From NCBI RefSeq assembly GCF_003018115.1, contig NZ_CP027457.1: a stretch of DNA of 64,000 nucleotides. One strand, written 5' to 3'. Position numbers and translations under genes: made by a program. Source of the stretch: Escherichia coli. GTDB lineage: Bacteria; Pseudomonadota; Gammaproteobacteria; Enterobacterales; Enterobacteriaceae. Shown piece by piece: positions 1-64,000 of this stretch. The notes beneath the pieces are model-generated. The model searched no databases. It had not been told where the DNA came from and saw nothing but the letters and a program-made list of their open reading frames with translations. Positions within the stretch are counted from its first letter, which is position 1. The number at the start of each line of letters is the position of its first letter.

Positions 1-19965: not shown

Positions 19966-20064
19966 TTCTTCAGCTGGAGAAGGGACAGTTTGCTATACAT
20001 GTTGGTGAAAGAGGATTTATATACGTTCATCGGGTCGCTGCCGTACCAAGCCTTGTCCGAATCC

Positions 20065-20198
20065 GGACGTAAAAAAACCGACTTCGCGTCGGTTTTTTTA
20101 CTCTTCAGCCCAGAGTTGGTGGCTCTGGCTGGAGTGAGATAGCCATCATCTAACGCATCAATGCTAATACCATACTGAAACTATTGCAAGGACGTGCT
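20065..20198 (-). repeat. agrA: Tandem repeat copy 2; candidate agrA-type small RNA locus
   Basis: Near-identical to copy 1 over ~95 bp with a few substitutions, similar over ~135 bp; same hairpin ccgacttcgcgtcgg flanked by A7/T7. Confidence 0.45.
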
Positions 20199-20216
20199 GG
20201 TTCTATAACCTGCATG

Positions 20217-20236
20217 TACTGTATGATTATCCAGTT
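20217..20236 (+). promoter_or_regulatory. LexA (SOS) box tactgtatgattatccagtt, presumed dinQ promoter operator
   Basis: CTGT-N8-CCAG close to LexA consensus CTGT-N8-ACAG; dinQ is a known LexA-regulated gene of the arsR-gor region. Confidence 0.5.
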
Positions 20237-20311
20237 AGCTCTGAGGCATTTTCACTCTGGCAATGCGCTTGACATCCTCCACGCCCTAAAGGACGTGGAT
20301 TCCTGCTACGT

Positions 20312-21520
20312 TCAGGCTGTCGCCTGAATCATTTCGGTGGGTTCCTGCTTCAACGGGCGGCCTGACTGCACCATCCCTCCACAGGCAAGAACGGCGTGCC
20401 CCGCCGCTAAAATGTTACGAGCGCCGTTTACATCGGCGTTCGCTGTATATCCACATACCGGGCATCTGAATTGACTTTGTGACAGGCGATTTTCTTTCGC
20501 TGTATGACCACAGCACGCGCAACGCTGGCTTGTGTACGCTGGCGGAACAGCAAGCACCTGACCGCCACGCCAGAGCTGCTTGTACTCAAGCTGGCGGCGC
20601 ATTTCATACCAGCCCTGATCCAGTATCGAACGGTTTAAACCTGATTTTGCCCGGACATTGCGCCCCGGCAGGCTGACCGTACCCGATGCTGACTTTGACA
20701 TGTTGCTGACCTTCAAATCCTCAATGACTATCATTGCGTGGTTTTTGCTGACGGTCGTTGTGACTTTGTGAAGGTAGTCCCTGCGGATATTTGCGATACA
20801 GGAATGCAGTCGCTGTATTTTGCGTTTCTGCTTCTGCCAGTTGTTGCTGAATTTGACCTTGCGGCTTAACTGTCGCTGAAGTCTCGCCAGCTTCTTCTGG
20901 TTTTTCTGAAAACTGTTTACAGGCTCAAAGGCTGTGCCATCTGACAGCGTGGCGAGTTTAGCCACGCCAGCATCCAGCCCGACCATTGATGCTGAAGGGT
21001 GAACCGGAGTTGATACTTCACTTTCTGTCTGAATACTGATGTACCACTTACCGCAGGACTGGCTGACCGTGACATTTTTCACAACACCCGTGACCTGACG
21101 GCTATTCCGGTAGCGCATCCAGCCCAGTTTCGGCAGAAAAATACGGCTGTTTTCCTGATCGAGCTTAACGCCCTGCGGGTAGCGGAATGCATCATTCTGT
21201 CCCCGCTTTTTGAATCGGGGAAAAGCAGCCCGCTTCTGGAAGAAGTTTTTGTAAGCCCGCTCAAGGTCTTTCAGTGACTGTTGCAATGGCTGTGAGGGCG
21301 AATCTTTAAGCCATTGCGTTTCAGTGGCGTTTTTCCACTCAACCAGCCAGGAAGCCATTTTCCCGTAAGGGATGTATTTATTACCGGCCTCATGATTCTC
21401 ATTCTGACGTGCCAGAGCACGATTGAAAACGAAACGACATGCGCCTGCGAAGCGCCTCATTTCACGCTCCTGTTGACCACCGGGTCTTAACTGGAATTTA
21501 AATGCCTGTAGTCGTTTCAT
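20312..21520 (-). CDS. tnpB: IS605-family TnpB/OrfB, RuvC-like with C-terminal CxxC...CxxC zinc finger (402 aa from [10 protein letters not shown])
   Basis: [14 protein letters not shown]-terminus, C-terminal CACCGH...CPVCGY zinc finger typical of TnpB. Confidence 0.85.
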
Positions 21521-21542
21521 GGGCCAAATCATACTTTGGCCT

Positions 21543-21958
21543 ATGAAAAAAGAAACCGATATCCGACGCGGAAGGCATTGTGTTTTCCTGATGCATGTTC
21601 ACCTGGTCTTCGTTACTAAATACCGACGTCAGATTTTTGACTATGACGCGACAGAAAAACTACGCACTTACTTTTCAAATGTATGTGCTGATTTTGAAGC
21701 TGAACTGGTTGAAATGGATGGCGAACCAGATCACGTCCATTTGTTAATTAACTATCCTCCCAAACTGGCGATATCCAGTCTGGTAAACAGCCTCAAAGGC
21801 GTATCGGGTAGGTTACTGCGACGAGATCGACCAGATATTGCAGCCAGGTATTACTACAAAGCGTTTTGTGGAGTCCTGGCTATTTTGCCAGTAGCTGCGG
21901 TGGTGCACCAATATCCATCATCCGCCAATACATTGAACAACAGCAAACACCTGGTTAG
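21543..21958 (+). pseudogene. tnpA: IS200-type Y1 (HuH) transposase TnpA, apparently frameshifted before the catalytic-Tyr motif
   Basis: HVHLLI HuH motif in frame 0; conserved C-terminal SSCGGAPISIIRQYIEQQQTPG is encoded in the +2 frame after ...YYYK (shift near 21858-21863); the frame-0 ORF instead runs on to 22046. Confidence 0.6.
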
Positions 21959-22015
21959 GTGGAAAACCGCACCTTATATCCCCGCCCTGAATGAACGGGG
22001 TTTTACGGCGCACCG

Positions 22016-22093
22016 GATAAAGCAATCATCGTTCTTGGGGCGTTAATTGCGCTGCTGGAACTGATCCGCTTTCTGCTTCAGCTTCTGAACTGA
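22016..22093 (+). pseudogene. dinQ: DinQ-like type I toxin peptide ORF (DKAIIVLGALIALLELIRFLLQLLN), lacking an in-frame start codon
   Basis: Translation matches the remembered 27 aa DinQ peptide from residue 3; in-frame upstream codons back to the stop at 21992-21994 contain no ATG/GTG/TTG. Confidence 0.45.
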
Positions 22094-22109
22094 TAGCGGA
22101 AACGTAATT

Positions 22110-22140
22110 AAGGGCTAAGAGCACACTACTCTTAGCCCTT
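22110..22140. terminator. Perfect 12 bp stem hairpin (aagggctaagag/ctcttagccctt) between dinQ ORF and the gor stop; bidirectional terminator candidate
   Basis: Inverted repeat read from sequence, 7 bp downstream of the gor stop codon. Confidence 0.5.
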
Positions 22141-22146
22141 TAACAT

Positions 22147-23499
22147 TTAACGCATTGTCACAAACTCTTCTGCCGCCGTTGGGTGAATGGCGACGGTATT
22201 GTCGAAGTCTTTTTTGGTTGCGCCCATCTTCAGCGCCACCGCGAAGCCCTGCAACATTTCGTCCATACCAAAGCCAATGCCGTGAATACCGACAATCTTC
22301 TCTTCCGGTCCAACGCACACCAGCTTCATGCGGCACGGCTGGCGGTGAGTGGTGACGGCGGTATACATCGCGGTGAAAGAGGATTTATACACTTTCACCT
22401 GATCGTCGCCGTACTGCTCGCGCGCCTGCGGTTCCGTTAAACCAACAGTACCAATCGGCGGATGGCTGAAGACCACGGTCGGAATGTTGCTGTAATCCAG
22501 ATGCTCATCCGGCTTGTTATTAAATAGGCGTTCAGAGAGGCGGCGACCCGCTGCAACTGCCACCGGTGTCAGTTCTACTGCACCCGTGTTATCGCCCACC
22601 GCGTAAATACCTTCAATATTGGTGTTTTGATATTTATCGACGACGATATAGCCTTTTTCGTTAGTTTTAACGCCAGCGGCTTCCAGGTTGATGTTGTCAT
22701 TGGCAGGCTCGCGACCAATCGCCCAAATCAGGCAATCCACCGTTTCACTGCGACCATCTTCCAGCTCCAGCGTCAGGCTGCCATCGGCATTTTTCACTAC
22801 CGCTTTCGGGATGGCGTTGGTGTGCAACTGCGGACCTTCGGCGTTCATCACTTCGACCAGCGTTTCAGAGATCATCGGGTCGAAGCTGCGCAGCGGCGCA
22901 TGTTTACGCACAAACAGATGCGTTTTCGCGCCGAGGCCGTTAATCACGCCAGCCAGCTCAACGGCGATGTAACCCGCGCCAACAACCGCCACGCGCTCTG
23001 GCAAAGCAGGAAGGGCGAAGAAGCCATCAGAATCAATACCGTATTCCACGCCCGGAATATCCGGGTGGCTCGGACGACCGCCGGTGGCGATCAGAATATG
23101 ATCGGCCGTGATGGTTTCACCGTTAACTTCCAGCGTTTTGGCATCAACGAAGCGGGCAAAACCTTTGATTACATCAACGTTATTTTTACCGAGCACGTTT
23201 TCATAGGAAGTATGAATACGGTCGATATAGGCGGTACGGCTGGCGATCAACGTTTCCCAGTTGAATTTATTGATAGTGGTATCGAAACCATAATCCGGAC
23301 CGTACATGTGGATCGCTTCACGGATTTGCGCCGCGTGCCACATCACTTTCTTCGGTACGCAGCCGACGTTCACGCAGGTGCCGCCCAGCTCTTTGGCTTC
23401 AATCAGTGCGCATTTCTGGCCGTACATAGCCGCGCGGTTGATGGAGGCGATACCGCCGCTGCCGCCGCCGATGGCGATGTAATCATAGTGTTTAGTCAT
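22147..23499 (-). CDS. gor: Glutathione reductase (450 aa)
   Basis: [19 protein letters not shown] motif, redox-active CVNVGC, full Gor sequence. Confidence 0.95.
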
Positions 23500-23570
23500 G
23501 ACAGAGTGTCCTTATCGTTGATTACCGCGATTGTAGCGCGAGACGTAATAGGTGCCAGCAATGGCTGCAA

Positions 23571-24413
23571 TTACTCCGGCACGATCCAGCTTACGGTGGC
23601 GTGCCCGGTGCCTGCCGGAACCAGTTTGCTGTGCAGCCACGGCAGCACGTTATTCATCTGTTGTTCCAGCTTCCACGGCGGGTTAATCACAATCATGCCG
23701 GAAGCGGTCATGCCACGGCGATCGCTGTCTGGCAATACCGCCAGTTCAATTTGCAGAATTTTGCGAATGCCGGTCGCTTCCAGGTCGTGGATCATGCGCT
23801 TGATTTGCTGACGCAGCACCACCGGATACCACAATGCGTAAGTGCCCGTGGCGAAACGTTTGTAACCTTCTGCTATCCCACTGACTACCGCCTGATAGTC
23901 GGTTTTCATTTCATACGGCGGATCGATAAGGATTAAACCACGGCGAGAAACCGGCGGCAGTTTGGCCTTAAGCTGCTGGAAACCGTCGGCTTTTTCCACG
24001 CGCGCACGGCTGTCTTTCTGAAATTCAGAACGCAGCAACGGGTAATCGCTCGGGTGCAGTTCGGTCAGTTGCAGACTGTCCTGCTCGCGCAGTAGCTGGC
24101 GAGCAATCAACGGCGAACCGGGGTAGTAACGCAACTGACCGCTACGGTTGAAGTGTTTTACCACATTGATGTACGCCTCCAGCTCCGCAGGCAAATCGTC
24201 CTGCTGCCAGATACGGGCGATACCTTCGAGATATTCGCCGGTACGCTCGGCATGTTCGCTACCTAACTGATAACGCCCGGCCCCTGCGTGGGTGTCGAGA
24301 TAGAGAAACGGTTTATCTTTCTCTTTCAGCGACTCGATGATCAGGCTCTGAACGGTATGTTTAAGGACGTCGGCGTGGTTGCCAGCGTGAAAGCTGTGGC
24401 GATAACTGAGCAT
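23571..24413 (-). CDS. rlmJ: 23S rRNA (adenine2030-N6)-methyltransferase RlmJ (280 aa; start at MLSYRHSFHAG)
   Basis: Matches RlmJ/YhiR; track ORF has a 17 aa upstream extension. Confidence 0.85.
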   Translation of the reverse strand: MLSYRHSFHAGNHADVLKHTVQSLIIESLKEKDKPFLYLDTHAGAGRYQLGSEHAERTGEYLEGIARIWQQDDLPAELEAYINVVKHFNRSGQLRYYPGSPLIARQLLREQDSLQLTELHPSDYPLLRSEFQKDSRARVEKADGFQQLKAKLPPVSRRGLILIDPPYEMKTDYQAVVSGIAEGYKRFATGTYALWYPVVLRQQIKRMIHDLEATGIRKILQIELAVLPDSDRRGMTASGMIVINPPWKLEQQMNNVLPWLHSKLVPAGTGHATVSWIVPE

Positions 24414-24615
24414 GGGTAAAGGTGTTCCGGTAAGTAAAAATCGGCCCGTATTCGGGGCGCACAAAAGCCTATCAGGACAGTATACCGAAAAGAGGCCGCC
24501 GCCGCGAAAGCGTAACGTTTCTCATTGAAATTCACTACACTTAACCCCATGCTACACACATTATGTAAAGCGCCTGTTGAGCGCTTCCTTAACCTCTTTA
24601 ACCAGGACTGCGCTA

Positions 24616-26658
24616 ATGACGAATCCGTTACTGACTCCCTTTGAATTGCCTCCGTTTTCTAAAATTCTCCCGGAACATGTCGTTCCAGCCGTGACTCAGG
24701 CGCTGAACGACTGCCGGGAAAATGTGGAGCGCGTAGTAGCGCAAGGGGCACCGTACACCTGGGAAAATCTCTGCCAGCCGCTGGCGGAAGTGAACGATGT
24801 GCTGGGGCGTATCTTCTCCCCGGTCAGCCACCTGAACTCGGTGAAAAATAGCCCGGAACTGCGTGAAGCGTACGAACAGACCTTGCCGCTGCTGTCGGAA
24901 TACAACACCTGGGTAGGGCAACATGAAGGGCTGTATAAAGCGTATCGCGACCTGCGCGATGGCGATCATTACGCCACGCTGAACACAGCTCAGAAAAAAG
25001 CGGTTGATAACGCCCTGCGTGATTTTGAACTCTCTGGCATAGGTCTGCCGAAAGAGAAACAACAGCGCTACGGTGAGATTGCGACCCGTCTTTCCGAGTT
25101 GGGCAACCAGTACAGCAACAACGTCCTCGATGCGACGATGGGCTGGACCAAACTCGTCACCGACGAAGCGGAACTGGCGGGGATGCCAGAAAGCGCGCTG
25201 GCTGCGGCAAAAGCCCAGGCCGAAGCGAAAGAGCTGGAAGGTTATTTGCTGACGCTGGATATTCCAAGCTACCTGCCGGTAATGACCTACTGCGACAACC
25301 AGGCTCTGCGTGAAGAGATGTATCGCGCTTACAGCACCCGCGCCTCCGATCAAGGCCCGAACGCCGGTAAATGGGACAACAGCAAGGTGATGGAAGAGAT
25401 CCTCGCTCTGCGTCACGAACTGGCGCAACTGCTGGGTTTTGAAAACTACGCCCTCAAATCGCTCGCCACTAAAATGGCAGAAAACCCGCAGCAGGTGCTT
25501 GATTTCTTAACCGATCTGGCAAAACGCGCGCGTCCGCAAGGTGAAAAAGAGCTGGCGCAACTGCGTGCCTTCGCTAAAGCCGAATTTGGCGTCGATGAGT
25601 TGCAGCCGTGGGATATCGCGTACTACAGCGAAAAACAAAAACAGCACCTCTACAGCATCAGTGACGAACAGCTGCGTCCGTACTTCCCGGAAAACAAAGC
25701 GGTTAACGGCCTGTTTGAAGTGGTGAAACGTATTTACGGCATCACCGCTAAAGAGCGTAAAGATGTTGATGTCTGGCACCCGGATGTACGTTTCTTCGAA
25801 CTGTATGACGAGAACAACGAACTGCGCGGTAGCTTCTACCTCGACCTGTATGCCCGTGAAAACAAGCGCGGCGGGGCGTGGATGGATGACTGCGTAGGCC
25901 AGATGCGCAAAGCTGACGGTTCTCTGCAAAAACCGGTCGCGTATCTGACCTGTAACTTTAACCGCCCGGTAAATGGTAAACCGGCGCTGTTTACCCATGA
26001 CGAAGTGATCACCCTGTTCCACGAGTTCGGTCATGGTCTGCATCATATGCTGACCCGCATCGAAACCGCCGGTGTATCCGGGATCAGTGGGGTGCCGTGG
26101 GATGCGGTCGAACTGCCGAGTCAGTTTATGGAAAACTGGTGCTGGGAGCCTGAGGCGCTGGCGTTTATCTCTGGTCACTACGAAACCGGCGAACCGCTGC
26201 CGAAAGAGTTGCTGGATAAAATGCTGGCGGCGAAGAACTACCAGGCGGCGCTGTTTATTCTGCGCCAGCTGGAGTTCGGCCTGTTCGATTTCCGCCTCCA
26301 TGCCGAGTTCCGCCCGGATCAGGGAGCGAAAATCCTCGAAACTCTGGCAGAAATCAAGAAACTGGTTGCCGTAGTACCGTCTCCATCCTGGGGCCGTTTC
26401 CCGCACGCTTTCAGCCATATTTTCGCCGGTGGTTATGCGGCAGGTTACTACAGCTACCTGTGGGCTGACGTACTGGCGGCAGATGCTTTCTCGCGCTTTG
26501 AGGAAGAGGGCATTTTCAACCGTGAAACCGGGCAGTCGTTCCTCGACAACATTCTGAGCCGTGGCGGTTCAGAAGAGCCGATGGATCTGTTCAAACGCTT
26601 CCGTGGTCGTGAACCGCAACTGGATGCGATGCTGGAGCATTACGGTATTAAGGGCTGA
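24616..26658 (+). CDS. prlC: Oligopeptidase A (680 aa; start at [10 protein letters not shown])
   Basis: M3 peptidase HEFGH zinc motif; OpdA sequence. Confidence 0.9.
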
Positions 26659-26665
26659 TCATTCA

Positions 26666-27418
26666 GTGAAAATCTGCTTAATTGATGAAACAGGCACCGG
26701 AGACGGTGCCTTATCTGTTCTGGCGGCTCGCTGGGGGCTGGAACATGATGAAGACAACCTGATGGCGCTGGTATTAACGCCGGAACATCTGGAATTGCGC
26801 AAGCGTGATGAGCCAAAACTTGGCGGCATCTTTGTTGATTTTGTTGGCGGAGCGATGGCGCATCGTCGCAAATTCGGCGGTGGTCGTGGTGAGGCGGTGG
26901 CGAAAGCGGTGGGCATTAAAGGCGATTATTTGCCGGATGTGGTGGACGCTACCGCAGGGCTGGGGCGCGATGCCTTTGTGCTGGCTTCGGTCGGCTGCCG
27001 CGTGCGGATGCTGGAGCGTAATCCAGTCGTTGCCGCGCTACTCGACGACGGCCTGGCGCGTGGATATGCGGATGCGGAAATCGGCGGCTGGTTGCAGGAG
27101 CGTTTGCAGTTAATTCACGCCTCCAGCCTGACGGCGCTGACCGATATTACTCCGCGCCCGCAGGTGGTCTATCTCGACCCGATGTTCCCGCATAAGCAGA
27201 AAAGCGCGCTGGTGAAAAAAGAGATGCGCGTGTTTCAGTCGCTGGTGGGACCGGATCTTGATGCCGATGGATTACTGGAGCCTGCACGCTTGCTGGCGAC
27301 CAAACGCGTGGTGGTAAAGCGCCCGGACTACGCGCCACCGCTGGCGAATGTCGCCACGCCAAACGCGGTAGTCACTAAAGGGCATAGGTTTGATATTTAT
27401 GCCGGAACGCCAGTGTAA
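26666..27418 (+). CDS. rsmJ: 16S rRNA m2G1516 methyltransferase RsmJ (250 aa; GTG start at [10 protein letters not shown])
   Basis: Sequence matches RsmJ/YhiQ from (M)[13 protein letters not shown]; the longer ATG ORF overlaps the prlC 3' end out of frame. Confidence 0.8.
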
Positions 27419-27424
27419 AAGTAA

Positions 27425-27456
27425 AGCAGGGTAGCGTTATCGCTACCCTGCTTTCT
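27425..27456. terminator. Bidirectional terminator hairpin between convergent rsmJ and dtpB (agcagggtagcg/cgctaccctgct)
   Basis: 12 bp perfect stem with 4 nt loop read from sequence. Confidence 0.5.
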
Positions 27457-27466
27457 GCAAGAATAA

Positions 27467-28936
27467 TTAATGGCTTTCCGGCGTCGCAATCATGCGTTTC
27501 AGCCACGGCACCATCAACAGCATCACTACTGCAACGCCCAGTGTGACCAGACCAATCTTACCAAACACGTTGGTATAGACAGGCAACGTCTCAAGCGGAT
27601 CGGTAATGTTGTCTGGTACTGCGGTAAATGTTGCCACATAGCCGCCCAGCAAGAACGCGGCAGCCTGCGTCAGGAACCACATCCCGAGAATAAAGCCCAT
27701 CAAATGTTGCGGCACCAGAGCGGCAACCATCGCCAGACCCAGGGCGCTAATAAACAGTTCACCCAGGCTCTGGAACAAGTAAACCAGCACGATAAACCAC
27801 GGCGATGTCAGTCCTTGTGCATCAGCAAACCACATTCCCGCAGCTGCCGCCGTCAAAAAGCCCAGTGAGCACATAAACATGCCGAGAGTAAATTTCATCG
27901 GCATCGAGAGGTCTTTGCCTTTGTTACCCAGATGCGTGTAAATGCCTGCCAGTATTGGGCTGGCGAGTACCACCCAGAACGGGTTAAGCGCCTGGAAGCT
28001 GACCGGGTTGATGGAAAAACCGAGAATTTCATGATGCACGTTGTTGATGGCAAAGAAGTTCAGCGATGTTGGCATCTGGGCGTAGAGAATGTAAAACACC
28101 ACCGCTTCGAGCATCAGGACAAAGGCGACAAACATTTTATTGCGCCCGGTTTTATCCAGCTTGAATGCCTGACGAAAGAAGATGATGGTGACGACGATGG
28201 AGAGAACAATCAGCACCAGATTGGCGACTTCTACGTTGTGCATCAGCCAGGCGCAGACGAAGATCATCACTACGCTGCCAAGTAATACGTACAACAGTTT
28301 GCTGAAGCTCATTGGCCGGAAGTCGGGCTCAGAACCAATGTCTTTCACCATTCCACGACAGGCGATGTAAACCAGTAATGCGATAATTAACCCCGCCCCG
28401 CACAGGTTGTAGGTGACAGAATAACCGAATCTATCAGCGATCACAGGGGCCAGCGATAACGCTATCAACGAGCCGATGTTGATCGACATATAGAACAGGG
28501 TGAATGCGCCATCAAGGCGCGGATCTTTCGGCGGATAGCACTTCGAAAGCAAGCTGGCTGGGTTAGCTTTAAACAGGCCGTTACCGACAGCGATAGTCCC
28601 CAGGGCAATGAAAATCAGGTCAGGCTTAAGTAGCGACATGCCAGTCATGAAGTAGCCAATCGCCAGCACAAGTGCTCCGAGGACAATGGTGCGTTTGGTC
28701 CCCAGCAGGTGGTCGCCGACATAGCCGCCAATGGAAATGAGGCCATAGACCAGCGCAGCAAAAGCACCAAAAGTGACAAAAGCCTGTTCTTGCGAGAATC
28801 CAAGCTGCTTAACGAAGAAAACCGCCAGTACGCCCTGCACGCCGTAGTAGCCGAATCGCTCCCATAACTCGACAAAAAAGATCATGAAAAATGGGCGAGG
28901 TTGCTGCAGCATCCCCATGGGTGTTGTTGTATTCAT
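27467..28936 (-). CDS. dtpB: Proton-dependent di/tripeptide permease DtpB (489 aa)
   Basis: POT-family MFS transporter, matches DtpB/YhiP. Confidence 0.9.
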
Positions 28937-29150
28937 ATTTATTAACCTTCCAATACCATCCTGAAAAGTATGAACGCGTAAGGGATAACGCGCGAAAAAG
29001 TTTACATCTGTCAGAGATTCTTAATATTGATGCGGTGAATAGATTAATACACTATTACAACAGAAAATAACCAGCTGATCACACTAATGATGGAAAATAT
29101 GATGGTGTTAAATATTGTATTGGCTGGGGATTTTGATTGCGTGCGCAGAT

Positions 29151-29184
29151 CGTAGGCCTGATAAGGTGTTTACGCTGCATCAGG
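29151..29184. repeat. REP-like palindromic element (cgtaggcctgataag...catcagg)
   Basis: Resembles enterobacterial REP consensus (GCCTGATAAG...CATCAGGC). Confidence 0.4.
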
Positions 29185-29199
29185 TAACAAGGCGCGCCA

Positions 29200-29227
29200 A
29201 AAAGCAAAACGCCCGCATATGCGGGCG
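29200..29227 (-). terminator. uspA rho-independent terminator (cgcccgcat/atgcgggcg stem with T-run on the minus strand)
   Basis: Hairpin plus A-run on plus strand immediately 3' of uspA. Confidence 0.5.
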
Positions 29228-29253
29228 TTCAGGAACACGTCGTGGAGGGAAGA

Positions 29254-29688
29254 TTATTCTTCTTCGTCGCGCAGCGGAACAATCAGCATATCAACGTGAA
29301 CGGTGTTGATCAGCTGACGTGCGGAAGACATCAGTTTGCTCCAGAAGTCCTGGTGGTGACCACAAACCACCAGATCCATATCGTATTTCTTGATTGCATC
29401 GACCAGAACCTGGCCCAGGTCGCCGCTGCCGCTCAGGGTTTCAGTGATTGGGTAGCCTGCATTAGTGGAAAGCTCGGTCAGCGCATGATGTGTCTCTTCA
29501 GAGATGCGTTTCTGCATATCACCAAGATTCACATCAATAAGCCCGGTATATAGGTCAGAGTAGTTTACATCTACGTGGATCAGAGAAACTTTCGCATTGT
29601 ATGGGCGAGCCATAGAGACTGCTTTCTCTACCAGAACTTTGCTTTCCGGGGAGAGATCGACCGCGATGAGAATGTGTTTATAAGCCAT
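29254..29688 (-). CDS. uspA: Universal stress protein A (144 aa)
   Basis: [19 protein letters not shown], UspA sequence. Confidence 0.95.
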
Positions 29689-30078
29689 AGTGTTACTCCT
29701 TCCATAAAGTTGTCGATGACTGGCCAGCTAGCGTTTCTTGTGCCGTTACGTCACCCGCGTCCTGCGAACTACGTGCGCGGGGCTAACCCAGCCGTAAAGA
29801 TTCAGTGTTAAGACCATCCTTACCTTATAGCGACCCGGATGATCCGTCAATCCGCCTTGCTTACCCGTTAGATAAACAAATTTTCGACATGAATATATTG
29901 ATAGTGGTTAACCTTCTGGAAAAAAAACAACCTGATCTCCTACACTATCTATAGAGCCGCTCGGATGTTGGTCACCACAAAAGCGGTTTCTCCAGGACCT
30001 GGTGTTAACTGATTGGCAGCGTATCGGGAGCGGTAGCCCCGGGGTGGAACTCCGCGGGCAGGTCGCCGGGGAGGAGGT

Positions 30079-30414
30079 ATGATAAGCACCGTCGCATTAT
30101 TTTGGGCTTTATGTGTCGTTTGCATTGTTAACATGGCGCGCTATTTCTCATCACTACGCGCGTTGTTAGTGGTACTGCGTAACTGCGATCCATTGCTCTA
30201 TCAATATGTTGATGGAGGGGGCTTTTTTACCTCACATGGCCAACCCAACAAACAGGTGCGTCTCGTTTGGTATATCTATGCCCAACGTTATCGCGATCAT
30301 CACGATGATGAGTTTATTCGCCGCTGTGAGCGGGTGCGTCGGCAGTTTATTCTGACCAGCGCATTGTGTGGTCTGGTGGTGGTCAGCCTGATTGCATTGA
30401 TGATTTGGCATTAA
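30079..30414 (+). CDS. uspB: Universal stress protein B (111 aa)
   Basis: Two-TM 111 aa protein divergent from uspA; UspB sequence. Confidence 0.9.
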
Positions 30415-30484
30415 GCACTTCAGCAATAATAACGCATAAAAAAAGCGGGCCAGTAAACTGACCCGCTCGTTTTGGTGCGTACGA

Positions 30485-40113: not shown

Positions 40114-42845
40114 CGCATCTGGAACTGGTTCCCGTCCCGCCTGTCGCGCAACTGGCGGGCGTGAGCCAGCATTATGGAAAAACCGTTGCGCTGAACAATA
40201 TCACACTCGATATTCCGGCCCGTTGCATGGTCGGGCTGATTGGCCCGGACGGCGTCGGGAAGTCGAGCTTGTTGTCGTTGATTTCCGGTGCCCGCGTCAT
40301 TGAACAGGGCAATGTGATGGTGCTGGGCGGCGATATGCGCGACCCGAAGCATCGCCGCGACGTCTGCCCGCGCATCGCCTGGATGCCGCAGGGGCTGGGC
40401 AAAAATCTCTACCACACCTTATCGGTGTATGAAAATGTCGATTTTTTCGCTCGCCTGTTCGGTCACGATAAAGCGGAGCGGGAAGTGCGAATTAATGAGC
40501 TGCTGACCAGCACCGGGTTAGCACCGTTTCGCGATCGTCCGGCAGGGAAACTCTCCGGCGGGATGAAGCAAAAACTTGGGCTGTGCTGCGCGTTAATCCA
40601 CGACCCGGAACTGTTGATCCTTGATGAGCCAACAACGGGGGTTGACCCGCTCTCCCGCGCCCAGTTCTGGGATCTGATCGACAGTATTCGCCAGCGGCAG
40701 AGCAATATGAGCGTGCTGGTCGCTACCGCCTACATGGAAGAGGCCGAACGCTTCGACTGGCTGGTAGCGATGAATGCCGGAGAAGTGCTGGCAACCGGCA
40801 GCGCCGAAGAGCTGCGGCAGCAAACGCAAAGTGCCACGCTGGAAGAGGCGTTTATAAATCTGTTACCGCAAGCGCAACGCCAGGCGCATCAGGCGGTAGT
40901 GATCCCACCATATCAACCTGAAAACGCAGAGATTGCCATCGAAGCGCGCGATCTGACCATGCGTTTTGGTTCCTTCGTTGCCGTTGATCACGTCAATTTC
41001 CGCATTCCACGCGGGGAGATTTTTGGTTTTCTTGGTTCGAACGGCTGCGGTAAATCCACCACCATGAAAATGCTTACCGGATTGCTGCCCGCCAGCGAAG
41101 GTGAGGCGTGGCTGTTCGGGCAACCGGTTGATCCAAAAGATATCGATACTCGCCGTCGGGTGGGCTATATGTCGCAGGCGTTTTCGCTCTATAACGAGCT
41201 CACCGTGCGGCAAAACCTTGAGTTACATGCCCGTTTGTTTCACATCCCGGAAGCGGAAATTCCCGCAAGAGTGGCTGAAATGAGCGAGCGTTTTAAGCTC
41301 AACGACGTTGAAGATGTTCTGCCGGAGTCATTGCCGCTCGGCATTCGCCAGCGGCTTTCGCTGGCGGTGGCGGTGATTCATCGCCCGGAGATGTTAATCC
41401 TCGATGAGCCTACTTCTGGCGTCGATCCGGTGGCGAGGGATATGTTCTGGCAGTTGATGGTCGATCTCTCGCGCCAGGACAAAGTGACTATCTTCATCTC
41501 CACCCACTTTATGAACGAAGCGGAACGTTGCGACCGCATCTCACTGATGCATGCCGGAAAAGTGCTCGCCAGCGGTACACCGCAGGAACTGGTTGAGAAA
41601 CGCGGAGCCGCCAGTCTGGAAGAGGCATTTATCGCCTATTTGCAGGAAGCGGCAGGACAGAGCAACGAAGCCGAAGCGCCGCCCGTGATACACGACACCA
41701 CCCACGCGCCGCGCCAGGGATTTAGCCTGCGCCGTCTGTTTAGCTACAGCCGCCGCGAAGCGCTGGAACTGCGACGCGATCCGGTACGTTCGACGCTGGC
41801 GCTGATGGGAACAGTGATCCTGATGCTGATAATGGGTTACGGCATCAGTATGGATGTGGAAAACCTGCGCTTTGCGGTGCTTGACCGCGACCAGACCGTC
41901 AGTAGCCAGGCGTGGACGCTCAATCTCTCCGGTTCCCGTTACTTTATTGAACAGCCGCTGCTTACCAGTTATGACGAGCTTGATCGTCGGATGCGTGCGG
42001 GCGATATCACGGTGGCAATTGAGATCCCACCCAATTTCGGGCGCGATATCGCGCGTGGTACGCCCGTGGAACTCGGCGTCTGGATCGACGGTGCAATGCC
42101 GAGCCGTGCCGAAACGGTAAAAGGTTACGTGCAGGCCATGCACCAGAGCTGGCTACAGGATGTGGCGAGCCGACAATCCACGCCCGCCAGCCAAAGCGGG
42201 CTGATGAATATTGAGACACGCTATCGTTATAACCCGGACGTAAAAAGCCTGCCAGCGATTGTTCCGGCGGTGATCCCGCTTCTGCTGATGATGATTCCGT
42301 CAATGCTAAGCGCCCTTAGCGTGGTGCGGGAAAAAGAGCTAGGGTCGATTATCAACCTTTACGTGACCCCCACCACCCGTAGCGAGTTTTTGCTTGGCAA
42401 ACAGCTGCCGTACATCGCGCTGGGGATGCTGAACTTTTTCCTGCTCTGCGGTCTGTCGGTGTTTGTGTTTGGCGTACCGCATAAAGGCAGTTTCCTGACG
42501 CTCACCCTGGCGGCGCTGCTGTATATCATCATCGCCACCGGAATGGGGCTGCTGATCTCCACCTTTATGAAAAGCCAGATTGCCGCCATTTTCGGTACGG
42601 CGATTATCACGTTGATCCCGGCGACACAGTTTTCCGGGATGATCGATCCGGTAGCTTCGCTGGAAGGGCCGGGACGTTGGATCGGCGAGGTTTACCCGAC
42701 CAGTCATTTTCTGACTATCGCCCGCGGGACGTTCTCGAAAGCGCTGGATCTGACTGATTTGTGGCAACTTTTTATCCCGTTGCTGATAGCCATACCGCTG
42801 GTGATGGGCTTAAGCATCCTGCTGCTGAAAAAACAGGAGGGATGA
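40110..42845 (+). CDS. rbbA: Ribosome-associated ATPase RbbA (two ABC ATPase domains fused to an ABC-2 permease domain, 911 aa)
   Basis: Two Walker A motifs ([18 protein letters not shown]), two ABC signatures, C-terminal TM domain. Confidence 0.9.
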
Positions 42846-43969
42846 TGCGCCATTTACGCAATATTTTTAATCTGGGTATCAAAGAGTTGCGCAGTCTACT
42901 CGGTGATAAAGCGATGCTGACATTGATTGTCTTCTCGTTTACGGTGTCGGTGTATTCGTCAGCGACCGTTACGCCAGGATCGTTGAACCTCGCGCCGATC
43001 GCCATTGCCGATATGGATCAATCGCAGTTATCGAACCGGATCGTTAACAGCTTCTATCGCCCGTGGTTTTTGCCACCGGAGATGATCACCGCCGATGAGA
43101 TGGATGCCGGACTGGACGCCGGGCGTTATACCTTTGCGATAAATATTCCGCCTAATTTTCAGCGTGATGTCCTCGCCGGACGCCAGCCGGATATTCAGGT
43201 GAACGTCGATGCCACGCGCATGAGCCAGGCATTTACCGGCAATGGGTATATCCAGAATATTATCAACGGTGAAGTGAACAGCTTTGTCGCGCGCTACCGT
43301 GATAACAGCGAACCGTTGGTATCGCTGGAAACCCGGATGCGCTTTAACCCGAACCTTGATCCCGCGTGGTTTGGCGGGGTGATGGCGATCATCAACAACA
43401 TTACTATGCTGGCGATTGTATTGACCGGATCGGCGCTGATCCGCGAGCGTGAACACGGCACGGTGGAACACTTACTGGTGATGCCGATAACGCCGTTTGA
43501 GATCATGATGGCGAAGGTCTGGTCGATGGGGCTAGTGGTGCTGGTGGTATCGGGATTATCGCTGGTGCTGATGGTGAAAGGCGTGCTGGGCGTACCGATT
43601 GAAGGCTCGATCCCGCTGTTTATGCTGGGCGTGGCGCTCAGTCTGTTTGCCACCACGTCAATCGGCATTTTTATGGGGACGATAGCGCGTTCAATGCCGC
43701 AACTGGGGCTGCTGGTGATTCTGGTGCTGCTGCCGCTGCAAATGCTTTCCGGTGGATCCACGCCGCGCGAAAGTATGCCGCAGATGGTGCAGGACATTAT
43801 GCTGACCATGCCGACGACACACTTTGTTAGCCTCGCGCAGGCCATTCTCTACCGGGGTGCCGGATTCGAAATCGTCTGGCCGCAGTTCCTGACGCTGATG
43901 GCAATTGGCGGCGCGTTTTTCACCATTGCGCTGCTGCGATTCAGGAAGACGATTGGGACAATGGCGTAA
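42845..43969 (+). CDS. yhhJ: ABC-2 type permease YhhJ (374 aa; start at the second ATG of atgatg, overlapping the rbbA stop)
   Basis: Matches YhhJ from [15 protein letters not shown]. Confidence 0.85.
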   Translation: MRHLRNIFNLGIKELRSLLGDKAMLTLIVFSFTVSVYSSATVTPGSLNLAPIAIADMDQSQLSNRIVNSFYRPWFLPPEMITADEMDAGLDAGRYTFAINIPPNFQRDVLAGRQPDIQVNVDATRMSQAFTGNGYIQNIINGEVNSFVARYRDNSEPLVSLETRMRFNPNLDPAWFGGVMAIINNITMLAIVLTGSALIREREHGTVEHLLVMPITPFEIMMAKVWSMGLVVLVVSGLSLVLMVKGVLGVPIEGSIPLFMLGVALSLFATTSIGIFMGTIARSMPQLGLLVILVLLPLQMLSGGSTPRESMPQMVQDIMLTMPTTHFVSLAQAILYRGAGFEIVWPQFLTLMAIGGAFFTIALLRFRKTIGTMA

Positions 43970-43980
43970 GGAAGGGAAAC

Positions 43981-44033
43981 TTGACTTCATACTGTGATGT
44001 CATACTATTGATGTCATAAAGTGAAGTCATAAG
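43981..44033. promoter_or_regulatory. Operator-like cluster of four (t)ga(t/a)gtcata repeats upstream of the hicA-like gene
   Basis: ttgacttcata / tgatgtcata / tgatgtcata / tgaagtcata read from sequence, with acttca...tgaagt inverted pair. Confidence 0.3.
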
Positions 44034-44041
44034 GACATGCC

Positions 44042-44317
44042 ATGAGAACCAAGGTACAGGCTTTACGGAAGAAACAAAAAAATACATTGGATCAAATATT
44101 TAAAACTCCTGTTCCTCAAGGGATCAAGTGGTCTGATATAGAGTCACTGGTTAAAGCATTAGGCGGAGAAATTAAGGAAGGAAGAGGTTCGCGTTGTAAG
44201 TTCATACTAAATATGAGCGTTGCGTGTTTCCATCGGCCTCATCCGTCGCCAGATACCGATAAAGGCGCTGTAGAAAGCGTGCGTGACTGGTTACTAAGTA
44301 TAGGGGTAAAACCATGA
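44042..44317 (+). CDS. HicA-like mRNA interferase toxin (91 aa)
   Basis: YcfA/HicA-like motifs GSRCKF...HRPHP...KGAV; 4 bp overlap with the downstream antitoxin-like ORF. Confidence 0.55.
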   Translation: MRTKVQALRKKQKNTLDQIFKTPVPQGIKWSDIESLVKALGGEIKEGRGSRCKFILNMSVACFHRPHPSPDTDKGAVESVRDWLLSIGVKP

Positions 44318-44673
44318 TCAAACTGAAGACGCCAAACTCTATGGAGATTGCCGGGCAACCTGCTGTTATCACTTACGTGCCAGAACTGAATGCATTTCGT
44401 GGCAAATTCCTGGGCTTGTCAGGTTATTGTGATTTTGTCTCTGACAGCATTCAGGGGCTGCAAAAAGAAGGGGAACTTTCCCTGCGAGAGTATCTTGAGG
44501 ATTGTAAAGCTGCGGGTATTGAGCCGTATGCGCGTACAGAAAAGATTAAGACCTTTACGTTACGCTATCCAGAATCGCTGAGTGAACGCCTTAATAATGC
44601 GGCTGCGCAGCAACAAGTCTCTGTTAATACCTATATTATTGAAACACTGAATGAGCGTTTGAATCATTTATAA
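44314..44673 (+). CDS. HicB-like antitoxin with C-terminal ribbon-helix-helix DNA-binding region (119 aa)
   Basis: N-terminal HicB-like fold region, C-terminal RYPESLSERLNNAAAQQQVSVNTYIIETLNERL resembling RHH. Confidence 0.55.
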   Translation: MIKLKTPNSMEIAGQPAVITYVPELNAFRGKFLGLSGYCDFVSDSIQGLQKEGELSLREYLEDCKAAGIEPYARTEKIKTFTLRYPESLSERLNNAAAQQQVSVNTYIIETLNERLNHL

Positions 44674-44727
44674 ATTTTAGCGGCGTACATTACGCAGAAT
44701 ATCTGCCTTTACAGGATCTATCTATGC

Positions 44728-44760
44728 AACTGAACTTAATTTTATAAATTAAGTTCAGTT
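44728..44760. terminator. Near-perfect 33 bp palindrome (aactgaacttaatt...aattaagttcagtt) between the convergent hicB-like gene and nikR
   Basis: Read from sequence; bidirectional terminator or island-boundary structure. Confidence 0.4.
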
Positions 44761-44792
44761 AATATCTTTTCTTTCCTCGTTTTAGAAATAAC

Positions 44793-47596
<2,804 letters not shown>

Positions 47597-47600
<4 letters not shown>

Positions 47601-48541
47601 GCGTGCGCTCCTTCATGACGACGAATGCGCGGGTCCAGCGCGGCGTTGAGCAAATCGACAATCAAATTACAGACCACAAAAACCACCACCATCATCAGCG
47701 TAAAGCACTGAATCACCGGATAGTCACGGTTAAAAATCGCCGACACCGCATAGCGCCCGACGCCCGGCCAGGCAAAGATGTTTTCGATAATCATCGTCCC
47801 GCCAATCAGTTCGCCGATGTGCATCCCCACGGCGGTGATCATCGGCAGCGAGGCATTGCGCAGAATATGGCGGCGTTCGGTCTGTTTGTCGTTCAGGCCG
47901 CGCAGACGCGCCCAGGTGACGTGACGCTGACCGGCGACGTCCAGCATACTGGCGCGCAGTAAACGCGCGTTAATCGCCAGCGACATAAAGGCAATGGAAA
48001 CCGCAGGCAAAATGATGTGCTGCCAGCCGCCGTAGCCCATCGCGGGTAGCCATTGCAGATACACCGAAAACGCCATCACCAGTAAAAACGCCAGCCAGAA
48101 GTTAGGCATCGACACGCCAAGAAATGCGATGAAACGTACGGCGAAATCCGGCAGACGGTCGCGATGGCGCGCCGCCCAGATACCGAGCGGTACGGAAGTG
48201 AGCAGAATTAATACCAGCGCCGCACCTGCAAGTTCCAGCGTGGCGGGCAGGAAGTTCAGCATATCGTCCAGTACCGGGCGTTGGCTGGCGAATGAGATAC
48301 CAAAGTCAAGATGCAGCGCCTTCCACAACCAGGTGCCGTACTGGACGTACAGCGGCTGATCCAGTCCCAGCATGGTGCGGGTAGAGGCCAGCATCTCCGG
48401 CGTCGGCGGCAGGTTAGACAGACGCAAATAATCGAGCGCCGGGTCGCCGGTACCGAGGCGCAGCATCAGAAAAATGATCACCGAGGCGGCGAGCACCATC
48501 GGGATCAGCAGCAGAAAGCGGCGTAATACGTAACGCAACAT
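47597..48541 (-). CDS. nikB: Nickel ABC transporter permease NikB (314 aa)
   Basis: Opp/Dpp-type permease; NikB sequence. Confidence 0.9.
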
Positions 48542-50115
48542 TAAGGTTTCACCGGTTTAATCTGTTCGAACGGAATTTCGGTGGCGATCGGCGCGTAGGG
48601 GATGTTACCCAGCTCCGGTTTTGATACCACCATCATTGAGATGTAACTGATAGGCAGATAAACCGCCTCGTCATGCAGACGGGTCAGAATGTCGCGATAC
48701 AGCGCCTGACGTTGCGTTTCGTCATGGGTCGCCAGCACTTCGCCGATCTCTTTATCAATCAGCGGTTTGTCGGCTAATCCTTGCTGTGCCTGGAAGTCAG
48801 CGTGTGACGGTACGCGCATTGAACTGAGGAAGGCGTGTGGATCGTATGGCGCGCCCCAGGTGCGGTGGAAAATCATGCCAAAACGACCGTCGCGCTGACG
48901 AGCATAGATACTGCTCTCTTCTTCGCCAATCAGCGAGACATCTGCGCCAATCTGGCGCAGATCAGCCTGAATGATTTCCGCCATCGATTTGCTTAACGCA
49001 TCGGTGCCGATGAACGACAGTTCAATGCGCAGCGGCTGACCATTTTTCTCGCGGATGTCTTTGCCCGCAGGCAGCGTCCAACCGGCTTTTTCCAGCAACT
49101 CTTTTGCTTTCTGCGGATCGTACTGGCGCGGTTTCAGGCCGAGGTTGGCGTAGGGCACAGAAGGGGCAAACAGGGTGTCGGCGACCTGCTGGGTGCCATA
49201 CAACGCGTTATCAATCAGCGATTTTTTGTTTACCGCGTAATTAAGAGCTTCACGTACTGCCAGCTCGTTGGTGGGGGCTTTGGCGGTATTGAGCGCCAGC
49301 ATCACGGTTTCGATCGGCTGTGACAGTTGGGTGTGGTAAGCCGGATTCTGGCTAAAGCGGGCGAAGGTATCGAGCGGTAATAACCCTTCGTTTCCGTACA
49401 GCAGGTCGATATCGCCAGTTTCAAACGCCACCGCGCGGGTAGTCGGGTCCGGGATGACGTTAAAAGTGATCTTCTTAATCGCCGGCTTTTCGCCCCAGTA
49501 GTTTTCGTTACGGACGAAGACATCGTACTGATTCAGTTTCGATTCCTGCAAAATCCACGGTCCGGTGCCAATCGGCGCTTTAATTCCGTTCATGGTTTCA
49601 TGGTTTTTAAACTGCGAGGGGGCGATAAAACGGAAAGGGCGCGGCAGGGCCAGTTCTTGCAGGAAAGGATAGTAGGCGCTTTTCAGGGTGATTTGCAGCT
49701 CTGTTTTACTGAGTGCTTTAACATCAACAATCTGGTTTGCCAGCTCCAGCCAGGCGTGACGTTGACGGTTATCGAGCACTGCGCGGAAGTTTTCTGCCGC
49801 CGCCTCGGCATCGAACGGTTCACCGTTGGAGAATTTCACGTCATCACGCAGGGTGAAGGTCCAGGTTTTACCATCTTCTGAATGAGTCCAGCTTTTTGCC
49901 AGCCACGGGATCACCGAACCGTCTGCCTGATATTTCACCAATGGTTCATAAACCATGCTCTGGGCGAACATCTGGTTAGGCGTGTAAAGGTGCGGGTTTA
50001 GTGGCCCGACATTCACCGGCCAGGCGGTGGTGATTTCATCTGGTGCAGCGGCATGGACGATAAAAGACGCACAAGCCAGCAGCGCAAATAGAGTGCGGCG
50101 GAGTGTGGAGAGCAT
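48541..50115 (-). CDS. nikA: Periplasmic nickel-binding protein NikA (524 aa)
   Basis: Signal peptide plus family 5 solute-binding protein; NikA sequence. Confidence 0.9.
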
Positions 50116-50152
50116 GGTAACCCCAATGGATTAAAATAGATGGCGGAAATAA

Positions 50153-50180
50153 GTATGACGATTTTAAGTATTCGTCATAC
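50153..50180. promoter_or_regulatory. NikR operator GTATGA-N16-TCATAC upstream of nikA
   Basis: Exact match to the NikR dyad with 16 bp spacer, about 40 bp upstream of the nikA start. Confidence 0.6.
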
Positions 50181-50225
50181 TGATTACCTGTTCTGGATCA
50201 ATAGATGGGCAGTCGGGTGGGCGGA

Positions 50226-50813
50226 TCAGTTAACTGAATCGATCCATTGCACACTGTCGGCGGTGAGCGTAAAGGGGGTGGGGGTGCAGATCGCAAGGCT
50301 TAAATTTTCAAGCTGACAATGGCTGACTGACAGCGAGGAGTGATAGGTGCTGTCTACGCTGACGATTTGCCAGGCGCTGCCGCCACGCTGTTTAACGATG
50401 GCTTCTTTGCGCGTCCAGATGCGCCAGAACATTTCCAGTTGCTGATCAGGATGCACGGCGTCCATCTCAGCGTGTTCCCCGAGGCTGAATACGGCGTTCG
50501 CCAGCCAGCGCCAGTTGGCGCGCGGGCGAATCACTTCGATATCGCAGCCGACTTCGCCTTCATCACTCAACAGCAGGGCGATATCGTCACCGCTATGGCT
50601 TAAGTTGAACCATAGCGGCATTTCCGGCGCAAATGCAGGTTTGCCTTGTTCGCCATAGATGATCTCCGGTAGCGGGGAAAGCGTGTGCGAAAGCAATGCA
50701 CGCCCCGCCAGCCAGCGTTCGCGTCGTGGACCTTGCGGTGCTTGCTCGCGTAAACCCGGTGGCAGTGGAGCTGCGCTTAAGGTCGAAACTTTCCCCAGAA
50801 CTATCCGATACAT
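50226..50813 (-). CDS. acpT: 4'-phosphopantetheinyl transferase AcpT (195 aa)
   Basis: Matches AcpT; position next to nikA. Confidence 0.8.
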   Translation of the reverse strand: MYRIVLGKVSTLSAAPLPPGLREQAPQGPRRERWLAGRALLSHTLSPLPEIIYGEQGKPAFAPEMPLWFNLSHSGDDIALLLSDEGEVGCDIEVIRPRANWRWLANAVFSLGEHAEMDAVHPDQQLEMFWRIWTRKEAIVKQRGGSAWQIVSVDSTYHSSLSVSHCQLENLSLAICTPTPFTLTADSVQWIDSVN

Positions 50814-50867
50814 ATCAGGGCCAACGTTTAATGGAAAATGAAAGTGCGTATCGTATCACTTGTCGCC

Positions 50868-51917
50868 TCATCCCGGTAACCGACTTTTCGGTCTGCCCGG
50901 CCCCAGTAAAATCGCCAGTTTGCTGCCACCTTTCGTCGTTTCCATCCAGATTTTACACACGCTGGTTAATGGCACCGAAAGTAGCATCCCTACCGGGCCG
51001 AGCAGCCATCCCCAGATTAACAATGAAAGAAATACCACCATGGTGGACATCCCCAGGCGATGGCCCATCATCCGTGGTTCTAAAATATTGCCGATGACCA
51101 TATGGACCACTAAAAACAATGCGCCGACCAGAATACATTCGTAAACACCATTAAACAGCAGCACCTGAATCATTGGCGGTACGGCGGAAATTACCGCGCC
51201 GATATTGGGCACGTAGTTGAGCAAAAACGCCAGTACTGCCCACATCAGCGCAAACTGCACCCCCATCAGCTCCAGCCCCAGCCAGACGATGACACCTGTC
51301 CATAAACTGAGTAGCGTCTTCAATGCAAGATAGTGCGAAACGCCTTTAAGTGCGCGGTGTAATCCTGCGATGTGAATCTGTGGGTTATTCAGCGCAAAAC
51401 GCATTTTGTAAGGGACGTGGCGCACTTCAAACAGCATAAAAACTACGGTCATCACCAGCAAAAGCACGCTCGCCATTGCCCCGGAAAGCCCGGTCATTAG
51501 CGCTGTGGTGAAGGTAACCACTTTTTCCGAGTCCATCCGCTGCAGCATTCGCTCCGGCGACATATGCAAATTAAGAAAAGGCAACATCTCCTGCAATTTA
51601 AAAAGTTTGCGCGTCAACTCCTTATTAAACTTCGGCAGCATAGAGATAAATTCGTTAAACGATGCCGCCAGTACGCCGACCAGCGCAGTTAGTGCGATCA
51701 GCATCACCACCACCACAATCGTAATGGCAATGGGGCGTTGTACTCCCCGACGAATAAACCAGGTGACGAGCGGGTTGAGGACGATGGCAAAAAACAGCGC
51801 CAGTAACAGCTGCACAATGATATCTGCCGCTGCGTGAATGCCCGCGAGGATCACTACCAGCGAGGCCAGCTTGAGCAGAATGTGCATGCCCGTTTTATCG
51901 GGTTGAGGGGTTTCCAT
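50868..51917 (-). CDS. yhhT: AI-2E family transporter YhhT (349 aa; start at METPQPDKTG)
   Basis: Polytopic membrane protein matching YhhT; track ORF has a 27 aa extension. Confidence 0.8.
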   Translation of the reverse strand: METPQPDKTGMHILLKLASLVVILAGIHAAADIIVQLLLALFFAIVLNPLVTWFIRRGVQRPIAITIVVVVMLIALTALVGVLAASFNEFISMLPKFNKELTRKLFKLQEMLPFLNLHMSPERMLQRMDSEKVVTFTTALMTGLSGAMASVLLLVMTVVFMLFEVRHVPYKMRFALNNPQIHIAGLHRALKGVSHYLALKTLLSLWTGVIVWLGLELMGVQFALMWAVLAFLLNYVPNIGAVISAVPPMIQVLLFNGVYECILVGALFLVVHMVIGNILEPRMMGHRLGMSTMVVFLSLLIWGWLLGPVGMLLSVPLTSVCKIWMETTKGGSKLAILLGPGRPKSRLPG

Positions 51918-52048
51918 TGGGGCTTCCTTGTGACTTTTTGTATTAAGTGTAGCGGGAGTCACGCCAGCAATATTCTGATTCTTACTGCTGATTTTCACGT
52001 CAGCACGTGGTAAAAATGAAACACTGTTGTAAAAATGTGGTGATCCTC

Positions 52049-53266
52049 ATGCCCGAACCCGTAGCCGAACCCGCGCTAAACGGATTGCGCCTGAATTTGC
52101 GCATTGTCTCTATAGTCATGTTTAACTTCGCCAGCTACCTCACCATCGGGTTGCCGCTCGCTGTATTACCGGGCTATGTCCATGATGTGATGGGCTTTAG
52201 CGCCTTCTGGGCAGGATTGGTTATCAGCCTGCAATATTTCGCCACCTTGCTGAGCCGCCCTCATGCCGGACGTTACGCCGATTTGCTGGGACCCAAAAAG
52301 ATTGTCGTCTTCGGTTTATGCGGCTGCTTTTTGAGCGGTCTGGGGTATCTGACGGCAGGATTAACCGCCAGTCTGCCTGTCATCAGCCTGTTATTACTTT
52401 GCCTGGGGCGCGTCATCCTTGGGATTGGGCAAAGTTTTGCCGGAACGGGATCGACCCTGTGGGGTGTTGGCGTGGTTGGCTCGCTGCATATCGGGCGGGT
52501 GATTTCGTGGAACGGCATTGTCACTTACGGGGCGATGGCGATGGGTGCGCCGTTAGGCGTCGTGTTTTATCACTGGGGCGGCTTGCAGGCGTTAGCGTTA
52601 ATCATTATGGGCGTGGCGCTGGTGGCCATTTTGTTGGCGATCCCGCGTCCGACGGTAAAAGCCAGTAAAGGCAAACCGCTGCCGTTTCGCGCGGTGCTTG
52701 GGCGCGTCTGGCTGTACGGTATGGCGCTGGCACTGGCTTCCGCCGGATTTGGCGTCATCGCCACCTTTATCACGCTGTTTTATGACGCTAAAGGTTGGGA
52801 CGGTGCGGCTTTCGCGCTGACGCTGTTTAGCTGTGCGTTTGTCGGTACGCGTTTGTTATTCCCTAACGGCATTAACCGTATCGGCGGCTTAAACGTAGCG
52901 ATGATTTGCTTTAGCGTTGAGATAATCGGCCTGCTACTGGTTGGCGTGGCGACTATGCCGTGGATGGCGAAAATCGGCGTCTTACTGGCGGGGGCCGGGT
53001 TTTCGCTGGTGTTCCCGGCATTGGGTGTAGTGGCGGTAAAAGCGGTTCCGCAGCAAAATCAGGGGGCGGCGCTGGCAACTTACACCGTATTTATGGATTT
53101 ATCGCTTGGCGTGACTGGACCACTGGCTGGGCTGGTGATGAGCTGGGCGGGCGTACCGGTGATTTATCTGGCGGCGGCGGGACTGGTCGCAATCGCGTTA
53201 TTACTGACGTGGCGATTAAAAAAACGGCCTCCGGAACACGTCCCTGAGGCCGCCTCATCATCTTAA
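52049..53266 (+). CDS. yhhS: MFS transporter YhhS (405 aa; start at MPEPVAEPAL)
   Basis: 12-TM MFS-like protein matching YhhS. Confidence 0.8.
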   Translation: MPEPVAEPALNGLRLNLRIVSIVMFNFASYLTIGLPLAVLPGYVHDVMGFSAFWAGLVISLQYFATLLSRPHAGRYADLLGPKKIVVFGLCGCFLSGLGYLTAGLTASLPVISLLLLCLGRVILGIGQSFAGTGSTLWGVGVVGSLHIGRVISWNGIVTYGAMAMGAPLGVVFYHWGGLQALALIIMGVALVAILLAIPRPTVKASKGKPLPFRAVLGRVWLYGMALALASAGFGVIATFITLFYDAKGWDGAAFALTLFSCAFVGTRLLFPNGINRIGGLNVAMICFSVEIIGLLLVGVATMPWMAKIGVLLAGAGFSLVFPALGVVAVKAVPQQNQGAALATYTVFMDLSLGVTGPLAGLVMSWAGVPVIYLAAAGLVAIALLLTWRLKKRPPEHVPEAASSS

Positions 53267-53269
53267 AAC

Positions 53270-53827
53270 TTACTGAATAACCAGCGTATTAATGATGTTT
53301 TCTGCGGTGGTCTGCGCTTTTTGCTGATCGTCAGCGGGCAGAGTAATTTGCATGGTCAGCAGTTGATTACCCACGTTACCCAGAATAACGGAAGAGTACG
53401 CCGTCTGGCCTTTCGCGGAGATAATACTGTCTAACTGCTGCATTTTGTGACCTTTCAGCTCAATGGCTTTATTGGTTACCACTTGCAGCTGCGGATCGCG
53501 GCTACGTTGCTGATCTTCCAGACGCTTCGCCAGCACCGCCAGATCTTCTTTCGGATCATCGCCCATGATGACGATGACTGCTTTCTGCCCGGTGGCGTCG
53601 GACCAGACATGCATGTTATTGGCCTGCGTTCCCAGCTTACCGCTCTGGTCGGTCATATCCGCTGGCAGCGAGAAACTTAACTTGCCATCAAGCAGGTTGA
53701 CGGGATTCCCGGTAGCGTTACTTTCCGCGACCGAACCCTGCGCCGTAGCGTTAGTGTCTTTATCATCACAGGCCGCAAGCCCCATAACCAGCAGGCCAAT
53801 TCCGACATATTTAACCAGATTGCGCAT
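53270..53827 (-). CDS. dcrB: Periplasmic lipoprotein DcrB (185 aa; start at [10 protein letters not shown])
   Basis: Lipobox LAACDD, DcrB sequence. Confidence 0.8.
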
Positions 53828-53899
53828 TGACTTCTTCCTTTCGATAAACGGCCATAACGGCTCATTCATCCATCTTATCACAACTCTGATAACGAACCT

Positions 53900-64000: not shown

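Follow-up and report, generated by a model that had tools for sequence, protein, structure and literature searches.

What becomes of a type I toxin gene when an insertion sequence lies between its LexA-controlled promoter and its reading frame, and by what route did that arrangement arise? The window, which is the whole 64,000-nucleotide stretch of Escherichia coli DNA analysed here, includes the arsR–gor intergenic region, with two agr antisense RNAs, the LexA box and promoter of dinQ, and the 3′ part of the DinQ ORF. We conclude from comparisons of sequence that this locus is very probably a fixed, old null allele of dinQ, the gene for an SOS-induced membrane toxin, produced by insertion of IS609 together with the loss of 166 bp of the gene. 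The native parts of the locus that survive are the following.

19837-19918, minus strand: agrB-type antisense sRNA, arsR-proximal copy (Rfam RF02891, 79.5 bits, full length)
20069-20153, minus strand: agrA-type antisense sRNA, dinQ-proximal copy (Rfam RF02891, 90.7 bits, full length)
20217-20236, plus strand: LexA operator of dinQ, sequence TACTGTATGATTATCCAGTT, with the same letters as the IS-free allele
20222-20227, plus strand: -10 hexamer TATGAT, overlapped by the LexA operator and matching wild type
20234-20268, plus strand: kept dinQ leader, +1 to +35, including 'sequence 1' (U16-C28)
22017-22093, plus strand: what is left of the DinQ ORF, running from wild-type +202 (the AT of codon 3) through codons 4-27 to the stop, without SD and without start codon
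22110-22140, strand not given: dinQ/gor palindromic terminator, intact (terminator scan)

The published map of dinQ places the SD at +184-187 and the GUG start at +195 (PMC5066626), and the +44 transcript, through its GUG, is the sole source of the 27-aa DinQ peptide (PMC3567139). We located +1 in strain EC12 by counting back from the GUG (+195) and the SD (+184-187), and the published landmarks all match the expected letters there (SD GGAG at +184-187, GTG at +195, sequence 1 at +16-28 and the agrB target at +88-119). Both the LexA operator and the dinQ/gor terminator have been reported previously (PMC3567139). An earlier sequence-only reading of this DNA had proposed a LexA box at 20217-20236, and the box is identical to that of IS-free genomes; it had also held both agr loci to be intact, and both score well above the RF02891 gathering threshold of 40 bits. 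The two antisense RNAs were told apart by complementarity, using the 30/31 versus 25/31 figures of PMC3567139: the arsR-proximal, agrB-type copy matches the wild-type dinQ antisense region (+88..+119) at 32/32 positions, and the agrA-type copy matches the wild-type target at 27/32.

The element between the LexA-controlled promoter and the DinQ remnant belongs to the IS200/IS605 family, as had been read from the sequence, and is a copy of IS609. Its parts are listed here.

20269-22016, minus strand: IS609 copy (IS200/IS605 family), 1748 bp; the transposon top strand is the minus strand of the window
20269: IS609 right end, where the top strand finishes ...GTCAA
22016: IS609 left end, which begins CCGGTGCGCC...
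20278-20299, minus strand: right-end subterminal hairpin with a 9-bp stem (DNA fold), the same as in comparison copy L011
21980-22000, minus strand: left-end subterminal hairpin with an 8-bp stem, its core related to that of the right end (DNA fold)
22017-22020, minus strand: IS609 target motif TTAT (ATAA on the plus strand), adjoining the left end
20249-20440, minus strand: presumed TnpB guide RNA (omega RNA), with its scaffold at about 20269-20440 and a 20-nt guide, GCGCATTGCCAGAGTGAAAA, at 20249-20268
20312-21520, minus strand: tnpB (insQ-type RNA-guided nuclease), intact, 402 codons
21543-21958, plus strand: tnpA pseudogene (Y1 HUH transposase), with a 1-nt deletion after 21860

The ends were set by an alignment of ten copies and by three empty-site tests. 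Identity to IS609 copies at many E. coli loci is 97-97.8% over 1753 nt (BLAST, complete genomes), and the name rests on RefSeq, which calls the tnpA of the comparison copies 'IS200/IS605-like element IS609 family transposase'. There are no terminal inverted repeats, and a subterminal hairpin lies at either end, as the IS200/IS605 family requires. YTTAT stands 5′ of the left end in 10/10 copies, and at the yajI, ytfB/TetR and yedK sites this target motif is part of the flank in IS-free genomes. At the same three sites the left flank, ATAA and the right flank are contiguous in IS-free genomes, aligning in one piece over 400 nt at 100%, 100% and 98.3%, respectively. Thus, these insertions were simple, with no flanking DNA lost and no target duplicated. 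At dinQ the left end likewise adjoins TTAT, yet the flank of the right end differs from the expected neighbour.

Alignment to the IS-free EC12 allele shows that wild-type dinQ +36 to +201 (166 bp) is absent and that the IS sits between +35 and +202. The lost segment held the +44 processing site, the agrB pairing region (+88-119), the SD-controlling helices and the SD, as well as the ORF from its GUG start through codon 2 to the first base of codon 3; sequence 1 (+16-28) is the sole checked landmark outside it. What the window retains of the DinQ/AgrB system is therefore the LexA-controlled promoter, with operator and -10 as in wild type, and the agrA and agrB genes. The core of the 5′ UTR with its +44 site, the pairing region and the helices is absent, as is the 27-codon ORF from GUG(+195) with its SD, and no in-frame start is present. 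The sequence-only reading had the insertion separating the 5′ UTR from the ORF and removing the initiation codon. Promoter and remnant are indeed apart and the native start is gone, but just +1 to +35 of the leader is kept, +36 to +201 having been deleted, and the event was not a simple insertion. The start codon may have been taken away either by the insertion itself or by the deletion that goes with it. The check for an intact dinQ start that had been proposed, run against the IS-free allele and the published map, found the native start gone and did not refute that reading.

The ORF that had been matched to DinQ from residue 3 (22016-22093) exists, and its frame, D-KAIIVLGALIALLELIRFLLQLLN-stop, spans those positions, but its first codon straddles the end of the IS: 22016, the G of the 'Asp3' codon, is the final base of the IS, and native dinQ DNA restarts at 22017. 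In the DinQ frame, ACG GGG TTT TAC GGC GCA CCG comes directly after the stop at 21992-21994, and the letters bear out the claim that no ATG, GTG or TTG lies between that stop and the D codon. RefSeq nevertheless annotates a 22-aa 'DinQ' from the ATC codon at 22025, with no pseudogene flag. Additionally, tnpA is directed towards the remnant, and a terminator scan found no plus-strand terminator-like site between 21328 and the remnant. These observations could be taken to mean that the remnant is still expressed, from the ATC or by read-through from tnpA, and is a rewired toxin gene and not a dead one. We consider this exceedingly unlikely, although non-canonical initiation at a very low level is conceivable. 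No SD-like sequence precedes 22025, the frame lacks a start codon past the stop, and the frameshifted ORF of tnpA, where it overlaps the remnant, is read in another frame and ends at 22046; moreover, translation of wild-type DinQ itself needs a specific arrangement of SD and GUG, and the 22-aa annotation is homology-driven.

From the absent SD and start codon we infer that the toxin is silenced and that no DinQ peptide can be made. If no peptide is possible, agrA and agrB would be orphan antitoxins, and the arsR-proximal agrB is now without a target because its pairing region in dinQ is lost. The LexA-controlled dinQ promoter would now transcribe into the right end of the IS, antisense to the guide-RNA region and tnpB.

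The borders of the deletion bear directly on its origin. ATAA occurs just twice in 290 bp of the wild-type locus (EC12 positions 2081 and 2247), and the deletion is exactly that interval, so that its borders coincide with the only two IS609 target motifs (TTAT) of the locus. The left end of the IS adjoins its usual TTAT, in dinQ codons 3-4, and the right end now borders the base found just after the other TTAT in wild type. The route we prefer begins with insertion at the upstream TTAT, between +35 and +36, which would give an intermediate with the 166 bp still present (junction string GGCGCACCGGATAAACGCTTTCAAAG). Such an insertion would strip the inhibitory sequence 1 from a read-out transcript arriving from the tnpA side, leaving an mRNA that resembles the translatable +44 form. 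The 166 bp would then have been lost by slippage between the two GATAAA repeats made by the insertion, and selection against toxin leakage may, speculatively, have favoured the loss.

The same borders are also exact TnpA cleavage sites, one at the 3′ end of the right end and one 3′ of TTAT, the sole other such motif in the 290 bp. This raises the possibility that the IS inserted at the TTAT in codons 3-4, killing the gene at once, and that an aberrant intramolecular TnpA reaction followed. The right end would be cleaved as usual, the next same-strand downstream TTAT would be used as target, and 166 nt would be released as a single-stranded circle. The intermediate would have the 166 bp beside the right end of an IS lodged in codon 3 (junction of GGGTGATTG with TTGACATCC, string AACGGGTGATTGTTGACATCCTCC), and the product joint would be RE–GCGCATTG. 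In this configuration the breakpoints have no microhomology, so a chemical and not a replicative origin would be needed. That the target is recognised through base pairing with a left-end guide, whatever the distance, is established for IS608 (PMC3201880, PMC5934647), which we count in favour of such a reaction. However, the insertions at yajI, ytfB/TetR and yedK are simple, with no adjacent loss, and slippage between 6-bp repeats under the preferred route explains the same end product. No 'adjacent deletion' by IS608 or TnpA was found in the literature searched, and no intermediate allele among 5426 complete genomes. We therefore view this sequence of events as doubtful, if possible. The class of event it would represent, a transposase-made adjacent deletion in which the right end is joined to the next same-strand target motif and the intervening DNA is deleted as a single-stranded circle, was not found described for the IS200/IS605 family in the literature searched, and we put it forward only tentatively.

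The order of events could also be reversed. ATAAA is present at +36 and again at +202 of the wild-type locus, and slippage between these repeats might have removed the 166 bp first, with IS609 later inserting normally at the single TTAT of the scar; formally, a canonical insertion into GGCAATGCGC-ATAA-AGCAATC would look like the present structure. This order is improbable, as two rare events would have had to strike the same four bases independently, and its intermediate, an IS-free allele with the scar junction (GGCAATGCGC joined to ATAAAGCAATC, string GGCAATGCGCATAAAGCAATC), is absent from the 5426 complete genomes.

The allele is present in 6 of those 5426 genomes (full-locus BLAST, at least 80% coverage), namely five nearly identical carriers, two of which are labelled ETEC O169:H41, and one guinea-fowl isolate, GF4-3. 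An 80-nt junction query for the deletion-only allele gave no record at 80% coverage or more, and none of the six full-locus records is an IS-bearing intermediate. The junctions of GF4-3, checked base by base, are the same as those of the window, and each of the other five carriers gives one unbroken alignment at 99.9% whose only gap is 1 nt, so that a further 166 bp could not be accommodated. In JGI metagenome contigs, a degenerate right-end junction pattern covering the observed junction and both intermediate junctions had two matches; neither has BLAST similarity to the window and their flanks are unrelated, and thus we took them as chance.

The GF4-3 copy of the IS differs from that of the window at 46/1748 positions (2.6%), the two share just two derived characters, which are neighbouring ones, and the ten IS609 copies are related in a star-like manner. 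All three observations would suit independent gain of the same IS-plus-deletion structure by the two lineages, which would imply a deterministic, site-specific mechanism. We regard this as very unlikely. Both junctions are identical, the same T insertion and G>A mark the left-end hairpin of both copies, and the gor alleles of the two strains are closer to each other (98.8% identical) than to that of EC12 (97.1%). The tnpA frameshifts differ, that of GF4-3 being at 21615, and this fits decay after one insertion. Independent acquisition in GF4-3 was rejected on the basis of the identical junctions and the common hairpin mutation. Beyond complete genomes, the exact TnpB protein of the window is indexed in 275 blocks of public assemblies; all of the contigs examined (24/24) place it in the gor–dinQ′–IS–arsR context, and both TnpB protein types, that of the window and that of GF4-3, are always accompanied by the 22-codon remnant.

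The element had been called complete-looking, which holds for tnpB (20312-21520) and fails for tnpA and the left end. Relative to nine other IS609 copies, one G is missing after 21860 of tnpA, the frame shifts before the ...RQYIEQQ segment, and the catalytic-tyrosine segment falls out of frame. The IS200 transposase profile is thus split across two frames, with 110 bits over positions 2-97 of NF033573 (transpos_IS200) and a match to positions 102-126 in the second frame, so that 21543-21958 is not one ORF. RefSeq labels the same tnpA 'frameshifted' in strain F9792. Two changes, an inserted T (21992) and a G>A (21994), weaken the left-end hairpin, whose DNA fold energy is -9.2 kcal/mol here versus -14.1 in copy L011. 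The frameshift and the mutated hairpin argue for a fixed fossil and not an active element, a defective IS200/IS605 member that is probably unable to move on its own. Among the ten copies compared, that at dinQ has the most private substitutions (21 in the element).

TnpB matches NCBIfam NF040570 at 390.6 bits (cut-off 100) over profile positions 1-388 of 389, and Pfam OrfB_IS605 and Cas12f1-like_TNB matches are on record for an identical protein. The residues D183, E267 and D363, which we take to be those of the RuvC site, and the presumed zinc-finger pairs CACC (334-337) and CPVC (353-356) are present, assigned by family position on the model of ISDra2 TnpB and not by structural alignment. 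The protein has 10 differences from the consensus of the other copies. Estimates of dN/dS for tnpB range from 0.3 to 1.3 on at most 24 changes, counts too small to judge purifying selection. The 21 private substitutions in the element and dN/dS values up to about 1 show an apparently relaxed constraint on tnpB in the dinQ copy, and thus nuclease activity is not assured.

The guide RNA presumably lies where the sequence-only reading had put it, at the 3′ end of tnpB and the end of the element, next to the LexA box; Rfam matches in the region all lie below the gathering score (HgcC at 24 bits, E 0.0098, threshold 50; sot0042 at 17.5; RAGATH-18 at 28.1). Its extent was drawn from the family rule (10.1101/2023.03.14.532601). 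The fold z-score of the region is -2.6, and the copies, at ~97% identity, are too alike for covariation. In the IS-free allele the guide has a 20/20 match that directly follows TTTAT, whereas here GTCAA stands in front of the sequence. The presumed guide of this TnpB thus appears to match wild-type dinQ alleles next to a TTTAT motif, and the resident copy should be spared because its match follows GTCAA.

In most respects this is a typical IS609 copy. Those elsewhere, including the insQ copy between ydcO and ydcL in BLR(DE3) and the yajI, ytfB/TetR and yedK copies, share 97-98% nucleotide identity, the same ends (...GTCAA at the right and CCGGTGCGCC... at the left), YTTAT 5′ of the left end, and a divergent tnpA–tnpB pair in which, as here, tnpA is frequently defective and tnpB intact. 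Whereas the yajI, ytfB/TetR and yedK copies are simple insertions, that at dinQ has the 166-bp loss, its private substitutions and a mutated left-end hairpin. IS608 of H. pylori and ISDra2 of D. radiodurans are alike in having a Y1 HUH TnpA with a TnpB, subterminal hairpins in place of inverted repeats, and insertion 3′ of a tetra- or pentanucleotide without target duplication. The IS609 right end finishes in TCAA, as does that of IS608. The two models differ in their target, which is TTAC or TTGAT and not TTAT; the divergent tnpA and tnpB and the non-autonomy of the dinQ copy are further differences.

Hok/sok-type chromosomal type I toxin loci of E. coli K-12 were reportedly inactivated by IS elements (Pedersen and Gerdes, 1999). 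The likeness is that an IS has disabled a chromosomal type I toxin gene and the antisense RNA gene survives; the toxin family and the IS families are different, and dinQ adds a deletion bounded by IS target motifs. Compared with the K-12 dinQ–agrAB locus (PMC3567139, PMC5066626), the position between arsR and gor, the LexA box and promoter, the two agr RNAs, codons 4-27 and the terminator are the same, but the regulatory core and ORF start (+36 to +201) are gone and an IS is in their place.

We see in dinQ a commonplace gene loss whose one unusual aspect, a minor one, concerns mechanism. The deletion from motif to motif is a small hint that IS200/IS605 transposases may occasionally delete flanking DNA. 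Additionally, a natural TnpB with a presumed guide matching the wild-type allele of the gene that its element disrupts fits the published model of retention by cutting the empty site. Surveys of toxin-antitoxin genes should regard the 22-aa DinQ call in RefSeq as erroneous. What DinQ does physiologically is still debated, and a natural lineage that is widespread and lacks DinQ yet keeps both agr RNAs offers a comparison that already exists. This lineage, which includes ETEC O169:H41 genomes, could be used to ask how far DinQ contributes to SOS survival, to recombination and to persistence, and if the two agr RNAs act on further targets.

The dinQ locus of this window, an SOS type I toxin gene under LexA control with its antisense RNA genes agrA and agrB, carries 1.75 kb of sequence with 97-97.8% identity to IS609 copies spread over thousands of E. 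coli genomes, and has additionally lost 166 bp of dinQ itself. A recheck of the window sequence bore out every coordinate of an earlier sequence-only reading, and the locus is laid out as follows:

17990-23499: arsB–arsR–(intergenic)–gor region, inverted relative to the drawing in the dinQ papers
19334-19687, minus strand: arsR
19837-19918: AgrB-family RNA, arsR-proximal copy (Rfam, full length, 79.5 bits; gathering score 40)
20069-20153: AgrB-family RNA, second copy (Rfam, full length, 90.7 bits; gathering score 40)
20217-20236: LexA operator TACTGTATGATTATCCAGTT
20234: dinQ +1, placed through the published dinQ map on the allele of strain EC12
20234-20268: kept dinQ leader, +1 to +35
20269-22016: IS609 copy, 1748 bp, right end (RE) at 20269 and left end (LE) at 22016, tnpB sense strand minus
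20312-21520, minus strand: tnpB, 402 codons, intact ORF
22017-22093: DinQ remnant frame ...DKAIIVLGALIALLELIRFLLQLLN*, +202 onward
22110-22140: palindromic terminator
22147-23499, minus strand: gor

Elsewhere, a match to the shuA/chuA 5′ UTR thermoregulator (RF02597; 9652-9683, plus strand, 60.1 bits, gathering score 58) precedes a 660-codon ORF (9681-11663) that presumably encodes the ChuA haem receptor, and the window thus includes the chu haem-uptake locus.

To define the element we aligned ten IS609 copies with their flanks, namely those of the window and of strain GF4-3 and eight others from six further chromosomal sites. Similarity begins at TTGACATCC (window 20269) and stops at ...GGCGCACCGG (window 22016), and ATAA directly follows the element end in all ten. 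The ownership of ATAA was tested at three insertions by joining left flank, ATAA and right flank and searching 5426 complete genomes; the joined flanks are contiguous in IS-free genomes at yajI (100% identity over 400 nt), ytfB/TetR (100%) and yedK (98.3%). Thus, IS609 integrates directly 3′ of TTAT (YTTAT in 10/10 copies), on the strand carrying tnpB in sense, and does not duplicate its target. The RE of the window copy finishes in ...GTCAA at 20269, and related subterminal hairpins fold at both ends. The element therefore has the ends, hairpins and duplication-free target of IS200/IS605 and, by its sequence, is a defective member of IS609 within that family.

The element had first looked complete, an impression that its frameshifted tnpA and mutated LE hairpin contradict. 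One G is missing from tnpA after 21860 relative to nine other copies, which splits the IS200 transposase profile over two frames (positions 2-97 and 102-126); the segment ...WSPGYFASSCGGAPISIIRQYIEQQ, which we take from IS608 TnpA to carry the catalytic tyrosine, is out of frame. The LE hairpin has gained a T (21992) and has A in place of G at 21994, changes that reduce its predicted stability from -14.1 to -9.2 kcal/mol. From this damage, together with 21 private substitutions (the maximum among ten copies) and tnpB dN/dS values scattered from 0.3 to 1.3 on ≤24 changes, we conclude that the window copy is probably old and immobilised. Its TnpB scores 390.6 bits on NCBIfam NF040570 and has D183, E267, D363 and both CxxC pairs. 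The protein also has a private Q354P substitution within the second zinc-finger CxxC (CQVC to CPVC; region of 20353) and departs from the other copies' consensus at nine further residues. A broken tnpA with an intact tnpB is common in other IS609 copies too, and IS609 in E. coli looks like a population of mostly tnpB-only fossils. Several copies at other loci (L004-L011) have premature tnpA stops (GR*LRR) and an open tnpB.

The IS-free EC12 allele reads ...GGCAATGCGC/ATAAACGC...(166 bp)...GGGTGATTG/ATAAAGCAATC..., and the window allele ...GGCAATGCGC/IS/ATAAAGCAATC..., with the 166 bp between two ATAA motifs missing. The published map of the transcript, numbered from +1, has an inhibitory 'sequence 1' at U16-C28, processing at +44, agrB pairing at G88-A119, a Shine–Dalgarno sequence (SD) at G184-G187 and a GUG start at G195 (PMC5066626), and DinQ is a 27-aa peptide translated from this GUG on the +44 transcript only (PMC3567139). 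These landmarks all fall on the expected letters in EC12 (TTTTCACTCTGGC, GGAG, GTG), which places +1 at window 20234, and the window allele accordingly keeps +1 to +35 and +202 onward without +36 to +201. Within the missing part lie the processing site, all of the antisense target, the SD and the helices that control it, the GUG and codon 2, as well as the opening base of codon 3. The 'Asp3' codon of the sequence-only reading is a hybrid, with its G supplied by the final base of the IS (22016). That reading rightly placed the IS between promoter and ORF, but the loss of 166 bp goes beyond mere separation.

ATG, GTG and TTG are indeed absent from the DinQ frame between the stop at 21992-21994 and 22016, and an ORF with neither SD nor start codon would leave the SOS toxin silenced, as had been proposed. 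The locus thus lacks two defining features of the toxin–antitoxin system, namely the ORF initiated at GUG and the regulatory 5′ UTR, and is best described as a pseudogene of dinQ whose agr genes survive; both agr genes are intact, being full-length Rfam AgrB matches above the gathering score. In RefSeq (PGAP) the remnant appears as a 'damage-inducible type I toxin DinQ' of 22 aa with an ATC start (window 22025-22093; 3837-3905 of locus L001) and no pseudogene flag. We consider this call an artefact of homology-driven annotation, and such unflagged calls could inflate intact-dinQ counts in surveys. The frameshifted tnpA frame is open across LE into the DinQ remnant as an ORF of 175 codons (21519-22046, plus strand), which overlaps the remnant in a different frame, ends at 22046 and is probably meaningless.

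Within 290 bp of the wild-type locus, ATAA (TTAT on the transposon strand) occurs only twice, and the missing segment extends exactly from the first motif to the second; a random breakpoint would achieve this about once in 200 tries. Thus, the deletion and the IS target motif are linked. The identical product can be reached by three routes. We tentatively prefer a route in which the IS first entered the upstream motif (between +35 and +36), giving rise to two GATAAA repeats, one made of the IS-terminal G, ATAA and A and the other in codons 3-4, and slippage between these repeats then removed the 166 bp; only a short-repeat deletion is needed, and a selective push is plausible. After such an insertion, read-out from the tnpA side of the IS would begin beyond 'sequence 1', which may make it similar to the translatable +44 form. 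Insertion in codons 3-4, with TnpA then joining RE past the next same-strand TTAT and releasing a 166-nt circle, would proceed without microhomology at the breakpoints; the yajI, ytfB/TetR and yedK insertions, with tested empty sites, lost no flanking sequence, and we found no literature description of such a TnpA reaction; we hold this route to be rather unlikely. Slippage between two ATAAA repeats, followed later by canonical insertion at the surviving TTAT, is improbable, since two rare events would have to fall on the same four bases, and the scar-only allele is absent from the 5426 complete genomes. Neither these genomes nor the contexts of exact TnpB proteins held an intermediate of any kind, and two matches in JGI metagenome contigs, neither similar to the window, were rejected as chance.

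The whole arrangement occurs in 6/5426 complete genomes. Five carriers are 99.9% identical to the window (two labelled O169:H41), and the remaining carrier, GF4-3, is an isolate from a guinea fowl in the Gambia. Both junctions of GF4-3 and its LE hairpin change are exactly those of the window; its IS differs at 46/1748 positions, its tnpA is broken elsewhere (a 1-nt deletion at 21615), and its gor is 98.8% identical to the window allele, against 97.1% for EC12. We read the two as one old insertion-plus-deletion haplotype that would since have diverged; two independent events are countered by the same junctions, the same hairpin change and the closer gor alleles. The exact window TnpB has index entries in 275 blocks of public assemblies; in each of the 24 contigs read it lies between the 22-codon DinQ remnant and arsR, and GF4-3-type TnpB lies on two contigs in the same context. 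The window also shares a 7.2-kb stretch of 100% identity with contig ABKJFO010000007.1 of GCA_028184205.1. Compared with O169:H41 strain 2014EL-1345-2 over 17500-24500, it shows ~90 differences within 17500-19690, all in arsC, arsB and arsR, and only 2 within 19690-24500, which covers the agr genes, the IS, gor and rlmJ. This confinement to the ars genes points to a probable recombination breakpoint near the arsR/agr boundary, and to a dinQ::IS609–gor haplotype shared by different backgrounds.

Against the wild-type dinQ target, the arsR-proximal agr copy matches 32/32 positions and the other 27/32; the agrB target is missing from the window allele. DinQ would thus not be made, and agrA and agrB would be orphan antitoxin RNAs. 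GF4-3 has a single, agrA-like agr copy (about 1640-1760 of its locus, against window 19837-20153) that matches 26/32 positions, and the agrB-type RNA therefore seems lost from a genome also without the toxin. From the LexA-controlled promoter, which is intact, SOS induction would send a transcript through RE into the IS, antisense to the guide-RNA region and tnpB.

In IS200/IS605 elements, the guide of an RNA encoded across the tnpB 3′ end and RE comes from flanking DNA, and TnpA and TnpB share one recognition motif (10.1101/2023.03.14.532601). By this rule the predicted guide is GCGCATTGCCAGAGTGAAAA (20268 down to 20249), a 20-mer preceded by GCGTTTAT in wild-type alleles and by GATGTCAA in the window. 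An active TnpB would cleave incoming wild-type alleles of dinQ but leave the locus it resides in uncut. The candidate guide RNA region (20259-20439, minus strand) has a fold z-score of -2.6 and only sub-threshold Rfam matches (HgcC, 24; sot0042, 17.5; RAGATH-18, 28.1 bits), stacked on the tnpB 3′ end and RE; we take these to be RNA families that have since been identified as guide RNAs of TnpB.

Insertion sequences are known to inactivate chromosomal type I toxins, as at the hok loci of K-12; no paper on the present dinQ allele was found. The dinQ::IS609 case is biologically ordinary, and its main value lies in the motif-to-motif deletion and in a natural DinQ-null lineage as a resource.

Follow-up and report, generated by a model that had tools for sequence, protein, structure and literature searches.

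The window, a stretch of 64,000 nucleotides, is chromosomal DNA of E. coli and carries arsB-arsR, two sRNA genes (agrA and agrB), an insertion sequence, a remnant of dinQ, gor, rlmJ, and prlC. The insertion sequence is a complete IS609-type element of the IS200/IS605 family (20269..22016, minus strand, 1748 bp), and it lies in the arsR-gor interval, within the toxin gene dinQ. The element limits, 20269 and 22016, are the exact points at which homology starts and stops in comparison with copies at four other chromosomal sites: ydcL-ydcO (K-12 and F9792), yfeD-gltX (10671), ytfB-yjfZ (111, ESY002, and F9792), and yeaQ-yoaG (ETEC-2264). DNA identity is ~97% across all 1748 bp, the naming comparison being with copies that RefSeq names IS609; intact versions carry the RefSeq label "IS200/IS605-like element IS609 family transposase". 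A second IS609 copy was not found within the window.

The top strand of the element is the minus strand of the window, so that 20269 is its right end (RE) and 22016 its left end (LE). With a slash for each cleavage site, the top strand reads TTAT/CCGGTGCG...(LE)...tnpA (reverse)...tnpB...(RE)...GGATGTCAA/. Both cleavage sites are kept, after TTAT on the left and after TCAA on the right, and both ends have predicted subterminal imperfect hairpins, which in the IS200/IS605 family take the place of terminal inverted repeats. RE (20269..20311, minus strand) terminates on the top strand with ...GATGTCAA and holds the 3' end of the presumed omega-RNA scaffold. Its hairpin (20278-20299) is preserved, with a 9-bp stem and a predicted DNA folding energy of -9.7 kcal/mol. 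LE (21959..22016, minus strand) contains a hairpin at 21980-22000 whose outer stem is weakened by G-T mismatches and whose loop is larger; the predicted DNA fold has an energy of -9.3 kcal/mol, as against -18.1 kcal/mol in the copy at the ytfB site, which has an intact tnpA. The target TTAT precedes LE on the top strand (window 22017-22020, plus strand ATAA), and TTAT adjoins LE at all five insertion sites (dinQ, ydcL, gltX, ytfB, and yoaG). No target duplication is present at the RE side across the insertion sites compared. In the four bases immediately 5' of the RE hairpin, the element reads GAAT (20300-20303, minus strand), where all eight other copies read GGAT. By analogy with IS608, we take this position to be the tetranucleotide that guides right-end cleavage.

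The accessory gene of the element is tnpB (20312..21520, minus strand), which is divergent from tnpA and encodes an InsQ/TnpB RNA-guided endonuclease of 402 aa, as judged from Pfam matches, alignment, and ORF length. The product matches three Pfam domains (HTH_OrfB_IS605, OrfB_IS605, and Cas12f1-like_TNB), its D, E, and D residues align with D191, E278, and D361 of ISDra2 TnpB, and a CxxC...CxxC zinc finger is present. The earlier reading that tnpB was left intact thus holds for the ORF length, the domains, the D-E-D residues, and the zinc-finger cysteines alike. A 382-aa tnpB reported in some assemblies is an alternative start-codon call on identical DNA. An Rfam scan of 19000-23000 returned the two Agr sRNAs and no curated omega-RNA family at threshold over the presumed guide RNA; sub-threshold hits over the 3' end of tnpB and RE were HgcC (20259-20379, minus strand, E = 0.013) and RAGATH-18.

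The transposase gene, tnpA, spans 21543-21958 on the plus strand and is split between two reading frames. The first-pass annotation had described it as frameshifted just before the catalytic tyrosine motif, and translation bears this out. Frame 0 from 21543 (MKKETD...DHVHLLINYPP...DIAARYYYK) encodes the 5' part of the gene (21543..21860) up to ...RYYYK, including the HUH motif H-V-H at 21732-21740. Past YYYK, frame 0 continues as unrelated sequence (AFCGVLAILPV...FLGR, 21861..22046, plus strand), which crosses LE into the dinQ remnant and stops at 22044-22046; no Pfam match was found in this out-of-frame tail. The 3' part of the gene is encoded in the +2 frame (21864..21958, plus strand), where translation and alignment to IS608 TnpA give LWSPGYFASSCGGAPISIIRQYIEQQQTPG and then TAG. 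The conserved C-terminus that had been placed in this frame, VLWSPGYFASSCGGAPISIIRQYIEQQQTPG, is indeed found there by translation, with its TAG at 21956-21958. When the translated frames were compared with IS608 TnpA (PDB 2a6m), the Tyr of RQY (codon TAC, 21929-21931, plus strand) fell on Y127 and the following Q on Q131. Y127 is the catalytic tyrosine of IS608 TnpA. Both elements that define a Y1 HUH transposase, the HUH motif and the catalytic Tyr, are therefore encoded by the gene, in different frames, and the gene is a pseudogene.

The two frames are separated by one missing base, as the first-pass annotation had proposed. The window reads aaagcg at 21858..21863 (plus strand), whereas AAAGGCG is found in each of the eight other IS609 copies, in six by DNA alignment and in two by a continuous YYYKGVLW frame. 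The intact copies carry the extra G, and among the nine copies translated none shares the frameshifted sequence while keeping a continuous frame. Intact IS609 TnpA has 143 aa and ends QQTPG-TAG, the same as the +2 frame of the window. The effect on the protein can be read from the Pfam Y1_Tnp profile (PF01797): the frame-0 product matches only positions 1-93 of 121 (102 bits), so that positions 94-121 are lost, and putting the G back extends the match to positions 1-121 of 121 (144.6 bits, E = 2e-42). The RefSeq (PGAP) annotation of the F9792 gene is a "frameshifted" pseudogene. The observed lesion is an ordinary lineage-specific, presumably inactivating one-base deletion in a known IS, already annotated as a pseudogene, and the 167- or 175-aa "transposase" ORF called here by gene finders is a frameshift artefact. 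The start region of the gene has also changed. Where IS609 tnpA canonically starts, at the ATG of MILWSV..., the dinQ-site copy has ATC (region 21519-21545), and a two-base change from CACAGG to CATGGG makes a new in-frame ATG for tnpA at 21519 (plus strand). The same CACAGG to CATGGG change turns the tnpB start on the minus strand from GTG to ATG.

The frameshifted form is shared by a group of genomes. Five complete genomes (F9792, F8111-1SC3, F6326-C1, 2014EL-1345-2, and LR882990.1) share the 537-bp tnpA region at 100% identity, always at the dinQ site; F6326-C1 and 2014EL-1345-2 are typed O169:H41. Gene calls on 37 contigs (14 + 23) give exactly this frameshifted protein; at least a dozen NCBI drafts and four ENA metagenome assemblies are among their sources. 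From these contigs 18 loci were fetched, representing 14 different NCBI assemblies and the four ENA metagenome assemblies. A 46-mer spanning the deletion is present in all 18 loci, and the corresponding 46-mer with the G restored is absent from all of them. The ENA contigs are named k111_, k141_, and k127_, and from these names we read them as short-read assemblies. The missing G is a real inherited mutation because the same deletion recurs across so many assemblies.

Decay of tnpA is common among IS609 copies. In the nine copies compared, tnpA is intact in two, both at the ytfB-yjfZ site; two have lost only the stop codon (TAG to CAG), the ORF entering the flank; and five are dead, three by internal stops and two by frameshifts. 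In contrast, the 402-codon tnpB ORF is intact in 8 of the 9 copies. In seven of eight comparisons, tnpB codon differences amount to ~1.0-1.9 nonsynonymous per synonymous, and the tnpB of the yoaG-site copy, itself a pseudogene, has 4.7. These ratios suggest only weak constraint on tnpB by purifying selection. Replacement of the stop TAG (window 21956-21958) by CAG is seen in six of the nine tnpA copies (loci L002, L003, L005, L007, L009, and L010), with the ORF crossing LE into the flank; in two of the six it is the sole lesion, and RefSeq describes several as "missing C-terminus".

The history of the insertion itself can be followed through strain GF4-3. Its element lies at the same two dinQ junctions and shares a one-base insertion in the loop of the LE hairpin, whereas its tnpA keeps the G and carries a different one-base deletion further upstream, near codon 30. 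Divergence between GF4-3 and the window is 2-7% in the flanks and 2.7% in the element. The dinQ insertion is therefore old and was inherited vertically, and tnpA died independently in two lineages, because the two genomes share junctions, differ in lesion, and have diverged in their flanks. The dinQ-site copy is at least ~2.4% diverged from every other copy fetched. Taken as a whole, the locus very probably represents a decaying, vertically inherited IS609 copy with divergent tnpA and tnpB, inserted in the dinQ type I toxin gene, whose tnpA was killed by the loss of one base.

It is conceivable that the frame-0 product is itself functional, with an HUH domain devoid of the tyrosine region and a 61-aa unrelated tail acting as a dominant-negative partner of intact TnpA or as a hairpin-binding regulator, and kept because transposition is damped. 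IS608 TnpA works as a dimer in which each active site draws its HUH motif from one chain and its tyrosine from the partner chain, and given this architecture a Tyr-less subunit could poison heterodimers. The 504-nt frame-0 ORF is, moreover, identical in 17 of the 18 fetched loci, and the 18th encodes the same protein. Such conservation is, however, expected among closely related genomes, and the contigs had been looked up by exact protein sequence, a search that returns identical products only. The canonical ATG has been mutated to ATC, the tail has no domain match, and other copies decay differently, by stops at three different codons and by another frameshift, which points to neutral loss. 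A function for the fragment is accordingly very improbable, and we favor simple inactivation of tnpA.

The first-pass annotation had left open whether the missing G is an inactivating mutation or a sequencing error; the former stands. An error that hides an intact gene might have been entertained, since the site is a GG dinucleotide and since the F9792 assembly may contain indel errors: RefSeq flags several other core genes there as frameshifted (ybaK, yedA, yedJ, ynbD, and ynjI), together with two IS421 copies. These flags could be assembly indel errors or real pseudogenes of the lineage, and because of them F9792 alone would not be convincing. But errors arising at random would not strike the very same base in five complete genomes and in 18 of 18 loci from 14 NCBI and four ENA metagenome assemblies, and a sequencing or assembly error is rejected as extremely unlikely.

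Equally unlikely is low-level production of full-length TnpA by transcriptional slippage or a programmed -1 ribosomal frameshift, of the kind used by IS1 or IS3 transposases: the frames do overlap, and full-length protein would result if the ribosome slipped by -1 between codons K106 and W, but neither an X XXY YYZ slippery heptamer nor a homopolymer or A/T run was found around TAC AAA GCG TTT TGT in frame 0, and the two-frame arrangement is not conserved, all eight other copies, including the two intact 143-aa genes, having the extra G and one continuous frame at this point. To our knowledge, no IS200/IS605 Y1 transposase uses recoding. Inactivation of tnpA by a real one-base deletion is thus the reading retained below.

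The insertion has also destroyed dinQ, and we consider this to be of more interest than the tnpA lesion, which matters little alone. DinQ is a 27-aa protein with a GTG start (PMC3567139). When the window is set against the empty site of K-12 J53 (locus L004), a segment of 166 bp that K-12 has between two ATAAA (TTTAT) motifs (L004 1035-1200) is absent; at its RE junction the element sits as if inserted behind the first TTTAT, and at its LE junction as if at the second. At its 3' end, the lost segment takes in the GTG start of DinQ together with two and a third of its first codons. What remains of the gene (22022..22093, plus strand) is codons 5-27 and the stop; relative to K-12 J53 it has lost the GTG start, the sequence upstream of that start, and with them most of the 5' UTR. 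RefSeq annotates a 22-aa "dinQ" CDS at 22025-22093 (ATC start), which is a remnant without the true start codon. Of 5,426 complete genomes, 5,415 retain the 166-bp segment and 6 have the IS-dinQ junction. The segment may have been lost through two nearby insertions followed by recombination, or through slippage between the TTTAT repeats. By comparison with PMC3567139, it should include the region of AgrB antisense pairing and the Shine-Dalgarno sequence.

DinQ is under LexA control (PMC3567139). The dinQ promoter region persists as an orphan at 20217..20268 (plus strand), is identical to the K-12 sequence upstream of dinQ, and points into RE, antisense to tnpB. It includes a LexA-box-like sequence, TACTGTATGATTATCCAGTTA, at 20217-20237, in keeping with that control. 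Across 20217-20320, the dinQ promoter faces the RE of IS609 and is antisense to the 3' end of tnpB and to the presumed omega-RNA; DNA damage might thus drive antisense transcription across the guide RNA. The Agr antisense RNAs are kept, with Rfam AgrB hits of 79.5 and 90.7 bits at 19837-19918 and 20069-20153 (minus strand). As their target region should lie in the deletion, AgrA and AgrB would be orphan antitoxin sRNAs. The lineage is left without a functional DinQ toxin but retains both the AgrA and the AgrB antisense RNAs, a combination that could interest researchers of type I toxin-antitoxin systems and of the SOS response.

Although the dinQ-site tnpA is broken, the genomes that carry it are not devoid of an intact transposase gene. 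F9792 has three IS609 copies, at dinQ, ydcL-ydcO, and ytfB-yjfZ. At ydcL-ydcO, tnpA is interrupted by an internal stop, and the ytfB-yjfZ copy has an intact 143-aa tnpA (4555126-4555557) together with an intact tnpB; the other usual sites in F9792 (yeaQ-yoaG, yajI, gltX-yfeD, and yedK-fliE) are empty of IS609. All five genomes with the broken copy at dinQ share this ytfB-yjfZ region at 100% identity. The first-pass annotation had suggested that the element depends on a transposase in trans. A donor does exist in the same genomes, and for this reason trans-mobilization by the ytfB-yjfZ TnpA is possible. Recognition of the ends by a TnpA acting in trans may be impaired, given that the LE hairpin is weakened and that GAAT replaces GGAT. 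No daughter copy of the frameshift variant was found in the 5,426 complete E. coli genomes, in which matches above 97% are the five dinQ-site copies only and the next-best matches are ~96% identical; nothing here thus points to movement of the copy.

These observations can be assembled into the following course of events. Codon 107 of tnpA lost a single G in a lineage to which O169:H41 strains belong. What the gene can encode since then keeps the HUH metal-binding motif but not the C-terminal region with the catalytic tyrosine (Y130 once the frame is repaired, the counterpart of Y127 in IS608) and a glutamine close to it. IS200/IS605 elements transpose by way of a circular single-stranded intermediate, a reaction catalysed by TnpA. 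Such a truncated TnpA would be unable to cleave and rejoin single-stranded DNA, and the dinQ-site copy would consequently be non-autonomous, with its hairpins, cleavage sites, and tnpB retained. In principle, intact IS609 TnpA from the ytfB-yjfZ site could excise the dinQ-site copy, and the predicted donor joint after excision is ...GATTGCTTTAT/GCGCATTGCC.... TnpB is described as cutting the vacated donor joint (PMC10055086). At dinQ, TnpB and its guide RNA would then cut the vacated site (TTTAT followed by GCGCATTGCCAGAGTGAAAA), which would favor retention of the element.

The same guide might act on other alleles. The 20 nt that flank RE, GCGCATTGCCAGAGTGAAAA (window 20245-20268, top strand, 3' of RE), directly follow TTTAT in the wild-type dinQ 5' UTR (L004 1015-1039). 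This is the form of target that would be expected for the TnpB of the element, and the guide would match intact dinQ alleles. Because TnpA is dead, TnpB and RE are intact, and the guide sequence matches the wild-type dinQ 5' UTR, the element could be kept as a domesticated RNA-guided nuclease locus whose TnpB cuts incoming intact dinQ and locks in the toxin knock-out. Selection on TnpB independent of transposition would fit the contrast between the tnpB ORF, which is intact in 8 of 9 copies, and tnpA, which only 2 of the 9 have kept whole. We regard domestication as a speculative proposal with little chance of being correct. A literature search on IS609 and TnpB returned nothing relevant to the dinQ-site element.

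The K-12 IS609 at ydcL-ydcO (insQ/tnpB) shares the ~97% identity, the ends, the divergent layout, the TTAT target, and the 402-aa TnpB, and it too has a dead tnpA, by an internal stop. Unlike other IS609 copies, the dinQ-site copy occupies a rare site (6 of 5,426 genomes) and has its own missing G and ATG-to-ATC start change. To IS608 of H. pylori, which like ISDra2 is a structurally characterized member of the family, the repaired TnpA aligns end to end (2a6m, E = 1.5e-19), with the HUH motif, Y127, and Q131, and the hairpins and the RE terminal TCAA also resemble those of IS608. The repaired TnpA likewise aligns with TnpA of ISDra2 (D. radiodurans; 2xm3), and TnpB with ISDra2 TnpB (8bf8, E = 9e-57), with D191, E278, and D361 conserved. 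The elements differ in target, which is TTAT in the dinQ-site IS609, TTAC in IS608, and TTGAT in ISDra2, and in the dinQ-site copy the tyrosine is out of frame. A further difference is that tnpA and tnpB of IS608 point the same way and are divergent here.

In terms of function, the closest equivalents are the tnpB-only elements (IS1341-type and similar), which have ends, tnpB, and a guide RNA without a working transposase and presumably use TnpA in trans (PMC10055086). About 25% of tnpB genes have a tnpA nearby, and the rest are thought to be mobilized in trans (PMC10055086). In contrast to tnpB-only elements, the dinQ-site copy keeps a nearly full-length tnpA and is at an early stage of the decay from which they arise. 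It can serve as a textbook case of an autonomous IS200/IS605 element on its way to the tnpB-only form, one base from intact.

Two further observations were made in the course of the comparisons. AVS0247 has, near yedK-fliE (L016 4064-4588), an IS609 tnpA that is cut short after ...YFVSSC and runs on into unrelated sequence; the 174-aa product, an intact transposase according to RefSeq, is without the catalytic tyrosine. The other concerns the surroundings of the dinQ-site element. A 3.7-kb portion of the window is identical to a draft contig of assembly GCA_902845645.1. From the complete genome of F9792 (NZ_CP024273.1), the window differs by one base inside the IS and by 28 substitutions clustered at arsR and its immediate surroundings (19293-19663), the adjacent IS and gor being nearly identical; this cluster looks like a recombination tract.

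Follow-up and report, generated by a model that had tools for sequence, protein, structure and literature searches.

Two genes of the Escherichia coli DNA analysed here, rsmJ and yhiM, come out too long whenever the longest open reading frame or the first ATG is taken as the start of translation, and for rsmJ the upstream candidate starts lie inside the coding sequence of the preceding gene, prlC. Where does translation of the two genes begin, and does the choice of the start codon bear on the operon structure? A sequence-only reading of the window (the whole stretch of DNA that was analysed, 64,000 nucleotides) had placed both starts at GTG codons and had warned that longest-ORF or ATG-first calls mislead at these two genes, which is indeed the case. 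We are highly confident that GTG is the genuine start codon of rsmJ and of yhiM, and both are already annotated in this way. The finding is correct but ordinary; it is contained in the curated annotation and, for yhiM, also in the literature.

Genes and comparison sequences

The regions of rsmJ and yhiM both match the E. coli F9792 chromosome (NZ_CP024273.1) with 100% identity, and the gene coordinates given here are the RefSeq CDS of F9792 mapped onto the window, with K-12 MG1655 used for comparison. Both regions were found in nearly every complete E. coli genome. The window runs in reverse orientation relative to K-12. The genes in question are as follows:

24616–26658, plus strand: prlC (oligopeptidase A) CDS, 680 aa, start ATG (RefSeq CDS)
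26666–27418, plus strand: rsmJ CDS (16S rRNA m2G1516 methyltransferase), 250 aa (RefSeq, NF008012, PDB 2pgx)
33733–34785, minus strand: yhiM CDS (DUF2776 inner-membrane protein), 350 aa (RefSeq CDS, PF10951)

The gene lengths in K-12 MG1655 are equal to those in the window (rsmJ, b3497, 753 nt; yhiM, b3491, 1053 nt), and the K-12 start GTGs lie at 3,643,132 on the minus strand and at 3,634,841 on the plus strand, respectively. For rsmJ (yhiQ, b3497) no difference of substance was seen: the K-12 gene also encodes a 250-aa product and starts with a GTG 7 nt after prlC (CDS 3642380–3643132; prlC ends at 3643140). According to PMC3531124, it was Basturea et al. (2012) who assigned the m2G1516 methyltransferase activity on 16S rRNA to YhiQ.

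Within the window 5 of the 54 mapped CDS start with GTG (rsmJ, yhiM, yhiN, nikC and shuU), and for 18 of the 54 an in-frame ORF longer than the annotated one is available. Even prlC belongs to the latter, its longest ORF opening at TTG 24577, 39 nt upstream of the real start ATG 24616, with positions 1–680 of NCBIfam NF008159 covering residues 14–693 of this ORF. Calling by longest ORF or first ATG gives too long a product for about a third of the genes in the window.

The start codon of rsmJ

The candidate starts in the rsmJ frame and the only Shine-Dalgarno-like element are listed below:

26561–26563, plus strand: decoy start GTG inside prlC, opening the longest rsmJ-frame ORF of 285 aa (codon read-out; anti-SD duplex +0.4 kcal/mol)
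26624–26626, plus strand: decoy start, the first upstream in-frame ATG (264-aa version), made by the prlC codons GAT GCG
26650–26654, plus strand: weak Shine-Dalgarno-like AAGGG lying within the final prlC codons (Lys-Gly), at a distance of 11 nt from the GTG (duplex −4.9 kcal/mol)
26666–26668, plus strand: true rsmJ start codon GTG (RefSeq, HMM, PDB, homologues, cross-species DNA)

The ORF from 26561 is, as had been claimed, the longest one in the rsmJ frame and opens inside prlC; its first codon had been given as ATG and is in fact GTG. Among the ORFs beginning with ATG the longest is the one from 26624, with 264 aa. That the gene instead starts at 26666–26668, where the direct codon read-out shows GTG, is supported by RefSeq, profile, homologue and cross-species DNA evidence. 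The distance to prlC was likewise given correctly: prlC ends with TGA at 26656–26658, and after a spacer of 7 nt the GTG begins 8 bp past the last base of the stop codon.

The NCBIfam equivalog for RsmJ, NF008012, matches over its full length, positions 1–249 of 250 covering residues 36–284 of the 285-aa ORF, and the score of 537.2 bits lies above the cutoff of 422. Furthermore, Pfam PF04445 (SAM_MT) was matched with an E-value of 2.7e-104. The PDB chains 2pgx, 2oyr and 2pkw start at MKICL or MQICL, residue 1 of 2pgx and 2oyr corresponding to the GTG codon, and RsmJ of the window aligns from 1 to 250 with 2pgx. Comparison with curated orthologs, which had been proposed as a check, thus returned the same starts for both genes in RefSeq F9792 and K-12, in the RsmJ HMM, in Pfam DUF2776 and in the PDB constructs; the constructs and the HMMs are not independent evidence, since they derive from the same annotation. 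Among the homologues, 105 of 120 RsmJ clusters share the N-terminus at GTG 26666, and nine start at an ATG inside prlC, including a 264-aa cluster of 2384 members.

For the cross-species comparison 80 species loci were collected, of which 67 could be aligned as far as residue 1. Of these 67 species, 63 have GTG, TTG or ATG at the codon aligned to 26666 (over all 67: GTG 51, TTG 6, ATG 6, GTA 3, ATC 1), and the three GTA cases are Yersinia, where a GTG is found 9 nt upstream. No other ATG, GTG or TTG is available upstream for rsmJ in 41 of the 67 species, owing to an in-frame stop that is often only 3–18 nt away. The 14-aa extension from 26624 is missing or stop-blocked in many species and, in the species with a 7-nt spacer, is 57% identical to that of the window, compared with 86% for the first 14 residues of RsmJ and 97% for the last 14 residues of PrlC. 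Because the length of the spacer varies between species, the frame relation of prlC and rsmJ is not kept, which rules out that the overlap encodes a conserved N-terminal extension. GTG 26561 and ATG 26624, both upstream and in frame, are best explained as by-products of the conserved PrlC C-terminus read in another frame.

With respect to ribosome binding, GTG 26666 has the best anti-SD pairing among the candidates in the rsmJ frame, −4.9 kcal/mol to UUAAGGG at a long spacing of 11 nt. At the position of AAGGG other species carry the purine-rich variants AAAGG, GAAGG and CAGGG.

The start codon of yhiM

The features around the yhiM start, all on the minus strand, are the following:

34783–34785, minus strand: true yhiM start codon GTG (RefSeq, Pfam, homologues, PMC6604978)
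34792–34797, minus strand: strong Shine-Dalgarno GAGGAG, separated from the GTG by 6 nt (−8.7 kcal/mol; same motif in PMC6604978)
34807, minus strand: transcription start A, transferred from K-12/MC4100 (PMC6604978), K-12 and the window being nearly identical here
34814–34819, minus strand: −10 element TTCAAT, the same in K-12
34837–34842, minus strand: −35 element CTGAAA (ATGAAA in K-12, one base different; PMC6604978 compared with the window)
34825–34884, minus strand: decoy in-frame ATGs 34884, 34869 and 34827 (codon read-out), upstream of the mapped transcription start
33682–33715, minus strand: terminator-like hairpin, 18 nt past the stop codon (hairpin scan; PMC6604978)

As had been proposed, yhiM starts at GTG 34783–34785 and not at ATG 34884, in agreement with RefSeq, Pfam, the homologues and the published transcription start. 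Three in-frame ATGs lie upstream of the GTG, at 34884, 34869 and 34827, with anti-SD duplex energies of +1.0, +1.5 and −2.5 kcal/mol, respectively. Pfam PF10951 (DUF2776) matches with 525 bits, positions 2–347 of 348 covering residues 35–380 of the 383-aa ORF, which places YhiM in this family. The N-terminus at the GTG is common to 96 of 120 YhiM homologue clusters, and the sharing clusters include proteins of only 52–61% identity from Alphaproteobacteria, Actinobacteria and Bordetella, typically 348–350 aa in length. In the 85–90%-identical relatives (L084–L086) an ATG stands at the codon of the E. coli GTG and a GGAG or GGGG motif is kept just upstream; further upstream their DNA diverges sharply, carries indels and is devoid of the decoy ATGs.

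The decisive evidence comes from primer extension in MC4100 and MG1655, by which the transcription start of yhiM was mapped to an A at −22 relative to the GTG, under one condition, i.e. stationary phase at pH 5.5; the transcript is a monocistronic RNA of 1.1 kb, with a stem-loop after the stop codon (PMC6604978). Since the mRNA begins only at this A, the three upstream ATGs are not on the yhiM transcript. In the window the yhiM mRNA would accordingly begin 22 nt before GTG 34785 and carry GAGGAG-N6-GTG. Compared with K-12 yhiM (b3491, PMC6604978) the window has the same 350-aa DUF2776 protein, the same GTG, the same GAGGAG-N6 and the same −10 element; it differs in the proposed −35 element (CTGAAA versus ATGAAA) and a few other SNPs, and the transcription start itself was mapped in K-12.

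Both starts had been said to affect the annotation of operon structure. This holds for rsmJ; because yhiM is monocistronic (1.1-kb transcript, PMC6604978), only the rsmJ start bears on it. With the curated annotation already right, the start codons matter very little. Large automatic protein collections still contain over-long versions of RsmJ (264 aa) and YhiM (364 aa), the YhiM version from ATG 34827 forming a cluster of 4700 members.

Could the upstream starts nevertheless be used? If RsmJ were made from ATG 26624 or GTG 26561 and YhiM from ATG 34884 or 34827, the products would be an RsmJ of 264–285 aa, overlapping prlC by 35–98 nt, and a YhiM of 364–383 aa (peptide MHISILAGIPEEFK...). The frames are open, ATG is the commoner start codon, and gene callers do yield the 264-aa and 364-aa clusters mentioned above (2384 and 4700 members). 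This explanation is close to refuted, and we give it next to no credence: any upstream rsmJ start is removed by the in-frame stop in 41 of the 67 species, the extensions are poorly conserved, are covered by no family profile and stand in a prlC–rsmJ frame relation that varies between species, SD pairing at the upstream codons is negligible, transcription of yhiM begins past all three of its upstream ATGs, and the yhiM relatives lack these ATGs and carry indels in the region. A milder version, in which most of the product comes from the GTG and a small amount of a longer isoform arises from ATG 26624 (rsmJ) or from ATG 34827 (yhiM, on a transcript from an unmapped upstream promoter), is somewhat less remote and still very improbable. 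ATG 26624 is present in many Enterobacteriaceae, but its conservation is explained by the PrlC residues Asp-Ala (GAT GCG), and the 14-aa extension behind it evolves freely; initiation there would have to take place inside an ORF translated in another frame and with a weak SD (−2.9 kcal/mol). For yhiM the mapping of the transcription start in a single growth condition leaves some room, but the upstream ATGs are not conserved. Genuine GTG starts in both genes remain our preferred reading. The supplements of TRAINSPOTTER N-terminomics, TetRP and Giess et al. (TIS-profiling/N-terminomics) contain no entry for rsmJ, yhiQ or yhiM.

The prlC–rsmJ junction

The tight linkage of prlC and rsmJ, also part of the sequence-only reading, was borne out across species. 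In every Enterobacterales locus having upstream DNA prlC lies directly upstream of rsmJ, and in 55 Enterobacterales species the two genes are on the same strand with a spacer between −4 and +21 nt and a mode of 7–8 nt, as in coupled gene pairs. For example, the stop and start codons overlap as ATGA in Pectobacterium and Dickeya and as TGATG in Edwardsiella, and they abut as TGAGTG or TAAGTG in Pantoea and Erwinia. The junction is a clean, conserved case of a non-ATG start located a few nucleotides past the upstream stop codon.

A crude consensus scan, restricted to sigma-70, revealed no promoter of this type in 24300–27600 and no terminator before the GTG. The two elements flanking the gene pair are:

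24523–24553, plus strand: sigma-32-type promoter-like sequence CATTGAAA-N14-CCCCATGCT upstream of prlC (read from the sequence)
27423–27454, no strand assigned: strong palindromic hairpin where rsmJ and dtpB converge, probably terminating transcription in both directions (−24 kcal/mol on either strand)

The sequence at 24523–24553 resembles the heat-shock promoter consensus and is a candidate promoter. Conlin and Miller (2000) are said to have found opdA(prlC)–yhiQ to be cotranscribed under sigma-32. In the searchable literature no paper was found that names prlC together with rsmJ, or opdA together with yhiQ. With the heat-shock-type promoter-like sequence ahead and the strong hairpin after rsmJ, prlC and rsmJ would form one transcription unit. 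RsmJ would then be made from GTG 26666, for which the weak AAGGG within the last prlC codons is the sole Shine-Dalgarno-like element, and ribosomes that have terminated on prlC would start again at the GTG close by.

Translational coupling between neighbouring genes whose stop and start codons overlap or lie very close together is known from the junctions of the trp operon. Like these pairs, prlC and rsmJ share the strand, have a short spacer and combine an SD-like motif in the upstream ORF with a weak downstream start; unlike them, the spacer is usually 7–8 nt instead of an ATGA overlap, and coupling is here deduced. The gene arrangement by itself makes translational coupling likely. There is a lesser but appreciable chance that the GTG 26666 start is kept and rsmJ is translated by independent binding of 30S subunits, not through coupling to prlC. 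A purine-rich SD-like motif is found in most species, and the Vibrionaceae have a GTG or TTG start with a GGAG motif of their own and no prlC upstream, so that a non-ATG start does not need coupling. Against independent binding speak the weak SD of the window with its 11-nt spacing and the position of this SD within the translated prlC ORF; moreover, the two genes are never more than a very short spacer apart, and stop–start overlaps of the kind typical of coupling occur in several species. Coupling to prlC is therefore kept as the likelier arrangement.

A conserved hairpin inside rsmJ

The terminator scan also flagged, as an unplanned observation, a hairpin within the first codons of rsmJ, which is the item of this analysis with some research value:

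26692–26711, plus strand: conserved mRNA hairpin AGGCACCG-GAGA-CGGTGCCT at rsmJ codons 9–16 (terminator scan, covariation)
26711–26722, plus strand: U-rich tract TTATCTGTTCTG, 3' of the hairpin, made of the U-richest synonymous codons (codon usage)

The hairpin begins 33 nt after the prlC stop, 26 nt inside rsmJ, and is followed by TATCTGTTCT. With a stem of 8 bp, 6 of them GC, the loop GAGA and a folding energy of −15.2 to −15.8 kcal/mol it has the stem and loop of an intrinsic terminator (GC-rich, 5–14 bp, loop of 3–8 nt). The U-tract UUAUCUGUUCU contains 7 U in 11 positions and is interrupted; its tail score of about 3.7 is similar to those of the yhiM and uspA terminators and lower than that of the uspB/pitA terminator (5.3). 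Since 111 loosely similar terminator-like motifs occur in the window, the combination of hairpin and U-tract alone is not evidence. Folding energy was discounted as well, a control region at +151 folding about as stably and the same 111 loose motifs being present.

What sets the hairpin apart is its evolution. Across 56 Enterobacterales sequences pairing in the stem reaches 97%, and six of its eight pairs have changed on both sides; all five measures of stem covariation lie above the values of all 500 shuffles, and pairing drops to 31–59% when the partner columns are slid. The stem is retained in about 55 species by compensatory changes, some of which alter the protein, namely Thr ACC with Gly GGT versus Ala GCC with GGC, Ala GCT with Ser AGC, and Val GTC with Asp GAC. 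Single-sided changes of the stem, read on the sense strand, give 20 G·U and 4 A·C combinations; this excess of G·U points to the mRNA as the folded molecule, and a structure of the antisense strand was rejected on the same counts. Codons 5–19 have the lowest synonymous diversity of the whole rsmJ gene (0.31 versus a mean of 0.73), and no dip in synonymous diversity was found in the last 200 prlC codons. Downstream of the stem the codon choice is strongly biased: Leu16 is TTA in 80% of the species versus 11% gene-wide, Ser17 is TCT in 82% versus 10%, and Val18 is GTT in 100% versus 15%. At the pair 26696/26707, exact matches within E. coli numbered 3505 for A-T, 1905 for G-C, 9 for G·T and 0 for A·C; these counts are supportive rather than decisive, as tight physical linkage contributes to them.

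Vibrionaceae, Shewanella and Pasteurellaceae, in which prlC does not precede rsmJ, lack the hairpin; this correlation is confounded by taxonomy. Rfam contains no family at the hairpin, its sole match being a chance-level JUMPstart elsewhere (E = 2.6), and no description of the hairpin was found in the searchable literature. Among the entries listed in the Term-seq supplements PMC7815308 and PMC12207403 there is none for rsmJ or prlC and none with K-12 coordinates beginning 36430 or 36431.

Several origins of the structure were considered and set aside. A mere by-product of Gly-Ala codons (GGCGCC being self-complementary) was rejected as the sole cause, since both synonymous and non-synonymous changes covary at six of the eight pairs, and it is further disfavoured by the absence of the A·C combination in E. 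coli. The loop is of the GNRA type because of the Gly-Asp codons (GGN GAY); a mimic of 16S helix 45 that would serve RsmJ autoregulation was dismissed, the loop being lost outside Enterobacteriaceae while the stem stays. A CsrA GGA site was discarded on account of a motif that is not conserved, and a 3'-derived sRNA of prlC on account of the last 200 prlC codons, which show no excess synonymous constraint.

Intra-operon hairpins that act as attenuators or 3' stabilisers and set unequal expression are known from the rplL–rpoB attenuator and the malE–malF REP element. The rsmJ hairpin resembles these in its A-rich 5' flank, GC-rich 8-bp stem, 4-nt loop, U-rich 3' flank and covarying stem, and in its position 33 nt past the stop of the preceding gene; it differs in lying inside the coding sequence of the downstream gene and in its interrupted U-tract, and it is known here from sequence. 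As a hypothesis, the A-rich flank, GC stem and U-rich flank would suit an intrinsic terminator or attenuator of modest strength, or an element stabilising the 3' end of the prlC mRNA; in either case rsmJ expression would be lowered relative to prlC. We suggest, quite tentatively and without counting it the probable outcome, that 26692–26722 may function as such an intra-operon terminator/attenuator or stabiliser and that, together with the GTG and the 7-nt junction, it may form one device setting a low RsmJ:PrlC ratio. The hairpin would then end or protect most heat-shock-induced prlC transcripts, only a fraction continuing into rsmJ, and read-through might require ribosomes that start again at the weak GTG and so unfold the hairpin. 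Should the hairpin act as an attenuator, it would explain how the genes of a heat-shock protease and of a low-abundance rRNA methyltransferase can share a promoter and be expressed unequally.

A minor difference from other strains concerns RsmJ residue 10, which is Thr (ACC) in the window and in 2pgx, and Ala in the 1905 other E. coli genomes of the G-C haplotype and in Shigella 2oyr.

Start codons of rsmJ and prlC

The GTG start of rsmJ (26666, + strand) is not peculiar to E. coli, as GTG or TTG in place of ATG was also found in Photobacterium, Vibrio, Salinivibrio and Grimontia (L067-L083, rsmJ loci of Vibrionaceae and others, locus position 1501), where the gene carries its own GGAG motif and is not preceded by prlC. 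Since the non-ATG start is kept even under these circumstances, a weak start codon seems to be a long-conserved property of rsmJ.

Besides rsmJ and yhiM, prlC is a third case of an overlong ORF (window 24577-24618, + strand). Its longest ORF is opened by TTG 24577, 39 nt 5' of the real start ATG 24616, and the alignment of the oligopeptidase A profile to this ORF begins at residue 14. Approximately 65 nt 5' of the prlC start the following element was located:

24523-24553, + strand: sigma-32 (heat-shock) type promoter-like sequence CATTGAAA-N14-CCCCATGCT

This promoter-like sequence agrees with the heat-shock regulation that is reportedly exerted on prlC-yhiQ (yhiQ being rsmJ).

Hairpins within and downstream of rsmJ

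Two hairpins were found, one inside the coding region and one behind it:

26692-26722, + strand: hairpin (8-bp, GC-rich stem) and U-rich tract, rsmJ codons 9-19
27423-27454, between the convergent rsmJ and dtpB: perfect palindromic hairpin of 14 bp, -24 kcal/mol on either strand

Cross-species comparison revealed that the stem of the internal hairpin is kept via compensatory changes, some of them non-synonymous, in about 55 Enterobacterales species, and along the gene this region exhibits the strongest synonymous constraint of rsmJ. Within E. coli, the A-T haplotype was counted 3505 times, G-C 1905 times, G·T nine times and A·C not once. Rfam holds no entry for this hairpin, which may be a candidate intra-operon terminator, attenuator or mRNA stabiliser. 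The downstream hairpin is probably a bidirectional terminator.

Composition and origin of the yhiM region

Between 33733 and 38680 the DNA is AT-rich, its GC content being 0.475 in yhiM, 0.34-0.37 in the two DUF4049 genes and 0.325 in the intergenic region, against a mean of 0.50 for the window as a whole. YhiM relatives of 79-90% identity were retrieved from metagenome contigs only; the next-closest homologues (~60% identical) belong to Alphaproteobacteria, Actinobacteria and Bordetella, a pattern that suggests horizontal acquisition. Of 5426 E. coli genomes, ~1170 are devoid of the region. In the window neither of the DUF4049 paralogues is disrupted, whereas yhiL of K-12 is a pseudogene, and the proposed yhiM -35 hexamer (34837-34842, - strand) reads CTGAAA instead of ATGAAA in K-12, a difference of one base.

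Differences from the reference strains near the ars genes

Colinearity with E. coli strain F9792 is broken at 15820-17552, where 1.7 kb, adjoining arsC, stands in place of 0.33 kb and comprises:

16103-17116, - strand: ArsP-type permease (PF03773) ORF
17148-17531, + strand: ArsR-family HTH regulator

The window thus derives from a strain that is related to F9792 but distinct from it. According to the annotation transferred from F9792, an insertion element follows:

~20300-22000, between dinQ and arsR: IS200/IS605-family element
20312-21520, - strand: tnpB (TnpB/InsQ RNA-guided endonuclease)

The tnpA of this element is annotated as frameshifted. In K-12, by contrast, the dinQ-arsR interval is occupied by the small RNA genes agrA and agrB.

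Follow-up and report, generated by a model that had tools for sequence, protein, structure and literature searches.

A ribosome-binding site conserved in the last codons of rbbA and the overlapping gene starts of a putative ABC exporter operon in Escherichia coli

In Escherichia coli, the stop codon of rbbA and the annotated start codon of yhhJ have a single base in common, and the Shine-Dalgarno (SD) sequence of yhhJ lies within the final sense codons of rbbA. Comparison of this junction with its counterparts in other species favours the ATG at position 42845 as the yhhJ start and reveals that the SD sequence is conserved at synonymous sites of rbbA. We consider it likely that yhiI, rbbA and yhhJ make up a single operon and encode an ABC exporter of three parts: YhiI as the periplasmic adaptor, RbbA with its two ATPase domains and one permease domain, and YhhJ as the second permease. 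Both rbbA and yhhJ begin at the stop codon of the preceding gene. YhhJ (374 aa, N-terminus MRHLRN) would be made from ATG 42845, where ribosomes are positioned by the embedded AGGAGG, and most of them would probably arrive by termination-reinitiation, having just completed rbbA at its UGA one base away. The output of YhhJ would thereby be tied to that of RbbA, which would fit two 1:1 halves of one membrane channel. The window, i.e. the whole stretch of 64,000 nts that was analysed (contig NZ_CP027457.1 of assembly GCF_003018115.1), contains the following features of relevance:

39046..40113, + strand: yhiI CDS, 355 aa, HlyD-family membrane fusion (periplasmic adaptor) protein (ORF, RefSeq, Pfam)
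40094..40103, + strand: SD-like sequence UGGUGAGGUU for rbbA, within the yhiI 3' end; anti-SD duplex of -7.1 kcal/mol, 6 nts before ATG 40110
40110..40113, + strand: ATGA shared by the yhiI stop and the rbbA start, 4-base overlap (ORFs, RefSeq)
40110..42845, + strand: rbbA CDS, 911 aa, two ABC ATPase domains and one ABC-2 permease domain, fused (ORF, Pfam, NCBIfam)
42761..42763, + strand: GTG, where the longest ORF in the yhhJ frame (402 aa) begins; judged not to serve as a start
42835..42840, + strand: AGGAGG, SD sequence for yhhJ, within the rbbA codons CAG GAG GGA (Gln-Glu-Gly)
42842..42844, + strand: first ATG of atgatg, alternative in-frame yhhJ start giving 375 aa and a 4-base overlap, probably of minor use or none
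42843..42845, + strand: rbbA stop codon TGA (sequence, ORF)
42845..43969, + strand: yhhJ CDS as annotated, 374 aa, ABC-2 permease (RefSeq, Pfam, start conserved in orthologues)

The identities given to the three genes in the initial annotation are borne out by profile searches. YhiI scores above the Pfam cut-offs of HlyD_3 (64.1 bits, gathering threshold 22.2), HlyD_D23 (51.5 bits, threshold 30) and CusB_dom_1. RbbA matches NF033858, the NCBIfam equivalog model for RbbA, with 1594.3 bits (cut-off 1050) over profile positions 1-908 of 909, and comprises two ABC_tran domains and one ABC2_membrane_3 domain. The latter (PF12698, gathering threshold 31.6 bits) is found in residues 569-903 of RbbA (135.3 bits) and again in YhhJ (119.4 bits). 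As YhhJ is paralogous to the permease domain of RbbA (27 % identity, E 2e-27), RbbA alone supplies one of the two membrane domains that an ABC transporter needs. The conserved linkage of rbbA to adaptor and permease genes points to a transporter. No solved structure of YhhJ or RbbA was found, a structure search giving just distant ABCG and ABCA matches, and a literature search for yhhJ returned mostly gene lists and unrelated occurrences of the letters YHHJ. A search for an internal yhhJ promoter found no promoter-like sequence from yhiI to yhhJ; the only matches on the + strand are at 38685-38712 and 43981-44008, and fewer matches were obtained in total than expected from shuffled sequence.

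At the first junction, ORFs and RefSeq agree on yhiI at 39046-40113 and rbbA at 40110-42845, which confirms the proposed 4 bp (atga) overlap. Of the 74 orthologous loci in which this junction is readable, the majority have caATGA and the others have short spacers, from a few nts up to about 14; the gtgagg motif preceding rbbA is found again in the majority of enterobacterial loci and in several other loci.

The second junction, read directly at 42834-42847, is CAG GAG GGA TGA followed by TG, so that the hexamer atgatg occupies 42842-42847 and the rbbA stop and ATG 42845-42847 share one base within the TGATG at 42843-42847. Sequence, ORFs and RefSeq concur with the earlier description of this hexamer as common to both genes with a 1 bp overlap, which had assumed its second ATG to be the start. 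RefSeq indeed places the yhhJ start at 42845 (locus position 5246) in E. coli F9792, which is 100 % identical to the window, as well as in DH5alpha, AST85 and EM10-18-28. The first ATG, made up of the last base of the Gly codon and the TG of the rbbA stop, is also in the yhhJ frame and would yield 375 aa with a 4-base overlap instead of 374 aa with a 1-base overlap. As had also been noted, the longest yhhJ ORF begins 28 codons (84 nts) before 42845 and inside rbbA, at a GTG that spans the rbbA codons ttG TGg (Leu-Trp); in E. coli AST85 a synonymous Leu change in rbbA turns the equivalent site into ATG. Experimental evidence on the starts or N-termini of yhhJ, rbbA and yhiI was looked for in the supplements of the TRAINSPOTTER N-terminomics, INRI-seq and AUGUG studies and not found.

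The junction was compared across 78 non-redundant loci of other species in which the rbbA C-terminus adjoins yhhJ, a set that covers several proteobacterial classes and a Verrucomicrobia MAG. Each of the 78 loci has a yhhJ start close to the rbbA stop, either the ATG that corresponds to 42845 or a start codon 1-7 nts downstream of the stop. Counting a 1-base overlap as 0, the offset between stop and start is 0 in 26/78 loci and +1 to +7 in 45/78, and at 47/78 loci there is a single unambiguous yhhJ start, at an offset of 0 to +5.

Conservation extends to the ribosome-binding site. The predicted duplex of the yhhJ SD sequence with the anti-SD reaches -10.8 kcal/mol, beyond the 1st percentile of the window background (-8.5), and AGGAGG is separated from ATG 42845 by 4 nts and from ATG 42842 by 1 nt. 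RbbA ends in [K/R]-K-Q-[E/D]-x-stop at each of the 78 loci. Its Gln codon is CAG in 78/78 loci where 59.1 are expected and its Glu codon is GAG in 70/73 loci where 37.4 are expected, counts from phylogenetically related species whose independence is thereby overstated. The excess includes nine low-GC Morganellaceae, in which CAG and GAG are minority codons. Third-position information amounts to 2.00 bits for CAG and 1.43 bits for GAG, versus 0.08-1.0 at adjacent codons, and the adjoining Lys codon is free to vary (AAA 42, AAG 36). With both codons above expectation, conservation of the yhhJ AGGAG is seen at synonymous sites. Translation of yhhJ may be the main reason why RbbA keeps its invariant Lys-Gln-Glu tail, the codons of which form the ribosome-binding site; in that case the downstream gene would dictate the C-terminus of the upstream protein.

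By codon counts and third-position information, this explanation of the tail is better supported than an RbbA-YhhJ fusion made by frameshifting. Relative to rbbA, E. coli yhhJ lies in the -1 frame, and this frame stays open from 42761 onwards; a small fraction of ribosomes slipping by -1 on CUG-AAA-AAA-C (42825-42834) would give a fusion of about 1,285 aa with both permease halves, an event that we regard as extremely improbable. A conserved programmed -1 frameshift of the dnaX or IS type was considered and rejected: the heptamer is non-canonical, as the first base of G AAA AAA fails the X XXY YYZ pattern, and stimulators are missing, the yhhJ SD sequence lying downstream of the A-run heptamer rather than about 10 nts upstream and no stable structure being present. 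The Lys codons of the A-run vary between AAA and AAG across loci, and the relative frame differs among species, offsets of 0, 1, 2, 3 and 4 all being common.

Two other starts have to be weighed against ATG 42845. Initiation mainly at ATG 42842 would give the protein an N-terminus MMRHL and create the classic ATGA overlap, the commonest overlap type in E. coli; this codon is in frame, the terminating ribosome sits right on it, and Providencia relatives have YhhJ N-termini MMR or MIR, one residue longer, so that a 375-aa YhhJ is not implausible in itself. However, ATG 42842 follows AGGAGG by only 1 nt and the GGAG core by 2 nts, whereas unambiguous starts in 47 other loci lie at least 5 nts after GGAG. 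The equivalent codon is ATA, CTG, CTA, TTA or GTA in 49/78 loci and GTG in 14/78, the ATG being lost wherever the rbbA stop is TAA (Klebsiella, Salmonella, Hafnia, Shimwellia) or the base before the stop is C; Citrobacter has GTG. At none of the 78 loci is this position the sole candidate start, and RefSeq annotates 42845. A predominant start at 42842 is therefore improbable; this ATG would arise as a side effect of the GGA TGA sequence and yield at most a minor Met-Met form. Even less credence can be given to GTG 42761, which would add 28 residues. It provides the longest ORF, and a start codon at -84 recurs in 12/78 loci, one of them in Pseudomonas. This recurrence is due to the rbbA codons xxG TGG (Leu-Trp), of which the GTG would be a chance by-product, and 54/78 loci lack any upstream in-frame yhhJ start. 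Moreover, GTG 42761 has no SD sequence (the upstream anti-SD duplex of -3.1 kcal/mol is at background level), residue 4 of the 374-aa form is where homology to the family, including the RbbA permease domain, sets in, and gene callers give 374-375 aa across genera. The initial annotation had already judged this codon to be probably not used, in keeping with these data, which make its use very improbable.

A further question is whether ribosomes reach ATG 42845 from rbbA. The overlap could reflect genome compaction only, with free ribosomes binding AGGAGG and translating yhhJ independently of rbbA. The very strong SD duplex, together with a junction that folds no more stably than shuffled sequence (z = -0.35), makes such uncoupled starts conceivable, and bioBF, one of five overlapping E. 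coli pairs tested, did initiate de novo (PMC6728339). However, an SD-driven independent start needs no tight offset between stop and start, and the offset is nevertheless kept between the 1-base overlap and +7 in 71/78 loci, even though protein identity is 65 % and synonymous sites are saturated. The SD sequence and the start are, in addition, partly paired in the minimum-energy fold, and the remaining four of the five native 4-nt-overlap pairs were coupled in reporter assays (PMC6728339). We thus think compaction alone unlikely, although less so than a main start at 42842. Translational coupling throughout yhiI-rbbA-yhhJ, as originally proposed, can reasonably be inferred from the tightness of the junctions, which is conserved, and, by analogy, from the reporter tests on other pairs. 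In those tests removal of the SD sequence substantially lowered reinitiation in 4/5 pairs (PMC6728339), and coupling was reported to be gone at a spacing of about 20 nts (PMC10666635). RNA structure blocking de novo initiation has been proposed for E. coli (PMC6728339); the fold of the yhiI-rbbA junction likewise has no extra stability over shuffles (z = +1.34). Gene overlaps are enriched in heteromeric complexes (PMC10666635), and a 1:1 complex of RbbA and YhhJ would be of this kind.

Overlaps of this type are ordinary, and the feature is already known insofar as RefSeq annotates the gene boundaries in this way. By annotation, overlaps of 1 or 4 nts occur in 9/39 co-directional neighbouring gene pairs of the window; genome-wide, 24 % of unidirectional E. 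coli pairs lie at -8 to +6 nts, with -4 and -1 the commonest distances (PMC10666635). The importance of the present junctions is small, as few types of gene junction are commoner in E. coli. What the comparison contributes is backing for the annotated YhhJ start at 42845 against 42842 or 42761, and evidence that distant proteobacteria keep the yhhJ ribosome-binding site through the synonymous positions of the final rbbA codons. Conservation of the start and the SD sequence also speaks for regarding YhiI, RbbA and YhhJ as a single transporter whose parts are produced together, a point of relevance because the label of RbbA as a "ribosome-associated ATPase" rests partly on since-retracted work; a 2011 paper on RbbA and YhjD was retracted in 2025.

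The closest parallels for the junctions are the overlapping co-directional pairs with an intragenic SD sequence, translated by termination-reinitiation, that were described by Huber et al. (2019, PMC6728339; 2023, PMC10666635). These have the same -4 or -1 overlaps, an SD sequence in the final codons of the upstream gene, a junction conserved across species, and products that are plausible subunits of one heteromeric complex. However, the E. coli tests of Huber et al., in which coupling was measured, concerned 4-nt overlaps, while rbbA-yhhJ, for which coupling is predicted, is of the 1-nt type. Within the window, nikABCDE and the heme genes (shuU / ATP-binding protein, hutX / chuY) are likewise ABC operons with alternating 1-base and 4-base overlaps, but they encode importers with separate ATPase genes and are unrelated in sequence to yhiI-rbbA-yhhJ. 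As to the protein parts, the E. coli ybhGFSR operon encodes the adaptor YbhG, the double-ATPase YbhF and the ABC-2 permeases YbhS and YbhR. The two systems have the same components: an adaptor of the HlyD type, a chain with two ATPase domains, and two permease domains of the ABC-2 type. The best NCBIfam match of YhiI is NF002939 (PRK03598, "secretion protein HlyD"), which we take to be the YbhG model; with 164.8 bits YhiI falls below its equivalog cut-off of 393 and is thus a paralogue rather than the same protein. Unlike in ybhGFSR, the double ATPase and one of the permeases are fused in the 911-aa RbbA.

Window positions 42834-42847 at the rbbA-yhhJ junction read directly as CAG GAG GGA TGA followed by TG. 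This reading, the ORFs and the RefSeq annotation agree with the initial annotation that the rbbA stop and the yhhJ start share an atgatg hexamer. The 4-base overlap described for yhiI-rbbA and the 1-base overlap of rbbA-yhhJ likewise match the ORFs and RefSeq, and the longest yhhJ ORF indeed begins 28 codons earlier, inside rbbA. The features concerned are:

39046-40113, plus strand: yhiI (ORF and RefSeq), with ATGA common to rbbA at 40110-40113
40110-42845, plus strand: rbbA ORF, 911 aa, stop TGA at 42843-42845
42761, plus strand: GTG start of the longest yhhJ-frame ORF, 28 codons before 42845
42835-42840, plus strand: AGGAGG, Shine-Dalgarno (SD) motif of yhhJ in E. coli, predicted anti-SD duplex -10.8 kcal/mol
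42842-42847, plus strand: atgatg hexamer with two ATGs, each in the yhhJ frame
42845, plus strand: RefSeq start of yhhJ, 374 aa, 1-base overlap, in strains F9792, DH5alpha, AST85 and EM10-18-28

A 501-nt probe spanning the junction is 100% identical in strain F9792 and is present in 5,413 of 5,426 complete E. coli genomes, every match lying under rbbA and yhhJ. The overlap is confirmed as observed and its interpretation is supported, but as a feature it is ordinary and already annotated. The sole detail to be added is that the yhhJ ribosome-binding site appears to be embedded in the last rbbA codons and to constrain them across Proteobacteria.

This detail comes from a scan with one genome per species, which gave 80 loci from Enterobacterales, Pseudomonas, Halomonas, methanotrophs, Nitrosomonas, Burkholderiales, Sphingomonadales, others and one Verrucomicrobia MAG. 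With redundant loci of E. coli and a single truncated one taken out and the window included, the set came to 78, in all of which the rbbA C-terminus adjoins yhhJ. RbbA always ends in [K/R]-K-Q-[E/D]-x-stop at fixed length (42828-42842 in the window, the same position in the orthologous loci L005-L082). Relative to expectations derived from the codon usage of each gene itself, Gln is encoded by CAG in all 78 loci (59.1 expected) and Glu by GAG in 70 of 73 (37.4 expected), counts that overstate independence since the species are related; divergence is deep, protein identity being 65-70% for the loci farthest away. Both codons are kept even in nine low-GC loci (Proteus, Providencia, Morganella, Moellerella) where CAG makes up only 14-42% and GAG only 17-36% of the codon family. 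Information at the third position is 2.00 bits for Gln and 1.43 bits for Glu, versus 0.08-1.0 for the remaining 18 codons of the tail; the Lys codon beside Gln is AAA in 42 loci and AAG in 36. With third positions nearly frozen, cAGGAG is conserved at the nucleotide level, as would be expected of an SD for yhhJ. In E. coli the predicted AGGAGG duplex lies beyond the first percentile of the window background (-8.5). The RbbA tail of Pandoraea is Q-D-K (caggacaag), which gives a weaker SD.

The same alignment bears on the choice of start. Counting the offset from the final base of the stop of rbbA to the base at which yhhJ starts (0 being a 1-base overlap), yhhJ begins at 0 in 26 loci and at +1 to +7 in 45; in 47 loci the start is unambiguous, with just one candidate, at 0 to +5. 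The -3 codon, equivalent to ATG 42842, is made of the last base of the final rbbA sense codon and the first two stop bases; 12 loci have ATG there, 14 have GTG, three TTG and 49 a non-start codon, these 49 including every locus with a TAA or TAG stop (e.g., Klebsiella, Salmonella, Hafnia, Shimwellia). In none of the 78 is the -3 codon the sole candidate. AGGAGG ends 4 nt before ATG 42845 and only 1 nt before ATG 42842, while other species place their unambiguous starts 5-10 nt beyond the GGAG core, from which 42842 would be 2 nt away; this spacing favours 42845 over 42842 as the probable start. GTG 42761 is probably unused, as had been proposed: an in-frame start at -84 occurs in only 12 of the 78 loci, its upstream anti-SD value is only -3.1 kcal/mol, and homology to the RbbA permease profile begins at YhhJ residue 4. 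Any upstream in-frame start is absent from 54 loci. The -84 codon straddles the Leu-Trp codons ttG TGg of rbbA, which explains both its sporadic recurrence and the ATG found there in E. coli AST85 (L085) through a synonymous TTG-to-TTA change; drift at this site is silent for rbbA. Gene callers give YhhJ 374-375 aa in all genera sampled, and aligned N-termini begin no more than 1-2 residues from MR. The Pandoraea homologue (L050, L051, L061, L063; around position 5000 of each) still begins at a TGATG 1-base overlap, with about 30-44 additional N-terminal codons before the conserved region.

At the yhiI-rbbA junction, most of 74 readable loci have caATGA; the remainder are mostly spacers of a few nt, a few being longer, up to about 14 nt. 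A gtgagg-type SD precedes rbbA in E. coli (-7.1 kcal/mol). The best-supported reading is a polycistronic mRNA on which ribosomes ending yhiI would restart on rbbA, and those ending rbbA on yhhJ, aided by SD motifs located in the upstream genes. In reporter experiments, four of five other native E. coli pairs proved to be coupled, and SD removal substantially lowered reinitiation in four of five (PMC6728339); coupling collapses at a spacing of about 20 nt, and genes for heteromeric complexes are enriched for overlaps (PMC10666635). The main rival is that yhhJ is initiated independently at its strong SD. Neither junction region folds more stably than shuffled sequence (z = -0.35 for rbbA-yhhJ, +1.34 for yhiI-rbbA), so there is no sign of structure hiding either start site from free ribosomes. 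Translational coupling of the three genes is what we infer, rather than observe. A frameshifted RbbA-YhhJ fusion was considered because in E. coli the frame of yhhJ is -1 relative to rbbA and the rbbA stop is preceded, at 9 nt, by an A-run (CUG AAA AAA C). Such a mechanism is not conserved and is very unlikely in E. coli: the heptamer does not fit the canonical pattern, the SD follows it instead of preceding it, the junction fold offers no stimulatory structure, the Lys codons vary, and the two genes differ in relative frame between species.

Domain and profile matches bear out the proposed gene identities of membrane fusion protein, fused ATPase-permease and ABC-2 permease. YhiI hits adaptor models of the HlyD family; RbbA carries a pair of ABC ATPase domains and, after them, an ABC-2 permease domain, and scores 1594 bits against the NCBIfam RbbA equivalog (cut-off 1050); YhhJ is an ABC-2 permease and a paralogue of the RbbA permease domain (27% identity over 330 residues, E 2e-27). 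An ABC transporter requires two membrane domains and RbbA has one, so that a unit of RbbA and YhhJ in 1:1 ratio, with YhiI as its adaptor, would be the natural reading; a search of solved structures found none for YhhJ or RbbA. The deeply conserved order of adaptor, ATPase-permease and permease, together with the presumably coupled junctions, speaks for a transporter locus. The label "ribosome-associated ATPase" originates in older biochemistry. In June 2025, concerns about images led to the retraction of a PLoS One paper from 2011 on RbbA-YhjD and association with the ribosome (PMC3083400, PMC12169533), which withdraws part of the functional basis of the RbbA name. The annotated 37-aa small protein YhiY (38870-38983, plus strand), without a match in NCBIfam, is encoded 62 nt before yhiI in the same orientation and may share its transcript; a weak promoter-like site is found at 38685-38712.

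Shortly after yhhJ, this strain has a hicA/hicB toxin-antitoxin pair with a 4-base overlap (44042-44673, plus strand), where K-12-derived DH5alpha carries an ISEc1 transposase gene (yhhI) together with remnants of yhhH/rhsB. Elsewhere in the window, a cluster for heme uptake and utilisation (chuS, chuA, shuT, hutW, hutX, chuY, shuU and an ATP-binding protein gene; about 5193-14143) separates dctR from yhiD in this strain, and an IS200/IS605 element with frameshifted tnpA and intact tnpB, of the RNA-guided endonuclease family (about 20312-21958), adjoins the dinQ type I toxin gene.

The rbbA-yhhJ overlap does not exceed chance or routine. By RefSeq annotation of the whole window, 39 pairs of neighbouring genes are co-directional, and nine of these share exactly 1 or 4 nt, among them nikA-B, B-C, C-D and D-E, hicA-B, hutX-chuY, and the pair formed by shuU and the heme ATP-binding protein gene. 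Genome-wide, 707 of 2,987 unidirectional E. coli pairs (24%) lie within -8 to +6 nt, -4 being the most frequent spacing, then -1 and -8 (PMC10666635). In nikABCDE (about 44793-50883, minus strand) the overlaps alternate 1, 4, 1 and 4 bases, with nikR following after a 5-nt spacer; its junctions are of the same style as those of yhiI-rbbA-yhhJ.

Follow-up and report, generated by a model that had tools for sequence, protein, structure and literature searches.

The interval between yhhJ and nikR in the window (the whole 64-kb stretch of Escherichia coli DNA analysed) holds an ordinary, already annotated two-gene HicA/HicB cassette of a known type. It has one unusual trait: judging by the sequence, the toxin carries an arginine at the position where every studied HicA has an essential catalytic histidine. 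We consider it quite probable that the cassette is a bicistronic type II HicAB toxin-antitoxin operon, with the toxin gene first, an antitoxin of the ribbon-helix-helix (RHH) kind and a promoter lying under four TGAnnTCA boxes. RefSeq already names the two products a HicA-family toxin (WP_001259385.1) and a HicB-family antitoxin (WP_000593555.1).

The two overlapping ORFs described in the initial annotation were confirmed, as was the overlap itself (Table 1). Both proteins matched the expected Pfam profiles above the respective cut-offs: HicA_toxin (PF07927) aligned its positions 1-52, out of 58, to residues 30-80 of the toxin, with 37.7 bits against a gathering threshold of 27, and HicB (PF05534) matched residues 60-112 of the antitoxin, with 56.8 bits against 21. 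Being of the HicAB type by Pfam, predicted folds and gene order, the pair can still be described as an accessory module of known type. NCBIfam contained no model, and no equivalog, matching either protein.

Table 1. Features of the yhhJ-nikR interval, in window positions, and location of the boxes relative to the hicA start codon in related loci
Feature	Position	Strand	Description
yhhJ	end at 43969		gene neighbour of hicAB
sigma-70-type promoter-like site	43981..44008	+	-35 TTGACT 43981-43986, 16-nt spacer, -10 TACTAT 44003-44008
box 1, TGACTTCA	43982..43989	+	overlaps -35; octamer at equivalent position in all compared lineages
box 2, TGATGTCA	43995..44002	+	in promoter spacer, abutting -10; inside 14-bp unit 43995-44008
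box 3, TGATGTCA	44009..44016	+	just past -10, over expected transcription start
box 4, TGAAGTCA	44022..44029	+	reverse complement of box 1
Shine-Dalgarno-like AAGGA	44031..44035	+	6 nt before hicA ATG, read from sequence
hicA-like gene	44042..44317	+	91 aa, WP_001259385.1; Gly49-Ser50-Arg51 in place of canonical Gly-Ser-His
hicB-like gene	44314..44673	+	119 aa, WP_000593555.1; start overlaps hicA stop by 4 bp (ATGA)
perfect hairpin and T-rich stretch	44728..44783	+	15-bp stem, 3-nt loop; arms 44728-44742 and 44746-44760, 15 nt each; between convergent hicB and nikR
nikR	44793-45194		gene neighbour of hicAB, convergent
boxes, E. coli (window)	-60, -47, -33, -20 from ATG
boxes, Citrobacter and P0006 lineage	-60/-61, degenerate near -47, -32/-34, -19/-21 from ATG
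boxes, Serratia	-72, -59, -32, -19 from ATG
boxes, Leminorella	-70, -57, -31 from ATG
boxes, Xenorhabdus	-75, -35, -22 from ATG

An Rfam scan of positions 43800-44900 gave no match at E <= 1, which leaves that stretch without a recognised RNA element or type I/III partner. Two minus-strand ORFs (43941-44087 and 44202-44372) run antisense to the cassette; they are without supporting evidence.

The yhhJ-nikR junction was compared across complete E. coli genomes. The cassette lies beside yhhJ in 2070 of 5426, about 38%; hicB directly abuts nikR in 1490 of these carriers, while the remaining ones have other DNA after hicB. In both genomes examined for it, O157:H7 FRIK944 and SMS-3-5, a seven-gene PTS/kinase/aldolase/GntR island separates hicB from nikR. 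The segment 44769-64000 of the window differs from strain F9792 by 3 bases only. The initial annotation placed rhsB, yhhH and yhhI between nikR and yhhJ in K-12; the order in NC_000913.3 is indeed nikR-rhsB-yhhH-yrhC'-yhhI-yhhJ, and homology between K-12 and the window breaks off precisely at the stop codons of yhhJ and nikR. Calling this the position that K-12 uses for rhsB is right as to the site, but it suggests that the cassette is the newcomer, and synteny in Citrobacter points the opposite way. Since the order yhhJ-hicAB-nikR recurs there and a second enterobacterial lineage shows mgtE...hicAB-nikR, the cassette is probably the older occupant and the Rhs element of K-12 its replacement. 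All the related loci examined preserve the pairing of hicA with hicB.

Relatives of the pair are also found on mobile DNA. Close homologues (68-79% identity) sit inside P2-like prophages of Serratia proteamaculans and Xenorhabdus, where gpA, Ogr/Delta, portal and terminase genes adjoin them. Such homologues also occur on 22 IMG/VR contigs, 15 of which are 32-40 kb long, and close relatives on 52 viral contigs. More distant relatives were detected by tblastn in Burkholderia phage ST79 and in 49 Ralstonia phage records, and lie on many plasmids. In PHROGs the pair is listed as a 'moron' toxin and antitoxin of phages, the toxin falling in PHROG 8887 ('toxin', 7.4e-27). The module is also lower in GC (0.40-0.46) than its flanks (0.54-0.58), and the 2024 survey by Gerdes proposes anti-phage roles for HicA domains (PMC10865869). 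All this would suit a role as cargo for defence or exclusion against phages, or for stabilisation of the carrying element; the chromosomal copy in E. coli would then be a remnant of such cargo, resident there for a long time. Such a role, compatible with a toxin-antitoxin mechanism, seems to us possible though rather doubtful: no defence family of PADLOC-DB 2.0 matched the toxin or the antitoxin at E <= 0.01, in E. coli, Citrobacter and a third lineage the pair is flanked by core genes and has no phage genes around it, and in about 38% of the E. coli carriers the allele is apparently toxin-null.

The toxin-antitoxin reading itself draws on the two proteins. The antitoxin AlphaFold2 model (pLDDT 85.8) has strands at residues 9-12, 15-22, 27-32 and 40-43 and a helix at 46-67, so that residues 9-67 form a beta-beta-beta-beta-alpha domain; it is followed, at about 77-118, by an RHH domain, modelled as two helices after the segment expected to form the ribbon. 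Residues 1-59 were matched by no Pfam model. Foldseek paired the model with the HicB chains 6g26_B, 6u0i_B and 4p78_A (probability 0.99) and 4p7d_B (0.92), and below them with Arc, KacA and AtaR. As modelled, the N-terminal part corresponds to the partial RNase-H-like domain of HicB. The RHH-like C-terminus proposed at the outset is borne out by PF05534, by weak Pfam matches to Arc, CopG and FitA, and by the Arc-type structural matches; the family profile also reaches Arc and AmrZ in the PDB. With an RHH HicB the pair is a class 4 hicAB in the scheme of Gerdes (PMC10865869).

The toxin model, built with 25 homologues, has a pLDDT of 94.9. Two N-terminal helices (2-6 and 10-19) precede alpha 30-39, beta 43-46, beta 51-56, beta 59-64 and alpha 74-86, so residues 30-86 reproduce the dsRBD-like alpha1-beta1-beta2-beta3-alpha2 fold of HicA, while the two-helix extension, about 19-27 residues long, is conserved. 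The clade is large: a profile search of 1.84 billion representatives collected 1019 clusters with E <= 1e-10, rising to 2448 when the cut-off is relaxed to E <= 1e-3, the clade of about 1000 clusters being counted at 50% identity, and its members are spread over Enterobacterales, other bacterial phyla, plasmids and P2-like prophages. It is remote from known structures. Searched as a single sequence, the toxin found no PDB match even at E <= 10, and the family profile reached only the HicA chain 9svk, at E = 0.07. An alignment to K-12 HicA by hhalign and hmmsearch placed alpha2 of the toxin on alpha1 of its counterpart, and was rejected as spurious.

[quoted passage not shown] The toxin of the cassette, which contains the segments GRGSRCKF and FHRPHPSP, keeps the canonical glycine as Gly49, and the histidine is replaced by Arg51. 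In the alignment with 9svk, R51 faces the His of RGSH, H64 a Thr and H67 a Tyr. Nine residues (G49, S50, R51, H64, P66, H67, P68, D73 and G75) are invariant among the 25 homologues, which go down to 49% identity. Among about 240 relatives, GSR is the first-matching tripeptide in 182, most of the other counts being pattern artefacts from an earlier GSG, and FHRPHP is present in 193. In P0318, a member of the clade, GSH stands at the R51 position, showing the Arg and His sites to be equivalent and interchangeable. The initial annotation had quoted GSRCKF and passed over the Arg in it. The label 'HicA-like' is, in short, safe for fold and family, but not yet for mechanism, since Arg occupies the catalytic position.

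In the toxin model beta2 and beta3 are joined as a two-residue hairpin, and H64 and H67, both clade-specific invariants, are located at the end of beta3 and just past it. The DSSP string of the model, read for strand register, would make R51 and H64 cross-strand neighbours. Because an invariant arginine replaces the histidine and two invariant histidines lie nearby, the active site has probably been rebuilt rather than lost, with H64 opposite R51 in the hairpin. It is a tentative suggestion, which we would not press, that this is an unstudied clade whose rebuilt active site (Arg for His, the new H64 and H67, the N-terminal extension) perhaps goes with a different chemistry, substrate or partner; the partner or mode might for instance be ribosome- or tRNA-dependent, unlike that of the studied HicA mRNA interferases. 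Given the altered catalytic position, RNase activity would be the least secure step assigned to the toxin.

Natural alleles bear on the same point. In SMS-3-5, hicA is frameshifted by a 1-nt deletion in an A-run. The M15-type allele, carried by about 770-809 genomes, lacks exactly one 14-bp unit (43995-44008, comprising box 2 and the -10) and has TAA as codon 2 of hicA, with hicB identical; its divergent 5' half differs from the window by 14 synonymous and 5 conservative codons, as counted by hand from the alignment, which speaks for selection on the toxin. The four-box form is present in about 1270 genomes. Truncated HicA proteins are common in the protein database, one of them, P0094, being found on 588 contigs. 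In the alleles examined hicA is disrupted and hicB never is, WP_000593555.1 being retained. Disruption restricted to hicA would be expected only if HicA were harmful without HicB, and decay of hicA first, with HicB intact, is the pattern expected of a real toxin.

That the toxins of this clade are catalytically dead or act other than as an RNase, serving only as an RNA- or HicB-binding co-regulator in a small autoregulated module, is in our judgement unlikely. It would account for the replacement of an essential histidine, as H24A-type changes abolish toxicity in all HicAs tested (PMC12297915, PMC11594946). It would also fit the frequency of disrupted hicA alleles in E. coli and a conserved N-terminal extension of 27 residues. 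Against it stand the strict conservation of GSR, FHRPHP and D73/G75 over the roughly 1000 clusters at 50% identity, which indicates a maintained active surface, the interchangeability of the two residues seen in P0318, and the sparing of hicB in disrupted alleles. Catalysis by arginine without histidine has, moreover, a precedent among toxin RNases in RelE. The order of decay, with the antitoxin intact, and the strict motif conservation argue for an active toxin protein.

The upstream region is organised in a way that would suit regulation by HicB. The promoter-like site of Table 1 matched the consensus at 9 of 12 positions in a consensus scan, and is a putative promoter by sequence. Four repeats reported upstream of hicA are all present; three agree exactly with the pattern given for them and the first deviates from it at two positions. 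As 10-mers they read TGACTTCATA at 43982, TGATGTCATA at 43995 and 44009 and TGAAGTCATA at 44022, with spacings of 13, 14 and 13 bp. Exact matches to TGANGTCATA number 3 in the window, against 0.39 expected, and all lie upstream of hicA; sites of the form TGANNTCA number 22, 4 of them inside 48 bp upstream of hicA, a density well beyond chance. Together, boxes 1-2 and 3-4 make an imperfect dyad of 21 nt that has the -10 at its centre.

Related loci refined the core of the box to the 8-bp TGAnnTCA, usually TGACTTCA or its reverse complement TGAAGTCA. In 7 bacterial lineages this octamer stands at fixed distances from the ATG: the counterpart of box 3 is found at about -31 to -35 throughout, and that of box 4 at about -19 to -22 in the lineages giving one, while the box 2 counterpart is degenerate in Citrobacter, as TGCTGTCA, and in the P0006 lineage, as CGCTATCA. 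For twenty distinct prophage loci of IMG/VR the mean number of boxes within the 100 nt preceding the gene is 3.65, at -72/-59/-32/-19, versus 0.024 per 100 nt elsewhere in the same loci, and the sequence between boxes varies. The TTGACT -35 falls inside a conserved box in E. coli, Citrobacter, Leminorella, Serratia and the prophage loci. At about 50% identity, family members have two direct repeats of other sequence (TAGTATCA, GGTACYA) over the promoter, at the same 13-14 bp period, a pattern consistent with co-evolution of the operator and its RHH repressor. The operator-like character attributed earlier to the repeats is therefore reinforced by their conservation across lineages and prophage loci, and the TGAnnTCA array is a candidate HicB operator, apparently travelling with the gene pair. 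Box 2, at the -10 region, may in part be a by-product of a 14-bp duplication. It is very improbable that the whole array is such a by-product, or a set of sites for another factor, on the grounds that boxes 2 and 3 repeat the same 10 nt exactly within a 14-bp tandem unit, that a common allele lacks exactly one such unit and that TGACGTCA-like boxes are generic palindromes, one TGACGTCA occurring by chance inside nikR at 44849: the boxes follow the gene pair into yhhJ- or mgtE-nikR, murJ-argS, his-operon and P2-like prophage contexts, their distance from the ATG is kept while the flanking sequence changes, and more diverged HicB relatives replace them by different repeats of the same period.

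The 33-bp palindrome noticed before nikR proved to be a hairpin with fully (100%) complementary arms. Folded as RNA it has an energy of -15.3 kcal/mol (z = -5.75). On the hicAB strand it is followed by AATATCTTTTCTTTCCTCGTTTT, and the nikR strand is without a T-run. The hairpin (44728-44760) is a probable intrinsic terminator of hicAB, termination being uncertain because the stem is AT-rich and the T-run not directly adjacent. The 1490 genomes with hicB immediately next to nikR share this hairpin; the Citrobacter and O157:H7 junctions lack it and have other sequences there. A repeated mobile element was considered for the palindrome and discarded, as it is single-copy in the window and specific to the E. 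coli hicB-nikR junction.

Put together as a toxin-antitoxin operon, the parts would work as follows. One sigma-70-type promoter would drive both genes on a common transcript, the ATGA overlap coupling their translation, and transcription would end at the hairpin. The N-terminal partial-RNase-H-like domain of HicB would bind and neutralise HicA, and a HicB dimer, formed through the C-terminal RHH, would bind the TGAnnTCA boxes and shut off its own operon. HicA, when free, would act on RNA and arrest growth.

For E. coli genomics the case is routine: the pair is already in RefSeq, and the junction adds one to the list of polymorphic sites. Of wider concern is a toxin clade that lacks the residue treated as essential in the HicA literature; the arginine in place of histidine across the clade, with new invariant histidines nearby, is the part that specialists might not expect. 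No experiments on the yhhJ-nikR hicAB or on the toxin clade were found in the literature searched, among which were few subscription-journal papers; given this and the unusual residue, E. coli offers a convenient native model for the working of such a toxin. Papers on O157:H7 which name hicA/hicB refer to the K-12 system. Autoregulation through the putative four-box operator is directly testable, and the natural three-box, toxin-null alleles are ready-made comparisons.

Among known systems, the HicAB of B. pseudomallei (6G26, 4C26) and the HicA3-HicB3 of Y. pestis (4P78, 4P7D) are the best structural matches of both cassette models. They share with the cassette the operon order, hicA then hicB, and the alpha-beta-beta-beta-alpha fold of HicA, as modelled for the toxin; in both, autoregulation by the antitoxin works through operators located within the promoter, a likeness predicted for the cassette. 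Identity in the structural alignments is only about 10-24%. Unlike those two HicA proteins, the cassette toxin has 91 aa with the conserved two-helix N-terminal extension, Gly-Ser-Arg for Gly-Ser-His, and the invariant His64 and His67.

K-12 HicAB (hicA b4532/hicB b1438, 6HPB) is encoded at another locus, at 1.509 Mb. Its HicA is 58 aa long and carries His23, whereas the cassette toxin has 91 aa and Arg51; its HicB has 138 aa and a helix-turn-helix (Gerdes class 3), in contrast to the RHH of the cassette antitoxin. The two K-12 genes are 45 bp apart, and those of the cassette overlap. According to a passage citing Turnbull and Gerdes 2017 (PMC11869752), K-12 hicAB is regulated from two promoters, compared with the single promoter-like site found here. 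The bicistronic class 4 hicAB described in the Gerdes survey, with a C-terminal RHH in HicB and close or overlapping genes, resemble the cassette; in the searched text of the survey no N-terminal extension, catalytic residue or histidine is mentioned (PMC10865869).

The C-terminus of the cassette HicB aligns with Arc and AmrZ, and in this it resembles the RHH repressors of the Arc/MetJ type. The met boxes form an operator of short, pseudo-palindromic 8-bp boxes in tandem, and the array upstream of hicA is alike. The Arc/MetJ-type boxes abut, whereas those of the cassette are 13-14 bp apart, and its RHH domain is fused to an antitoxin domain.

A second form of the hicAB pair, represented by E. 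coli strain M15 (L015), differs from the four-box form found in the window both upstream of hicA and within it. Exactly one 14-bp repeat unit, corresponding to box 2 and the -10 hexamer TACTAT (43995-44008), is missing from the M15-type allele, and codon 2 of hicA (44045-44047 in the window) reads TAA; the gene is annotated in RefSeq as a 76-aa product starting at a CTG codon. The allele is found in about 770-809 complete E. coli genomes, versus about 1270 carrying the four-box form.

By a hand count from the alignment, 14 synonymous and 5 conservative codon differences separate the window from L015 over approximately 44045-44195, and only the 5' half of hicA is affected. The rest of the gene and the whole of hicB are the same in the two alleles, a pattern suggestive of recombination with a breakpoint inside hicA.

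The flanks of the pair also vary among the compared genomes, and the corresponding features are reported in the table below. In O157:H7 and SMS-3-5, homology to the window stops 11 nt past the hicB stop, where an island is located, whose products are a class II aldolase, an HPr-like protein, an FGGY kinase, galactitol-type PTS components IIC, IIB and IIA, and a GntR regulator; the SMS-3-5 hicA gene carries a frameshift within an A-run. In strain A30, the whole stretch from yhiN up to window position 44747 is missing: homology begins only at this nucleotide, which belongs to the palindrome's right arm, and some 60 bp separate an IS1 from nikR. From the arrangement of this junction, A30 looks like a former hicAB carrier that has undergone an IS1-mediated deletion. 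In Citrobacter, a GC-rich element about 47 bp long, ccggcctgcggtcgcgaactgcgccaggccggagaagcgcagcgcac, is present on both sides of the pair, after the yhhJ stop and again after the hicB stop; the element may be REP-like, or may be the trace of an insertion or recombination event.

Features at the hicAB junctions of the compared loci
Feature	Locus	Coordinates	Remarks
IS1 near nikR	L006 (strain A30)	8288-9054	
Seven-gene island, hicB-nikR interval	L003 (O157:H7 FRIK944)	14824-20433	
Seven-gene island, hicB-nikR interval	L004 (SMS-3-5)		
GC-rich element copies	L007 (Citrobacter)	~3878-3924 and ~4641-4687	direct repeats

Judging by how F9792 (L069), a near-identical strain, is annotated, other parts of the window contain an IS200/IS605 element, with a frameshifted tnpA and an intact gene for the RNA-guided nuclease TnpB/InsQ, adjoining the type I toxin gene dinQ, as well as a chu/shu haem-uptake cluster; the coordinates carried over from that annotation (~20300-22100 and ~5200-14200) are approximate.

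Outside Escherichia, the nearest relatives of the pair are cargo of P2-like prophages (L009 from Serratia proteamaculans, L014 from Xenorhabdus, and L016-L037). In Serratia proteamaculans, the pair has the gpA replication gene and a Dam-like methylase on one side, and ogr/portal on the other; this interval is a variable region in P2-like phages, where exclusion and defence genes are frequently located. Among the hits to the hicA and hicB families, six (P0052, P0055, P0058, P0077, P0102 and P0162) carry older source names that are clearly wrong: 'hexulose-6-phosphate synthase', 'uracil DNA glycosylase' and 'DNA repair protein'.

More distant family members, 84 aa long and about 50% identical (L038-L060, from IMG/VR contigs), show two direct repeats within the 60 nt that precede the hicA homologues, in sequences unlike the window boxes (TAGTATCA, GGTACTG/GGTACCA and AGTACCA). 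A TTGACA-like hexamer precedes the repeats, which are spaced by 13-14 bp and overlap the -10 region. Compared with the window, the predicted operator specificity is different, and the geometry is the same.
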